Source: Promethearchaeota archaeon
GTDB lineage: Archaea; Asgardarchaeota; Lokiarchaeia; Sigyniarchaeales; SOKP01
Assembly (NCBI GenBank): GCA_030599585.1
Contig: JAUVNS010000010.1
Coordinates: forward strand, 1 to 64,000
Direction: 5' to 3'
DNA length: 64,000 nt
Part shown: piece after piece, positions 1 to 64,000 of the stretch
How positions within the stretch are numbered: the first letter of the stretch is position 1
Layout of the letters: the number at the start of each line of letters is the position of its first letter
The notes under the pieces: generated by a model
Told to the model about the DNA's origin: nothing
Database searches by the model: none
The model's input: the letters and a program-made list of their open reading frames with translations, nothing else
Program-made: the position numbers and the translations under genes

Positions 1-1898
1 GAATTAATGCATTAACTATTTTATCGCTAAAAGATAATTACCAATCCAAAACGATTCAGTTCTTTATTAATGTTGAAGAAAGAACCACTTACATACGATT
101 ATTCGTTGAAGAAATCGAGATATTCGATCTTGATTCCATTGACACTCAATTTGATGAATTATTGAATATTACTATAATTTATCGTGATAGTATTAGAGAT
201 ACACATCTTATTGGCGCTAATGTTGATTTACTTGGTATTGGAAATTTTTCTGAAAGTGGAACTCAATTTAATTTCACTTTAGATACTAACGATTTATCTG
301 AAGGAATTAATGCATTAACGATTATATCAATTAATGATAAATATCAATCTAAAACGATTCAATTCTTTATTAATGTGCAGGAGAGAGCCACATACATTCG
401 ATTATTCGTTGAAGAAATCGAGATATTCGATCTTGATACCTTTGACACTCAATTTGATGAATTATTGAATATTACTATTATTTATCGTGATAATATTAGA
501 GATACACATCTTATTGGCGCTAATGTTGATTTACTTGGTATTGGTAATTTTACAGAAATCAGTTCTCAATTTAACTATACAATAGATACTAATTCTCTAG
601 AGAATGGTATCAATATTTTGACTGTTTTTGCTCAACTGGAAGGATACAACCCTCAAAGAATTCAATTTTTCATAAATGTCCAGGAAAGAAATACTAGACT
701 ATCTCTTTTTATAAACAACCTCCCAAAAAGTCAAGGTGAATCTATCAAGGTTGAGGCAAACGAACAGATTAACATTACAGTTTATTATGAAGATGTTCTT
801 ACAAATAATTCCCTCAATTTGGCCAATATTGAATTATTAGGGTTTGGGGTTTTAACTCAAACAGGTTTTTATTATACTATTACGATAAACTCTAATAACT
901 TAGAGAAAGGTGTCAATGTATTAACTATTTTTGCTCAATTATCAAATTATCAAGCAAAATCGATACATTTCATTATTGAAGTGATTGATAGGGAAACTCA
1001 ACTTCAGTTATTATTAAATGACGACGATGTAACTTCAGATCCCGTTCTTGAAATACCAATAAATAGCCTAGTAAACATAACAGTAAAATATTTAGACAAT
1101 CAAACGGGAATAGGAATTCCTAGTGCTCTTTTACAATTAATAGGAGAAGATTTATATCAAAACTTTACAGAAAATTTGCTATCTAATCAATATTCTATAA
1201 TTATTAATACCTCTCTTCTATTAATTGGGGTAAAATTATTTACTATCGTCGCATCAGCGCCAAATTATCAAATTAACACAATAGATTTAAGAATTACTGT
1301 AAAAAGAGTGAGTACTTCAATCGATACCGTATCGGGTCTTACTCACGTAGATATAAGCCCTAATGAAGATTTTCTTATTTTTATTGTTCTTAACAATACT
1401 GATTTCGGAGGAAGAATCACTAATGCAACTGTGACCTATAGGTGGGACAATGGTCAGGGGATTTTAACAGATTCGAACAACGATGGAATATATGAAGCTA
1501 CACTAAATAATGTCCCCGCAGGATCGTATCGTATTTATATTAATGCGTACGCTGGAGAAAATTATGATTTCAGTGATGATTTTGAAATAGTTTTGAATGT
1601 AGTTGCACCGTCCGGTCCTGATATTACAGTAATAATAATATCTTTAGCAGCTGGAGTAGTAGGAATAAGCGTGGGTTTTGTTCTGTACCAAACACATTTT
1701 AAATATCCACCGAAAGTAAGGATGATGCGGAAGATTCGGAAAAAAATTGGTAAAGGAAAAAAACTGAAACCTTTGACATTAAACACTCGCGACAATATCA
1801 TAACAAGTGAAATAGAGCGTAATAAAGATATGTTAAGTATAGAAAAGGAGAATGTAGATAAACTAAATAAAAAAACAGGAGGAGATTCTCTCGAATGA
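1..1898 (+). CDS. 5'-truncated large cell-surface protein with ~101-aa Ig-like repeats, C-terminal TM helix and basic cytoplasmic tail
   Basis: Frame is open from base 3 to the track start at 162, so the gene begins upstream of the window; 303-bp repeat period; many N-x-S/T sequons; TM (ITVIIISLAAGVVGISVGFVLY) then FKYPP-x-VR basic tail. Confidence 0.85.
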   Translation, partial: INALTILSLKDNYQSKTIQFFINVEERTTYIRLFVEEIEIFDLDSIDTQFDELLNITIIYRDSIRDTHLIGANVDLLGIGNFSESGTQFNFTLDTNDLSEGINALTIISINDKYQSKTIQFFINVQERATYIRLFVEEIEIFDLDTFDTQFDELLNITIIYRDNIRDTHLIGANVDLLGIGNFTEISSQFNYTIDTNSLENGINILTVFAQLEGYNPQRIQFFINVQERNTRLSLFINNLPKSQGESIKVEANEQINITVYYEDVLTNNSLNLANIELLGFGVLTQTGFYYTITINSNNLEKGVNVLTIFAQLSNYQAKSIHFIIEVIDRETQLQLLLNDDDVTSDPVLEIPINSLVNITVKYLDNQTGIGIPSALLQLIGEDLYQNFTENLLSNQYSIIINTSLLLIGVKLFTIVASAPNYQINTIDLRITVKRVSTSIDTVSGLTHVDISPNEDFLIFIVLNNTDFGGRITNATVTYRWDNGQGILTDSNNDGIYEATLNNVPAGSYRIYINAYAGENYDFSDDFEIVLNVVAPSGPDITVIIISLAAGVVGISVGFVLYQTHFKYPPKVRMMRKIRKKIGKGKKLKPLTLNTRDNIITSEIERNKDMLSIEKENVDKLNKKTGGDSLE

Positions 1899-4800
1899 GA
1901 CGGGTGAATGAAAATATGAAGAGAATTAAAAAGATAAAATCTTTGGGTTTATTTTTTGTTATGGTAATTTTATTATTTCTAATACCTTTAGGGTCTAATT
2001 TCTTAAATTATAATTATGAACATCCAGTTAAGCAAACAGAATTTCTTCATAGTTCAGCGGAAACTGTATTTAATCAGGAATGGCTTGATAATAATGATTT
2101 CTCTACTCAGGATGCGTGGTACTATACAAAAGGTTCCCAAGGAGATAATTCGACTGTAGATGCCAGTATAAGCGGAGGAAGTGCTAATTTTACAGTTTTA
2201 GGAGATGAACAGATCAAAGAAATATCATCACCCCTCAATGACGGAACGTGGGTACAGTTTAGGAATGATATTTTTCTTTATCCAGATACTGCGACAATCA
2301 CTGCTGATGGTTGTTATGTTGATCATCAATATGATGAATCAGTAAATCAATCTCGAAATTATCACAGCGTGCATTGGAAAAAGATTGTTTCAATGGGTAG
2401 TGATATGTCTAAAAATATTATAAATTCAGCATCACTTGAGGTTATTTTCAACGCAACTGTAAATGTCAATGTTGATGTGGAAAATGATAACATTTCCCCT
2501 CAATTTGGAATTGGTGACTTTGCAACTTTCTATGTCTTAATCTCTGATTTAGATTTTACTAATCCTTACAGAGTAGCTAATAATAAAACCTCAACCTTAG
2601 GACAAGATTCTCCTCCGATTACAACAATAACTGATAAACTAATTGAAACTGTAGATGAAGAGGATATAATTACTGCTTTAAGTTCTTCTTTAGACAAAGA
2701 CCCGGAGCACTCTAATTTTACAATTACGCTGGGAATTGATATTTATTGTGAAGATAATTTTATTACTGACTACGATTATTGGGACGCTTTATTGATTAAA
2801 TCTCTTAATCTAACATTCTCGTATGAGAAAAAAGTCGAGAAATTCAGCTCTGTTTCTTGGAATCAAATAGGAAATCAAATTTCTGGAGATAATTTTCAAA
2901 TTACCCAAGCAAATCTTAAATTCCAAGTTAAAATTGACCAAAGTTGGCCTACATCGTTATCTCCTTTTTCAGAAGTTAGAATTTTGATAAATAATAATCC
3001 TCATTTTGAAACGATAAGATTATCCTCTGTTAATGGCACATTTCAAGATGCTAAAACGGGTGGTTTTGATGTAACGAATCTTGTTTATAAAGAAGTGAAT
3101 ATTTCTTTATCGATACAAGTCTTTATAGCTAACACATTTGGATTAAGTAATAATATCACTTTTTCTATAGATAATGTGTATTTAAATATTACATATATTG
3201 AAATGTTTGCAGATTATGAGACTGAATCTCAACTATTTTTAGAAAGCGCTAATAAAACTGCTGATCCATTTATTCAAATCTCATTAGAAAATACTGTAAA
3301 CATCACGATAAAATATTTAGATAACGAAACGAACCATATTGCTGGTGCTATCATTCAACTTAGTGGAAAAGTTTCGAGTCAATTATCTGAAAATTCTTCT
3401 TTCGGACAATACTCAACAGTCATAGATAGCACTGATCTTGAAATAGGAATATGGGCGTTAACAGTGACTGCCCAGAAATCTAATTACGAGACCCAAACAA
3501 TTCCATTCTTTATTGATGTAGTTGAACGAACAACTGATCTCCAACTCTATGTAGATGGTTTTCATAAAACAACCAATAATACGATGAATATAAAATATAA
3601 TGAGGCTATGAACATTACAATTTTATATCGAGACGATCTTACAAATCAACATTTAGATGGGGCAAATGTTTCAATTACAAATTTTGGAAGTTTGGATGAT
3701 TTTAATGAACAATATAATATTACCATAAATTCGAACAGTTTAAACTTAGGTTTTAATGTCTTAACAATTACAGCCAATTTAGAAAATTATACATCTCAAA
3801 CTTTGCAACTTTATGTAGAAGTGTATGATAGAACGACAGATTTTAAATTATTGGTTAATGATTTTGAAAAAGTTGAGAATGATTTAATTCAAATTCAAGT
3901 TGGTGAGATTCTAAACTTAACTATATTTTATAAGGATACAGTGTTTCAAAGTCATCTCAGTGGAGCAATAGTTGAGCTTTTAGGAGTTGGAAATTTCAAT
4001 GAAACAGGTTCTCAGTATAATTATAGCATTGATTCGAGAGACTTAAACATAGGATTTAATATTTTATCAATTTCCGCTCAATTGGATAATTATGAATCTC
4101 AGAATATTCAGATTTATATTGAAGTATACAGCACACCATCAGAAATAACTCTTACAGTCGATAATGTTCCAACTAATCCAAATACAATAGTACAGGTCAA
4201 AGTAGATGAGTTTATCAACATAACCGTGTTTTATAAGGATAATGAGACTAAACAGCACTTAACAGGGGCGACAATAGAGTTAATAGGATGGGGAAATTTT
4301 AATGAAACAGGTTCTCAATACAATTATTCGGTTGATACGAATGTATTAAGTCAAGGAATAAGTGTATTAACGATTACAGCACACTTAGGTGATTACCAAT
4401 CACAAAATATACAATTTTATGTAGAAATCATCGAAAAAGCAACAGAATTAAAATTGTATGTAGAAAGTGATGAGAAGTTTGAGAAAGATACTATCCAAGT
4501 TGAGATAAATCAAATATTGAACCTAACTATCTTCTATCAAGACAATGTATCAAAAGTGCACTTAATTGGAGCTAATATAACGTTAATAGGAGTGGGAAAT
4601 TTCAACGATATTGGAACTCAATATTATTATAGTTTAAACTCAAGCGATATTGGAATAGGATTTAATGTAATAACCATTTCTGCTCAGTTAGATGATTACC
4701 AATCACAAAATATACAGTTTTATATTGAAGTCTTAGAGAAAGCATCGGAACTAAAATTATATGTGGAAGGTGAAGAGAAGTCAGAGAAAGACACAATTCA

Positions 4801-6541
4801 AATCGAATTCAATCAATTATTGAATTTAACTATCTTCTATCAAGACAATGTATCAAAAGTGCACTTAATTGGAGCTAATATAACGTTAATAGGAGTGGGA
4901 AATTTCAACGATATTGGAACTCAATTTTATTTTAGCTTAAACTCAAGTGATATTGGATTAGGATTTAATATAATAACAATTTCAGCTCAATTAGATGATT
5001 TCCAATCCCAAATCATCCAGATATATGTGGATGTATACGAAATCCCTACAGAATTGGAGCTGGTCTTAAATAGTTTTACACAAGATGATAAATATACATT
5101 AGAAGTGGAAGTAAACGAATTTATTAATATCACTATTTTTTATCGAACCAACTCAACAAAGCAGTTTTTGAATGATGCAACTGTAGAATTAATTGGATGG
5201 GGTAATTTTAGTGAAATTGGAGCTCAATATAATTTTACCATCAATACAAATGATTTGGAACAGGGGATAACGATCCTTACAATAAACGCTCACTATACAA
5301 ATTATTTAACGCTAAGTGTTCAATTTTATGTTAAAGTAATTGAACGAGCTAGTGAATTTCGATTATTATTCGATGGAGCTCAAATAAATGAAACAGATAC
5401 ATTGAGTGTTGAAGTAAATCAATTCTTAAACTTTACAGTCTTTTATCAAGATAATTTAACAAAGCAACATTTAAGTGGAGCAACAATATCTCTCTTAGGA
5501 ATGGGTAATTTTAGTGATGTTGGTAGTCAATACTATTACTTATTAAATACTAATGATTTAGAACAAGGGATAACAATACTTACAGTTTTAGCGTATTTAG
5601 AAAATTACCAACCCCGATCTTATCAATTTTATGTTAAAGTATCTGAAAGAGCTTCTGAAATATCATTATTTTTAAATTCAGAAGAAAAAACGACCGATCC
5701 CGTGTATGAACTTCCATTTGGTAGTATTTTAAATATTACAGTTAAATATTCGGATAATCAAACTAAAATCCATATTACTGGAGGTAGTATCCAATTAATA
5801 GACAGTGCCTATTCTTATAATCTCACTGAAAATATAGCTCTGAACCAATACATGTTATTACTAGATACAACTGATTTAAAAATTGGAGTGAATTTATTCA
5901 CAATTATTGCATACGCTAACAATTTCCAAATTAAGACAATAACTTTAAGGATTACATTGAATAAAATAGCTACTGTAATAAATACTACTTCTGGAGATAC
6001 TTATTTTAGCATATTACCTAGCGAATCTATATTACTATCGATAGAATTAACCGATTCTGATTTTGGGGGGACAATTACTGATGCTACAGTTACTTATCAA
6101 TGGGCATATGGTCAAGGCACTCTTTTAGATCCTGAAAATGATGGTATTTACGAAATTGAATTAGAGAATATTCCAACAGGTATTTATACAATAACTATTA
6201 CTGCTTCTGCGGGAGATGATTATAGCTTTGAAACTTACGAAATTACAATAAATGTTGTATCAGTTACACCAGATGATTTTTCTCTATTATTCATTGCATT
6301 AGCAGGAGCTCTCGTTGCTATGGTTCTAGGGATTACACTTTATCAAGTTCGGTTTAAATATCCTCCTACTGTAAGAAAATCGAGAAAACTTAGGAAGAAA
6401 ATACGAAAAGGTAAAAAGACAAAACCTGTAAAAGACATTATATCTCGAGAAGAATTGATTAAAGACCACCTCGAAAGTAATACCGAAATTATTCAATTAG
6501 AAAAAAAAACCGAAAATGGATTTAAAAAAAGTAAAAATTAG
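1895..6541 (+). CDS. Large cell-surface protein (1548 aa), paralog of the upstream gene
   Basis: N-terminal signal/TM, ~101-aa beta-rich repeats, C-terminal TM plus FKYPPTVRKSRKLRKKI tail; ATGA overlap with the upstream stop. Confidence 0.85.
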   Translation: MRRVNENMKRIKKIKSLGLFFVMVILLFLIPLGSNFLNYNYEHPVKQTEFLHSSAETVFNQEWLDNNDFSTQDAWYYTKGSQGDNSTVDASISGGSANFTVLGDEQIKEISSPLNDGTWVQFRNDIFLYPDTATITADGCYVDHQYDESVNQSRNYHSVHWKKIVSMGSDMSKNIINSASLEVIFNATVNVNVDVENDNISPQFGIGDFATFYVLISDLDFTNPYRVANNKTSTLGQDSPPITTITDKLIETVDEEDIITALSSSLDKDPEHSNFTITLGIDIYCEDNFITDYDYWDALLIKSLNLTFSYEKKVEKFSSVSWNQIGNQISGDNFQITQANLKFQVKIDQSWPTSLSPFSEVRILINNNPHFETIRLSSVNGTFQDAKTGGFDVTNLVYKEVNISLSIQVFIANTFGLSNNITFSIDNVYLNITYIEMFADYETESQLFLESANKTADPFIQISLENTVNITIKYLDNETNHIAGAIIQLSGKVSSQLSENSSFGQYSTVIDSTDLEIGIWALTVTAQKSNYETQTIPFFIDVVERTTDLQLYVDGFHKTTNNTMNIKYNEAMNITILYRDDLTNQHLDGANVSITNFGSLDDFNEQYNITINSNSLNLGFNVLTITANLENYTSQTLQLYVEVYDRTTDFKLLVNDFEKVENDLIQIQVGEILNLTIFYKDTVFQSHLSGAIVELLGVGNFNETGSQYNYSIDSRDLNIGFNILSISAQLDNYESQNIQIYIEVYSTPSEITLTVDNVPTNPNTIVQVKVDEFINITVFYKDNETKQHLTGATIELIGWGNFNETGSQYNYSVDTNVLSQGISVLTITAHLGDYQSQNIQFYVEIIEKATELKLYVESDEKFEKDTIQVEINQILNLTIFYQDNVSKVHLIGANITLIGVGNFNDIGTQYYYSLNSSDIGIGFNVITISAQLDDYQSQNIQFYIEVLEKASELKLYVEGEEKSEKDTIQIEFNQLLNLTIFYQDNVSKVHLIGANITLIGVGNFNDIGTQFYFSLNSSDIGLGFNIITISAQLDDFQSQIIQIYVDVYEIPTELELVLNSFTQDDKYTLEVEVNEFINITIFYRTNSTKQFLNDATVELIGWGNFSEIGAQYNFTINTNDLEQGITILTINAHYTNYLTLSVQFYVKVIERASEFRLLFDGAQINETDTLSVEVNQFLNFTVFYQDNLTKQHLSGATISLLGMGNFSDVGSQYYYLLNTNDLEQGITILTVLAYLENYQPRSYQFYVKVSERASEISLFLNSEEKTTDPVYELPFGSILNITVKYSDNQTKIHITGGSIQLIDSAYSYNLTENIALNQYMLLLDTTDLKIGVNLFTIIAYANNFQIKTITLRITLNKIATVINTTSGDTYFSILPSESILLSIELTDSDFGGTITDATVTYQWAYGQGTLLDPENDGIYEIELENIPTGIYTITITASAGDDYSFETYEITINVVSVTPDDFSLLFIALAGALVAMVLGITLYQVRFKYPPTVRKSRKLRKKIRKGKKTKPVKDIISREELIKDHLESNTEIIQLEKKTENGFKKSKN

Positions 6542-6561
6542 TTAAAATAAAAAAATTAGAT

Positions 6562-7698
6562 GTGAAAAATATGACAAAAGGGTATATTATTACTAACTGG
6601 ACAGAAGATCAAGGCCTTGGAGTTCAATTGAGTTATCCTCAGGATTTAGAAGTAGATCTTGATGATATGATGAGAATTTTTTACGCTCACATTACAGGTG
6701 CTGGAGAAGCTGGAAATGTGTTAGTGCGATTAGAAAAAGCGCGTTCAAATGTTTCTAGCTATTTTACAGGAATGGAATCAGAAAATCAGTTCATGATTAA
6801 TTTCATTATGGAACTTGGTGAAGATCCCGAAATTTTCGGAGAAGCTGTACTTTCAGAAATCAATCAAAATATTATATTTTATCTTAAAAATATTAAACAA
6901 AATCCAGCCAATAGCCTGGATATAACAAGTGAATTGGCTGATTACCTAAAAAATTCTCTTTCATACCTAGAGCGTCTGAAAAATTTAACGAAAGAGCAGG
7001 TAATGGCACAAATTTATAATAGTGAAAAAGGAAGATTGATATTAGAAATCTTACAGGAAAAACCACAAACTAAAAAGGATTTACATAATCTCTTAGAGGA
7101 GAAGACGGGGAAATTTATACCTAATATAGATATCTTAATTAGTCATTTTGTTAAAACCGATCTCGTTAGGCAAGATTGGATTGAAGGCGATTCAGATATT
7201 ACTTTATTTCTACTTTCTGATTTCATTATAGTTAGACGACCGGTAAGTAAGTTAATTGATGATGCAAAAAAAGGAGTCCCTAACCCATATGTAGCCAATA
7301 AGTATATTGAAATTGCAACAAGTTATTTCTCGAACTATACACCAACAGAAGAGGATAATTTGAAGATTGCACATCATATGATTAATCCTGATGTATTCGA
7401 TTATGTGGTGCTCTTTAGAGAAAAATCGTATCCTATTAATAAAGTACCTAGGGGTCCAGGTGAAACATTCGATCAGGTTAGAACATTTCTAGCAACCTTA
7501 GAAGCTGATAATGTTATTAAAATTATTAAAGATGAAAGCAACGTTGAATGGATATTCTTAGTAACAGACTTAACTGCTCAGAAATTCTATCCGGAGTACC
7601 TTATCGAAAATATTAGAAAAGCAGTAACGGAAGATATCCTTAAGAAAGAATCCGCAATAAAACACTTAGAGCTTCTTGAACAAGTATATAAAAAATAA
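6562..7698 (+). CDS. Putative longin/uDENN-like domain protein with C-terminal winged-helix-like regions
   Basis: N-terminal YIITNWTEDQGLGVQLSYP pattern resembles Asgard longin-like folds; ILEILQEKPQTKKDLHNLL resembles a wHTH; fold call is inference. Confidence 0.5.
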   Translation: MKNMTKGYIITNWTEDQGLGVQLSYPQDLEVDLDDMMRIFYAHITGAGEAGNVLVRLEKARSNVSSYFTGMESENQFMINFIMELGEDPEIFGEAVLSEINQNIIFYLKNIKQNPANSLDITSELADYLKNSLSYLERLKNLTKEQVMAQIYNSEKGRLILEILQEKPQTKKDLHNLLEEKTGKFIPNIDILISHFVKTDLVRQDWIEGDSDITLFLLSDFIIVRRPVSKLIDDAKKGVPNPYVANKYIEIATSYFSNYTPTEEDNLKIAHHMINPDVFDYVVLFREKSYPINKVPRGPGETFDQVRTFLATLEADNVIKIIKDESNVEWIFLVTDLTAQKFYPEYLIENIRKAVTEDILKKESAIKHLELLEQVYKK

Positions 7699-7720
7699 GA
7701 TTTCGTGGTGTAAAATATAA

Positions 7721-9730
7721 ATGGCTGAAGACGATAACAAATTCAAATCAACTAAGCAAGTTTTGGAATTAATTGGTTTAACTCAAGACGAAATTGAAAC
7801 ATATTTTCACTTGACGGGAAGAGGTCCGGTCATGGCAGGAGAAATAGCGTTGTTGGTCAACATTTCAGAGGAAAGAGCAATCAGTGTTGCCAAAAACCTT
7901 CTCGAAAAAGGATTAGTTCGCGAAGTACCAGGATCAACTCCATTTTATATTGCTTTACCTCCCTACACTGCATTATTAAATCAAATTCAAAAATTTAAAA
8001 CGATTGTAGAACAAATTAAAGAATCAACGCCTAAAGCACTACAACTGAAATTTAAAGAAATTGAGTCACACTCAGCTAAATTAAACAAATTCAACGATTA
8101 TAGAAACTACATCAATACTATGAAAACTAATTTACCTGCTCAAATAAGAGCGCAATTCAGTAAAGTAGAGAGTGAGCTCGATAAAGTCAAAAAATTTCAA
8201 GAAATTCGAGGATTTATCTTAAATTTAAGAAATATCGTACCTAACGAAATTATTAAAGAATTTGATGTTGTTGAAAGTCGGTTAGAAAAAATTAAATCTG
8301 AAATCTCTATTGCTTTTGAAAAGCAATTTAGAATAGGTGCGTTAAAAAGTATGGCTGAGAAAATAGTTTCAAAAATAATCTCAGAACAATTCAGCGACCT
8401 CACAGATTATTTTAGAGAAAAATTTGTTAATTCTATTCAAGGTACATTGGATCAAGTTACAGAACAATTGGGTTCTATTTCAGATGTTGCGGGTGAGATG
8501 AGTGTTGATTTAGGTAATTTTCTATCGGATATTGTTTCAGGATTAGAGGAGACAATGGGAGATTTAGACAATCGAATAACAAGTGTTTACGAGGATGTGG
8601 ATAAAGGAATTGAAGAACTAAAGAGCTTATTCCAAAGAGAAATTTATAAAACTCTTGAAGAAGATGTCATGACAAACATATTACATCAATTGGATTTATC
8701 AGAAAAAACTATGACAGAGTTTTGGGAACGTTCGAAAGAAGCATCAATGTTAAGTTTTAAAGATGTATGGTTTGTAAGAAGTGTTGAGGGGATGAAAGCT
8801 CAGATAAACGAAACGCTTACACGTGTTAAAGCAAAAATTCATATCATAATACCAAAACTGGAAGATTTAGATTTAGTAGCTGTTTCAAAAGTGAAGAAAT
8901 TCGTAAATGTGAGAATCTCAGCAAATTTCGATGCGAACGATCCAAAAGATCAATTAAAATTAGCTGAGATCGTGAAATATCCCAATATTAACATCAGGTT
9001 ATACTCAAGAGAAAATTTATACTCCGTTAACCGAGATTTTGAGGAAGTTGTAATCTGTGCTGCATCTAAAAATGAGTTTGGACGTATTGAGATTGCTGGA
9101 ATGGGTTCTGTTCTAACCGAGCATGTGAAACTGTTTGCACCGATTTTAGAAGATGTGTGGATTCAAAGCAAGAAAATAAGCGATAGCGAAATTATGTATT
9201 CAATAGAATCGTCGCAAGTAACTAAAGGGCTTAAACAACTAATCCCCCAAACAACTTATGAAAGCTCGCAGACTCCTTCAATTCTTAATGAACTTGAGAT
9301 ACAAAATAAACCACCCCTTACATCAATAAAAAACGATATTATAAAACCCGTTGAAGAAAAACTAACTTATACTACCCAACCAGCAGTTCCTTCGCAAACT
9401 TATGTTCCTCCTGCCCCTACATTAGAAGCAAGTGTTGATATACCAAAAACAAGTTCGGATCTTGATTCAACCACTGCTCCGAAAGGTTCAGTTTCGGAAT
9501 TATTTGATGAGTTCTTCAATAATTTAGACAAAAAGTTGAGCTCTGAACTTTCAATCGACTTAGAATACCTACGAGCAAGAATAACTGAAGATATTGGATA
9601 TGCATCTATTTTGAATCCTATGGGCCTTACGATCGCAACTCTCAGTTCGGTTCCAAACTTATTGTCTTCAATGGAAATTGAAGACATTCGTAAAAAGATT
9701 AACTTTTGGAGAAAAAAGATTAACGTTTAA
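7721..9730 (+). CDS. TrmB-family HTH protein with long coiled coil and PLD-fold (TrmB effector-type) domain
   Basis: LELIGLTQDEIETYFHL...LLEKGLVREVPG...YIALPP matches the TrmB HTH; heptad-rich middle; VWFVRSVEGMKAQI...AKIHIIIP resembles the TrmB PLD-like domain. Confidence 0.7.
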   Translation: MAEDDNKFKSTKQVLELIGLTQDEIETYFHLTGRGPVMAGEIALLVNISEERAISVAKNLLEKGLVREVPGSTPFYIALPPYTALLNQIQKFKTIVEQIKESTPKALQLKFKEIESHSAKLNKFNDYRNYINTMKTNLPAQIRAQFSKVESELDKVKKFQEIRGFILNLRNIVPNEIIKEFDVVESRLEKIKSEISIAFEKQFRIGALKSMAEKIVSKIISEQFSDLTDYFREKFVNSIQGTLDQVTEQLGSISDVAGEMSVDLGNFLSDIVSGLEETMGDLDNRITSVYEDVDKGIEELKSLFQREIYKTLEEDVMTNILHQLDLSEKTMTEFWERSKEASMLSFKDVWFVRSVEGMKAQINETLTRVKAKIHIIIPKLEDLDLVAVSKVKKFVNVRISANFDANDPKDQLKLAEIVKYPNINIRLYSRENLYSVNRDFEEVVICAASKNEFGRIEIAGMGSVLTEHVKLFAPILEDVWIQSKKISDSEIMYSIESSQVTKGLKQLIPQTTYESSQTPSILNELEIQNKPPLTSIKNDIIKPVEEKLTYTTQPAVPSQTYVPPAPTLEASVDIPKTSSDLDSTTAPKGSVSELFDEFFNNLDKKLSSELSIDLEYLRARITEDIGYASILNPMGLTIATLSSVPNLLSSMEIEDIRKKINFWRKKINV

Positions 9731-9736
9731 GTATTC

Positions 9737-9781
9737 ACTTTTTTTTTTAGAAAAATTTTTCTATAGAAAAAATAAAAAAAA
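9737..9781. terminator. T-rich/A-rich bidirectional terminator region between convergent genes
   Basis: Long T run after the + strand gene and A runs after the - strand gene. Confidence 0.45.
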
Positions 9782-11059
9782 TTAATATTTTATACTATTT
9801 ATACTATCTGTGATCATTTCCAATTCACTTTTGTTGTCATAATCTACGGTCTTAATGCTTGTAAAATTCCAGATTAAAATCGTTACTATCATTCCAAGAA
9901 TAGCACAATATAGAAACAAATTACCAACTCCGAACATTTCCGCAAAGGGTCCAGAAAGTAACGTTGCAATTGGAGAGATCGACATTGAAAGTGAATTATC
10001 GATGGAAGTAATTCTCCCCATCATATCGGCTGGAACAACCGTTTGTATAAATGTTTGATATAAGGCATTTATAATTGGTAATGTTAAGCCCATCGCAACA
10101 CCACCTATACCTATTACTATGTATCCCCCTGGAGGAGCTAAGGCTATAATTCCATAGCCGGTCATGAGAATAAAAATACATACAAATATTACTTTCATCT
10201 TGTTATTCCAGGTTTTCTTCACTGAAGTTAAAAGGGCGCCACAAATCATACCACCTTGAAAAAACACTAAAACTATTGCTAAATGTGTTGCAGAACCGCC
10301 GTGAAATACATTAATATAATAGGGCATCAATGTATCAAAAGGTCTTATTAAAAAATTGAGTAACATCGATAGAAAAATTATCGTAACTAAACCAGGTATA
10401 ACCTTAATAGTTTTGATACCAAGTTTGAATTCCCTTACGAATGATTTCTTTTCACCCTTTTCTTCATTATTTTCGACTGATGGAATCTTAATGAGCAATA
10501 ACGGGATTAGCGCTATTAAAAATGTTATAACATCGACCCAAAGAATCGTGTTTATTGGAAATAAAATCATTAATGTTGCACCTGTTAATGGTGCAATAAT
10601 TTGAACCACTCCAGTAAACAAGAAATTAATCCCGTTAATTCTGGATAAATGCTCTTTTGGAACCATAGCTGGTATAATAGAATTCACGGCAGGTAAATGA
10701 AACGCTTGAAATATACTGCGAAGACTTATGAATATTATGACAATCCATACATTAGCAAGATTCATCTGAAACAAAACAAGTAAAATTAGAGTTGCAACTG
10801 CTTGTAGAGAGTCAGCAACTACAATTATTACTTTTCTGTTCAATCTGTCAGCGAGAACTCCCGCAATTGGCATAAAGATCACTTGACAAATAATAAAGAA
10901 AAATGAACCGATTGATAGAAATACTGGGCTCTGAGTTTCCTCTGTTACCCACCATATAATTACAAAATAGACAACCATTGATCCAAATAGAGAAAACAAT
11001 TGTCCCGACCAAAAATACATATAACTTCTAAATGAGTTCTTATTTGCTAATTCCTCCAT
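9782..11059 (-). CDS. MFS transporter (DHA3/MefA-like efflux family)
   Basis: About 12 TM segments; motif A GVLADRLNRK; QTVVPADMMGR in the second half. Confidence 0.9.
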   Translation of the reverse strand: MEELANKNSFRSYMYFWSGQLFSLFGSMVVYFVIIWWVTEETQSPVFLSIGSFFFIICQVIFMPIAGVLADRLNRKVIIVVADSLQAVATLILLVLFQMNLANVWIVIIFISLRSIFQAFHLPAVNSIIPAMVPKEHLSRINGINFLFTGVVQIIAPLTGATLMILFPINTILWVDVITFLIALIPLLLIKIPSVENNEEKGEKKSFVREFKLGIKTIKVIPGLVTIIFLSMLLNFLIRPFDTLMPYYINVFHGGSATHLAIVLVFFQGGMICGALLTSVKKTWNNKMKVIFVCIFILMTGYGIIALAPPGGYIVIGIGGVAMGLTLPIINALYQTFIQTVVPADMMGRITSIDNSLSMSISPIATLLSGPFAEMFGVGNLFLYCAILGMIVTILIWNFTSIKTVDYDNKSELEMITDSINSIKY

Positions 11060-11297
11060 TTCATCTTAACCTTTTTTTTCTTATTTTTTATTATTTTTAT
11101 TTCTAATTTTCTATTTTCTTCTTATTTTTGTTTAGTTTGCTTTAATCTTGTAGCTAATCTCTCAAAAAACCTTTCACTTCTTTTTAATCCTTTTTAGATG
11201 ACACTCTCTGATTTTTTCATTTAAAATTCCAATATCCCTTAATTTACTTCGAGTTGACTAATCCGGTTTAAGCTTGTATCAAAATAATGAGCCGGCT

Positions 11298-12239
11298 TTA
11301 CATCTTATCAATTAAATCGTTAATTTTTGAAATCACATCATCAGGAGCACTCGTAAATTTAAACACACCTTCTTCGATAGTGCCTTCTATCCCTTCGTCA
11401 ACTAACTCGTAAACGAGATTTTCAGCGTCTTCTTTAGCTCTGTTAAGAGCTTGGGCGAGCTTATCAATCGGTAAACTTTTTTGAAGCTTGATTAAACCCC
11501 GGACTCTCTTCTTTATTCGATCTGTATCGACTGAGCTTGATTTTACACTCGAAAGATCGATTTTTATTCTAGGTTTTTTCATTTTCTTTTTTCCCTCAAC
11601 ATTACGTTCGATTTCTTCAGCTAATCCTTCTATTCCTGATTCTTTAACCGCACGCTCAATACTCTCCCCCCATTCCTCTAGCTTTGAAAAATCTCCAATG
11701 TTATCTTTAACAAATTTCATAGATTTTCTAATTAATTCTGATACGGACGATCCTAACTCTTCGGACCAGTCCCTCCATTCATCGCTCGTATCGGAATCGA
11801 CAGAAATATTTATGCGTTTCGCAACTTTCTTCTGAGCTTTTTCTATTTTGTTTTTCATTTTGCTCAGATATTTCTCTCTTTGCTTATCCACTTTAGCTCT
11901 TACGCGCTCTAACTTTTCTTCAGCATCCTCAATTTGCCCTCTTTCGTTTTCTTTTATCTCATCTATCTCATCTTTAGTATCTTCGATTTCGCGTAAAATG
12001 TAATTTCTCTCATCCTGTAAATCCTCGAGTTCTTCTAAAAGTTCGTCTTTAATTTCTTCTTTTGTATCTCTCAAATCGTCTATTTCGTCTACGAGGTCTT
12101 CGTGTAAATCCTCTAATTCTTCCATAAGATCGTCCTTGATATCTTCCAGCGCCCATCTTATTTTATCTTTGATCTTTTCAATATCACGAATTTCTCGATC
12201 ATCTTTATCATTATTTCCTGATTCTTTATCCATATTCAT
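11298..12239 (-). CDS. Acidic coiled-coil + ribbon-helix-helix + C-terminal winged-helix (PCI-like) protein
   Basis: E/D-rich heptads; RINISVD...SVSELIRKSM (RHH); LPIDKLAQAL...LVYELVDEGIEGTI (wHTH). Confidence 0.6.
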   Translation of the reverse strand: MNMDKESGNNDKDDREIRDIEKIKDKIRWALEDIKDDLMEELEDLHEDLVDEIDDLRDTKEEIKDELLEELEDLQDERNYILREIEDTKDEIDEIKENERGQIEDAEEKLERVRAKVDKQREKYLSKMKNKIEKAQKKVAKRINISVDSDTSDEWRDWSEELGSSVSELIRKSMKFVKDNIGDFSKLEEWGESIERAVKESGIEGLAEEIERNVEGKKKMKKPRIKIDLSSVKSSSVDTDRIKKRVRGLIKLQKSLPIDKLAQALNRAKEDAENLVYELVDEGIEGTIEEGVFKFTSAPDDVISKINDLIDKM

Positions 12240-12313
12240 TCCTCTATCCTATTTAATGAATAATTCATAATTTTATATTGTATAACATTAAATTATTGCA
12301 AAAAAACATTGTT

Positions 12314-13009
12314 TTATTTTTCAATTCTGTATTCATTTTTTTCGGAAATTTGAATTGGTTCGTTAGCCAAAACCGCTTTTTCATGTACCTTAATGCTGTC
12401 AATATAATAAACATTTCCAGCAATCTCAGTTCGCTTTCCAATAACCACATGACGTCCTTTTACATCTCCTTCAACAATTGCGTAGTTAATGTCAACTGTA
12501 TCCACCCCATAAATACTTCCAGAGACAATATATGGGTGCTTAGCGCCTCGTTTACCCCTAATGGCGGTTTGGACACCGATCAATACATCATAAGCTTTGA
12601 TATCACCTCTAATCGTCGAAGAACCCTCAATTTCAATAATTTCATGTGAAACTAATTCACCCTCAACTTTAGATGAGCCAGAAAATCTTATTCCTTGATC
12701 TGCCTCAATTTTGGCTCCAGCTCTTAACGACCCTGAATTTCCAAATGTTCCATCAATCTTGGTGCTTTGACCAATTGTAGTCGAACCTGAAAATTTCGCG
12801 TTTCCTTTAGCTTTAAGGTTTCCGCTTAATCTGAATGAACCAGAGCTTTTAACATCGCCATGGACAGTTAAATCACCTTCTGCTCTCAATGAACCCGATG
12901 ATCTAAATCCTTCGCATTCAAAATCCCCCTCGATTTTAGCAGAACCTGATACAGCTAAAGAATCTTTTAATACCATTCCCGAAAGCTTTCCTGATCCTGA
13001 TATTTTCAT
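12314..13009 (-). CDS. Bactofilin-like polymer-forming cytoskeletal protein (YhbE/YhbF type)
   Basis: Repeating SGS-x-x-I-x-G beta-helix units; C-terminal AIVEGDVKGRHVVIGKRTEI; GAGGAG SD upstream. Confidence 0.8.
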   Translation of the reverse strand: MKISGSGKLSGMVLKDSLAVSGSAKIEGDFECEGFRSSGSLRAEGDLTVHGDVKSSGSFRLSGNLKAKGNAKFSGSTTIGQSTKIDGTFGNSGSLRAGAKIEADQGIRFSGSSKVEGELVSHEIIEIEGSSTIRGDIKAYDVLIGVQTAIRGKRGAKHPYIVSGSIYGVDTVDINYAIVEGDVKGRHVVIGKRTEIAGNVYYIDSIKVHEKAVLANEPIQISEKNEYRIEK

Positions 13010-13220
13010 TTTTATTTTTTCTCCTCAATTTTTTTTATTTTTTTTTTTTAATCTTGTTATTTATACATATTTTTAGTAAATTTGCTTAATATTTATGAAA
13101 ATAAATATCTCGTGTTATTACCTTGCCTTGATTGGCATTTTTTTGTTTTTAGTTTTATTATCGTAATTTTTAATACACATTATTAACACACTTACAAAAG
13201 TTAAAAAAATTCTTTAAAAT

Positions 13221-13307
13221 TTAATGGCTAACAAAAGAACTTGTTAAAACCTGGGAATATACTTTGCATTTTATGTCGTTTAATTCGATTTTTTTGTTGT
13301 AGGTCAT
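13221..13307 (-). CDS. Putative 28-aa small ORF (MTYNKKIELNDIKCKVYSQVLTSSFVSH)
   Basis: GGAGG SD 8 nt before the ATG; lies just downstream of a TTTATATA box; below the ORF-track cutoff. Confidence 0.4.
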   Translation of the reverse strand: MTYNKKIELNDIKCKVYSQVLTSSFVSH

Positions 13308-13385
13308 GATTATTTCCTCCAATTTGTTTTATTTTTTTTATTAATTTTTATTTTTTTGTTTCTAATTAGTATATTATTTTTTTCA

Positions 13386-13426
13386 TATATAAATATTTGT
13401 GTATTCGTGTGTATTGATTATGTATT
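13386..13426 (-). promoter_or_regulatory. TATA box with three phased T(G/A)TGTATT repeats
   Basis: TTTATATA on the - strand at 13386-13393; repeats at 13398, 13408 and 13419. Confidence 0.45.
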
Positions 13427-13613
13427 AAAAAATACTTATTCATTTTTAACCTTACTTACAAGCCTCGAGTCTTCTAAATCTGAAAAATTAAACACCTCAA
13501 ACACTTAAATCTGTATTTTTTTTTTTAAATATGGACATAAATTTATTTCCAATACTAATAGGTTTGAATAAATGATTTTTAGTATGCTATAATCATAATT
13601 TTGGAGAGTTACA

Positions 13614-14099
13614 GTGTCAATCAAAGCAAGCAGGCAGAAGAAAATTCTAAAGGAGCTGAAAAAGTATAACCGGTATGCTAAAATTTATCTTAGAAAAAAT
13701 TCTCTTGATTTTAAAACAGCATATAATAACTTTCAAAAGTCCGAGGCTTGGATTAAGGCAAAAACATTATTAATAGAGTATTTTTCTCTTGAAAATGAAA
13801 CACTTAGATGTCCGTTCTGTAAAAATGTATTAGATCCATATTATTCTACTCTTCACCACATTTTCTACGATAGTAAAAAATTATTCGACCCGAAATATGT
13901 TGATTTGGTCCATCACAATTGTCATGAACGATATCATCAAGATAACGAGATTCCCGGAACAAGAAAGCGTTTGAAGGTATACATTAGCTTTCGGGGCTTT
14001 AGGTTTTATATTCCTAAGATAGGAAAATTGTACATTCGACACGAATTTTGTGTTCTTCTAATAATTTTAATTATTTTTTTGGTATTTTATAGAAGATAA
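13614..14099 (+). CDS. HNH-like nuclease with C-terminal TM helix
   Basis: CPFC...LHHIFY...LVHHNCHERYH; hydrophobic C-terminus followed by RR. Confidence 0.6.
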   Translation: MSIKASRQKKILKELKKYNRYAKIYLRKNSLDFKTAYNNFQKSEAWIKAKTLLIEYFSLENETLRCPFCKNVLDPYYSTLHHIFYDSKKLFDPKYVDLVHHNCHERYHQDNEIPGTRKRLKVYISFRGFRFYIPKIGKLYIRHEFCVLLIILIIFLVFYRR

Positions 14100-14199
14100 C
14101 ATTTGGTGTATCAATTATATCGTTTCTTTGCATCATTTAAAGAATAAGGGCTCTCATACGACCGCTGTAGAAGACTAATTTGTTCAGAATTTTTGTATG

Positions 14200-15036
14200 T
14201 TACCATCGACTACCGATTCTGCCAGAGTGAAATCCTAAAAATAGACAGTAATAAATCCAATAATATTCTAAAAAAGAATCGATAGTACTGGAGGGAGTTA
14301 TTGACCAAGATGTTAAAAATCCAAGTAGTACTAATAAGATAATATTTAGGGAAATAAGGATGATAGAAAAAATTATTATTCTTTTCAAGGTTACTGCGAG
14401 CTGATTTGATTCATTAAACCTTGTTTTTACTTCTAAATAAAAGCCAAGTATAAGAAAGTTAGCCAATCCTATAAAAATCCAAAAAATGGTTCCAAAATCT
14501 TCCCCTCCTAGATAGGCAAACTGTCCCGCAACAATAAGACCAATAAAGAATATTGAAACCTCTATATAGAAGACAATTTTTACAACTGCGTTTTTCATCG
14601 ATTGTGTCAAGTTAAACCAATATGGGCTATTAGGTTTGGTAAACATAAGGGGAAAGATTATTCCTATACCAAAAGCTAAAACCGTACCAATTAAATTAAT
14701 AAAAACCTGTCTCATCCAATAATCCACTTGAACTACATCAAGGCTGTAAATGAAGCTCAATATAACTGCCAGTGCTATAACTATAAAACAAACAGGATAA
14801 TATTTGGGATTAACTTTGGGTACTGAGTTTGAATAGGATTCATAATTGTTATATTTTTCAGATATGTCTTGAAAACTTTGATATTTTTTGGGTTTAATCT
14901 TATGTGGCGATTTCATTGGTCCGAAACAAATATGAATCTCTGGCATCCTGTGCGCTCCACAGTAATGTTTCTGGCAGTATTTACACTTAAATGGTAGAGC
15001 TCCGATTTCCTCACCACAATAAAAACACTTCGGCAT
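14200..15036 (-). CDS. AN1-type zinc finger fused to a multi-pass membrane domain
   Basis: CFYC...PFKCKYCQKHYCGAHRMPEIHIC; about 6 TM helices. Confidence 0.8.
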   Translation of the reverse strand: MPKCFYCGEEIGALPFKCKYCQKHYCGAHRMPEIHICFGPMKSPHKIKPKKYQSFQDISEKYNNYESYSNSVPKVNPKYYPVCFIVIALAVILSFIYSLDVVQVDYWMRQVFINLIGTVLAFGIGIIFPLMFTKPNSPYWFNLTQSMKNAVVKIVFYIEVSIFFIGLIVAGQFAYLGGEDFGTIFWIFIGLANFLILGFYLEVKTRFNESNQLAVTLKRIIIFSIILISLNIILLVLLGFLTSWSITPSSTIDSFLEYYWIYYCLFLGFHSGRIGSRW

Positions 15037-15320
15037 TATTGTCTTAAAATGGCTTATTATATTTTTGTCTTATAGTAGCATTAAGATACTTTAAATATAA
15101 GTTATATTATTTCTTGGAGATAATTTGAAATTTTATCCTTCGGATTTTTCTAGCAGTCTTGATATAGGACTATACAATTCCGTGCTACTATGGTGTTCAT
15201 TCTTTACAATGATCTTTACTTATATGAGTTTAACATAAAGAAATTTACTTCCTCACAAAATAAATTTTTAATTGAATAAAATTAACATGAAAAAAAAGGT
15301 GGAATTATAAATTTTCAATA

Positions 15321-16268
15321 TTAAAGATGTGAATTAAGCCAATTAATTACATCCTGGTAAACTTCATCGCGGTTAATTTCATTAAAAATTTCGTGTCGAG
15401 CATCTTGGTAAAATTTAAAGGTGACATCCTCTATACCGTATTTTTTAAGGCGATTAATCATAGCGGTAACATGCTTTGTCTTGTTACCTATGACGCATAA
15501 CGAACCAGAAATGAAATGGATAGGTAAATCTAATGGAATGTTTTGTTCGAGCTTCGAGTCATAAATTTTCTCAAATCCGTAAAGGAACTCTAGCCAAAGA
15601 CTAGCAGGGCTTACAAATCCACACCAAGGATCGTCAATATATTTCTGAACTTCGTCTTTATCTCTGCTGAGCCATTCAAATCCCGTTGCACCTTCATCCA
15701 TATCCCAATCGTGGTTGTTAGATTTAAAGTTCATATCGTACATTTTTTGGCTTGGCTCATTAGGACCGCGTTTTTTAATATCGCTTTTAATTATGAGTTT
15801 ACCTGCTTTAACGACTAAGGCTCTCACTTTTCCGTTAGTGCCACTTAAGATAACACCTTTAAGTTCATTTCCCCAGTCCTGGATGTAATCTTGCGTTAGC
15901 ATAGAGCCCCAAGAATGACCCATTAAAAATATCGGCAAATCGGGATGTGCTTTTTTAATAATGTGTGTTAATTCGTGAATATCGTTTACTACGCCCCTCC
16001 ATCCATTTGGTCCTAAAACTCCAGCTTTACCCTTTAAAGTTTTTTCGGTCAAATCACCTGCAGTTCTCCCATGACCACGCGCATCTCCAGCGTAACATAA
16101 ATATCCTTCGGTGCATAAAGCCTCGGCTATGCGAGCGTATCGTTTAGCATGTTCAGCTAAACCGTGAACGATCTGAACAACAGCTTTAGGGGGAGTCTCC
16201 GGTTCCCACTTGTAGACGAATATTTCAATATTATCTTTATCTTCAAAAGTAAATGTAGAACTTTTCAT
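15321..16268 (-). CDS. Alpha/beta hydrolase, monoacylglycerol lipase/lysophospholipase family
   Basis: HGLAEH, RGHG, GHSWG nucleophile elbow, ARHEIFNE. Confidence 0.9.
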   Translation of the reverse strand: MKSSTFTFEDKDNIEIFVYKWEPETPPKAVVQIVHGLAEHAKRYARIAEALCTEGYLCYAGDARGHGRTAGDLTEKTLKGKAGVLGPNGWRGVVNDIHELTHIIKKAHPDLPIFLMGHSWGSMLTQDYIQDWGNELKGVILSGTNGKVRALVVKAGKLIIKSDIKKRGPNEPSQKMYDMNFKSNNHDWDMDEGATGFEWLSRDKDEVQKYIDDPWCGFVSPASLWLEFLYGFEKIYDSKLEQNIPLDLPIHFISGSLCVIGNKTKHVTAMINRLKKYGIEDVTFKFYQDARHEIFNEINRDEVYQDVINWLNSHL

Positions 16269-16350
16269 TTTTTATAACCTACTCATGTTTTTTTAAGAAT
16301 TAAATAATCATTGTTTAAGTTATGTTTATAATGTTACTATTTTGGGAATA

Positions 16351-17160
16351 CTAAGATGCGAGTTGTTGTTTTTTATTCTCTATCAAATCTGAATATTTCA
16401 TTAAATGTAACCGACGATTTTCCTCACTTAAACCTTCAATATATCTTTCTTTGATTCTATAATCAGAATATCTTCCCTCTGGAGGTTCTCGAAGCCATTT
16501 TTTTGATGTGAACTTTAGTCCCAAATACATCATCATTAATAGAAACATTATCGAATTGAAATAAGAATGCCCTCGGGAATAAGAAGGATATTCAGGGATC
16601 ACCATATTTATGCTGCTAAACTGGAAAAACAAAAATATTATAACACAAAAAAGTACCGCTATATTACCAATTTTACTGATTCTTGTTGTTCTATATCTAG
16701 CACCCCAATATTTTCCGTGATATCCATCAGTTTTATTACAATATATATTAATGAAACGAGCGTATTTTTTTCTTCTAAAAGGATTTTTTCCCCACATTAT
16801 TCCATCTCCACAAGCAATAGTGTCAAAAAGAAAGTGACCAAAATAAATGCCTATAACAGGGATTACAGAATTAAGAGGATTTGAACCCAAAAATATGTTT
16901 ATAATAAACATTATAATGAAAGGGATATATAAAAGTGGATAATGAGCAATAGAACTAAAATGATGCTGAAATTCGGTGTCAAGCTTAAATTTACCTCGCT
17001 TTCTAATATAAAATACAATTGCATCTAAATCAGGCAAAATTGAAAAGAAAATTATCATAGATATATAATAACTTGGCATTATAAAAGAACCGGTCCATAT
17101 TATATAGATAAAGTAATATATTAGGAACCCAAATGCTGCGTGTTGTTCAGTTCTGCTCAT
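16351..17160 (-). CDS. Membrane-bound metal-dependent hydrolase (YdjM-like)
   Basis: N-terminal H, LPDLD, HH...H, GHFLFD motifs with TM helices. Confidence 0.7.
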   Translation of the reverse strand: MSRTEQHAAFGFLIYYFIYIIWTGSFIMPSYYISMIIFFSILPDLDAIVFYIRKRGKFKLDTEFQHHFSSIAHYPLLYIPFIIMFIINIFLGSNPLNSVIPVIGIYFGHFLFDTIACGDGIMWGKNPFRRKKYARFINIYCNKTDGYHGKYWGARYRTTRISKIGNIAVLFCVIIFLFFQFSSINMVIPEYPSYSRGHSYFNSIMFLLMMMYLGLKFTSKKWLREPPEGRYSDYRIKERYIEGLSEENRRLHLMKYSDLIENKKQQLAS

Positions 17161-17328
17161 ATAATTAATTTAAGAAGTTTATTTATGTGTCAATTCTAAA
17201 TTACTAATAGAAAAAATACAAAAACCAAATAGAATATTAATATATGCTTAAAATTTCTTAGCCTTAGTAATTATAAGTACTGTATATTTAATTAGTTTAG
17301 AATAAGAGTTGGATTTAATATTAAGTTT

Positions 17329-18267
17329 TCATGATTTTGAATTAGGTTTTTTCAATTCAAAAGACACTATCGCAATATCTCGTATACCTATTTTTTCCGC
17401 AATTTTTCTTATATAATTAATTCTTCGCTTTTTGATAAGATCGTGTACGATAACAGCTGGAATTGTTGAGAAAATTAAATAGAATGGGAGTCCAAGCCAC
17501 AAAATAAGACTTGGTACATTGAGTATATTGCCTGGTTGCCCAATATTGTCTATGTACAAGGTAACAGAATCCAATATGACTATTGTATACGTTAAAATCA
17601 CGCCTATACCCGCATATCCCTTCAGTAGCGTTTGAAACCACTCTCCTATCGATTTTATCAATATGTGTTCATTTGAGTTCTCAACCTTTTCTTTAGTTGT
17701 AAATATAATACCAGAATCCTTTAAAAGCCAAACGGGAGAAAATAGTAAAGTAGATGCTCCAAAGGTTAAAATAAGCAAGATTGTTTGACCTAATAATCTG
17801 AGAAAAACAGGAATTTTCAAAGCGACTGTTAAATCTGAGATTACATTTGCATCAAGAATCATTGAGATTATTTCAGGAGTTAAAAAGTAAAAAGAGAGGT
17901 TAATAGCCATTAGAACTGCATAAACACTCGACCTAAGTAATTTGACTTTCTCACCGTTGGACTCAGATTGAATACCATAAAATTTGGATGACTTATAAAA
18001 ACCCTTATGGAAAATCATAATTATAGGAGATAGGATATATCCACCTAAAAATGTGCCGATTATACCTGATATCGGAAGGATTAAGACAAATACTAGAATA
18101 AGTTCTATTAATACGTCGTCGACAGGGATAAAATTAGTTAATGCTACTGGAGTACCATGTGGAAAAATTACACTTCTCAAAATGGATGTTAGAATGAACC
18201 AAAAAATGATATATAATACATAATAAATTAATAGATTTCTATACCTTGATAATTTGCTTTTTGGCAT
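17329..18267 (-). CDS. Hypothetical multi-pass membrane protein
   Basis: 312-aa ORF, about 6 hydrophobic helices. Confidence 0.7.
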   Translation of the reverse strand: MPKSKLSRYRNLLIYYVLYIIFWFILTSILRSVIFPHGTPVALTNFIPVDDVLIELILVFVLILPISGIIGTFLGGYILSPIIMIFHKGFYKSSKFYGIQSESNGEKVKLLRSSVYAVLMAINLSFYFLTPEIISMILDANVISDLTVALKIPVFLRLLGQTILLILTFGASTLLFSPVWLLKDSGIIFTTKEKVENSNEHILIKSIGEWFQTLLKGYAGIGVILTYTIVILDSVTLYIDNIGQPGNILNVPSLILWLGLPFYLIFSTIPAVIVHDLIKKRRINYIRKIAEKIGIRDIAIVSFELKKPNSKS

Positions 18268-18451
18268 GCCAGGAAACTCTTGAACAATTTTAGTGTTAGT
18301 TCTTTCGTATGTTAAATTAGTAATGTGTTAGATATAAAAATATAACTAGGGATTATAAGATATAAGACAATATTTGGATAATAGGATAGATAAGGTGTCT
18401 TTCAAAAATAAATACTCTGTGCAAATAGCCTTAAAATATTTATAGAGAAAC

Positions 18452-19525
18452 TTACACCAAATATAATGTTGGATCTTTTAATCCTAGATATTTCTCCACA
18501 ACATCTATAATTTCTTCTTTAGAACCGATATACCCAAATATTTGATGTTTAGCTTTACCTAGAGATGCACTATCAATTGTTTCAAATTGGTTTAATTGCA
18601 GTTCAATTTCTCCAAAATTCAAATGGGTTAAATCTGGAGATTCAGAATTATACGATTGAATCACTCCGACCTCACTATCCGGATGATCTCGAGCTACATC
18701 AAAACAATTTTTTTGCGATTTTGGTATATCATCTGAAATCTTAACCAAAAATCCGAATTCGTCAGAGTCTGGAATTTTAAGGATATATCCTATTTTAGCT
18801 GGTCGCGTAAAGTCGATATCTTCAGGTCTTATGGCGAGTTTGTAAATACCTGCGACATCTAATTTAAAAGCAACATAATTCGGTCCTATTTCCAAACGAT
18901 CTTCTGGAATATCTCGGAAGTAAGATAGTGGTTTAACATCAGATTTTGTTGGGATCAAAACTGTTCCGGGATTTGAAGGACCACCGCTTATTACGCAAGC
19001 CAAAGACCACCCGTTAATCTTCAATCCTGGTTGGAAGAAAACACAATCATCTACGAATTCAATACCGCAATAACTTAATCCGGTTGGAATTGGTTCTTTT
19101 TTTAAGGTAAGTTGGCGTGTTATTTCGCCGTTATATACATGTTTCAAAGTTTGTGATTCTACTGTTACCGGACTTGATAGCGTACATGAGTTTGAAGTTT
19201 CTGCCAAGATATCGTAATACGCAGGGTCTAATCCTTGAGGACAAAACCAATTTTCCCAATTTTGAGGATTTTTGTAAAAAAATTCTCTTTCAGGGCTAAT
19301 CCAATATCTATCTCCACCAATATCCCACTGCCTACTGTGAACTTTTTTTTTTATGGCGGGATTAATCCATAACAAGCTATAATTATCGTTCTTAGGGAAA
19401 AGTCCTAAAAGACGCCCTCCATATTCAGAAATAATCGCTGAACTTTCATTATTGAAATTTAATTCGACAACATTACCAATATCGTTCTTTTTGGAAAGCA
19501 ACGATTCTTTAGTGAAGTAGTTCAT
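18452..19525 (-). CDS. Conserved hypothetical protein, possible aldose-epimerase-like beta-sandwich
   Basis: YGGRLLG and WDIGGDRYWISPE motifs. Confidence 0.55.
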   Translation of the reverse strand: MNYFTKESLLSKKNDIGNVVELNFNNESSAIISEYGGRLLGLFPKNDNYSLLWINPAIKKKVHSRQWDIGGDRYWISPEREFFYKNPQNWENWFCPQGLDPAYYDILAETSNSCTLSSPVTVESQTLKHVYNGEITRQLTLKKEPIPTGLSYCGIEFVDDCVFFQPGLKINGWSLACVISGGPSNPGTVLIPTKSDVKPLSYFRDIPEDRLEIGPNYVAFKLDVAGIYKLAIRPEDIDFTRPAKIGYILKIPDSDEFGFLVKISDDIPKSQKNCFDVARDHPDSEVGVIQSYNSESPDLTHLNFGEIELQLNQFETIDSASLGKAKHQIFGYIGSKEEIIDVVEKYLGLKDPTLYLV

Positions 19526-19665
19526 ACTCTAAATTAAAATATTTTGACTAAAAGACTTTTCTGTTAAGTGTGGACTTTCGCTCATGGTACTATAAATTGT
19601 TATAATAAACTTTTTAATAATTTCCTAACATCATTTATTGTAAATTTTATATAGAGGAATCTAAA

Positions 19666-20646
19666 ATGATTGTAAAAGCTACTGATGAGTATTTAGCATT
19701 ATTAAACCAAGCTGTTGCCCGTGAAATTCAAGTTTCGGCACAATATATGCTACAACACACGAAAATGGAAAAATTAAAGCGGAAAGTGATCAAAGAAAAC
19801 TATCTATTGGAAAGTACGACGTACGATGAGTTTGGAGCATTATTGAAAGAATTAGCAATAACAGAAATGAAACATCTTGCACAAATAATGGAGCGAATTT
19901 ATATTTTAGGAGGAGAAGCAACTACTAAACCTGAAAAGGTTGTTATTGGGAATTCTATGAGAGAATTTGCCGAATTAAATTTAAGAGCAGAAGAAGAAGC
20001 ATTAGACTTATATCGCCATATAATTGAAGCTGCTAAAGGCATAGGAGATCGAGAAACATGGGTAATGTTTTCGAAGATATATAGCGACGAAGAAGAACAC
20101 TTATTGAAGTTTCAAGATTATTCAGAGATGGAAAATGAACCGAATTTAGGAGAAACGCCTGATTCTGAATGGAGATCCATATTCGGAGAAGAATATGTTG
20201 CTCTACTCAATAAAGCTCTCGCTAGTGAAATTTCCGCAGTTGTTCAATATACAACACAGCACGAAAAAGCTGAAGGGTTAGAACGGATGAGGCGGAAGAA
20301 GAATGCTTTAGAAGTAATTACGGGAAAAAACAAAGCTAGTGTCGTGTCAGGGGTTCTTAAAGAAACATTCCTTCAAGAAATGGATCACATGGAAAAAATC
20401 GCAGAGCGAATCTACGAAATAGACAGAGAATCTATAGCTACCGTTGATCCATTGCCTGAAGTTGGAAATTCGGTGAATGACTTTATAAAACTGGATAGAA
20501 AGGCGGAAAACTACGCTATTGTTTTATATAGAAAAGTTATAGCAGAAGCAACTCGACTTGGAGACATAAAAACTAAAAAACTTTTTGAAGAAATTATTCA
20601 AGACGAAGAATCCCATTATTGGTCATTTGATGACTTTCTACCTTAG
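19666..20646 (+). CDS. Tandem-duplicated ferritin-like (bacterioferritin-type) di-iron protein
   Basis: Two homologous halves, each with E...QY, EMxH and E-E-x-H (EEEH / EESH). Confidence 0.85.
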   Translation: MIVKATDEYLALLNQAVAREIQVSAQYMLQHTKMEKLKRKVIKENYLLESTTYDEFGALLKELAITEMKHLAQIMERIYILGGEATTKPEKVVIGNSMREFAELNLRAEEEALDLYRHIIEAAKGIGDRETWVMFSKIYSDEEEHLLKFQDYSEMENEPNLGETPDSEWRSIFGEEYVALLNKALASEISAVVQYTTQHEKAEGLERMRRKKNALEVITGKNKASVVSGVLKETFLQEMDHMEKIAERIYEIDRESIATVDPLPEVGNSVNDFIKLDRKAENYAIVLYRKVIAEATRLGDIKTKKLFEEIIQDEESHYWSFDDFLP

Positions 20647-20758
20647 GGATTTTCTTTTTTTTTCTTTTTTTTATAAATCAATTTTTTAAATTATTATAAA
20701 ATAATATTTAAACTAAGCTAGGATAATATTTCTTTAAACTAATTAAGGTGGTAAAAAA

Positions 20759-21127
20759 GTGCCGAAAGTTGTTCATTTTGAAATTAATGCTGATGATCCT
20801 TTAAGAGCAAAAAAGTTTTACGAAGATGTTTTTAACTGGAAAATTGAAAAATGGGAAGGCCCAATGGAATATTGGACGATTGATGCCGGAGACGAAGATG
20901 AAGAGGGGATAGATGGTGGATTACAGAAGCGAGAGCAATCTGAAGATCAAATTTTTAATTATATTAAAGTATCTTCATTAGACAATTTTAGTAAAAAAAT
21001 TGAAGAAAGCGGAGGAACTCTAGAATCACCCAAAATAACGGTACCAGGAGTAGGGGACTTTTACATGTTTAAAGATACTGAAGGAAATAAACTAGGTATC
21101 ATGCAAGAAGACGATTCAGCAGAATGA
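20759..21127 (+). CDS. VOC/glyoxalase family protein
   Basis: VVHFEI...AKKFYEDVFNW...FKDTEGNKLGI. Confidence 0.9.
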   Translation: MPKVVHFEINADDPLRAKKFYEDVFNWKIEKWEGPMEYWTIDAGDEDEEGIDGGLQKREQSEDQIFNYIKVSSLDNFSKKIEESGGTLESPKITVPGVGDFYMFKDTEGNKLGIMQEDDSAE

Positions 21128-21287
21128 GGAATTCTCAAAATAAAAACTTTTTTTATTTTTTATTTTTTATTTTTTATTTAAGATATCAATAACTTTAGTT
21201 ATTCAGAATTATGAACTCGTAAAACCCAGATCTAATAGTTAGGATTAATGATTTTTTCGTTTTCCTTCTGTAATTTCATAACCTGGT

Positions 21288-24200
21288 TTATTCATAGGAA
21301 GTTTCTTCAGTTTGGATTTCTTCAGTTTGGATTTCTTCAGTTTGGGTTTCTTCAGTTTGGGTTTCTTCAGTTTGGGTTTCTTCAGTTTGGGTTTCTTCAG
21401 TTTGAGTTTCTTCAGTTTGGGTTTTTTCACTTGGAGTTTCTTCAATAAAGATTTCTATACTTAGCGTTCTCTCTTTTGGAGCTATCTCTATGGATGGTTT
21501 TTCTATTGATAATTTTCCGAAAGAAATTTTTCCTTTTATAATGAGAAATCCCAATACTACAATTGCTGCAATAATACCCCCAATTACAGAAAATAGTATA
21601 ATAAATGGAATTATATCGGGATTTGGCTCGCTTAGAGCATTTTTTATAATAATAATACTCTTAGATGCTAAATTTCCAGCAGTATCATTAGCATAGAAAA
21701 TAAGGATAACATCTCCATTAGTTTGAGCGTCCCATATTGTTTGGTCAATTACACCATCTTGAGTAAATATAAATTTAGTAGCACTGTTATTTACTGTATA
21801 CCACATGGTATCCAAATTTGCGTCTGTAATTTCTACGGTGAAATTCGGTGCATTAACTCCAAACGTCTGATCCGTTATTGGACTGATAATACTTATAATG
21901 GGTGCCGAGCCGTCCTTTATTACGTTAACTTCCTCAAAATTAATATTTCCAAGAGTGTCATTAGAGTAAAATCTAATAGTAACTACCCCCTCAGAGAGTG
22001 AATCCCAAGCTGCTTGATGAATTGTTCCATTCTCAGTAAATGTGTAATTGTTTATTCCCCCATCCACAGTATACCATGTCGTATTTAAATTTGGATCTGC
22101 AATTTCTATTGTGAAATTCGGAGCATTAACTCCAAACGCTCCGTTTACTATAGGGCTGATAATACTAATAATGGGTGCTGAGCCGTCCTTTATTATGTTA
22201 ACTTCCTCAAAATTAAGATTTCCAAGAGAATTATTGGCGAAAAATCTGATAGTAACGATTCCATCAGGTAAGGCATCCCATGCTGTCTGATGAATTGTTC
22301 CATTCTCAGTAAATATGTAGTTGTTGAATCCTCCATCCATAGTATACCACGTAGTATTTAAACTCGCATCTGTAATTTCAACGGTAAAATTTGGAGCGTT
22401 AACTCCAAACGCTCCGTTTACTATAGGGCTGATAATACTTATATTTGGTGCCGAGCCATCCTTTGTTACGTTAACGTCCTCAAAATTGAGATTTCCAAGA
22501 GAATCATTAGCGTAAAATCTAATAGTAATTATTCCATCAGGGAATGATCCCCATGCTGCTTGATGAAGTGTTTCATTCTCAGTAAATGTGTAGTTGTTGA
22601 GCCCTTCATTCATAGTATACCAAGTGGTATTTAAATTTGGGTCTGCAATTTCAACGATGAAATTAGGAGCATCAACTCCAAACGCCTGATCCGCTATCGG
22701 ACCGATGATACTTATAATGGGTGCCGAGCCGTCCTTTGTTATGTTAACATCCTCAAAATTAATATTTCCAAGAGAATCATTGGCGTAAAATCTAATAGTA
22801 ATTATTCCATCAGGGAATGATCCCCATGCTGCTTGATGAAGTGTTTCGTTCTCAGTAAATGTGTAGTTGTTGAAACCTCCATCCACAGTATACCACGTGG
22901 TATTTAAATTCGTATCTTTAATTTCTACGGTGAAATTCGGAGCATTAACTCCAAACGCTCCGTTTACTACAGGGCTGATGATACTTATAATGGGAGCTGA
23001 GCCGTCCTTTGTTACGTCAATGTCCTCAAAATTAATATTTCCAACAGTATCATTGGCGTAAAATCTAATAGAAATTATTCCATCAGGGAATGAATCCCAT
23101 GCTGCTTGATGAAGTGTTCCATTCTCAGTAAATGTGTAGTTGTTGAACCCTCCATCCATAGTATACCAAGTGACATTTAAATTCATATCTGTAATTTCAA
23201 CGATAAAATTCGGAGCATCAACTCCAAACGCCTTATTGAATAAAGGGTTAATTATATTTACAATTGGTGCTGAGCTATCTTTTATTACGTTAACATCCTT
23301 AAAATTAATATTTCCAAGAGAATCATTGGCGTAAAATCTAATAGTAATTATTCCATCAGGGAATGATCCCCATGCTGCTTGATGAAGTGTTTCGTTCTCA
23401 GTAAATGTGTAGTTGTTGAAACCTCCATCCATAGTATACCAAGTTGCATTTAAATTCGTATCTGTAATTTCAACGATAAAACTCGGAGAATCAACTCCAA
23501 ACACCTCATCCATTATCGGATTGATAATAATTATAATGGGTGCTGAGCCGTCCTTTATTACGTTAACTTCCTTAAAATTAATATTTCCAACAGAATCATT
23601 GGCGTAAAATCTAATAGTAATTATTCCATCAGGTAAGGTCTCCCATGCTGTCTGATGAATCGTTCCATTCTCAGTAAATGTGTAGTTGTTGATCCCTCCA
23701 TCCACAGTATACCACGTGGTATTTAAATTCGTACCTGCAATCTCTACGATGAAATTCGGAGCATCAACTCCAAAAATTTCGTTCTCAATTGGACTTAGGA
23801 TACTTACAATTGGTGCTGAGCTATCTTTTATTATGTTAACATCCTTAAAATTAATATTTCCAAGAGAATCATTGGCGTAAAATCTAATAGAAACTATTCC
23901 ATCAGGTAATGAATCCCATGTCGCTTGATAAATCGTTCCGTTCTCAGTAAATGTGTAGTTGTTGAATCCTCCGTTCATAGTATACCATGTGATATTTAAA
24001 TTCGCATCTATGATTTCTACGATGAAATTCGGAGCATCAACTCCAAAAATTTCGTTCTCAATTGGACTTATGATACTTATAATTGGTGCTGAGCTATCCT
24101 TAATTATATTCACTTGTTGAAAATTGAGATTTCCAAGAGTATCGTTGGCATAAAATCTAATAGTAACTATTCCATCAGGTAATGAATCCCATGCCGTTTG

Positions 24201-27200
24201 ATGAATTGTTCCGTTCTCAGTAAATGTGTAGTTGTTGAGCCCTCCATCCATAGTATACCACGTGATATTTAAATTCGTATCTGTAATTTCAACGATAAAA
24301 TTCGGAGCATCAACTCCAAACACCTCATCCATTATCGGACTGATAATATTTACAATTGGTGCTGAGCTATCCTTTGTTACGTTAACTTCCTCAAAATTAA
24401 TATTTCCAACAGAATCATTGGCGTAAAATCTAATAGTAACGATTCCATCAGGTAATGAATCCCATGCTGCTTGATGAATTGTACCGTTCTCAGTAAACGT
24501 GTAGTTGTTGAGTCCTCCATCCACAGTAAACCACGTAGTATTTAAATTCGTACCTGTAATCTCTACGATGAAATTCGGAGCATCGACTCCAAAAATTTCG
24601 TTTTCAATTGGACTTATAATACTTAAGATTGGTGCTAAGCTATCCTTTATCACACTAACTCCTTCAAAATTAATATTTCCAAGAGTATCATTAGCGTAAA
24701 ATCTAATAGTAACGATTCCGTCAGGTAATGAATCCCATGCTGCTTGAAGAATTGTCCCGTTCTCAGTAAACGTGTAGTTGTTGAATCCTCCATCCACAGT
24801 ATACCACGTGATATTTAAATTCGTATCTGTGATTTCTACGGTGAAATTCGGAGCATCAACTCCAAACGCCTTATCCATTATCGGACTAATTATATTTACA
24901 ATTGGTGCTGAGCTATCCTTTGTTATGTTAACGTCCTCAAAATTAATATTTCCAAGAGTATCATTAGCGTAAAATCTAATAGAAACGATTCCATCAGGTA
25001 ATGAATTCCAGGCTGCTTGATGAATTGTCCCGTTCTCAGTAAACGTGTAGTTGTTGAGTCCTCCATCCACAGTATACCACGTGATATTTAAATTCGGATC
25101 TGTGATTTCTACGGAGAAATTCGGAGCAACAACTCCAAACACATCATTCAATAAAGGACTAATAATATTTACAATTGGTGCTGAGCCGTCCTTTGTTACG
25201 TTAACGTCCTCAAAATTGAGATTTCCAAGAGAATCATTAGCGTAAAATCTAATAGTAACGATTCCGTCAGGTAATGAATTCCATGCTGCTTGATGAATTG
25301 TCCCGTTCTCAGTAAACGTGTAGTTGTTGAGTCCTCCATCCACAGTATACCATGTGGTATTTAAATATGGGTCTGTATTTTCAACGATGAAATTCGGAGC
25401 ATCAACTCCAAACTCCTCGTTTACTACAGGGCTGATAATAGCTATAAGGGGTGCTGAGCTATCCTTTGTTACGTTAACGTCCTCAAAATTGAGATTTCCA
25501 AGAGAATCATTAGCGTAAAATCTAATAGTAACTATTCCGTCAGGTAGTGAATTCCATGTTGCTTGGTGAAGTGTCCCGTTCTCAGTAAACGTGTAGTTGT
25601 TGAATCCTCCATCCACAGTATACCATGTGATATTTAAATTCGGATCTGTGATTTCTACGGTGAAATTCGGAGCATCAACTCCAAACTCCTCATTCATTAC
25701 GGGGATAATGATATTTACAATTGGTGCTGAGCTATCCTTTGTTACGTTAACTTCCTCAAAATTAATATTTCCAAGAGTATCATTAGAATAAAATCTAATA
25801 GTATATGTTCCATCATATAAGAAGCCCCATTCAGTTGAATCTATCGTTCCATTATCGGTAAATGTTACATTTATTGACTGATACGTGATATTAGATATTA
25901 AATACCACTTAGTATCCAAATTCGAATCTTTAATTTCTACGGTGAAATTCGGAGCAGCAACTCCAAACATCTCATTCAATAAAGGACTAATAATACTTAT
26001 AACTGGTCCTGAGCTATCCTTTGTAACGTTAACTTCCTCAAAATTAATATTTCCAAGAGAATTATTGGCGAAAAATCTGATAGTAACGATTCCATCAGGT
26101 AAAGAATCCCAGGCTGCTTGAATAATCGTTCCATTCTCAGTAAATGTGTATTTGCTTATTCCCCCATCCACAGTATACCATGTCGTATTTAAATTTGGGT
26201 CTGTAATTTCTATTGTGAAATTCGGAGCAGCAACTCCAAACGCCTCATTCAATAAAGGGCTAATAATATTTAAAATTGGTACTGAGCTATCCTTTATTAC
26301 ATTAACTTCCTCAAAATTAAGATTTCCGAGAGAATTATTGGCGTAAAATCTAATAGGAACGATTCCATCAGGTAATGAACTCCATGCTGCTTGATGAATT
26401 GTTCCATTCTCAGTAAATGTGTAATTATTTATTCCCCCATCCACAGTATACCATGTCGTATTTAAATTTGGGTCTGTAATTTCTACTGTGAAATTCGGTG
26501 AAATAACTCCATAAGTTTCATTCTCTAATGGACTCATAATATCTATAATTGGCAAGTTTAAGTTTATTGCTACAGTTGCGGCATACCAATCCTCACTACC
26601 TCCTATACTCCAAGTTCGGTTTGGAGAGATTCCTTGATTTGCTTGAATCTCATAATACAACCCCGCACTGCAACCTTGATTACCCGCTCCAGCAGCTTTT
26701 GCATATAATACAGTAGGCCCAGTTTCAAGAAAAGTACTGTTATAATCATCGCCGGGTCCTTCCCGATCAAGTCCATGAAATCCAATAATTAAGGTATAAT
26801 TCTTGGTAATATTTACTGAGGGATTAACAACATTTCCTGCTCCACTTGCAGTAGCGGTAGCTTGAATCGGATCAGTTTTATCATGTTCAGTAATTCTTAT
26901 AATTCCAGCAACATAACCTTCAGTAGTACCCCATGTGACATTATAACTAATTGGTTCTGAATCACCAGCAATTTTATACCATGATGCGGTTGTTGGATCA
27001 ACACTGTTATTTTCTGGCAGAAGAACATTCCAACCGATTGGACTGGTCATAGTATCAGCTTGACCATCAATTGTACAATGTAAAATTAATAAATCTCCTT
27101 CTTGAGTTTGGTTTGGTTTATTTATTATAGCTATTTGTCCACTACCTCTACCAATTTCCCAATCAGTTCCAATAATTGAGGCTACTTTTGGATTCTTGGT

Positions 27201-27350
27201 AATTTCCTCATTAAATAAATTATTATCAATAAGTATCTGGTTTTTTGGAAGTAAATTAATAAATAGGATGGAACTAAAAATGAAGGAAAACATGATTAAG
27301 AAAATTATTATCTTTTTTCTTTTATTTAATATTAAATTCAAGGAATACAT
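21288..27350 (-). CDS. Giant cell-surface glycoprotein (~2020 aa) with 18 tandem 91-aa Ig-like repeats, C-terminal TM and acidic repeat tail
   Basis: N-terminal signal/TM; 273-bp period; dense sequons; start near ATG 27350 (track start is 27386). Confidence 0.9.
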   Translation of the reverse strand: MYSLNLILNKRKKIIIFLIMFSFIFSSILFINLLPKNQILIDNNLFNEEITKNPKVASIIGTDWEIGRGSGQIAIINKPNQTQEGDLLILHCTIDGQADTMTSPIGWNVLLPENNSVDPTTASWYKIAGDSEPISYNVTWGTTEGYVAGIIRITEHDKTDPIQATATASGAGNVVNPSVNITKNYTLIIGFHGLDREGPGDDYNSTFLETGPTVLYAKAAGAGNQGCSAGLYYEIQANQGISPNRTWSIGGSEDWYAATVAINLNLPIIDIMSPLENETYGVISPNFTVEITDPNLNTTWYTVDGGINNYTFTENGTIHQAAWSSLPDGIVPIRFYANNSLGNLNFEEVNVIKDSSVPILNIISPLLNEAFGVAAPNFTIEITDPNLNTTWYTVDGGISKYTFTENGTIIQAAWDSLPDGIVTIRFFANNSLGNINFEEVNVTKDSSGPVISIISPLLNEMFGVAAPNFTVEIKDSNLDTKWYLISNITYQSINVTFTDNGTIDSTEWGFLYDGTYTIRFYSNDTLGNINFEEVNVTKDSSAPIVNIIIPVMNEEFGVDAPNFTVEITDPNLNITWYTVDGGFNNYTFTENGTLHQATWNSLPDGIVTIRFYANDSLGNLNFEDVNVTKDSSAPLIAIISPVVNEEFGVDAPNFIVENTDPYLNTTWYTVDGGLNNYTFTENGTIHQAAWNSLPDGIVTIRFYANDSLGNLNFEDVNVTKDGSAPIVNIISPLLNDVFGVVAPNFSVEITDPNLNITWYTVDGGLNNYTFTENGTIHQAAWNSLPDGIVSIRFYANDTLGNINFEDVNITKDSSAPIVNIISPIMDKAFGVDAPNFTVEITDTNLNITWYTVDGGFNNYTFTENGTILQAAWDSLPDGIVTIRFYANDTLGNINFEGVSVIKDSLAPILSIISPIENEIFGVDAPNFIVEITGTNLNTTWFTVDGGLNNYTFTENGTIHQAAWDSLPDGIVTIRFYANDSVGNINFEEVNVTKDSSAPIVNIISPIMDEVFGVDAPNFIVEITDTNLNITWYTMDGGLNNYTFTENGTIHQTAWDSLPDGIVTIRFYANDTLGNLNFQQVNIIKDSSAPIISIISPIENEIFGVDAPNFIVEIIDANLNITWYTMNGGFNNYTFTENGTIYQATWDSLPDGIVSIRFYANDSLGNINFKDVNIIKDSSAPIVSILSPIENEIFGVDAPNFIVEIAGTNLNTTWYTVDGGINNYTFTENGTIHQTAWETLPDGIITIRFYANDSVGNINFKEVNVIKDGSAPIIIIINPIMDEVFGVDSPSFIVEITDTNLNATWYTMDGGFNNYTFTENETLHQAAWGSFPDGIITIRFYANDSLGNINFKDVNVIKDSSAPIVNIINPLFNKAFGVDAPNFIVEITDMNLNVTWYTMDGGFNNYTFTENGTLHQAAWDSFPDGIISIRFYANDTVGNINFEDIDVTKDGSAPIISIISPVVNGAFGVNAPNFTVEIKDTNLNTTWYTVDGGFNNYTFTENETLHQAAWGSFPDGIITIRFYANDSLGNINFEDVNITKDGSAPIISIIGPIADQAFGVDAPNFIVEIADPNLNTTWYTMNEGLNNYTFTENETLHQAAWGSFPDGIITIRFYANDSLGNLNFEDVNVTKDGSAPNISIISPIVNGAFGVNAPNFTVEITDASLNTTWYTMDGGFNNYIFTENGTIHQTAWDALPDGIVTIRFFANNSLGNLNFEEVNIIKDGSAPIISIISPIVNGAFGVNAPNFTIEIADPNLNTTWYTVDGGINNYTFTENGTIHQAAWDSLSEGVVTIRFYSNDTLGNINFEEVNVIKDGSAPIISIISPITDQTFGVNAPNFTVEITDANLDTMWYTVNNSATKFIFTQDGVIDQTIWDAQTNGDVILIFYANDTAGNLASKSIIIIKNALSEPNPDIIPFIILFSVIGGIIAAIVVLGFLIIKGKISFGKLSIEKPSIEIAPKERTLSIEIFIEETPSEKTQTEETQTEETQTEETQTEETQTEETQTEEIQTEEIQTEETSYE
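21297..21443 (-). repeat. 15-bp coding tandem repeat (TEETQ)n, about 10 units
   Basis: gtttcttcagtttgg repeated on the + strand. Confidence 0.9.
21640..26560 (-). repeat. 18 x 273-bp coding tandem repeat
   Basis: 18 copies of the PNF-x-VEI...WYT...RFYAND unit counted in the protein; antisense shadow ORFs recur every 273 bp. Confidence 0.9.
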
Positions 27351-27503
27351 CACTCCTCGAAGTGAGATGTGGTATGAACACAGCACAAACCATCATGATC
27401 CATCATTTTAATAATAACCTAGAGTGTTATGCATTTATATATTTTTTAGTTTCCGAATGGTTGATAAAGATTTATTACTAATTCTAATTTTAAGTTGATA
27501 GAG

Positions 27504-28655
27504 ATGGGAACTATGAAAATTGATGGATATTGTGATGAGCGCTTTATTTCAGTAAAACACGCTTTTGAGAAAAATTTTGAGTTGGGATTCGAGGTTGGCG
27601 CTTCTTTTGCTGTTTCATTAAACGGTAAATTAGTAGTAGATATTTGGGGAGGCTTTTCCGATTCGGCTAAAACAAAACCATGGGAAAAAGATACTATTGT
27701 CAATGTTTTCTCAACGACAAAGGTCATGACAGCGTTGTGTATTCATCTGTTGGTTGATAAAGGTTTAATAAATGTAGACGCACCCGTCGCTAAATATTGG
27801 CCTGAGTTTGCCCAAGCAACTAAAGAAAATATACTCGTTAAGCATCTTATGAGTCACAGCGCAGGTTTGCCGGGGTTTGATGAAAAAATCCCGGTTGAGG
27901 CTTTATACGATTGGGATCGCATTATAGGTTTATTAGCTTCACAGGAGCCATGGTGGAAACCAGGTACTAAAATTGGGTATCATATGATAACTTTTGGATA
28001 TTTATTAGGTGAACTAGTTCGAAGAGTTACTGGCAAGAGTTTAGGTGAGTTTTTTCGAGATGAGATCGCCGTTCCTCTTAACATTGATTTTCACATTGGA
28101 TTACCAGAAACCTTTGATTCTAGGACTTCAAATATTATTCCTCCCGAAGAGGTTTTTGCTAAATGGTAAATTGTTTTTGCTAAATTGTTTCTTAAAAAGG
28201 CTGTAAAAGTGTTATTCAATCCAAATTTAGAAGATGCCGATTTTAATAGTCGAGAATGGCGTTCTGCGGAAATCCCTGCATCTAATGGACACGGAAACGC
28301 GAGATCGATTGCTAATATTGGATCCATCTTAGCTTGCGGAGGATTGTATGATAAGAAGAAGATCTTATCAATGTCCACTATAGAAAAAGCTATTGAACCA
28401 CAAATCAGTGGTCGCGATAAAATTTTGCTTTATTCTCCTGCCAAATTTGGTTTGGGATTTGGTCTTCTAAATGACAAATTATTGCTTGGTCCTCGAAGTT
28501 TTTACTGGAGTGGTGCCGGAGGCTCTATCTGTGTTATGGATCTTGAGAAAAAATTGAGTATCGGATATGCTATGAATAAGATGTACATGAAAGGAGAAGA
28601 CCCAAGAACAGGACAGCTTGTTAAAACTGTATGGGACGTAATAAATAAAGATTAA
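27504..28655 (+). pseudogene. Serine hydrolase (beta-lactamase/EstB family) interrupted by an in-frame TAA at 28167-28169
   Basis: STTK (SxxK), YHM and WSGAGG motifs; both ORF fragments are in the same frame. Confidence 0.85.
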
Positions 28656-28762
28656 TCTGATGAACTCAAAATTTACTGTGTTTGTTAATTCTGAATAGAT
28701 AGAAGATTCTAAATTAGATTGATATCCATTGCATTTGGAAAGAGATTGTTTCTTTAAATGCT

Positions 28763-29497
28763 TTATTCTTTTTTATAAGCTTCCTTGATTGACATTGAAA
28801 GCGTTTCGTCGAAAGTTTGACCTTCGGTTATGCATTTATACGCTAGTTCCTCAGAGTGAAACAATTCGGTAAAATATCCTAGCCAATAACGAGAATATCT
28901 TTTATTTTGTCTGTGCTTGAATAATAGATGATACTCATCTCCTTCGTGATGGACATCTATTTTATAGAAATAATTTGCTACAACCCATATCTTCTGAACA
29001 GTGGTGATTATTTCTTCAAGGCTAAGACTTCTGAAAGGTTTCCCGGTATACCAAAGGATTAAATCGATCGCGACATTTTTTTTAAAAGGTTTTTCTAAGG
29101 CGTCTTTAGGAGCTTCAGCAGCCGCTATTAACTGATTGAACGTAGTTTTTCCAATAAGCATCATCTTCATCTCGTCCCGAGTTCTTACCCATAAATCACG
29201 ATCAAGATTCTTTTGCCTACCATAATATGAGATTGCACGTTCCAAAAAAGTAATTAGATTTTCCTCTTCTTCCTTATAAGTATCAATAACAGCTTTAACT
29301 TCGGGTGACATTGAATTATATTCGTCATACATTTCAACTGCATCTTTCACAAGATTAGAAATTGTTGTTCCTAGATGTTTATATTTGTCAATTATATTTC
29401 GAGTTGTTTCATCTACTTGAACAAATAAGGGTTTAACCTTAGTATCTGTCTCTTTCGTTCCGCTAGTTTTACTGTTATTTTTTGCCATATTCAACAC
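28763..29497 (-). CDS. Putative regulator: RHH-like N-terminus + C-terminal alpha/beta (V4R-like) domain
   Basis: LFVQVDETTR...TISNLVKDAV; fold calls are inference. Confidence 0.5.
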   Translation of the reverse strand: MLNMAKNNSKTSGTKETDTKVKPLFVQVDETTRNIIDKYKHLGTTISNLVKDAVEMYDEYNSMSPEVKAVIDTYKEEEENLITFLERAISYYGRQKNLDRDLWVRTRDEMKMMLIGKTTFNQLIAAAEAPKDALEKPFKKNVAIDLILWYTGKPFRSLSLEEIITTVQKIWVVANYFYKIDVHHEGDEYHLLFKHRQNKRYSRYWLGYFTELFHSEELAYKCITEGQTFDETLSMSIKEAYKKE

Positions 29498-29803
29498 TTC
29501 GGTAAAGCAGTTATATATATTCCTATATTAACCAATTATGTTAATAAATGTTCAGATTATATATACTTAATCTTCCGTCTGTAACAATTTAATTATACTA
29601 ATATATAAAAAAATATCTATTTGTTCAATATTTTTAAATATTTTTAGATATATTCAAAAAGTTAAGAATTCTCGAACTTAAGGCTTATCTTTCAACAAAT
29701 TTCATTCATGCGAAACATTTAAATAGATACTTATATATTTTATATTTGGAAATATAGAAAAATATAGAAAAATAGAAATAATATATATTAAAATATAATA
29801 AAG

Positions 29804-30244
29804 ATGTCGAGAAATAATTCAACAGTAGGCTCTCTGATAGGTTCTCTAATAGGATTAATCGTTTTTGTAGGTTTTGGTGCTTTTTTTTTACTTAGATTGA
29901 GCCCATTCACTTTCTTTAGAATCATGCCGTTTTTTCCAATGATTTTTATTATTATCATTATAGGAATTGCCGGTGCCGCTTCAGCGAGATCTAGGCGCTC
30001 AACTTGTTGTTCGCAGAAGTCTCATAATCAAGATCAGTCTCATAATCAGTATCAGTATTCTACACAGGAAGTTCCAAGAACAAATCCATACGTCGTTAAG
30101 GCTCCGAGTAGTTCTACGGTTCGACCTATATTTATTGATGATGGTGAACCTGAAAAACCAACGACTAACTTCTGTCAATATTGTGGGACAAGAAAAGAGA
30201 GAAATGCTATATATTGCCATAGTTGCGGCACAAAACTGGAATAA
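29804..30244 (+). CDS. Membrane protein with C-terminal zinc ribbon
   Basis: Two TM helices; FCQYCG...YCHSCGTKL. Confidence 0.8.
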   Translation: MSRNNSTVGSLIGSLIGLIVFVGFGAFFLLRLSPFTFFRIMPFFPMIFIIIIIGIAGAASARSRRSTCCSQKSHNQDQSHNQYQYSTQEVPRTNPYVVKAPSSSTVRPIFIDDGEPEKPTTNFCQYCGTRKERNAIYCHSCGTKLE

Positions 30245-30275
30245 GTGGTATAAAAATTAAATAAGCCAAATTACA

Positions 30276-30473
30276 ATGGGAAGAAAGAATAATAAAAGGA
30301 TAATTTACAATAATTTAAGAGAAAAAAAGCGTTCCAAGCGAGAAAGTATAGAAAGGAACCACTTAGAAAAATTAGAGAGGGCGAACTACAGAAGGAAATT
30401 AAAAGTAAGAATTAAATTGAAACTTAAAAAGTTAATTCGAGTAGTAAATTTAAAAGTTCAGTATTTAGGCTAA
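30276..30473 (+). CDS. Small K/R-rich hypothetical protein
   Basis: ATG-start 65-aa ORF filling the gap between co-oriented genes. Confidence 0.35.
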   Translation: MGRKNNKRIIYNNLREKKRSKRESIERNHLEKLERANYRRKLKVRIKLKLKKLIRVVNLKVQYLG

Positions 30474-30522
30474 TAAATAACAATTTTGGCCAACTTTAAT
30501 AGTAATATAGGGTGGAAAATAA

Positions 30523-31323
30523 ATGGACATTTACGATATATTCTTTAGTATTTGTTTGGGGTTGTTCATCGGGGGTCTTCTTTTCAGCGTGATCTCAGTG
30601 TTCTTAGCTCAGATGGAGTCGCAATCAGTGGGTCAGGAAATAGACTCTGATGTAGATATGGATGTAGACATTGATGCAGATGTAGATGTGGATATAGATA
30701 TGGATGTAGATATGGATGTAGATATGGATGTAGATATGGATGTAGATATGGATGTAGATGTGGATGTAGATGTGGATGTAGATGTGGATATAGACATTGA
30801 CGCAGATGTCGATATGGATGTTGACACGGATATTGATATTGATGTAGATATAGACGTAGATTCTGATGTGTTCGGTACTACAACTTCCCCTGCTCCAATT
30901 ATGTTATTAGCGTCTGCATTTCTCTTAGTATTTGGCATTTCAGGAATCTCACTTTATTATATAATCACCATCGAAGCATTAAAATTTGTAATGTTCATAG
31001 GATCCCCTAGCATTGCGTTATTCACTTCGAAATATCTAAATATAGCTTGGAAACATATTGCGAAATCGCAGTATTATAAAATATCTTCGACGCAGAATTT
31101 GATAGGAAAGGAAGGAGAGGTCGTATTACCTATTGATGAGAGAGGAGGAGTAATCAGAATAAAATCAACAACTCCTATGAAATACGAGAAGCTTCATGTT
31201 ATGCCTTATGACGACACATCTTATTTTGAGAGAGGTATAAAAGTCTATATTGTAGCAGTTAAAGATAACAAAGTGAGGGTTTCTCCTAATAAAATTAGAA
31301 TTAAAAAAAGAGGTGAAAAATAA
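30523..31323 (+). CDS. NfeD-like (YuaF/YqiJ-type) membrane protein with Asp-rich dipeptide repeat
   Basis: 3 TM helices; [12 protein letters not shown]...GGVI OB-fold; lies upstream of an SPFH gene. Confidence 0.8.
30640..30870 (+). repeat. Coding (D-V/M/I)n repeat, 6/12-bp units
   Basis: gatatggatgta / gatgtggatgta arrays. Confidence 0.9.
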
Positions 31324-31327
31324 AAAA

Positions 31328-31522
31328 ATGAGCGTAAGCGAAAGTGAAATGGACAAGAGTAGATACAACTGGCTCTATTTTCATGGCGAAGATGTACGTG
31401 CTAAAAAGTTTCAAAAGAAAATTAACAAAAAACCTACATTAGTTTATGCGATTTTGATAAACACTTCTATTATTTTAGGATGTATCTTGATAATTTGGAT
31501 ATTAGCTAGCTTAGTGGGTTAG
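31328..31522 (+). CDS. Small single-TM protein
   Basis: GAGGTG SD before ATG 31328; C-terminal hydrophobic helix. Confidence 0.55.
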   Translation: MSVSESEMDKSRYNWLYFHGEDVRAKKFQKKINKKPTLVYAILINTSIILGCILIIWILASLVG

Positions 31523-31608
31523 TATATCAATTATAATTAAAATTTATAAAAAAAGAGAATAGATAAAAAAATCTAAAAAAATTAAAAAAAAGGAGGTTTT
31601 TAAAAAAA

Positions 31609-32775
31609 ATGTTGTTTCAAGAGATAAATGTATGGGCTATCGGTATTACAGTGACTTGTGCGATAATAGGGTTCTTATTTATAATTTTTATGGCTGCACG
31701 ATATCGAAAATTCAAAACAAACCAGTTTGTAATTCATTTGAGAAATGGTAAGGTCAAATCAGCAGGTCTCGGTGGTAGTATATGGTTATTACCCTTAATT
31801 GACGAATATATTGTTATTCCGACTACAAGTATACAAACGATCTTAGAGGCCCACGACCAGGTAGTGTCCAAGGAATACCAAAATATTGAATTCGTTGGCA
31901 TGATTATTTGGAAAGTCGTTGATCCTGAAAAGGCGTATAGTGCGGTTTCATGGAACTTGCGGGATGAAAACTATGTTGAAAAGATTTTAAAAGGAGCTGC
32001 CGAGGCAGTTATGAGAACAATATGTGCAAATATGCCACTTGAATTAATTATTAGAGAAAGAAGAGAGATGATTGATCATGTCATGAAAGATTTACACGAA
32101 TTATCGGCAGATTGGGGTATTTTAATCGAAACATTCGAAATATTGGAAGTTATAATCGTTGAGGCCGAATTAAAAAAGAACATGGAAGCTGTTAAGCAGG
32201 CAGTTGAGTATCAAAAAGCTAGAATTGCAAAAGCAGACGCAGAACGTGAATCAAAATTGCGAGAACTCGCAGTTCAGAACGAAACTGGTACTCAAGAGCA
32301 ATTAGTTCAGAGAGAAATTGAACTTGGGAGGAAAGATAAAGAAATCGCAATTGCTGAGAAAGAACGCGAGCGTAAAAAGATTGAAGCCGATGGTGAACGG
32401 CAAAGAGTTGTAATTGAAGCCGACGGTCAAGCTTATGCGATTAAGAAAAATTTAATTGCTCAAGCAGAAGGTGAGGCTGAAAGCATAAGACAACAAATGC
32501 TTGCACAAGCGGAAGGATTCCAAGAACAAGTAGATGCCATGAGCAACGCCGATCAAAGGTTCCTGGCAGTTCAATTAACTAACATTTTACCTGAGATATT
32601 TAAGCATTTAAGCCCTGATAAAATGTTCATTATGGGTAATGGAGACGAGGCGTTTAGCTCTCTTTCAAAAGCGATTTTGCCATTTCTGCAACTGTTGCCT
32701 GAATACTCTGATAAGATAAAGAATTTCTTAGGAAACGGAGATTTGAAGTCAAAAGTTAAAGAATTAATAGTCTAG
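31609..32775 (+). CDS. SPFH/band-7 flotillin-like protein
   Basis: N-terminal TM, SPFH domain, AE/EA-rich coiled coil (AQAEGEAE); GGAGG SD. Confidence 0.9.
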   Translation: MLFQEINVWAIGITVTCAIIGFLFIIFMAARYRKFKTNQFVIHLRNGKVKSAGLGGSIWLLPLIDEYIVIPTTSIQTILEAHDQVVSKEYQNIEFVGMIIWKVVDPEKAYSAVSWNLRDENYVEKILKGAAEAVMRTICANMPLELIIRERREMIDHVMKDLHELSADWGILIETFEILEVIIVEAELKKNMEAVKQAVEYQKARIAKADAERESKLRELAVQNETGTQEQLVQREIELGRKDKEIAIAEKERERKKIEADGERQRVVIEADGQAYAIKKNLIAQAEGEAESIRQQMLAQAEGFQEQVDAMSNADQRFLAVQLTNILPEIFKHLSPDKMFIMGNGDEAFSSLSKAILPFLQLLPEYSDKIKNFLGNGDLKSKVKELIV

Positions 32776-32922
32776 AAATAAGAGTAAATTATTTTTTTTT
32801 CATTAAAATATTTTTTTTTATTATTGTTAAAGCTAAATAAAACCTTAAAAAAATAACTAAGAACAAGAATTAAATATAAAATTTTTGAAGATAGTTATAA
32901 TTAGGAGTAAAGTGAATGAATT

Positions 32923-33870
32923 TTGAATGTAAAATTTGAAGATATAATCCAAAAGTTTGTAGAAGGTAATAAACAATATCAAGGGCAAATTTTACAAGAT
33001 GAGGAGTCTAATCAAATTGACGGTAAAATCCCTAGATATCCTGTTTTGATTCTCACTTGTATGGATCCAAGGATTGATGTATACCGAATATTTCAGCTAA
33101 AACTCGGAGATGCGTTTGTTTTAAGAAACGCTGGAAATGTCTATACTGAGGATGTTTTAAGATCTGTATTAGTTGCCATACATAAATATAACATTCAATA
33201 CATAGTAGTTCTAGGACATCTTGACTGCGGGATGAAAAAACTTCGTTTACAAGATCTGACGAATAAACTAACCGATTCTGCAATCAAAAAGATTGGAAAA
33301 TCTGGGACGAATTTTCATCTTGAGTTGCTGAAATTTTTCAAGGCTTTTACTGATGAAATTAAGAACATCGAGAATCAGGTTTATAAGTTTAGGAACGCAC
33401 GAGAGATTCCCACTGATATAAGAATCATGGGAATGCTATACGATCCCAATACAGGTTGGGTGTTCAGAAATGAAGAATTAAAAAGCTACTCAAATTATGA
33501 AGACTTTGCTAAGGATTATCGAAATATCTTACAAACTAAGAAATTTGAACTAATAGGTTATATCGAGAGTCACCAAGACGAAATTATTGGTGAAGGTGTC
33601 CTACAAGATGTAGAAAGGCTTATTGATATTGATGAAAATAGAAAAAATATACCACCTACAGAAATTACAAAAAATCAAGAATCTATTATCAACGAAAAGT
33701 TTGAAGAAATTCCGAATGAACCACCAATTATAAACAGTAATAAAATTGTCTCCAAGGGAGTTTACAGTGATTTAATTTCGATTCCAAAAATTAAAATTCC
33801 CAAAATATTCATACCAAAGATAAAAGTTCATGTTCCAGTTATATATAAGAAAAGCAAAGAGGACTTTTAA
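32923..33870 (+). CDS. Beta-class carbonic anhydrase with C-terminal extension
   Basis: CMDPR, RNAGN, GHLDCG zinc ligands. Confidence 0.9.
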   Translation: MNVKFEDIIQKFVEGNKQYQGQILQDEESNQIDGKIPRYPVLILTCMDPRIDVYRIFQLKLGDAFVLRNAGNVYTEDVLRSVLVAIHKYNIQYIVVLGHLDCGMKKLRLQDLTNKLTDSAIKKIGKSGTNFHLELLKFFKAFTDEIKNIENQVYKFRNAREIPTDIRIMGMLYDPNTGWVFRNEELKSYSNYEDFAKDYRNILQTKKFELIGYIESHQDEIIGEGVLQDVERLIDIDENRKNIPPTEITKNQESIINEKFEEIPNEPPIINSNKIVSKGVYSDLISIPKIKIPKIFIPKIKVHVPVIYKKSKEDF

Positions 33871-34143
33871 CAAATCTTTTAACTTATAACTCTTAAGATT
33901 TTATGATTTCTTTAGCTTTATTAATAATATTTAAATATTTACAAACTAAGAAAAAAATCAAAATTGCTAATTATCTTATTCTTTTATAGGAACTAACAAG
34001 CCAAAATTTTTAATTTAGAATTAATCTCCAAAAACTAATTACTTTATTTTACAATTTCAATTCTATTGTTTTTATATTGAACTATTGAAAAGAAAAACTA
34101 AAAAAAAAAGATTTAAAAATTTAATCCAAATACTGAATAACAG

Positions 34144-34434
34144 CTATGTCTCTGGAACTTCAGTCAAATCTCCCCAAACTTCTATATTTCCCTCATAACC
34201 CTCAATTTTCCCATAGTTATTCAAGATAGTAGCCGCATCTGCTAGAGCTTCACCTACCTTTTCCCCGGTTACCTTAGTGAAGATCATTCCAACGATCCCT
34301 TTCTCAGAACCTGTATAAGCAAAAACAGTAGTTTCTCCAACAGAACCAGTCGGATTTTCAAGGCTTTGGAAAACTTTCGCAACTTCTTCTTGTTTATGCG
34401 AGGGATACCACCATCTCATAACAATATATACCAT
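34144..34434 (-). CDS. Small alpha/beta protein (paralog of 36271-36594)
   Basis: GAGG SD; pattern MV....(W/F)P..K..EV...(Y)..IEG(Y/F). Confidence 0.7.
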   Translation of the reverse strand: MVYIVMRWWYPSHKQEEVAKVFQSLENPTGSVGETTVFAYTGSEKGIVGMIFTKVTGEKVGEALADAATILNNYGKIEGYEGNIEVWGDLTEVPET

Positions 34435-34524
34435 TTTAATAAACCTCTTTAATTTGAATTACACCAAAAATATTGACTTTGATGTAAATCATTATTGATG
34501 CTAATTAATATATAAATCTTTATT

Positions 34525-34544
34525 TTTTCAACTATTGTTGAAAA
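34525..34544. promoter_or_regulatory. Inverted repeat TTTTCAAC-N4-GTTGAAAA next to a TATA box
   Basis: Perfect 8-bp arms; TTTATATA on the - strand at 34509-34516. Confidence 0.4.
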
Positions 34545-34667
34545 TTGCAAACTCAAATTTTTTTATTTCTTATTAATTTCAGACTTTAACTTAGAAATGA
34601 GTAAGAAAATATTTAATTTAGAATTAATTTATAAAGTTAAAAATACGACAGAATTGGATTAAATTTT

Positions 34668-34791
34668 GCCTCCGTGGCTTAGGTCGGTAAAGCGTTGCCT
34701 TGGTATTCATATTAATGAACCAAACAGGCAAAGGCCGCGGGTTCAAAAGTGAGAAAATGTCTATTTTCCGCTGAAACTCCCGCCGGAGGCT
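34668..34791 (+). tRNA. tRNA-Thr(GGU) with two introns (37/38: 34706-34725; 59/60: 34748-34777)
   Basis: Acceptor GCCTCCG/CGGAGGC, U73, anticodon stem TTGCC/GGCAA, T-stem GCGGG/CCCGC; BHB-type motifs at both introns. Confidence 0.9.
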
Positions 34792-35880
34792 TAATTTTTT
34801 TCTTTTTTTTTAATCCAAGAACCATGGATTGGTATATTAATTCCCCATTTTGTGCAATATTTTTTTACTGTTTTACCAGATACACCAAATCTTTCTCCAA
34901 TTTTATATAAAGGCATAAGACTTGCCAATTCTTCAAGTTCTTGACTAGAGATTTTAAATTTTGTTCTATGTGATCCATTCCAAGCATTTTTTTTAATAGA
35001 TTCTATTCTCTCTTCTTCTGTCTTAAATCTATTTCTTTTTCTCGGAAGACTATCTTTATAATTATCTAACATCTCATTAAATAAGCAGGAACCTAATGCT
35101 AGCCTATAAGCAACACCATTGACTTCTCTTCCGTCTATTGGTCCTCCAGATCTAACAATTTCAATTTTATGGTTTATAAAAAATTTTTTATTTATTTGCT
35201 CAAGAAATATCTTACTTCCTGATGTTATTTTAGAAGTTTTTTGTGTGCCATCACCGTCAAAATAACCTAAAAGAAATGCTAATTTTAATTCTCTAGTCTT
35301 TAATTGAGGAAAATTAATGTTATTTGATTTTTCTTTACCAGGAATTAAACCATTACTAATTAGGGCTCTGATAATCTCTTTACAGCAAAAAGATATTCTG
35401 AACCTATTTTTTAAATTTTGTATATATTTTGGATTGACTCCAATATCTTTAATAAATCTGTCAATGATCCATAAATCTTTTATACCCGCATCAATACCAA
35501 CTCGATAAGGTACACCTTTATTAGTTTTAATAAATCCATCTGCAAAAAGAAATCCTAACCAGTATGCTTTATTCTTAGTATCAACTTTTTTGAAATAGTG
35601 TATGTCAATATTAGGATGATATTTAAAAATATTTTTAGATTCAATGTCTTCTTTTTTAAGTCTTAAATCATCCTTCGAAACATTTTCATTACATGGCTCA
35701 AAATCGTTTTCAAGGTTCATTTTGCTTAGAAAGGAGTCTTCATCACGAAGTATAATAATATTACTAATTAAATCACATTCTATATTATGGGGCGTTGGCT
35801 AATATTAGGATAATTTATCTAAAATATCTAGACACTCCGAATATTTTCAATAAATTGTTATGAGTTAAGCCCGGAGGCTT
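34783..35880 (-). mobile_element. ~1.1-kb LAGLIDADG-encoding insert bounded by the 10-bp direct repeat CCGGAGGCTT of the tRNA 3' end
   Basis: CCGGAGGCTT at 34783-34792 and 35871-35880. Confidence 0.6.
34791..35720 (-). CDS. Free-standing double-motif LAGLIDADG endonuclease with C-terminal HTH
   Basis: AYWLGFLFADG and AFLLGYFDGDG; LYKIGERFGVSGKTVKKY HTH. Confidence 0.85.
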   Translation of the reverse strand: MNLENDFEPCNENVSKDDLRLKKEDIESKNIFKYHPNIDIHYFKKVDTKNKAYWLGFLFADGFIKTNKGVPYRVGIDAGIKDLWIIDRFIKDIGVNPKYIQNLKNRFRISFCCKEIIRALISNGLIPGKEKSNNINFPQLKTRELKLAFLLGYFDGDGTQKTSKITSGSKIFLEQINKKFFINHKIEIVRSGGPIDGREVNGVAYRLALGSCLFNEMLDNYKDSLPRKRNRFKTEEERIESIKKNAWNGSHRTKFKISSQELEELASLMPLYKIGERFGVSGKTVKKYCTKWGINIPIHGSWIKKKEKN

Positions 35881-35968
35881 TCTTATTTCTTTTTACTTCT
35901 GATAAAACAAAAAACATAATAATAATTTTAAATTAGATTAATAGTTAATAATAAAATATATTTAATTT

Positions 35969-36106
35969 GCCGGTGTGGCTTAGCTGGTTATAAAACATTC
36001 GTATTAAATGTTTGTTTAATAAGCGCCAGACTCATAATCCTACTGAAAAAATGGGTCAGACTGGATGTAATCTGGAGGTTCGTGGGCTCATATCCCACCA
36101 CCGGCA
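35969..36106 (+). tRNA. tRNA-Met(CAU), elongator-type, with two introns (D-arm ~35993-36022; 37/38: 36037-36069); atypical T-loop, possibly a pseudo-tRNA
   Basis: Acceptor GCCGGTG/CACCGGC, A73, anticodon stem CCAGA/TCTGG, T-stem GTGGG/CCCAC with loop CTCATAT. Confidence 0.75.
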
Positions 36107-36270
36107 TTTTTTCTATTTTGAATCAAAATTTCAAATAAATTGTATTAAATTTCTTTAAAAAAAAAACCATTTTTTTTATTTGACAAATAAGTATAAATTT
36201 TTAAATGATTTTATCCTACTACTCATCACCTTTAAATCCAATTAAAAAATGTCAAATAGAGGTGAAAAGT

Positions 36271-36594
36271 ATGGTTTTAGTTTTAACTACCACACGGTTT
36301 CCCGTAAATAAGGGAAGAGAAGTTAGCGAAAGATATATTGCAGTAGAGAAAGAATTTCCTCCTGATAGATCTTTATCGAAGGTGATTTTACGATTAGCAG
36401 CTCGAATAGATGGAGATGAAATAGAAGGCATAGGATTATCAGAAGTCAAAGAAGGCAAGTACGAAGAATTTTTAAAACGGATGATGAAGATGACATTAAA
36501 GTATGCAGATATCGAAGGATTTTCATCTAAAAGCGAAGTCTTCCTATCAGGGGTAGATGCATTACCAATGGTAGGTCTTGAGATGCCAGAATAA
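36271..36594 (+). CDS. Small alpha/beta protein (paralog of 34144-34434)
   Basis: GAGGTG SD before ATG 36271 (track start 36205 is probably too far upstream). Confidence 0.7.
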   Translation: MVLVLTTTRFPVNKGREVSERYIAVEKEFPPDRSLSKVILRLAARIDGDEIEGIGLSEVKEGKYEEFLKRMMKMTLKYADIEGFSSKSEVFLSGVDALPMVGLEMPE

Positions 36595-36698
36595 CCTTAT
36601 TTTATTTAACTAGGGTAGAAATAATTTTAAACTACTTTTTTTTTATTTTAAACAAAACCTAAAATGTTTTTTAGCTCATTATCTTAAACTTAATTGTT

Positions 36699-38264
36699 AT
36701 GGAAAGATTTATATCAAAAAAAATTTCTTCCGATGAATTATCGATATTAGATAATAACTCAGAATGGTTAGGAATTCCAAAAAGCCATTTGATGGAATGT
36801 GCTGGGTATACATTTGCTACAGAAATTATGGCTCAAGGATTATTGAAGGAAAATTCAAAAGTAGCTATTTTTTGTGGAACAGGGAATAATGGTGGAGATG
36901 GTTTTGTAGTAGCTCGACATTTATCTTCCTACGGAGTGAAAACTTTAGTAATATTAGTTGGAACACCTGATAAAATAAGAACGGAAGAAGCTCAACTTAA
37001 TTGGGACATCATCTTTAGTAATCTAACCTACTCAATTCAGATAACCTTTATTAAAGATTCGACAGACGCAGAAGTCATCAAAAAGATTATAGAAAAGGAT
37101 TTAAGCTACTCTCTAATTGTAGATGCTTTATTAGGTACAGGAATAAAAGGCCAACTGAGGGAACCAATTTCTTCCACAATAGATACGATAAACAGTATTA
37201 GAGAAAAAGAAAAAGAGCGAATTAAAATTGCTTCAATAGATGTGCCTTCAGGAGTAGATCCAGATACTGGAAAAATTCCCGATAAAGCTGTCAATACCGA
37301 TTTAGTTATTACCTTCCACAGAATTAAAAAAGGATTGAAAAAAACAGGAAAATATCAAATAATCGAAAAATCTATTGGTATTCCCCCTGAAGCGAGCATA
37401 TTTGTCGGGAAAGGCGATTTGCTATCGAACTTAAAATTAAGAACCGCCGACACACATAAGGGAGAATTCGGTAGAGTTTTAGTAATTGGTGGTTCAAAGA
37501 ATTATTCCGGAGCCCCAGCGTACGCGTCCTTAGCATGCATTCATTTCGGGTGTGACTTGGTTATTAGCTATGTTCCGGAAGTTGTCGGAGATGTCATCCG
37601 TAGTTATTCACCGGACATGATTGTACGGACGAGCCCTGGAAAATGGTTATCAACAAAAGCTTTAGAAGAAATTCTATGGTTAATAGATTGGGCAAATGCA
37701 ATTATTATAGGTCCTGGCTTAGGAACAGATCCATCAACAGAAGAGCTTTTAGTAAAAATATTAGAAGGCAATAATATTGGTGAAAAATCTTTAGTTATCG
37801 ATGCTGATGCCTTAAAACTAGTTAAACCACACCTAGACTTGATTAAAGGAAAAAAAGTTATACTTACGCCTCACGAGGGAGAACTTAAAATTATTACAGA
37901 TTCCGATTTATCTCCCTTTGATAAAATAGAAAAAAGAGGAATAGAAGTTTTTAACATAGCAAAAAAGCTGGACGTTACCTTATTAGCTAAGGGACCGTTC
38001 GACTATATAAGCAACGGGATTATGCTTAAGATAAACAAAACTGGATGCCCTGAAATGTCAATCGGGGGCACAGGCGACGTACTTGCAGGCTTATGCGCCA
38101 GTTTTTTGACAACTGGAAGCAACCCATATCAGGCTGCTTATTCTGCCGCTTTCCTCAATGGATACTTAGGAGAATATTGCAAAAAAACAATCGGCCCTAG
38201 ATTTACGGCAATGGATATGATAAATAACATTAATAACGGAATTTTGAGTTTACAAAATTATTAA
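36699..38264 (+). CDS. nnr: Bifunctional NAD(P)HX epimerase/dehydratase
   Basis: LMECAG, GTGNNGGDG, DALLGTG, DVPSG, HKGEFG, TPHEGE, GGTGDVLAG. Confidence 0.95.
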   Translation: MERFISKKISSDELSILDNNSEWLGIPKSHLMECAGYTFATEIMAQGLLKENSKVAIFCGTGNNGGDGFVVARHLSSYGVKTLVILVGTPDKIRTEEAQLNWDIIFSNLTYSIQITFIKDSTDAEVIKKIIEKDLSYSLIVDALLGTGIKGQLREPISSTIDTINSIREKEKERIKIASIDVPSGVDPDTGKIPDKAVNTDLVITFHRIKKGLKKTGKYQIIEKSIGIPPEASIFVGKGDLLSNLKLRTADTHKGEFGRVLVIGGSKNYSGAPAYASLACIHFGCDLVISYVPEVVGDVIRSYSPDMIVRTSPGKWLSTKALEEILWLIDWANAIIIGPGLGTDPSTEELLVKILEGNNIGEKSLVIDADALKLVKPHLDLIKGKKVILTPHEGELKIITDSDLSPFDKIEKRGIEVFNIAKKLDVTLLAKGPFDYISNGIMLKINKTGCPEMSIGGTGDVLAGLCASFLTTGSNPYQAAYSAAFLNGYLGEYCKKTIGPRFTAMDMINNINNGILSLQNY

Positions 38265-38401
38265 AATTTCTTTGTCAAATGACAACTATATAAGGGTATA
38301 TACCTTGTTTTCTGCAAATTATTTTTTAATAAAAGTTTATTAACACCTAATTTATTATTATAGTATAAATTTATTGTCCTTATTACAACACAGAAAATTA
38401 G

Positions 38402-39265
38402 TTGGTTGAGAGTATATTGGGAACGCAAGTATTCAAGATATTACCAGATGGCAACACAGAAGAAATCAAAACAGAAGGTCCTATAAAAGATATTCTTAAA
38501 GGGGAAGAATGTTACATATTAGTCTCTGACGAGTACCGTAAAGTTTATTTGTGGAAGGGAGTTAACAGTAATGTAAGATCTAAATTTATTGGTGCTAAAA
38601 GGAGTCAAGACATACGTGGGCAAGTAGGCATGCACTTTGGCGTAGTACCCCTTGACGAAGGCGAGGAAGATCCTGACTTTTTAAAACTTATTGGTGGAAA
38701 AACCGAAGGTGGGATCGCTAAAGAGATTCAAATGGAAATTAGCACCGCAAAAGTAAGCGCACCATCTGTACATCCTTTGAGAGATAAAGATCCGTTCGGT
38801 GTACCAAAACCCGCAGCAGGTATGAACATTGCGGGCTCCAAGGATAGACGCTCTCAAAATAACGGTCCCTTGTATACTGGCAAAGAATCGTTCGCAGCAT
38901 TATCTCAAGAAGAAACTCACGTCAATTTTGACGAAATAATGCAAAAACTAGAAGAAATTAAAATTCCAGATGGGTTCGAAAGAGAATTGATTATTATTGG
39001 GGACCACGCCTATTCTGTTGTTGAAAAAGTTCAAAATTTTTTAGGGAAAAAACAAGTCTCCAAAGAAATTTCCAAGGTTGGAGCTATCCCAGAAGGAGTC
39101 TTTTTTGCCGAGGAATATTGTCCTAGAATTTTATCAGAAAATGGTAAGATTTTAGCAATAGAATTTCTTAAACGGACAAGTGGTCCAATAGACGCAAAGG
39201 TAGAGTTCAAATCTAAGAAAGAAATCTTAAAAGATCAGATTAAAACTCAGTTAGAATATAAATAA
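38402..39265 (+). CDS. Single gelsolin-domain protein with additional C-terminal domain
   Basis: ECYILV...VYLWKGVNS...DEGEEDPDFLKL gelsolin core. Confidence 0.8.
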   Translation: MVESILGTQVFKILPDGNTEEIKTEGPIKDILKGEECYILVSDEYRKVYLWKGVNSNVRSKFIGAKRSQDIRGQVGMHFGVVPLDEGEEDPDFLKLIGGKTEGGIAKEIQMEISTAKVSAPSVHPLRDKDPFGVPKPAAGMNIAGSKDRRSQNNGPLYTGKESFAALSQEETHVNFDEIMQKLEEIKIPDGFERELIIIGDHAYSVVEKVQNFLGKKQVSKEISKVGAIPEGVFFAEEYCPRILSENGKILAIEFLKRTSGPIDAKVEFKSKKEILKDQIKTQLEYK

Positions 39266-39370
39266 TCTATATATTTCTACCTATTTCATTCAATTGCTAT
39301 TTTTATTAAAATTCTTAAATAAAATTAACTATTAAGAATTATCTTCTGAATTAGTCGCTTGTTTTAAATA

Positions 39371-39432
39371 AAACGATCATTCTAAAAATATGGTATCTTA
39401 AACGATCATTCTAAATATGGAAAATCTTAAAC
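39371..39432. repeat. Imperfect 29-bp tandem duplication (intergenic)
   Basis: aaacgatcattctaaa...atatgg...atctt twice, followed by aaac. Confidence 0.8.
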
Positions 39433-39546
39433 TTTAAATCGATTTAACCTAATATTTTTATAATATAAATATTTAAGTCCAAAAATTATATTTTATATTA
39501 ATAAATGAAGAATTAACACCTCAATCAAAAGCCAGAGATTATTTAA

Positions 39547-39936
39547 ATGAGCGATTTAACTCAAGACCAAGCCCATAGTCTTTCTAAATTTCTTGGAAAT
39601 ATTACAGAACACACCGAATTAGAAGCACTTGCATTAGTTACGAACGAAGGTCTACGACTTGCTTTTTCATGTATACCGGATTACGATGTAGACCCCGATT
39701 TATTTTCAAGTTTAAGCGCTGTAGTAATGCAGAGTGGGCATGATGCGATCGATTCTTTAGGATATAACAATTTATTAGAAGTGGTTTTAAGGGGAAGTAA
39801 TGCCTTTATTATCTTAAGTGGAGCTGGAAGATTCTTTTTAATGGGTGCTAGTAGAAAGATCGAAGATTTGGGCAAAATTGTTACCGTTTTTCGCTATTAC
39901 GCTGGCGAAATCGGAAGTAGGTATCCAATTCAATAG
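39547..39936 (+). other. Roadblock/LC7 domain protein
   Basis: LEALALVTNEGL...DPDLFSSLSAVV...LLEVVLRGSNAFIIL. Confidence 0.85.
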
Positions 39937-40000
39937 TTTCTGAGCAGATTTTTCAAAAATTATATTTATTACGATAAAAACATATTGATAATGATTATTT

Positions 40001-42271
40001 ATGTCTGAAATCAAAATTTTTGTTGATGTAACCGAAAGCTCATCCAATAAAGTAGTTATTTGTCAAGAAAATGCCACTAAACTAGGAATAAAAAGTGGCG
40101 ATTCTATAGAAGTTTTTAATTTAGATAATGATAAAACAACAACTGCCGTAGTTGAAATTTCAAATATGGTATTAGATTTTGCTGGTCAAGTTTCTAAGGA
40201 CATAGTCGATTCACTAGAATTTAAGGGCGTTGAATTATTACTTCGGCCAATGAGCAGTGCAGAGTTGCTTACTCCTAAAATACAAATACCGAAAGTCCCC
40301 AGTGTCAAACCGGTAGCAACACCACCGCCAAGACCAACGCAATCTACATTAACACCTTTACCAACAAGACCTACTCAAATGCAAACCCAAAAACCAACGC
40401 CATTACCTCTTCCTACTCAACACCCAGTACCACCTATAAGCGGACATGTTCCACTTCCCACCAAAACACCCGAACCAACGCCACCACCACAAATAACCCC
40501 CCCACCAAGTCTACCACCTACGCCAATTCCTATACCTACCCCACCACCACAACCTACCTTAGCACCTACACCTCAATTGAGCCCTACCCCCATACCCCCT
40601 TCACCAGTGCCCTTACCACAAGCTCCGCCACCTCAAATGATCCCCCCTTCTCCGAGTCAAACACCTCTTCCCACTATTGGACAAGAAGTGGGAGTTCCAA
40701 TTGCTCCTGCCGATCCTTACCCTAATAGAATTGATGTCAACATGTTAAATAGTCAAAAGAACGGTATAGTATTAACTCCCGTGATAAATGATTCTATCGA
40801 AGGTGGACGAATTCAAGTGAGTGGTTTTGTAATTCAACAGTTAGGATTAGGACAAGGTATGCTTATTGGTTGGGAAGATCCTCTCACGCGAGCTGTGGGT
40901 TCCGCTAGAATTGATCAAGCAACAATTGCTCCCACCGAAATTCGAATGAGTAGGGATACGAAAGAAGATACTAATGTTTATAGTCAACAAATTGTTGTTT
41001 ACTCTACTGAACCCCCCATCCAAAAAACATCTGAACTTATGTTAGAAGTACAATCACAACCTAATTTAATGGGTTATGCTCTTGTAAGCCCTCGAACACA
41101 ACATACGCTCTCACTTGTCCAGGATAATGTTCTTGCGTTTGAAGATGAACTTACTGGAGCTGTTGGAGCAGGTAAAGTAGAAATTTTAGAATCTGTTCCC
41201 GACAACACCATTATTATAGATAGCGAGATTTTAGAGGCGTCAGGGATTGGAAGTTTCGAAGTAAAAGTGTATAAAAACTTGCGACCAATTATTCCCCTAC
41301 AAAACATATCATTAGGTATTTCACCAATCTCAGGTGAAAATATGTGGGAAATTATTAGCACGGCGCGACAAAATGTAGATTCCTTGAAAGGTTGGCTAGC
41401 AAACTATGTAATTTTTAAAGGGATTAAGCTTAGATGGAACGCAGTAAATATTGCGTGTTCAATTTTAACGACTACTCCAGATTTGACAGGGGATATTCTA
41501 GCCACAGTTAACGAAAATACGGCAATTAATCTGAGCCCAACGGGACTAGTACCTTTTAACGCTATTTTGATAATAGATATTAGCCGTTCGATGATGGCCA
41601 GGGATGTACTCGTCCAAAACATAGCCCCTGCAATTGAGGGCATTAAAGCAGCTATGGAATCTCCAGAAATTCAAGAATTCTTAAAACATTTTAAAGCAGG
41701 TGTTAACATTCCAAGGAGAATATCTGCTGCTTTTGCAGCTGTTCTATTCTTAAGCGAAAAGGTTGGACGTGGATTTGGAGAAAAAGTCTCAGTGATTAGA
41801 TTTGCGGACGAAGCTCAGATATTACCGTTTGGAAGCAGTTACTACATGGATTCTGCTAGCGGTAAGAAAGGCGTATTAGAAGATGCTGCACGCATGATTG
41901 TTGACCGAATTGGAAATAGTTACGGTCAATCTACGAATATGGGAAGTGCTATGGTCAAAGCGCATCAAGTTTTGACTGAATTTGATAAGCTCAGCCTTGG
42001 TAATCCGCAGCCTACTATGATCATACTCTTAACAGATGGGATTCCGACAGATGGAGATGAGTTTCTCAAAGCTATTAAAATGTTTGCAGAAAATCCAAAT
42101 GTTGTAATATATATTGTCGGTCTTGGAAATCCGGATGATCAAATGATGACAAGGGCGGCTGTATTGTGTGGTGGAGAGTATTTCAAACCAGACGATGCAG
42201 GAGAATTACTAATTTGGTATTCTAAACGAGCTCGAGATTTAACTGTAAAAATGAAGGCTCATAAAGATTAA
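40001..42271 (+). CDS. CDC48-N-like (double-psi barrel) repeats + Pro-rich linker + vWA domain protein
   Basis: Three units like KLGIKSGDSIEV; ~150-aa P/T/Q-rich linker; MIDAS DISRS, T and LLTDG. Confidence 0.7.
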   Translation: MSEIKIFVDVTESSSNKVVICQENATKLGIKSGDSIEVFNLDNDKTTTAVVEISNMVLDFAGQVSKDIVDSLEFKGVELLLRPMSSAELLTPKIQIPKVPSVKPVATPPPRPTQSTLTPLPTRPTQMQTQKPTPLPLPTQHPVPPISGHVPLPTKTPEPTPPPQITPPPSLPPTPIPIPTPPPQPTLAPTPQLSPTPIPPSPVPLPQAPPPQMIPPSPSQTPLPTIGQEVGVPIAPADPYPNRIDVNMLNSQKNGIVLTPVINDSIEGGRIQVSGFVIQQLGLGQGMLIGWEDPLTRAVGSARIDQATIAPTEIRMSRDTKEDTNVYSQQIVVYSTEPPIQKTSELMLEVQSQPNLMGYALVSPRTQHTLSLVQDNVLAFEDELTGAVGAGKVEILESVPDNTIIIDSEILEASGIGSFEVKVYKNLRPIIPLQNISLGISPISGENMWEIISTARQNVDSLKGWLANYVIFKGIKLRWNAVNIACSILTTTPDLTGDILATVNENTAINLSPTGLVPFNAILIIDISRSMMARDVLVQNIAPAIEGIKAAMESPEIQEFLKHFKAGVNIPRRISAAFAAVLFLSEKVGRGFGEKVSVIRFADEAQILPFGSSYYMDSASGKKGVLEDAARMIVDRIGNSYGQSTNMGSAMVKAHQVLTEFDKLSLGNPQPTMIILLTDGIPTDGDEFLKAIKMFAENPNVVIYIVGLGNPDDQMMTRAAVLCGGEYFKPDDAGELLIWYSKRARDLTVKMKAHKD

Positions 42272-42397
42272 AAACTAATTTCTTTTCTGTTTTACTTAAT
42301 TTATCATAGGGTTCTTCAATGATAAAATATCAATAAAATTCTAATAGAGATTTTTGACTATACTACAAAAACGATTTTCATAAATAATTGAATTAAA

Positions 42398-44572
42398 ATG
42401 GTTAATAAATCTCAGAATGTGCTGTATTTAGATCACACTCAACCTCTTGAAGCTAGAATAGGTGATTTAATCTCCCGAATGACGTTAGATGAAAAAATTT
42501 CACAAGTCATTAACGATGCTGAAGGAATCGAACGATTAAATATTCCAAAATATAATTGGTGGAGTGAAGCTCTTCATGGAGTCGGATTTTCCGGTATAGC
42601 GACTGTTTTTCCCCAAGCGATAGGGTTGGCAGCAAGTTTTAATGTAAATTTAATGGCAGAAGTTGCTGATGCTATATCAACCGAAGGAAGAGCTAAACAT
42701 CACGAAGCCGTAAGAAATAATAGTAGAAAGATCTTTCAAGGATTAACATTTTGGTCTCCAAATGTGAATATTTTTCGAGATCCTCGGTGGGGAAGAGGTC
42801 AAGAAACCTACGGAGAAGATCCTTTTTTAACCTCCAAAATGGGAATAACATTTATTCAAAACTTACAAGGTGATGATCCTCGATATTTAAAGCTAGTCGC
42901 TACACCCAAGCATTACATTGCCTATAGTGGATTAGAATCTGAAAGACACTTTTTTGATGCCAAAGTTAGTAATAAAGATTTATGGGAAACATACATGCCT
43001 GCGTTTGAAGCATGTATAATTGAAGGGCAAGCAGAGGCAATTATGGGAGCTTATAATCGAGTAAATGGAGAACTTTGTTGTGCTAGCAAGTTTTTACTAA
43101 AAGAAGTATTGAGAGATAAATGGGGATTTAAAGGCCATGTTGTTTCGGACTGTGGAGCAATAAATGACATATTTAAACATCATAAAGTAGTTGAAACTCC
43201 TGAAGAGGCTGCAGCTCTAGCATTTAATAGCGGATTAGATTTGATTTGTAAAATTGGGGTGACAAGGAGAACGCGAAAAGAACGGTGGAAATGGCTCAAA
43301 GATGCTGTTGAAAAAGAGTTGCTCAAAGAGTTTACTCTCGACGAGTCGTTAAAAAATCTATTTCGAGCGAAGTTTTTACTTGGCATGTTTGATCCCCCAG
43401 AACTGGTAAAATACACGAAAATACCATACGAAAAAAATGACTGTAAAGAGCATCGCCAGCTGGCTTTAGAAGCTGCTAGAGAATCTATTGTGCTTCTAAA
43501 GAATCAAGACGGAATTTTACCGCTGAGAAAAGATGTAAACACAATTGCAGTAATAGGGCCAAACGCTGATAATCGGGACGTTCTATTGGGAAATTATAAC
43601 GGAGAACCTTCAGAATACACAACTATCCTTGAGGGGATTAAGAACAGAACTTCCCCAGATACTGAAATCTTATTTGCGAAGGGTTGTCCTTTGAAAGAAA
43701 AATCTAAAGAAGGTTTTGAAGAAGCGAAAACCATTGCTCAGAAATCCGATATTGTTTTTTTAGTATTAGGTATCTCACCGCGACTTGAGGGTGAAGAAGG
43801 TCAGGCATCACAGTCTGATCTTGGTGGAGATAGATTAGATATAAATTTACCAGGAGTTCAAGAAGACCTTTTGAAGGAAATCTTCGCCATTGGTAAGCAA
43901 ATTATTCTAATACTCACAGGAGGAAGCGCTATATCTGTGAATTTTGCACAAGAAAACATACCTGCAATATTATTTGTGTGGTATCCAGGAGAAGAGGGGG
44001 GAAATGCTGTAGCTGATGTGATTTTCGGCGACTACAATCCTGCTGGAAGATTACCGGTTACGTTCTATAAATCTATTGAACAGTTACCAGAGTTTAGGAA
44101 TTATAGCATGGAAGGGAGAACATATCGATATTTTAAAGATATTCCGTTGTATTCCTTTGGATTTGGTCTCAGTTATACTAAATTTAGATATTCTAACCTT
44201 AGTTTTTCTAATGAAATGCTAGATGTTAGTGAGACTTTAGAGGTGGAAGCTGAAATTGAAAACATAGGGGGAAGTAATGGAGAGGAAGTGATCCAACTTT
44301 ATATATCAAGAAAAGATGCTCGTTTCAGAGTACCTATTAGAGAGTTGAAAGGTTTTAAGCGCATTTTTTTAAAAAAAGATCAAAGGAAAAAAATTTCATT
44401 CAAACTAATGCCTAAAGATTTTTCAGTTGTAAATCTAAATGGAGAAAGATTTTTAGAGCCAGGAATGATTACTATATCAATCGGGGGATGTCAGCCAGGA
44501 TATGACTTAGAAAAAGACGGTTTAGTTATGAAGGATGTTTCTATTATAGGGAAGGCAAAGCACCTTGAATAA
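42398..44572 (+). CDS. GH3 beta-glucosidase/beta-xylosidase
   Basis: WWSEALHG, RDPRWGRGQETYGEDP, KH, SDCGA nucleophile, C-terminal Fn3-like domain. Confidence 0.95.
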   Translation: MVNKSQNVLYLDHTQPLEARIGDLISRMTLDEKISQVINDAEGIERLNIPKYNWWSEALHGVGFSGIATVFPQAIGLAASFNVNLMAEVADAISTEGRAKHHEAVRNNSRKIFQGLTFWSPNVNIFRDPRWGRGQETYGEDPFLTSKMGITFIQNLQGDDPRYLKLVATPKHYIAYSGLESERHFFDAKVSNKDLWETYMPAFEACIIEGQAEAIMGAYNRVNGELCCASKFLLKEVLRDKWGFKGHVVSDCGAINDIFKHHKVVETPEEAAALAFNSGLDLICKIGVTRRTRKERWKWLKDAVEKELLKEFTLDESLKNLFRAKFLLGMFDPPELVKYTKIPYEKNDCKEHRQLALEAARESIVLLKNQDGILPLRKDVNTIAVIGPNADNRDVLLGNYNGEPSEYTTILEGIKNRTSPDTEILFAKGCPLKEKSKEGFEEAKTIAQKSDIVFLVLGISPRLEGEEGQASQSDLGGDRLDINLPGVQEDLLKEIFAIGKQIILILTGGSAISVNFAQENIPAILFVWYPGEEGGNAVADVIFGDYNPAGRLPVTFYKSIEQLPEFRNYSMEGRTYRYFKDIPLYSFGFGLSYTKFRYSNLSFSNEMLDVSETLEVEAEIENIGGSNGEEVIQLYISRKDARFRVPIRELKGFKRIFLKKDQRKKISFKLMPKDFSVVNLNGERFLEPGMITISIGGCQPGYDLEKDGLVMKDVSIIGKAKHLE

Positions 44573-44675
44573 AAACTTATCATATTTTTCATTTAATCTT
44601 TTTCGATACAAGAATATTGTATAAAATTTTTATACTTATAATTTAATAATAATTATAATTAAAAATGTACAAAAT

Positions 44676-45092
44676 GTGTTCAGAATAATGAAAGAAGTTA
44701 AAATTCTAAATATTGATGAGCGCGGTAGGATCGTAATTCCACAAATTGTAAGAAAATCTTTAGGAATTACAACAAATTCACAGTTGATGATGATCAGTGA
44801 CTCAGAAGCCAAGGAAATTAAGATTACTCCAGTAGGTTTGCGGAGTGAAAGTGATCTCATTAAACTGAGGATTTCAATGGGAGACACTCCGGGAGCATTA
44901 GCTAAATTGGCAACAGCTTTTGGAGATTTAAATCTTAGCATGATGTATAGTGAGGCAGTAATTGTCGAAAAGGATAAAACTGCGGTGTGGACGGTAATCT
45001 CGGAGAGTCCAAGTTTTCCCATAGAAGAGCTACAAAAAATATTAAAAGAAAAAGGAGAAGCTCTCAAAGTTGAGATCCTTTCTTTAGAATGA
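44676..45092 (+). CDS. AbrB/MazE-type DNA-binding + ACT domain regulator
   Basis: IDERGRIVIPQIVRKSLGI; DTPGALAKLA ACT signature. Confidence 0.85.
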   Translation: MFRIMKEVKILNIDERGRIVIPQIVRKSLGITTNSQLMMISDSEAKEIKITPVGLRSESDLIKLRISMGDTPGALAKLATAFGDLNLSMMYSEAVIVEKDKTAVWTVISESPSFPIEELQKILKEKGEALKVEILSLE

Positions 45093-45130
45093 GTGAATGT
45101 TGACAAAAAAGTGAGTGTTAAGCAAATCAA

Positions 45131-45859
45131 ATGGCAAAGAAAAAAAAGAAAGATAAAGAAAAGAGCAAAGTTGAATCTCCTACTCCGAATCTAGATAATG
45201 TGTTAAAGTCGTCAAAGAAAACCCAATCTACTTTACATGGATTACTTAAAGTAGTCACCGAAGAAAAAAGTTTTATCTCTCCGGATGAGAAAGAAGAAAA
45301 GATAGCCCCACAACTTTCATATGAAACTAAGAAGCAAATTGCTGAAGATTACGCCATGGAAAAAGTTCCGCTTTCAGAAGGAACACCCCTTAAGAAGAAA
45401 ATCCCCATTTCAGAAAATTCTGAAGCAGTAGAAAGTTCAGAAAATGCTGATGCTCAAACATCAAGTACTACTAAAACACCTTCATTCTCAAAGAAAGAGA
45501 ACATCTACGAAAAGTTAACTGTATTTTTTGAAGAAATATTTGATGGGTATGTAGATAGATATAACCAGTGGGAAAATTCTATATCCTCCATTCTTTCAAT
45601 CCTTAGGAAAATGAGGAAAATTACAAAAAAAAATACGGAGGAACTAGTCACCTCAGTAGGTGGTCTTTATGAAAAAATCCATTATAATTTGGATCAATTC
45701 AAATTAAAAAGAGACGAAGTTGAAAAGATTACCGATGTAGATGTTGAATCTATGTCACATGAATTTAAAAAAGTACTAGGATTATTAGAATTACAAGTGA
45801 AAGAATATCAATTTAAAAAGTTATCAGATGAGTTCGTTCATCAGCAGCAATCATTCTGA
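45131..45859 (+). CDS. Hypothetical protein: disordered N-terminus + C-terminal coiled coil
   Basis: 242-aa ORF within the operon. Confidence 0.7.
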   Translation: MAKKKKKDKEKSKVESPTPNLDNVLKSSKKTQSTLHGLLKVVTEEKSFISPDEKEEKIAPQLSYETKKQIAEDYAMEKVPLSEGTPLKKKIPISENSEAVESSENADAQTSSTTKTPSFSKKENIYEKLTVFFEEIFDGYVDRYNQWENSISSILSILRKMRKITKKNTEELVTSVGGLYEKIHYNLDQFKLKRDEVEKITDVDVESMSHEFKKVLGLLELQVKEYQFKKLSDEFVHQQQSF

Positions 45860-45913
45860 TATAATTTATTGTTTTTTAATGCTCTCGCACTAATAAACTT
45901 AATAAGTAGAATC

Positions 45914-47098
45914 ATGGCAAATACTGAGAACAATTATTTAATTCCATTAATCCTCGATATTGGAAGTGATAATTTCAGATTAGGATGGGCAGGAGGAGAT
46001 TTTCCGGATATTATTGCTCCTAGTGTTTATGTTGATATTACTGATTATCTTTTTACTTCTGATATAAGCGGATCAGACACTATTAGTGGTTTAGAGGAAA
46101 TATTTCTTGATACTGATAAGCAAACTCAATTAGTTGGTTTTGATGCGCTTAAATACAAAAACATCTTGAAAATTCGAGAGTTTAGTAAAAAGAAGAATTA
46201 TAACATTCTTTCCAAGTTTTTTCTCCATTACTACCAACAATTAAACATTCCGGTGGAATCGCATTTCAAACAACCATTAATAATAATAACTCCCTTCTAT
46301 AAATCGGAATTAGAAAAAACAAAACTCCAAGATGTATTTTTTAATTCTTTAAATTTCCCCTATGTTTTGTTTTTACCCGAAAGTCAAGCGATCCTGTCGA
46401 CATTACAAAAATCTAGCGGAATCATCGTGAATATCGGGGAATCTTACACATCAATATCTTCAATTTTTCATGGATTTACCAACTTAATGGCAAGAGATAT
46501 GTTTCCAATAACAGGAAAAAAAATTACTAGTTATCTCCTAAATTTAATTTTAAGCAAGATAAGCTCCTCAAAAAATACCTACCTCGATAAAACAATTGCT
46601 AAAGAGATCAAAGAGAAATTATCCCTTTGCGTCCTCGATCCTACCGGAGAAAAGAAAAGAGTTAAAGAAGGTTTAACCAAATACGATCGAATCGTGGATT
46701 TACCAGATGGTAGTAAATTAAAATTGAATTCTGAGCGATTTCTCTTATCAGAACCTCTAATGGATCCTAAGATCATTCATATCGATTACATGGGATTAGC
46801 AGAAGCTATTTCGAAAGTAGTAATGTCGTGGGACAGAGAGAATTGGGAGGAACTCCTTTCAAATGTTATACTTTCAGGAGGGAGTAGTGTGATTACGGGA
46901 TTAAGCGAAAGAATCGAAGTTGAATTGCAAAGATTTTTTTCAGATAAGTTGGGACCAAAAATAAAAGTAGTAGCAGCCTCCGGAAGAGAAAATATGGGTT
47001 GGATTGGAGCTTCTGTTCTATTTTCAAAAGATCAATTAAAAAAAGGATGGATTGAGAATCCTTCTCATCAGGAGTTAGAGCAACAACAAGCTGATTAG
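45914..47098 (+). CDS. Divergent actin-related protein
   Basis: LILDIGSDNFRLGWAG, GIIVNIGESYT, EIKEKLS, LPDG, ILSGGSS, WIGAS; ATG 45914 is the likely start. Confidence 0.9.
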   Translation: MANTENNYLIPLILDIGSDNFRLGWAGGDFPDIIAPSVYVDITDYLFTSDISGSDTISGLEEIFLDTDKQTQLVGFDALKYKNILKIREFSKKKNYNILSKFFLHYYQQLNIPVESHFKQPLIIITPFYKSELEKTKLQDVFFNSLNFPYVLFLPESQAILSTLQKSSGIIVNIGESYTSISSIFHGFTNLMARDMFPITGKKITSYLLNLILSKISSSKNTYLDKTIAKEIKEKLSLCVLDPTGEKKRVKEGLTKYDRIVDLPDGSKLKLNSERFLLSEPLMDPKIIHIDYMGLAEAISKVVMSWDRENWEELLSNVILSGGSSVITGLSERIEVELQRFFSDKLGPKIKVVAASGRENMGWIGASVLFSKDQLKKGWIENPSHQELEQQQAD

Positions 47099-47132
47099 AC
47101 AATTTCAAAAAGTTTTAAAAAAATATGAATTA

Positions 47133-49721
47133 GTGGAAATAATGGTTATTAAGTTAAGCACGCGATCAGAATTCTTAAAGGAATTCCAACAGAAAATTAT
47201 TCAAGGAAGAAAACTATTACATACTTCAAATCATCTTTGGGCAGATAGATTACTAACTGATTTGTATTTTGATATCGAAAAAACTGAATGGCTCGATATC
47301 CAAAAAAAACACCAACTAATAATGATTATATCAAATTCTTGGTGGATGTATATCAATTCTTTGATCCGTAGGACTGACGAAGGTATTGATATAGATTTTA
47401 TTAGATATATTGATGCATACAAACGCTTTTTCTCGTTTTTGTCTAAATTAGATGATTTTTACTTACTCAACAATTTTGCAACTAACTTACTTAAATCGTT
47501 TACTAAAATGGATTCGTTATCTCAATCGGGTATAACAAAATTTATAAATTCATTTTGCGTTAAAGTAAGTGAAAGGGAAAACTACATCAAACTAATTGAA
47601 TTGCAGCTAGTTTTGATGTATTTAAGGAAATCTGTCCTCCCTCAAGAGTTTTTTCATTTAAGTATGGAAGTTTTAGGGAGAACGATTTTTAAACTCGAAC
47701 CTGGGAAACGGGCTCTATTTCTTTATGTCTTTATAGAAAATGTGAACGAAAATTTTCAACTTATGGAGGATTCTGAAGAATTCGTAAAGTCAATGATTAA
47801 AATCTTGGTAAATAGAATCCCCGGTTATTTAAAGAACGAATTTAGTAATTTAGGTAAGATTTCAATTAACGAACGAAATTTTAACACAATTTTAGTGGAT
47901 TTAGAGGAATTAATATATTACCTAAACAACATTGGAGAGCATTCTTGGATAATAACCGTCATCAAAAATCTATTTTCTAAAATTCACGCGTACCAATCAT
48001 ATGGAGATGCCGTCACTTATATCAGGAAATTTATAGATTTTGCAATTACGAGAAATAGATTCGAAATTGCGTTCCAAATCTACGATTTTCTCGAGGACCT
48101 GTTCTTGTACCAGACGGATCTTGGATACGATAACATTCTGATTGAACTTTGGGTTGAGGCGTGCAAAAAATTTGTAGAAATGAAGGAGAAAAAGTATCTT
48201 CTCCAATCTATTGAAAAGTTAAATACACATTTGAAAATTCCTCAAACTAATGCTCAATTATACCACTTCTTTTATACAAGTAATTTCTTATGGAAATTTA
48301 AGTCACTATTTTTCTCGTTAGAGCAAAAAGATTACTGGCGAATGATGTTTTATCGTGTGCTATATGAGCAAAAAGATTTTAATCTCGCTCAAAAAATATT
48401 ACCGTTTTTAGAGAAAAACTTGAGGAACGTAATTAGTGATCCACTTTCTTTATATAACGAGACTGAATCACTTAGAAGAGAAATTTATTCTTTTGAAGAG
48501 GAAAACTTACTTTTTACAGGGTTAGAGGAAGGATTTGTAATAAAACAGATGATTTTTAGGATCAACCATGATGGTTTAATTTCTATTCGGATGATATCTG
48601 TTGATGAAAAAATTGTGGAAGGAACAATTTTCAACGAATATTGGAACGATGCACATATAATAGATATTTATAATGACATTTTCTCCTACAATCAAGAAAA
48701 AAAATATGACTTTAGCGTAAAAGAATTCGGTAGATTACTATACGTATTTCTCCCAATTAACATTCGCACTTTTTTAGAGCAGTTTGAGATTAAGTCTTTG
48801 AATATTACACCTGAAATTTATTTTATTTTAGATGAAATGACGATTCCTTTCGAATTAGTTTATGACAATAATTTTTTCTTATTAAAATATTCCATTGGGT
48901 ATATTATTGGAGAACCACCTCTTGGAGGGGTTGCTTTTGGGCACGATATGGTTGAAAAAGAAGGAAATCTAACGAAGGTCAATGTTCTGATCGTCGATTC
49001 TATAAATAGCACAGGACCTATAAGATGGAACGCAGAAACTAAATCTAAAGAACTAATATTTCCTTTTGAAGCGGGAATTAATGAATTTAATTATATTACT
49101 GAATTTTTCAACGGTCGCGAAGAAGTTAATAACATAGCGATCTTAGTGGGCCCCGATTCTTCTCGAGATAAGATCCTATCTCATATAGAAACAGGATCGA
49201 ATCATATCATTCATTTTGTTGGAAATATTTTTTATTCAAAGTGGAATCCGCGAGACAGCTTTTTCCTCACCAACGATAACGAAATAGTAACATTTAATGA
49301 AATTAACAAGTCAATACAAGCGAACCCTAACGCAGAAAAACCGTTTTTATTTTTTAATTCTCAAATTTATGATATTGAAGGTAAAAAGTTAAAGAATGTT
49401 CTGCGTACGTTTGGAGAAATTGTAGAATATTTCGATTATGAGAGAATTACGGGGATAATGTCCAGAAATTATCCGATTTTTAACGATGAGACGAAGGAAA
49501 TAATCGCTAATTTTTATATCAACTTATTCAATGATAAAAGTCAGGGAGTTTCCCTTGTGAAAGCACGGCAAGCATGTATGGCAAATAAAATGACTAAACT
49601 TGTAGAGAAGAAATTTAACGAGTTATCCGCAGAGGAAGGCGTAAAGAATATTGATCTAGAAGGATCCTTAGCGATATCAAGCTATATGCTTTTTGGCAAA
49701 CCTTGGAAAAAATTAAGTTAG
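47133..49721 (+). CDS. Helical-repeat protein with C-terminal catalytically inactive CHAT (caspase-like) domain
   Basis: IPFELV, IIHFVGN (normally HxxGH), FFNSQ (normally NAC), FY..L...G.SL..AR, YMLFGKP. Confidence 0.75.
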   Translation: MEIMVIKLSTRSEFLKEFQQKIIQGRKLLHTSNHLWADRLLTDLYFDIEKTEWLDIQKKHQLIMIISNSWWMYINSLIRRTDEGIDIDFIRYIDAYKRFFSFLSKLDDFYLLNNFATNLLKSFTKMDSLSQSGITKFINSFCVKVSERENYIKLIELQLVLMYLRKSVLPQEFFHLSMEVLGRTIFKLEPGKRALFLYVFIENVNENFQLMEDSEEFVKSMIKILVNRIPGYLKNEFSNLGKISINERNFNTILVDLEELIYYLNNIGEHSWIITVIKNLFSKIHAYQSYGDAVTYIRKFIDFAITRNRFEIAFQIYDFLEDLFLYQTDLGYDNILIELWVEACKKFVEMKEKKYLLQSIEKLNTHLKIPQTNAQLYHFFYTSNFLWKFKSLFFSLEQKDYWRMMFYRVLYEQKDFNLAQKILPFLEKNLRNVISDPLSLYNETESLRREIYSFEEENLLFTGLEEGFVIKQMIFRINHDGLISIRMISVDEKIVEGTIFNEYWNDAHIIDIYNDIFSYNQEKKYDFSVKEFGRLLYVFLPINIRTFLEQFEIKSLNITPEIYFILDEMTIPFELVYDNNFFLLKYSIGYIIGEPPLGGVAFGHDMVEKEGNLTKVNVLIVDSINSTGPIRWNAETKSKELIFPFEAGINEFNYITEFFNGREEVNNIAILVGPDSSRDKILSHIETGSNHIIHFVGNIFYSKWNPRDSFFLTNDNEIVTFNEINKSIQANPNAEKPFLFFNSQIYDIEGKKLKNVLRTFGEIVEYFDYERITGIMSRNYPIFNDETKEIIANFYINLFNDKSQGVSLVKARQACMANKMTKLVEKKFNELSAEEGVKNIDLEGSLAISSYMLFGKPWKKLS

Positions 49722-49824
49722 AAAAATGATTCTAAAATTATGTAGGAATACCTTCGTTTTACTTAAACTTAATTAAAAGTATTTATATTAGAAAATTAAA
49801 TTTAGAAGCATAAAATGGTCTAAA

Positions 49825-50364
49825 ATGTCAGATAGGATAATTGAACTCCGAGTTGAAAATGCCAGACTCAAGAAAGAGGTACAAAATTTAGAAAATAAAG
49901 TATTATCGTTAGTAGGAATGATTAGTTTAGAATCTTCGGGAGGTCTTGAACGCAAGAATGTTCTCAATGAGCATTTAATTAATCTAATTACTTCAACATC
50001 CATTCAACTTAATGTTGTTTCACCTAAGATCGATAGATTCTACAGCATCGAACTTAAAAAGCTAACTAAGAAAGGAATTCCAATACTAATTATTACTAAC
50101 GATAGAGGAAATATTCCTAAAATATACCAAGAAATCTATGATGATTTAAAACAAACTTCAGGAATAAGCATAATTAATAACCCGAATGTCAGGTATTTAT
50201 TAGTTTTCAATGCTGAACAAGGAATTTATTCGGGGGGGTCATTAGATAAAGGAGAATTAGAAAAATCTGTCCTTATTGTTACACGCATCAAAGAAAGCGC
50301 TAAACTCAGAAAAATCGCTGAAATATTTAGTTTAATGCTCCCATCCTTTATGAGAGGAAAATAA
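49825..50364 (+). CDS. Coiled-coil + PLD-like fold protein lacking the HKD motif
   Basis: IQLNVVSPKID...KKGIPILIIT...NVRYLLVFN..GIYSGGSL. Confidence 0.6.
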   Translation: MSDRIIELRVENARLKKEVQNLENKVLSLVGMISLESSGGLERKNVLNEHLINLITSTSIQLNVVSPKIDRFYSIELKKLTKKGIPILIITNDRGNIPKIYQEIYDDLKQTSGISIINNPNVRYLLVFNAEQGIYSGGSLDKGELEKSVLIVTRIKESAKLRKIAEIFSLMLPSFMRGK

Positions 50365-50432
50365 TTAATAATTTTATGATTTTTCTTCTAAAGGTAAGAT
50401 TATTAGTTTTACACTAGTATTGAAAACCATGA

Positions 50433-52619
50433 ATGGAAAAAAGAATGGTCGAGAACAAAAAAATAAGTTCAAAAGAATTTGCAGAATTCTTTGGCTTGGG
50501 AACAAATTTTTATAAGGAAACCTCTATATTCTTAAAAAGGCAAGCGCAACTGAATAAAAGTAGTTTTCAAAAGAAGTTTCGTCTGTGGGAATCGGCGTTC
50601 AAAAAAATTTATGGGAAAGAAATTGAACAATCTCTTTTTCTCAAACATTCTTATTATGTTTCGATACTAAAATTAGTAGTATTATTAAGCGCTGATACAT
50701 CTGTAAATAAGACAATCTACGACCATTTTAATCTAAATGAACTTAAATTTTTCTTCACTCCTAAATTGGATAAAGCACTTATTTCTGAGGTGAGAAAATT
50801 TTTAGGAGGCGCAAAGTTAGCTAGACAAGACAATTTTCATGAACTATATCAGCAAGTGTTTCATGTTGCGACGCGCCATAAAATCGGCGAATTTTATACT
50901 CCGTCACACCTTGTTGATAAAATGATAAGTGACTCATATAAAATCGGTTTAAAAACATTAGATCCTTCTTGTGGTTCTGGTAGTTTTTTAATAAAACTCA
51001 TAGTTCGAATTTTTAATTCTAAAAATAATGAATCAGTAATAACCGAAGCAATTGATAACATTTATGGGTTTGATATCAATCCTTTAGCAACGCTCACAGC
51101 AAAGGTGAACTTTTTATTATTATTTTTTGATTATTTCAAAGGAGAAATTAGCAAAATGCCGAGAATTAATATATTTTTAGTCGATTCTCTCTTTCCTGAA
51201 CAATCCAATCCAAAAATAGAAAATGAAATATTAAAACTTAACAAATCTTTTGATTTAATTATTGGCAATCCCCCCTGGCTTACTTATAAAGACATTACTA
51301 ATAAATCGTATCAATTAAAAATCCGTACGTTATCAGAAACATTAGGGATTAAACCTTCAAGCCAGTACATTACGCATATTGAATTGGCTTCTATTTTTTT
51401 CTTCGCAATACCTCTAAAATTTCTAAAAATCAAGGGAATTATATTTTTTGTTATGCCTAAGAGCGTGCTGAATGGAGATCATTGTTTTAAGTTCCGTAGG
51501 TTCTCTATATTTAACACGATCGAAATCTGGGATTTCCCAAATAATTATTTCTTTAATGTTGACCATATCTGTTTGAAAGCTGAATATGTAGGTACAAGAT
51601 CGGAAATAAAGATTACAGACATATATCCGATTAAAGCATGGATATTTAACAGTAATCTCGAACTCTTAGATGAAACAAAATATTCTAGTTTTGAATACGA
51701 CGAAAGAGGAGCTAAAATTATTATGCCCGAAAAAGAGTTGAAATTCTTGGATAGGCTTTCAATAAGCCCGTATAAAGCTAAATTCTTTCAAGGAGCAACT
51801 TTAGTACCTAGAGCACTCGTTTTCTTTAAAATTGATAAAGAAAAGGATAATTTCTTAGAAATATCATCCGATCCGGGCGTAATCATGCGGGCTAAGAAAA
51901 TTTGGAGATACACATTTCAGCAGAAATTGATTGAAAGCAAATTTGGATTTAAGTCTTTTTTAAACAAAGATTTGATTCCTTTTTACATCAAAGAATTTAA
52001 GAACGTCTTCTTACCCGTGGATAGTTCCTTACAGTGGGATGAAAAACTTCTTAATAATAATAAAAAAGCTCTAAGCTTTTACACTGAAATTAATAATTTC
52101 TACAAAAAAAATAAAAAAGGAACGAGTAATATTGATTCACTCTTCTTAAACTTGAATTATTGGAACAAGTTGACGAAACAAGCAAATAATAAACAATATA
52201 TTGTCGTTTACAACGCAAGTGGCTCACGTTTAAAATCAGCTGTTATTGATAACGAAGAACTCGGTATCGTTATTTGTTCTGAAAATTATTACTTTTCTAC
52301 CAATTCACTAAACGAAGCACATTATCTATCTGCAATTTTCAATTCTCCAGTATTATCAAAAAACATTAAGTTGATAAAATCAAGCAGGCACATTCACAAA
52401 AGACCCTTTTCTTTCCCAATTCCTTTATATGATAACGATAACGAGACACATAGAAAATTGGCTAAAAAATCTCGAAAATACCATTCCATCGTACAAGATT
52501 TAGTATTTAATAATAAAAACATAACCGCTGAAAAAGTTAGAATCTTTATCAATCCAAAATTAATTAAACTGGATATTTTAACTAAAAAAGCCATATTTTC
52601 AGATTTAAATTACTCTTAA
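50433..52619 (+). CDS. N6-adenine DNA methyltransferase (gamma class, type IIG/Eco57I-like M+TRD)
   Basis: GEFYTP, LDPSCGSGSF, GFDINP, GNPPW. Confidence 0.85.
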   Translation: MEKRMVENKKISSKEFAEFFGLGTNFYKETSIFLKRQAQLNKSSFQKKFRLWESAFKKIYGKEIEQSLFLKHSYYVSILKLVVLLSADTSVNKTIYDHFNLNELKFFFTPKLDKALISEVRKFLGGAKLARQDNFHELYQQVFHVATRHKIGEFYTPSHLVDKMISDSYKIGLKTLDPSCGSGSFLIKLIVRIFNSKNNESVITEAIDNIYGFDINPLATLTAKVNFLLLFFDYFKGEISKMPRINIFLVDSLFPEQSNPKIENEILKLNKSFDLIIGNPPWLTYKDITNKSYQLKIRTLSETLGIKPSSQYITHIELASIFFFAIPLKFLKIKGIIFFVMPKSVLNGDHCFKFRRFSIFNTIEIWDFPNNYFFNVDHICLKAEYVGTRSEIKITDIYPIKAWIFNSNLELLDETKYSSFEYDERGAKIIMPEKELKFLDRLSISPYKAKFFQGATLVPRALVFFKIDKEKDNFLEISSDPGVIMRAKKIWRYTFQQKLIESKFGFKSFLNKDLIPFYIKEFKNVFLPVDSSLQWDEKLLNNNKKALSFYTEINNFYKKNKKGTSNIDSLFLNLNYWNKLTKQANNKQYIVVYNASGSRLKSAVIDNEELGIVICSENYYFSTNSLNEAHYLSAIFNSPVLSKNIKLIKSSRHIHKRPFSFPIPLYDNDNETHRKLAKKSRKYHSIVQDLVFNNKNITAEKVRIFINPKLIKLDILTKKAIFSDLNYS

Positions 52620-52738
52620 AACGAACCGATGAACTGTAGATATCGAAAAAGTGAATTTTAGAAAAGTTTATCTTTCTTTAAATATTTATTTACTCGATTA
52701 AGAGTGAAAAAGTAAGAACTATTTAGTGAATTAATAAA

Positions 52739-53896
52739 TTGAATTTTGCAGAATTAGGGATTAGCGAACATAACGTTAATGCTTTAAAAAAAATTAATAT
52801 TTTAAAACCCACACCCGTCCAACAAAAGTCTATACCTTTAATTTTAAATGGCCAAAATATCATGGCTCAGGCGAGGACAGGTAGTGGAAAGACTTTAGCT
52901 TTTGTACTTCCAATTATCGAAAATTTGAAATATCAGCCCAATGAGGCTTTAATATTAGTCCCAACGCGAGAGTTAGCGACTCAAATTTACGAAGTAATTA
53001 GAGACTTGGGGAATTCAAAGGTAAAGGCATTTCCAATATATGGAGGTGTTTCTATCAATAACCAAATAACGAAATTGGAGAACGGAATAAGTATTATCAT
53101 CGGAACTCCGGGGAGAATAATCGATTTATACAAAAGAAGAAAGCTAAGGTTAAACGACATAAGATTTGTCGTTGTCGACGAAGCTGATAGGATGTTTGAT
53201 ATGGGTTTTACCCCTGATGTAAAATATATCTTGGATCAAGTCCATACGAATTTCCAATTTATGCTATTCTCTGCTACTTTTGACAACGGAATCAGAGAAT
53301 TAGTAAAGAGATATTCAAAAAATAAATTTGAATTTCTCAATTTGAGTAGAGACCACTTAACTGTTGGGAATACAAGACAATTCTATTACATGATAGATAA
53401 TTATAGCGATAAATTCAAAACTTTTATTAAAGTCATACGAAGAGAAAAACCTAAGCATCTCTTGGTCTTTGTAAACACCAAAAAAACAGCTGCTTGGTTA
53501 ACTAATAGATTAAAATCCCGTGATAATTTCAACTATAGAGTAGAGCTCATTTCGGGGGATTTATCGCAATTTCAAAGAGAAAAGATTTTAAAAGGATTTA
53601 AAAGCCACAAAATCAATCTACTGATCGCCACCGATGTGGCCGCACGGGGCTTAGACATTAACAACATATCCCATGTGTTTAATTATGATATTCCGAAATA
53701 TCCAGAAAATTACGTACATCGAATAGGAAGGACATCACGCATGAATAAACTCGGAGTTGCTATAACATTAGTTGTTAAAGATGAATACGAATACCTCTGC
53801 CACATCGAAGGATTAATTGACAAGGAAATTAAGTTGAGAGTTTTGGATTCCCAAGGAAGAGGAGATCAGGGTCGCTATCATAATCCTTTTTATTAA
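52739..53896 (+). CDS. DEAD-box RNA helicase
   Basis: Q motif, ARTGSGKT, PTRELA, DEAD, SAT, ARGLD, HRIGRT. Confidence 0.95.
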   Translation: MNFAELGISEHNVNALKKINILKPTPVQQKSIPLILNGQNIMAQARTGSGKTLAFVLPIIENLKYQPNEALILVPTRELATQIYEVIRDLGNSKVKAFPIYGGVSINNQITKLENGISIIIGTPGRIIDLYKRRKLRLNDIRFVVVDEADRMFDMGFTPDVKYILDQVHTNFQFMLFSATFDNGIRELVKRYSKNKFEFLNLSRDHLTVGNTRQFYYMIDNYSDKFKTFIKVIRREKPKHLLVFVNTKKTAAWLTNRLKSRDNFNYRVELISGDLSQFQREKILKGFKSHKINLLIATDVAARGLDINNISHVFNYDIPKYPENYVHRIGRTSRMNKLGVAITLVVKDEYEYLCHIEGLIDKEIKLRVLDSQGRGDQGRYHNPFY

Positions 53897-54005
53897 AGCT
53901 AACTGAGAAGAAAAAACTTTTTGATTTACAAAGTTTAATATATAATTATTATTATTAATTTATAAAATTAAACTTGTCTTTAACTATTAAATGAGGTCAT
54001 AAACA

Positions 54006-54620
54006 ATGCCAAGTAGACGAGGAGACGGAACTCTTGTTTTTAAAATTTGTTTTTACGGTCCTTCACTGGGAGGGAAAACGACGGCATTAGAATGGGTGTA
54101 TAACAGGGAAGGTTTAGCCTCAGGTGATATGCAACAAATTCAGGACCCTACCGGGCGAACCTTGTTTTTTGATCGAGTAGTAGCTAGAGTTTCTAATGTA
54201 GTTTTTCAAGTTTACACTGTAGCAGGGCAACGCAGACATAAATTTCAACGTCAAACAGTTTTAAAGGGTACAGACGCTGTGATATTTACATGGGACAGCC
54301 TAATAGATCAGTGGGGCGAGAATATTTGGTCTCTTAAAGAACTACTCAAGTTTTATGGAGATAAATTAATTCCACCAGCACTTTTTGATCCACCTGAAGT
54401 ACCAATAGTTGTTTTAGCAAACAAAAGAGATTTAGAAGATATCGTGGAGATTTCCAAGTTAAGGCAAGTACTGGATACAGCAAAACTTAACCACTGCTTA
54501 ATTTACGAAACTATAGCTATAACTGGAGTTAATGTAAAAAGAGCTTTTGTTTATGCCGCTCGACAAGCTGTGCTTAATCACTATAAGAAACTTTCGGGTA
54601 AATCGATGGAAGCTTTCTAA
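54006..54620 (+). CDS. Small GTPase, MglA-like
   Basis: GPSLGGKT, RTLFFD, YTVAGQ, NKRD. Confidence 0.85.
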   Translation: MPSRRGDGTLVFKICFYGPSLGGKTTALEWVYNREGLASGDMQQIQDPTGRTLFFDRVVARVSNVVFQVYTVAGQRRHKFQRQTVLKGTDAVIFTWDSLIDQWGENIWSLKELLKFYGDKLIPPALFDPPEVPIVVLANKRDLEDIVEISKLRQVLDTAKLNHCLIYETIAITGVNVKRAFVYAARQAVLNHYKKLSGKSMEAF

Positions 54621-54641
54621 TAATTCCATTTTGTAAATATT

Positions 54642-55190
54642 TTAATTTTTGATGTACACAATTTCAGGTACAATTTTATCTTTAGAAATGTTAAGATACC
54701 CATAAGAAGATATTACTGTAAATTTATTATCTATGGGTGTTGTTGTTCCGGGATTAAAGAACAGAATTCCTTTACTTGTTTCATTAACTGGTCTGTGTGT
54801 GTGTCCAAAAATCACAATGTTATACGATGAATTAAGCAAAACTAGTTTTTTAATTAATCTTTTTATTATAATGTTAGGACCACCCATTCCATGAAGCATT
54901 AATACTCTAAAATTGTAAATATTAAATTCTAGTTTCTCTGGTAAAGTTTGCTTTAAATTAGAATCAATGTCCATATTACCTCGAACTGCTACGACTTTAT
55001 CATTTCCAAATATCTCAATGAGTCTCTCGTATACCCCATAAGAGGTGAAATCTCCCATATGAAACACGTAATCAACCTTTCTCTTTTTAAAATCATCAAT
55101 CACAACATCTGGTACTTTATTTGTTCTTTGGGGGACATGCGTATCAGACAATAATCCGATTAGAATTTCTTCTTTATCTGTTTGAATCAA
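54642..55190 (-). CDS. Metallophosphoesterase, YfcE/Vps29 family
   Basis: SDTHVPQR, GD, RGNMD, HG, GHTH, NPG. Confidence 0.85.
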   Translation of the reverse strand: MIQTDKEEILIGLLSDTHVPQRTNKVPDVVIDDFKKRKVDYVFHMGDFTSYGVYERLIEIFGNDKVVAVRGNMDIDSNLKQTLPEKLEFNIYNFRVLMLHGMGGPNIIIKRLIKKLVLLNSSYNIVIFGHTHRPVNETSKGILFFNPGTTTPIDNKFTVISSYGYLNISKDKIVPEIVYIKN

Positions 55191-55239
55191 TTAAAAAACC
55201 TTGATTATATAGATTAAGTTATTTTTAATTCGCGTAAAA

Positions 55240-56166
55240 TTATTCTTCTTGACTTTCCTGCTTTCGTATCCTAAATTTGACGACTTTAAGGGCAAAATTT
55301 ACGATTTCTTCTATATTTTTCCATCGTTCTTCATCTAGTTTTCTTTTCATCCAATAATATAGTTCTTGCTCAATCGGAACGGTTAGATAAATTGGTTGGG
55401 ATAACTGTGCGTCTTGGGAATGGGCTTTATTCATTAGCCAAGAAATGATGTTAGAAATCAATTTGAAGTTATCAGCAGCGTGTATGCCATATAAAGCGTG
55501 AAACCCCGAAAATAGAGACAAATTTCCAATAGCTACGATTTTTCCCAAACCATAATGCCCTATCGCTATTATGGGAAGGCTATCTACGGGTTCGTCAAAC
55601 CATTCCTCTCCGTCAAAAATCTTATGCCAGGCAGCTTCTCTTGAAGAAAAAGCAATTGCAGAAACATCAATGTCTTCAGTTTCGATAGATTCATCGATCT
55701 CAAGGGTACAACCATTAGAGTGAATAATTTGGGTGATATCTCGCGTAATAAAATGTTTTCTAAAATCCTTAATTATTGGACGAGATATGTCCTTTGAAAA
55801 ATTTTCATTATCAAAGAGCTGATCGGGATTGAAGGTAATACCAAAATTTTTAGTTAGTTCATTCAAATTGTTTTTATTTTCGATATCTCCTCCTTTATCA
55901 TTTATAATAAGAAGAGATCCTCCATCTTTAACATATTTGGTTAAGTATTCAATTTCTTCAGCGCTTATATGGGAATCCGCAAATGGAACTCCAATTATAA
56001 ACACATTATAATCTGCTAATTTTTCGTAAGTAAGTCCTGCTTCAATTTTTCCTAACTTTAAATCTGAATTGAATAAATATTCTATAAAATCATTAAAGCC
56101 AGGGTCTTCAATCGTTAACTTATTCTGATGAGAATAATCGAAGCCGATATTATATTCAGTTTTCAT
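55240..56166 (-). CDS. GIFT (GldG/IFT52-like) domain protein with C-terminal RHH-like segment
   Basis: IGFDYSHQN, EIEYLTKYVKDGGSLLI, LNELTKNFGITFN, GLGKIVAIGN, DNFKLISNIISWL. Confidence 0.65.
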   Translation of the reverse strand: MKTEYNIGFDYSHQNKLTIEDPGFNDFIEYLFNSDLKLGKIEAGLTYEKLADYNVFIIGVPFADSHISAEEIEYLTKYVKDGGSLLIINDKGGDIENKNNLNELTKNFGITFNPDQLFDNENFSKDISRPIIKDFRKHFITRDITQIIHSNGCTLEIDESIETEDIDVSAIAFSSREAAWHKIFDGEEWFDEPVDSLPIIAIGHYGLGKIVAIGNLSLFSGFHALYGIHAADNFKLISNIISWLMNKAHSQDAQLSQPIYLTVPIEQELYYWMKRKLDEERWKNIEEIVNFALKVVKFRIRKQESQEE

Positions 56167-56238
56167 TAATCAAAATCCTTGTTATGAATATCAATTAATA
56201 TATGATATTATTTTATTAGATTAAAAATTAATTCAATT

Positions 56239-56598
56239 ATGCGAAAAAAAAATTATAAACAGGTGGAGAATAAACCCGCAGTATTAAGCGATGGCACTCC
56301 AGTCAAAGATGTTTATGTTAGATGGTTAATTGATGATGAGCATGACGGGGCTAAGAATTTTGCGATGAGACGATTTGAAATTAAGCCTAAAACGGAGGTA
56401 CCTCTCCATAGTCACCCCCAAGACCATGAAATTTACATATTAAGTGGTAAGGGTAAGTTTTACAACGATTCTGGAACAGAAGAAACTGTCGAAAAAGGAG
56501 ATGTAATTTATATTCCTCCAAATGAGAAGCATGGAATAACAAATCTTGGTAAAGCAAATTTTGTATTTTTATGTTCAATTCCATATCTTAGTAAATAA
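56239..56598 (+). CDS. Cupin domain protein
   Basis: PLHSHPQDHEIYILSGKG; GDVIYIPPNEKH. Confidence 0.9.
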   Translation: MRKKNYKQVENKPAVLSDGTPVKDVYVRWLIDDEHDGAKNFAMRRFEIKPKTEVPLHSHPQDHEIYILSGKGKFYNDSGTEETVEKGDVIYIPPNEKHGITNLGKANFVFLCSIPYLSK

Positions 56599-56621
56599 TA
56601 CTCCATACGAATTATGATTCT

Positions 56622-59297
56622 TTATTTTTCGTCGTCGTCTACTTCGTCTACTTTGTCTACTTCGTCTACTTTGTCTACTTCGTCTACTTTGTCTACTTCG
56701 TCTACTTTGTCTACTCCGTCTACTTTGTCTACTTCGTCTACTTTGTCTACTCCGTCTACTTTGTCTACTTTGTCTACTTTGTCTACTTTGTCTACTTCGT
56801 CTACTTCGTCTAATTCTACATCTTCTTCTCCTTCTATTACATCTACTTTATCTACTTCGTCGATTTTTGTTGCACATTTACCAATTGCGACCACTGAATC
56901 ATTAGCATAAAGTTTTATTACTCTAACTCCTTTAGCTTTTCTATGAGTAATTCTTATTGTGTCCACAGGCACCCTTATGACTTGTCCTTGCTCTGTACCT
57001 ATTAAAATATCCATAAGTTTAGCAATTTTTATTGCTATAACCTTGTCTTTTTTTGCGGGATTTAAAGTAATATTTTTCACTCCTTTGGCAGCACGACCCG
57101 TTTTCCGATATTCTTTTAAGTAGGTTCTTTGTCCATAACCCTTTTCAGTCAATGTCAGAATAATGTTATCATCATTTACGAGTAAACTATCAATTACTTC
57201 GTCTCCTTCCCTTAATTCTGCGCCTTTAACACCCATGGATGTTCTCCCTAATTGTCGTAATTCTGATTCATCGAACCTGACAGCATAACCTAACTTTGTT
57301 GCGATAAAAATGTCTTGGAGGGTGTTTGAAAGTCTTTTCACACTAATTAACTCGTCGTCAGGTCTTATGCGTTGGGCTCTTACACCCGTAGATTTAAATT
57401 TTGAAAATAGCTTCAAAGGTGTCTTTTTAATTATTCCGTTTTTAGTGGTCATAATGAGCATTTCATTCGTATCAAAATTATGAATAGGAATCATCTCTGA
57501 TATCCTCTCTCCAGCTTGGAGAGATATTAAGTTTATAATTGGCTTTCCTCGAGCCGTGCGCTTTTGTAACATAATTTCGAAGCATTTTAAGGAATATACA
57601 CGCCCTTTAGAAGTAAAAATGAGGATAGTATCGTGAGTATAGCAGACAAACAAATTGTCTATGATGTCTTCCTCGCGTACGGTCATTCCTTTCTTACCGC
57701 GCCCACCTCGCCTTTGAGCGTGGTATTCTTCTACTGAAATTCTTTTGATGTATTGATTTTTTGTAAATATTATAATTGCTGGTACATTTTTGACTAAATC
57801 TTGTCTCATAATCCCTTTAGCATCTTTATCCTCGATAACTTCGATTCTTGTTATCCTTTTATCGCCATATTTTGTATTTAAATCTGTTAGTTCTTGCTTA
57901 ATAATATCTAATCGTATTTTTTTGCTTTCTAATATCTTTTCATATCCTTTAATGCTTTCATTCAATGTCTTTCCTTCATCAACTAACTTCTGCTGCTCTA
58001 AATTAGTCAAACGCGATAAAGGCATGCTCAGAATGGCTTGAACTTGAATATCACTTAATTTGAAGGCGATTTTTAATTTTCCTTTCGCATCGTTAGTATC
58101 TTTAGCACTCTTTATTATTTTTATAACTTCATCAATATTTCTTAAAGCAATTAAGAGCCCTTCAACTCTATGGAGTCGAGCCTTAGCTTTTTTAAGGTAA
58201 AACTGGGTTCTTTTAGTAATAATAATAAGGCGGTGTTCAATGTATTCGTCGATTATTTCTTTTAAATTGAGAATTTTAGGCTGTTTTCCATTGTTAATCA
58301 AAACTAGATTATTTATACTAATATTAGTCTGAAGTCTAGTTCTTTTAAATAAAATATTTTTAAGTATTACAGGTTGAGCGTTTTTTGTTAAATCGATTAC
58401 AACACGCATACCTTTCCTGTCAGATTCGTCTCTTAAATCACGAATATCTTTTAGGACGCCATCTTTAATTAGTCTAGCAATTGATTCTACGAGGGTTGTT
58501 TTGTTCACTAAATAGGGGATTTCAGTAATAATTAGGCTATTTTTATTTCCCTTAGTCTCGAGTTCGACAGTCCCTCTCAAAGTGAGACTTCCGGTTCCAA
58601 TTGAATAAGCAGTGTATATACCGTTTGTATTTATAATGGTTCCTCCAGTGGGGAAGTCAGGACCTTTAATTATCTCCATGAGTTCCTCTACTGATATTTC
58701 AGGATCATCAACGGTGGCCATTATTCCCTGGCATACTTCGGTCAAGTTATGCGGAGGCATAGATGTTGCCATTCCAACCGCAATACCTTTTGTTCCGTTG
58801 ATTAAAAGATTTGGAAGCTTGGCAGGTAAAAACACAGGCTCTTTGAGACTATCGTCAAAATTCGGCTGAAACTCTACAGTTTCATTACCTAGGTCTTCTA
58901 TTAGCTCGTTAGCTATTTGTGCTAACCGTGCTTCGGTATAACGCATAGCAGCGGGAAGATCTCCGTCAATTGAACCGAAATTTCCTTGAGGGTGGATTAA
59001 TGGATATCTCATCGAAAAGTCTTGCGCTAATCGAACTAAAGAATTATAGACAGCAGCATCTCCATGAGGGTGGTATTTACCCATCGTTTCACCTACAATT
59101 CTCGCAGATTTTACATGAGGGGTATTGTAGAATTGATTATTATCTGTCATTGCATATATAATTCTACGATGCACTGGTTTGAGACCATCTCGTACGTCAG
59201 GAATGGCGCGTCCGACGACGACGGACATTGCATAATCTATATAGCTACTCTTCATTTCATCTTTTAGAGAAATCTCTTTAATATTTTCTGCTGTCAT
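56622..59297 (-). CDS. gyrA: DNA gyrase subunit A
   Basis: RAIPDVRDGLKPVHRR, YHPHGD, AAMRY, GyrA-box QRRGGRG, beta-pinwheel repeats. Confidence 0.97.
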   Translation of the reverse strand: MTAENIKEISLKDEMKSSYIDYAMSVVVGRAIPDVRDGLKPVHRRIIYAMTDNNQFYNTPHVKSARIVGETMGKYHPHGDAAVYNSLVRLAQDFSMRYPLIHPQGNFGSIDGDLPAAMRYTEARLAQIANELIEDLGNETVEFQPNFDDSLKEPVFLPAKLPNLLINGTKGIAVGMATSMPPHNLTEVCQGIMATVDDPEISVEELMEIIKGPDFPTGGTIINTNGIYTAYSIGTGSLTLRGTVELETKGNKNSLIITEIPYLVNKTTLVESIARLIKDGVLKDIRDLRDESDRKGMRVVIDLTKNAQPVILKNILFKRTRLQTNISINNLVLINNGKQPKILNLKEIIDEYIEHRLIIITKRTQFYLKKAKARLHRVEGLLIALRNIDEVIKIIKSAKDTNDAKGKLKIAFKLSDIQVQAILSMPLSRLTNLEQQKLVDEGKTLNESIKGYEKILESKKIRLDIIKQELTDLNTKYGDKRITRIEVIEDKDAKGIMRQDLVKNVPAIIIFTKNQYIKRISVEEYHAQRRGGRGKKGMTVREEDIIDNLFVCYTHDTILIFTSKGRVYSLKCFEIMLQKRTARGKPIINLISLQAGERISEMIPIHNFDTNEMLIMTTKNGIIKKTPLKLFSKFKSTGVRAQRIRPDDELISVKRLSNTLQDIFIATKLGYAVRFDESELRQLGRTSMGVKGAELREGDEVIDSLLVNDDNIILTLTEKGYGQRTYLKEYRKTGRAAKGVKNITLNPAKKDKVIAIKIAKLMDILIGTEQGQVIRVPVDTIRITHRKAKGVRVIKLYANDSVVAIGKCATKIDEVDKVDVIEGEEDVELDEVDEVDKVDKVDKVDKVDGVDKVDEVDKVDGVDKVDEVDKVDEVDKVDEVDKVDEVDDDEK
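56634..56804 (-). repeat. 19 x 9-bp coding repeat (VD-K/E/G/D) in the GyrA tail
   Basis: gtctacttt / gtctacttc arrays. Confidence 0.9.
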
Positions 59298-59344
59298 ATT
59301 TACAACCTTAATCTAAATTTTTAATAAAAAAATAAATGAACAAA

Positions 59345-61393
59345 TTAAATGTCTAAAACCTTAACTTCGTCAAAATTGGCGAAGATAAACTTTTTACGGG
59401 ATAGAACCTCTTTCCCCATCAATTTAGTAAAGATTAAATCATTTTCTGTATAATCCTCGTACGTAACTTTCTTCAAAGTCCTAGTTTCTTTATTCATTGT
59501 CGTATCATATAATTCTTCAGGGTTCATCTCACCTAAACCCTTATATCTTTGGATTTTTATAGAACCTGAATCCTTTAAATTGTGTTTTGATATAATTTCT
59601 TGCATAAATGCATCTCTTTCACTATCCGAAAAAACAAATTTTTTAGTTTTTTTATATGAGACTTTGTAGAGCGGGGGCACAGCTAAATAAAGAAAACCCC
59701 CATCTATTAAGGCTCGCATATGTCTGAAGAAAAATGTAAGTAAGAGCGTCTCAATATGTTTTCCATCAATATCAGCGTCACACATGATGATTGTCTTGTG
59801 ATATCTTAACTTATTTAAGTCAAAATCACTCTCGGATTCCTCAGATTCCTCAATTTCCCCATTTTCTCCATTTGCTCCATTTTCTTTTTCAGAACCATTA
59901 ACTTCATTAAGTCCTTGGAATCCAATACCCAATGCTTTGATAATTGAAAGGATTTCATTATTTTGGAGAATTTTATCCATTCGTGCCTTTTCTACATTAA
60001 GGATTTTACCCCTAAGAGGTAGTATTGCCTGATAACCTCTATCTCTTCCTTGTTTTGCTGATCCTCCTGCTGAATTACCTTCAACTATGAAAATTTCACA
60101 CTCTTTTGGATCGTTTGACGAGCAATCAGCTAGTTTACCAGGCATTCTCGCGCTATCCAATACAGATTTTCTACGGATCAATAATCGCGCTTTTTGGGCG
60201 GCCTCTCTTGCCAATTTTGCATTGATCGTTTTTAATACTATTTTTTTAGCTATTTGGGGGTGTTCTTCTAAGTATTGAGTCAATTTGTCAGTAACTATTT
60301 GACTTACGATTTGCCTAACATCGGGGTTGCCCAGTTTGATTTTTGTTTGGCTTTCAAATTGTGGATCTGGCAATTTAACAGAAATAACGGCGGATAAACC
60401 TTCTCTCGTATCAGCACCGCTTAGAACGTGTTCTTTATACTTCTTTTCCATAAAGTTTTCAACATAGGAATTAAACGTTCTTGTAAGTGCGGATTTAAAT
60501 CCTGTAAGATGTACTCCTCCCTCAACGGTATTAATTGTATTAGCATAAGTAAGAATATTAGATTGATACGTAGTATTATACTGCATCGCTAAATCAACAT
60601 AAATAGTTGAACCTTCTCCATTTTTGGCCGACTCGCTTATATATATTATGTCATTATGGAGAGGTTGTTTATCTTTATTCAAATAGGAAATAAATTCTTT
60701 GATTCCACCCTCGTAAAAAAACTCTTCTTTCTCGTCTTTAATTTTATTATGAAGCTCAAACCGAGCTTGAGGTGTAAGGAACGCAAGTTCTCGCATCCTC
60801 TTGGTTATGGTAGAAGGATGATAAATTACTTCGTTTTTATCAAATTCAAATATAGTATCGTCAGGATAAAAGGAGATTTTTGTATATGATTTTTGGCTTT
60901 CTATTTTGGTTATTTCTGGTTCTGATACTTTTTTTCCTTTAGAAAATCTTTGTTTGTAGAGTTGTCCATCTCTACAAATTTCAACATCCATCCATTCTGT
61001 AAGCGCATTAACTACTGAAAGCCCAACTCCGTGTAAACCTCCGGAAATTTTATAACTTTTATTATCGAACTTTCCTCCAGAATGCAAATGTTCCATAATT
61101 ACTTCAAGGGCAGGTTGATTGTATTCGGGATGGATATCAATAGGAATACCTCGTCCGTTATCATGAACTAGGACAGAATTATCTTTATAAAGTGTAACTT
61201 TGATTTCGTTGGCGTAGCCACCAATAGCTTCGTCAACAGAGTTATCAAGAACTTCAAAAATAAGATGATGGAGCCCCTTTTTGCCCTGGTCGCCAATATA
61301 CATAGCTGGGCGTTTACGTACTCCTTCCAGGCCTTTTAGAACCTTAATATCATCCGCATCGTATGAGTCTTGATTAGGTTCATTATCAGGCAT
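59345..61393 (-). CDS. gyrB: DNA gyrase subunit B
   Basis: RKRPAMYIG, GGLHGVG, EGNSAGG, PLRGK, DADIDG, RYKGLGEM. Confidence 0.97.
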   Translation of the reverse strand: MPDNEPNQDSYDADDIKVLKGLEGVRKRPAMYIGDQGKKGLHHLIFEVLDNSVDEAIGGYANEIKVTLYKDNSVLVHDNGRGIPIDIHPEYNQPALEVIMEHLHSGGKFDNKSYKISGGLHGVGLSVVNALTEWMDVEICRDGQLYKQRFSKGKKVSEPEITKIESQKSYTKISFYPDDTIFEFDKNEVIYHPSTITKRMRELAFLTPQARFELHNKIKDEKEEFFYEGGIKEFISYLNKDKQPLHNDIIYISESAKNGEGSTIYVDLAMQYNTTYQSNILTYANTINTVEGGVHLTGFKSALTRTFNSYVENFMEKKYKEHVLSGADTREGLSAVISVKLPDPQFESQTKIKLGNPDVRQIVSQIVTDKLTQYLEEHPQIAKKIVLKTINAKLAREAAQKARLLIRRKSVLDSARMPGKLADCSSNDPKECEIFIVEGNSAGGSAKQGRDRGYQAILPLRGKILNVEKARMDKILQNNEILSIIKALGIGFQGLNEVNGSEKENGANGENGEIEESEESESDFDLNKLRYHKTIIMCDADIDGKHIETLLLTFFFRHMRALIDGGFLYLAVPPLYKVSYKKTKKFVFSDSERDAFMQEIISKHNLKDSGSIKIQRYKGLGEMNPEELYDTTMNKETRTLKKVTYEDYTENDLIFTKLMGKEVLSRKKFIFANFDEVKVLDI

Positions 61394-61678
61394 AAAAATC
61401 TAATCTCGATTATAAGTGATGTAAAGGTAAATATATCAAATAAAGTTGAAACTAAGGCGATATTTTAACAATTTACATATAATATAAGGTAATGAGAGAT
61501 TATAAATGTTAGCACATTTTTACAGAGTTCGAAACCAATATTTAGTAAAGAATATAAGCCATTATTGCTAAAGATTCTTGTTTTTCTTTTTAATACTCAT
61601 TATGTTCCTAAATTTCTTGAGATTTTAATCAAAAGAGATTTTAATAGCCCCATTTTTATGTCAAAATTTATAGAGGTT

Positions 61679-62542
61679 TCACTCGATTTTTCTGATTTCT
61701 TCCGCTATCTTTATAATTTCCGTCAATTGCTGATTTACATCATGAGTGCGAATTATGTGCGCTCCTTTATAAATTGCTATTGCTGTTGCTGAGAGAGTTC
61801 CATTTAGTCTTTTTTCTGGTTCTGTGATATTTAATATCGCTCCAATAAAAGATTTTCTGGAAATCGCTACTAGTATCGGTTTATTAAGAGAACGAAGTTT
61901 ATATAAATTCCCAATTATTTTCATATCAAATTCGGGAGTTTTTTTATCTACCCATTTTCCAATTCCGGGATCAAGAATTATTTTTTTTCTGTCATATCCT
62001 TTACGTCCCAGTAATTCAATAGTTTTGTTAAATTCACGTTTTATTCCATCAATTGTCAATAAATCTCCCGGAACTTCCTTTGAAGCCATTAAAATAATGG
62101 GTAGCTCGTTTTCTGTAACAAAGTCACCTAAACCGGGGTCAGTTTTTAGGCAACTTACATCGTTAACGATGATTTTCTTCTTAAATTTGGCTGAAATTTC
62201 CATTGCTCTCTGAGCTACTCTTCTATATTGGGTGTCAATTGATAAAGCGATATTATCTGGGATAATTTTACATACAACATTCATTGCTGATTCCATCCGG
62301 TTAATTTCTTCCTCAATAGTTATCTTCTCCGACCAAGGAGCAGTTGATCTAGCACCCAGATCCAATATTGCTGCACCATTATCAATCATATTTTTAGTCG
62401 CAAATTCAATTTTTTTAGCATTGTCGTAGACGGAACCTTTATAGAACGATTCCGGACTTAAATTTAGCACCCCCATAACGATAGTAGAGTAATTATCGCC
62501 AATTTCTAAGAAATCGAAAAATTTTGCATATATTTCATTCAT
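61679..62542 (-). CDS. folP: Dihydropteroate synthase
   Basis: MGVLNLSPESF, SIDT, NDVS, LDPGIG, SRKSF, RTHDV. Confidence 0.9.
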   Translation of the reverse strand: MNEIYAKFFDFLEIGDNYSTIVMGVLNLSPESFYKGSVYDNAKKIEFATKNMIDNGAAILDLGARSTAPWSEKITIEEEINRMESAMNVVCKIIPDNIALSIDTQYRRVAQRAMEISAKFKKKIIVNDVSCLKTDPGLGDFVTENELPIILMASKEVPGDLLTIDGIKREFNKTIELLGRKGYDRKKIILDPGIGKWVDKKTPEFDMKIIGNLYKLRSLNKPILVAISRKSFIGAILNITEPEKRLNGTLSATAIAIYKGAHIIRTHDVNQQLTEIIKIAEEIRKIE

Positions 62543-62597
62543 GGTTAACGATATTTTAAAAAAAGTATATCAAATAAGTTTAATTCTTTTTATTATA

Positions 62598-63377
62598 ATG
62601 GAGTTATTTGCACTGAAACTTCCCTTGATTAAAAAAGGAGACCCACTCCTCGATATAATTATATCAGTATTAGATAAGCAAGGAAAATCACTAAAAGAAG
62701 GCGATATTGTCGTCATAGCCGAAAAAGTTGTTGCAACCTCCCAAGGAAGAGTAGTGAATTTATCCGATGTAAAAAAGATTTCTCTAAAGGCAAAAAAACT
62801 CTCTAAACTTTACGACATGGACGAAAGATATGTAGAACTAATACTGAGGGAGGCGTCAATGATTATCGGTGGAATGACACATGTGATATTGGCAAAAGTC
62901 AATGATTTCTTAATCGCTAATGCTGGAATAGATCAGTCTAATGCTGGACCTAACAAGGTTGTATTACTACCAAGCAACTTAAAGAAAGTAGTTTGGGAAT
63001 ATCGCGATAGCCTAAAAATGAAATACAACCTTAAGGATCTTGGATTAATTATTGCTGACTCAAGAGTTCAACCTTTAAGAAAGGGTACGATAGGAATTGC
63101 TATTGCAACAGCAGGATTTGAACCAATCGAAGATTTAATAGGACATCCCGATTTATTCAATCGTCCAATGGAAATCACAACAAGGGCTATAGCAGATGAT
63201 TTAGCTAGCGCTGCGCAATTTTTATTGAGTGAAGCAGATCAAAGAACGCCTGTCGTAATTATCAGAAATAGTAATATTGAATTTACAGAAAACCCCGCGT
63301 CAACTCCAGAAATGGAAGCTGAAAAATGTCTTTACATGAATATATTTTCTAAATACATACAAAGCTTGGAAAAATAA
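62598..63377 (+). CDS. cofE: CofE-family gamma-glutamyl ligase
   Basis: AEKVV, ANAGIDQSN, IIADSR, DLFNRPM, ADDLASAA, TPVVIIR; ATG 62598 is the likely start. Confidence 0.85.
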   Translation: MELFALKLPLIKKGDPLLDIIISVLDKQGKSLKEGDIVVIAEKVVATSQGRVVNLSDVKKISLKAKKLSKLYDMDERYVELILREASMIIGGMTHVILAKVNDFLIANAGIDQSNAGPNKVVLLPSNLKKVVWEYRDSLKMKYNLKDLGLIIADSRVQPLRKGTIGIAIATAGFEPIEDLIGHPDLFNRPMEITTRAIADDLASAAQFLLSEADQRTPVVIIRNSNIEFTENPASTPEMEAEKCLYMNIFSKYIQSLEK

Positions 63378-63402
63378 TATTAAATAGTGTTTATCTTAAA
63401 TT

Positions 63403-63951
63403 ATGTCTCTCGTCCCTAAAAAAGTCTTTTTTGTAAAAGGAATAGGCCACCATAAGTCTAAATTATTCGCATTTGAACAAGCCTTAAGAAATGCTGGAAT
63501 AGAAAAGTTCAATTTGGTGAATGTTTCGTCCATTTTACCTCCTCACTGCATTGAGATAAATAAAGAAGAAGGGTTAAATCAGCTCCAACTCGGACAAATT
63601 GTTTTTACAGTATTATCTAGAGCAGATTCGAATAAGTTAAACCAAATGATTTCGGCTTCTATTGGAGTCGCAAAACCCTCTGACAAAGATCAATATGGGT
63701 ATTTAAGCGAACATCATATGTATGACACAAAACCTGAGGAGGTAGGAAACTACACAGAAGAATTGGCTACTGAAATGTTAGCTACAACACTTGGAATTGA
63801 TTTTAATCCCGAAGCAGACTATGATGAGAAACGCAAAGTCTTTAAAATGGGGGGGAAAATCGTTGAAACTAAGCATATTACTGAACATACTACAAGTAAA
63901 AAAGAAAATGAATGGGCTTCAGTTGTTGTTGCGGCAGTATTTATCCTATAA
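63403..63951 (+). CDS. pdaD: Pyruvoyl-dependent arginine decarboxylase
   Basis: FEQALRNAGIEKFNLVNVSSILP (S-S cleavage site), GYLSEH. Confidence 0.92.
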   Translation: MSLVPKKVFFVKGIGHHKSKLFAFEQALRNAGIEKFNLVNVSSILPPHCIEINKEEGLNQLQLGQIVFTVLSRADSNKLNQMISASIGVAKPSDKDQYGYLSEHHMYDTKPEEVGNYTEELATEMLATTLGIDFNPEADYDEKRKVFKMGGKIVETKHITEHTTSKKENEWASVVVAAVFIL

Positions 63952-64000
63952 GAATTCCTTTCTTGTTCTAATACTTCAAAAATTTATTATTTTATGCTCT

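Follow-up and report, generated by a model that had tools for sequence, protein, structure and literature searches.

What does an intact LAGLIDADG endonuclease gene do at the 3' end of a tRNA gene, and does it travel with the intron that interrupts the T-loop of that tRNA a few base pairs away? The question is raised by a window of 64,000 nucleotides (the whole stretch of DNA that was analysed) from a Lokiarchaeial (Asgard) MAG, labelled G000 in the genome comparisons. The gene lies in a cassette of ~1.1 kb, which occupies the short stretch separating the tRNA-Thr(GGU) gene from the tRNA-Met gene. The locus is composed of the following features:

34668..34791, plus strand: tRNA-Thr(GGU) gene of 124 nt, interrupted by two introns, with T34791 as discriminator; putative left homology arm of the cassette
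34706..34725, plus strand: canonical 37/38 anticodon-loop intron, 20 nt, absent at exactly that place in G008, G016 and others
34748..34777, plus strand: T-loop (59/60) intron, 30 nt, sequence type A, with presence or absence scored at this exact place in 28 congeners
34783..34792, plus strand: left copy of CCGGAGGCTT, comprising the last T-stem base, the acceptor 3' strand, the discriminator and the first trailer base
34791..35720, minus strand: intact free-standing LAGLIDADG homing-endonuclease gene, 309 aa, adjoining the tRNA-Thr 3' end
35721..35870, minus strand: non-coding upstream portion of the cassette, presumably with the promoter, ending at the conserved right end ...GAGTTAAG (35869)
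35871..35899, plus strand: right copy, 29 nt, a duplicate of the resident tRNA 3' end and trailer
35969..36106, plus strand: tRNA-Met(CAU) gene with two introns (Rfam tRNA, 41.2 bits), putative right homology arm

The tRNA genes were identified from visual inspection, orthology and a custom T-arm scan; the tRNA-Thr gene was missed by ARAGORN on the raw window and by Rfam at E<=1. Removal of the anticodon-loop intron restored the cloverleaf of Thr(GGT) in ARAGORN, and removal of both introns yielded a 74-nt tRNA called Thr(GGT) by the same program, with exons matching the intron-free orthologs in G015, G032 and G025. The T-loop intron is of the BHB type and folds as a hairpin between the T-stem strands. 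It is separated from the cassette by 14 bp, and its end lies 5 nt from the repeated sequence, a distance that the initial annotation had given and that we read directly. The TAA codon of the 309-aa open reading frame is the complement of 34791-34793, and T34791 belongs both to the stop codon and to the tRNA discriminator, as had been noticed earlier. This overlap is conserved in three metagenome loci (L241, L244 and L246) and in the gene remnants of G021 and G065 but is lost in G027 and L242. The Lys-rich tail of the endonuclease is encoded antisense to the T-rich trailer of the tRNA.

The protein carries two LAGLIDADG motifs, the first ending with D61-G62 and the second with D157-G158, and retains both D61 and D157. 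Across 53 sequences, no variation is seen at D155 or G158, and conservation of D157 is at least 90%. The Pfam LAGLIDADG_3 profile matched with 28.3 bits (cutoff, 22.5); NCBIfam returned nothing useful. Profile matches in PDB included I-HjeMI (1.8e-7), I-DmoI, I-AniI and I-Tsp061I, and Foldseek matched the AF2 model (pLDDT 85.7) with a probability of 1.00 to intein endonucleases, I-Tsp061I and I-DmoI. The alpha-beta-beta-alpha-beta-beta-alpha fold occurs twice, as in single-chain two-motif LAGLIDADG enzymes, and is followed by a C-terminal three-helix HTH-like domain. By both profile and fold, the closest solved structures are archaeal intron-encoded LAGLIDADG enzymes. Our protein shares its fold, its arrangement of catalytic motifs, an archaeal host and a tie to BHB introns with I-DmoI, I-Tsp061I and I-PorI from archaeal rRNA introns. 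However, the genes of the latter enzymes are located inside the rRNA intron, whereas here the reading frame is free-standing, lies outside the tRNA on the opposite strand rather than within a BHB intron, and encodes the additional HTH-like domain. The gene is present in a single copy in the genome and evolves under purifying selection (dN/dS 0.15-0.28); related proteins with 76-88% identity were also recorded. These features agree with the initial call of a free-standing homing endonuclease at a tRNA 3' end, and the gene belongs to a free-standing LAGLIDADG homing-endonuclease cassette that is probably active.

The distribution of the cassette was surveyed in 28 genomes of the genus and five distinct metagenome loci (L241, L242 counted together with L243, L244, L245, and L246). 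Exact empty sites, which the initial annotation had proposed to look for at orthologous loci, are present in the congeners: 24 of the 28 alleles are empty, with their junctions read, and the BLAST matches of G016, G002, G005, G008 and G020 resume exactly at window position 35871. The full gene occurs in two of the 28 alleles (G000 and G027) and remnants of ~290 bp in another two (G021 and G065), all four with the type A intron. The gene also adjoins a T-loop intron in each of the five metagenome loci (type A in L241, L242, L244 and L246), the copy in L246 being frameshifted. Co-occurrence of intron and endonuclease, the second check proposed at the outset, is thus complete in one direction: a T-loop intron stands beside all nine gene copies or remnants of the surveyed genomes and metagenome loci, whereas none of the 16 alleles without a T-loop intron has the gene. 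The cassette was found in three tRNA-Thr backgrounds, namely with an anticodon-loop intron only, with a D-loop intron, and with both. The T-loop intron alone, without the gene, is found in two alleles (G034 and G014), and in six congeners that lack the gene the same tRNA-Thr site holds an intron of type B, C or D. Neither the gene nor the T-loop intron is present in the closest relative, G002 (host dS 0.13-0.22). In the genome of the window, ~30-nt T-loop introns interrupt approximately 9-10 of ~40 tRNA genes, as counted from a tightened T-arm scan in which most of the "interrupted" matches were noise and the tRNA-like ones were picked by eye; only one of these tRNA genes has an endonuclease gene beside it. 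Since the intron and the cassette are only 14 bp apart, any recombination would transfer both, and their linkage alone shows no functional tie.

Gene and host divergence were compared using one or two flanking host genes, partly on metagenome contigs. On this basis, the endonuclease gene differs between G000 and L244 by a dS of 0.37, compared to about 2.5 for the host neighbour (pS 0.72, saturated), and between G000 and G027 by a dS of 0.35, compared to 0.71 for the host. The comparison of G000 with L241 is compatible with vertical descent (gene pS 0.23; host third-position differences of 17%, from raw difference counts on a 129-aa ORF). The history of the element therefore departs from that of its hosts, as is characteristic of homing elements, both in the G000-L244 contrast and in the empty site of G002, which bears out the lateral mobility suggested previously. 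Cassette-bearing alleles of the D-loop type have, as far as the tRNA-Met gene, the long spacer motif that belongs to the other allele type, whereas the Thr-Met spacer of empty D-loop-type alleles is 10-14 nt long. Between the intron and the cassette, the acceptor 3' strand agrees with the respective recipient background (a difference of one base pair), so a simple continuous conversion tract would require a later compensatory change. Because the cassette is, between some genomes, much less diverged than the surrounding host DNA and is always accompanied by the intron, we conclude that both move laterally as one unit. Lateral movement by break repair, with the tRNA-Thr and tRNA-Met genes as homology arms, is the most likely process. 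As a whole, the locus is best explained by a mobile LAGLIDADG cassette that, together with the T-loop intron, would home into cassette-free tRNA-Thr alleles; we assign this explanation a probability of about 0.6.

Alternatively, the cassette and the type A intron may be ancestral to the genus and vertically inherited, with joint and repeated losses by gene conversion from empty alleles; the endonuclease would then be inactive or not target tRNA-Thr, and its link with the intron would reflect the 14-bp distance only. Such a history fits the T-loop introns that are common without the gene, the similar gene and host divergence of G000 and L241, the existence of decayed gene copies and, as far as the accessible part of a preprint on Asgard tRNA introns goes (10.64898/2026.10.13.758758), the lack of a general mobile-element link for intron gains in these archaea. 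It sits poorly, however, with a gene dS so far below that of the saturated host neighbour in L244, and with the same cassette and foreign-type spacer in alleles whose relatives have spacers of 10-14 nt. Purifying selection on the gene and the retained catalytic residues also argue against it, and we regard vertical descent with joint loss as improbable.

The ends of the insert bear on a further alternative, raised by the initial annotation itself. CCGGAGGCTT has exact matches in the window only at 34783 and 35871, and the insert between them measures 1078 bp, as originally described. Of the three one-mismatch matches to the 10-mer in the window, those at 28516 and 46974 fall inside coding sequence and were set aside as chance. 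Apart from frames overlapping the endonuclease gene, the insert contains no other ORF of at least 60 aa, and no integrase or recombinase. The right copy extends to 29 nt: its first 10 nt repeat the left copy exactly, and the whole of 35871..35899 is identical to the tRNA 3' end and trailer at the empty sites of G016 and G008. It is absent from the five other cassette loci (G027, L241, L242, L244, where the contig ends, and L246). Conservation of the non-coding segment 35721..35870 extends to G027 and L241 and, for part of it, to L242 and L246. The inverted ends GGCTTAA (34788-34794) and TTAAGCC (35865-35871) are indeed present at the junctions in the window, but they are not conserved in G027 or L242. 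Two weaker resemblances, a decayed T-arm copy left of the right repeat (GAGTTAAG compared with the T-loop) and a decayed right repeat in G027 and L241, were rejected, since such matches carry too little weight in AT-rich sequence. Neither the bracketing 10-mer nor the inverted ends belong to the element itself. The 29-nt duplicate at 35871 may be a genome-specific scar lying outside the element and left by imprecise repair or partial conversion.

tRNA genes are classic integration sites, and the repeats could be read as attL and attR of an integrative element (virus or plasmid) that targeted tRNA genes and has since lost everything but a single cargo gene. In the window, the insert is indeed bracketed by a direct repeat of the tRNA 3' end, and partial tRNA duplications flank relatives of the gene at L079, L086 and L090. 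Yet an att origin implies direct repeats at both ends in all integrated copies, whereas the right repeat is unique to this genome and does not occur at any of the five other loci that have this cassette and its conserved ends; it is therefore not an att site. No integrase or further gene lies in the insert, the trailer in the right copy is the resident one rather than element sequence, the size and content of the cassette stay constant down to 63% protein identity, which is unexpected for a decaying remnant, and viral contigs yielded only distant relatives (<=34% identity). An att remnant is thus highly unlikely.

A domesticated LAGLIDADG-HTH DNA-binding protein with a host function, instead of a mobile nuclease, is also very improbable: the HTH-like domain of the AF2 model, the purifying selection, the presence of WhiA (3hyi) at rank 6 among the Foldseek matches and the domain order shared with this bacterial protein (two LAGLIDADG domains, then a helix-turn-helix) would suit it, but WhiA is a conserved housekeeping regulator that has lost its catalytic acids, whereas the protein studied here keeps both catalytic Asp residues, has no WhiA Pfam domain match, and is patchily present or absent at one site, with remnants, a frameshifted copy and an empty site in the closest relative.

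According to the preferred reading, a mobile cassette homing together with the T-loop intron, the enzyme would introduce a double-strand break into the T-arm/acceptor 3' region of cassette-free tRNA-Thr alleles. The break would be repaired from a cassette-bearing allele, with the conserved tRNA-Thr and tRNA-Met genes serving as homology arms, and the repair would co-convert the T-loop intron, the gene and the spacer. By interrupting the recognition sequence, the intron would protect its carriers, an arrangement that may correspond, for archaeal BHB introns, to the collaborative homing of phage. Because an intact right copy persists beside an intact gene, recognition presumably needs sequence located 5' of CCGGAGGC and reaching into the T-arm. 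Another tRNA-Thr of this genome shares CCGGAGGCT, and its T-arm is different.

Collaborative homing has been described for F-CphI with the group I intron of cyanophage psbA and for T4 mobE with the I-TevIII intron; in the accessible parts of these accounts (PMC6083498, PMC2790892), an endonuclease gene likewise lies next to an endonuclease-less intron and is inherited with it, as the gene and the T-loop intron are at our locus. The proposed logic is also shared, in that the enzyme would cut intronless alleles and the intron would protect its carriers. As far as those sources describe them, the phage introns are self-splicing group I introns and the enzymes are Endo VII-like or HNH, whereas the intron here is a 30-nt protein-spliced archaeal BHB-type tRNA intron, the enzyme is a LAGLIDADG protein, and the host is a cellular Asgard chromosome rather than a phage. 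The seg and mob genes of T4-like phages offer a second parallel: they too are intergenic cassettes with patchy distribution and decayed copies, and their break repair co-converts flanking markers, as would be the case here. They differ in enzyme family and host, and the flanks of our cassette are two tRNA genes that may act as universal homology arms.

To our knowledge, no other group has tRNA genes as rich in introns as those of the Asgard archaea. In Atabeyarchaeia and Freyarchaeia, introns are reported in 92-95% of tRNA genes, according to the accessible part of that study (PMC11291895). The preprint on Asgard tRNA introns states that "how they arrive remains open," and its accessible portion mentions neither homing nor LAGLIDADG (10.64898/2026.10.13.758758). 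For Thermoproteales, where non-canonical tRNA introns were also gained repeatedly within an archaeal lineage, intron transposition has been proposed (Sugahara 2008; Fujishima 2010; both as cited in the same preprint). As summarized there, that model has introns copied between different tRNA genes of one genome and names no enzyme, whereas at our locus a single intron type moves, with an identifiable nuclease gene, from genome to genome among alleles of one and the same tRNA gene.

The wider endonuclease family was examined for similar associations. Of 80 loci with close homologs, 17 have a tRNA gene within 500 bp, compared to 1.6% expected, and this enrichment agrees in part with the expectation that homologs would sit beside tRNAs; most family members, however, are located elsewhere. 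Among 20 further paralog loci, one has a tRNA, in the same place as L068. The tRNAs adjoining other family members, e.g., Phe, Val, Ser and Ala, are mostly without T-loop introns. In Atabeyarchaeia, L090 combines a tRNA bearing a T-loop intron, a convergent endonuclease gene and a second T-arm/acceptor fragment that lacks the intron, with no ORF of at least 100 aa in the insert outside the span of the gene. The tRNA-Ile called by ARAGORN at this locus, whose supposed 2451-nt intron contains the endonuclease gene, is an artefact in which the real tRNA is joined to the duplicated 3' fragment. At L079 and L086, also from Atabeyarchaeia, 5' fragments of tRNAs are truncated at the T-loop or T-stem; Rfam at the gathering score missed the tRNA-Met of L079, which has several introns. 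Long open frames around some homologs were considered as inteins, but their N-terminal parts have no intein or other Pfam match, and they are treated as N-terminal extensions of uncharacterised kind. It is conceivable, if rather doubtful, that an Asgard-wide LAGLIDADG lineage cuts the T-arm/acceptor 3' region of tRNA genes and that T-loop BHB introns spread, and are retained, by breaking its recognition sequence. Under this broader reading, endonuclease-driven co-conversion, after which the endonuclease gene was soon lost, would be one way in which the unusually abundant non-canonical tRNA introns of Asgard archaea arrived, and collaborative homing would for the first time involve a protein-spliced archaeal tRNA intron. 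Overall, the observation behind the initial annotation is confirmed and its interpretation partly supported, while the tie between intron spread and the endonuclease is weakened by T-loop introns without the gene, by intron types B, C and D, and by the tRNA-unlinked homologs.

The locus provides a bench-ready case of an identifiable nuclease gene and one tRNA intron travelling together between genomes, and it offers one testable route for the spread of unusual archaeal tRNA introns. Even if the enzyme does not cut intronless tDNA, the cassette would still be a clean free-standing archaeal homing cassette with two tRNA genes as homology arms. If it does cut, selfish endonucleases would be linked to the gain of tRNA introns in those prokaryotes that are most closely related to eukaryotes, and the natural LAGLIDADG-plus-HTH scaffolds would be joined by a new one directed at a tRNA gene.

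The locus in the source genome (G000) consists of a tRNA-Thr gene, a LAGLIDADG endonuclease gene on the opposite strand and a tRNA-Met gene, and we refer to the ~1.1-kb endonuclease gene with its upstream non-coding part as the cassette.

34668-34791, + strand: tRNA-Thr(GGU) gene with two introns, read in the sequence
34706-34725, + strand: canonical 37/38 intron of tRNA-Thr, 20 nt, read in the sequence
34748-34777, + strand: T-loop intron of tRNA-Thr between positions 59 and 60, 30 nt, read in the sequence
34791-35720, - strand: intact ORF of 309 aa, LAGLIDADG homing endonuclease, from the ORF scan
35969-36106, + strand: tRNA-Met(CAU) gene with two introns, from Rfam at E<=1

ARAGORN reported no tRNA in the raw window (0 of its 36 tRNAs for the genome), and the tRNA-Met was the sole tRNA match of Rfam at E<=1 over the window, the tRNA-Thr being missed; after in silico excision of both introns, the resulting 74-nt sequence was called as tRNA-Thr(GGT) by ARAGORN. 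One tRNA-Met intron (33 nt) lies in the D-loop region and the other (35 nt) follows the anticodon, and since the D-loop intron is present in metagenome contig L241 and congener G020 and absent from congener G027, this neighbouring gene is also polymorphic for intron presence. By a home-made scan with tRNA-like matches chosen by eye, T-loop introns of ~30 nt (29-31) interrupt ~9-10 tRNA genes of G000, versus ~30 genes with uninterrupted T-loops, and only one of the former adjoins the endonuclease gene. The hairpin architecture of these introns is similar, for example on contigs C4, C9, C11, C21, and C32.

The endonuclease, encoded by a single gene in the 4.85-Mb, 52-contig genome, matched Pfam LAGLIDADG_3 above the cutoff and a C-terminal HTH below threshold, and relatives are annotated at NCBI as 'LAGLIDADG family homing endonuclease'. 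The PDB matches of a 12-relative profile were I-HjeMI, I-DmoI, I-AniI, and I-Tsp061I. An AlphaFold2 model (53 sequences; mean pLDDT 85.7, pTM 0.72) predicts an alpha-beta-beta-alpha-beta-beta-alpha half occurring twice and then a domain of three helices at the C terminus. Foldseek matched it at probability 1.00 to intein-associated and intron-encoded LAGLIDADG enzymes; WhiA, which likewise joins LAGLIDADG to an HTH, was at rank 6. The motif-terminal acids D61 and D157 are both retained, the second motif is nearly invariant across the family, and dN/dS of 0.15-0.28 in 15/15 pairs among six copies indicates purifying selection. As the initial annotation had described, the stop codon (complement of 34791-34793) shares one base with the tRNA discriminator; the Lys-rich protein tail is the antisense of the T-rich tRNA trailer. 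This overlap is kept in metagenome contigs L241, L244, and L246 and in the G021 and G065 remnants and is gone in G027 and L242; in G027 (locus L002, 765-900), the TAA at the tRNA end is lost and the frame continues ~70 codons antisense through tRNA-Thr. G027 and L241 conserve the non-coding stretch 35790-35869 upstream of the start codon, L242 and L246 only part of it, and it may be a promoter or regulatory site.

Empty sites, which the initial annotation had proposed to look for at orthologous loci, do exist among congeners. A DNA search of 42 genus genomes with window 33900-36700 gave matches in 39, and the right-hand match started exactly at 35871 in G016, G002, G020, G005, and G008; it abutted or overlapped the tRNA-Thr match on the same contig in G016, G002, G005, and G008, and in G020 the abutting pair sits on a short contig of its own (C93). 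The stretch from tRNA-Thr to tRNA-Met was read in 28 of the 42 genomes (21 + 7; the other 14 were left out as the locus was unretrieved or the contig broken), and 24/28 alleles are empty, with the trailer directly continuing the tRNA 3' end. G027 carries the same gene at 84% identity in the same place, and G021 and G065 carry ~290-bp remnants with the same left junction.

An intron at this exact T-loop position occurs in 12 of the 28 alleles, in four sequence types, and in none of the other 16.

Type A: G000, G027, G034, G014, G021, G065
Type B: G016, G005, G008, G026
Type C: G035
Type D: G007

The gene or its remnant was found in four genus alleles, all of type A; types B, C, and D lack it at this site, and G034 and G014 keep the type A intron without it. 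A metagenome scan gave 28 loci, from which the six with at least 63% identity were inspected and the other 22 left out; L242 and L243 come from two records but are identical in sequence, leaving five distinct loci. The gene adjoins a T-loop intron in all five, of type A in 4/5, and the L246 copy is frameshifted. The predicted co-occurrence of intron and endonuclease thus holds for 9/9 copies or remnants, against 0/16 among alleles without the intron. These nine are spread over three tRNA-Thr backgrounds, defined by the other introns and one acceptor base pair.

Distribution of the gene over tRNA-Thr backgrounds
Anticodon-loop intron only: gene or remnant in G000, G027, L241; neither gene nor T-loop intron in G002, G010, G030, G064
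D-loop intron: gene or remnant in L242, G021, G065; neither in G018, G063, G029, G012
D-loop and anticodon-loop introns: gene or remnant in L244, L246; neither in G061, G031, G013

Locus L245 is rearranged, in the order complete tRNA-Thr, chimeric pseudo-tRNA (tRNA-Met 5' part fused to a tRNA-Thr 3' part carrying the T-loop intron), endonuclease gene, and tRNA-Met with a T-loop intron. Its complete tRNA-Thr has no T-loop intron but an odd T-loop, and the rearrangement is located ~260 nt past the endonuclease stop.

Divergence of the endonuclease gene and of host genes relative to G000
L244: gene pS 0.29, dS 0.37; host 315-aa gene ~800 bp away pS 0.72, dS ~2.5 (saturated)
L246: gene frameshifted, no value; same host 315-aa gene dS ~2.8
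G027: gene dS 0.35; host 521-aa gene dS 0.71
G002: no gene, no T-loop intron; host dS 0.13 and 0.22
L241: gene pS 0.23; host third-position differences 17%

The L241 values fit vertical descent. The contrast between gene and host divergence means that, for at least one pair, cassette and host histories are uncoupled. Both flanking genes place G002 nearest to G000, yet it lacks both gene and T-loop intron; within a tight clade, the two are acquired or lost together. In both kinds of D-loop-background alleles the usual Thr-Met spacer is 10-14 nt. In the cassette-bearing ones, and in the G021 and G065 remnants, gene and tRNA-Met are separated by the long-spacer motif that belongs to the other allele type, and the moved unit therefore extends from the T-loop intron up to tRNA-Met. 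The simplest mechanism would be a break in tRNA-Thr whose repair is templated by a cassette-bearing allele, the two conserved tRNA genes providing the homology arms. Between intron and cassette, the 3' strand of the acceptor agrees with the 5' strand of the respective recipient (a difference of one base pair), implying either a compensatory change afterwards or a patchy tract.

The alternative raised in the initial annotation, an attL/attR remnant of a deleted integrative element, draws on the exact repeat CCGGAGGCTT, which occurs in the window at 34783 and 35871 only and brackets, as described, a 1078-bp insert with no integrase or transposase; the ORF scan gave no other credible ORF there. 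Of the one-mismatch matches, the two inspected both lie inside coding sequence. The right copy extends over 35871-35899 (CCGGAGGCTTTCTTATTTCTTTTTACTTC), identical to the tRNA end plus trailer in the empty alleles of G016 and G008. Among cassette-bearing loci it was found in G000 alone: in G027 and L241 the conserved cassette end (...GTTAAG) is likewise present and leads into a different 27-29-nt stretch, which recurs in diverged form in L242 and L246. Being unique to G000, the repeat is best read as a derived scar of that lineage, incidental to the element; it is not an att site, nor does it represent a target-site duplication of the element, and the att-remnant explanation is very unlikely. 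The 7-bp inverted ends do exist at the junctions, but they are tied to the G000 scar and to a left junction absent from G027 and L242, and are therefore regarded as chance.

The G000 sequence also suggests where the enzyme might cut. G000 keeps the intact tRNA end and trailer copy at 35871 alongside an intact gene, and another of its tRNA-Thr genes ends in CCGGAGGCT with a different T-arm; recognition would therefore have to extend 5' of CCGGAGGC, probably into the T-stem and the intron-bearing T-loop. A break there, joined imprecisely, would agree with a right copy that begins 5 nt 3' of the intron site. In Atabeyarchaeia, partial tRNA duplications flank family members at three loci, with breakpoints in or next to the T-arm.

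L090, 2291-2316 and ~4690-4815: partial tRNA duplication
L079, 1753-1866 and 4112-4279: partial tRNA duplication
L086, 2550 and 4153: partial tRNA duplication

In L090, a tRNA carrying a T-loop intron is followed by a gene in convergent orientation, on whose far side lies a 26-nt copy of the T-arm/acceptor 3' segment that lacks the intron; the insert has no ORF of at least 100 aa outside the gene's span. In L079, a tRNA-Met 5' fragment without T-loop intron, truncated two bases into the T-stem 3' strand, is followed by a methyltransferase gene, the endonuclease gene, and a full tRNA-Met with a T-loop intron; in L086 a tRNA-like 5' fragment stops at the T-loop. These parallels are suggestive, not statistical; nearly all Atabeyarchaeial tRNAs are intron-bearing.

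Family loci occur in Asgard MAGs of Promethearchaeota (Lokiarchaeia), Hel-, Hermod-, Hod-, Odin-, and Thorarchaeota and Atabeyarchaeia, with a match in 31/61 relatives' genomes. Members are free-standing (~280-310 aa), carry an N-terminal extension (~400 aa), or lie within much longer open frames, in which no intein was recognisable. By ARAGORN, a tRNA lies within 3 kb of 19/80 loci and, on recount, within 500 bp of 17/80, against 1.6% expected for random 900-bp genes in G000 (binomial tail 6.5e-16, computed for 18 loci rather than the recounted 17; orthologous loci inflate the counts). By locus set the figures are 9/19, one more of 20, and 1/20 for paralog loci, and about ten distinct site classes can be discerned. 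T-loop introns are mostly absent from the tRNAs that neighbour other members (Phe, Val, Ser, Ala, Arg, Leu). Within the genus, a paralogous lineage (~50% identity) is found at a second site, the spacer separating tRNA-Ser(GCU) from tRNA-Val(UAC) (L131-L134, from G018, G029, G025, and G063, the last a 223-bp internal-deletion remnant). In paralog-free genomes, BLAST strands indicate a distance of ~20 bp between the two tRNAs and a reversed tRNA-Ser. Other members are flanked by an SNF2-family helicase gene and a SWIM zinc-finger gene (L055, L070, and probably L066) or beside an Eco57I-type methyltransferase (L056), so the family has several unrelated target sites. The family is thus enriched near tRNAs without being tied to them. 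This limits the idea of the initial annotation, as do the G000 T-loop introns and the intron types B, C, and D that have no endonuclease gene beside them, and the scarcity of T-loop introns in tRNAs next to other members.

Searches of the literature on LAGLIDADG and Asgard tRNA, free-standing archaeal homing endonucleases, Lokiarchaeota tRNA introns, collaborative homing, and tRNA intron transposition returned nothing on this arrangement. Randau and Söll reportedly proposed that introns shield tRNA genes from integrating elements. In Atabey- and Freyarchaeia, 92-95% of tRNA genes are intron-bearing, homing being unmentioned in the available text (PMC11291895); a preprint, in the portions available, describes repeated intron gains and no general arrival route, and the words 'homing' and 'LAGLIDADG' are absent there (10.64898/2026.10.13.758758).

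Every element that the initial annotation observed is present in the sequence, and its interpretation, a free-standing enzyme that would cut intronless tRNA-Thr and co-spread with a putatively protective intron, is partly supported. At the 3' end of tRNA-Thr, the locus holds a free-standing LAGLIDADG cassette that is genuine and moves laterally, travelling with one T-loop intron type, a variant of collaborative or free-standing homing. There is a real chance that it bears on how Asgard tRNA introns arrive.
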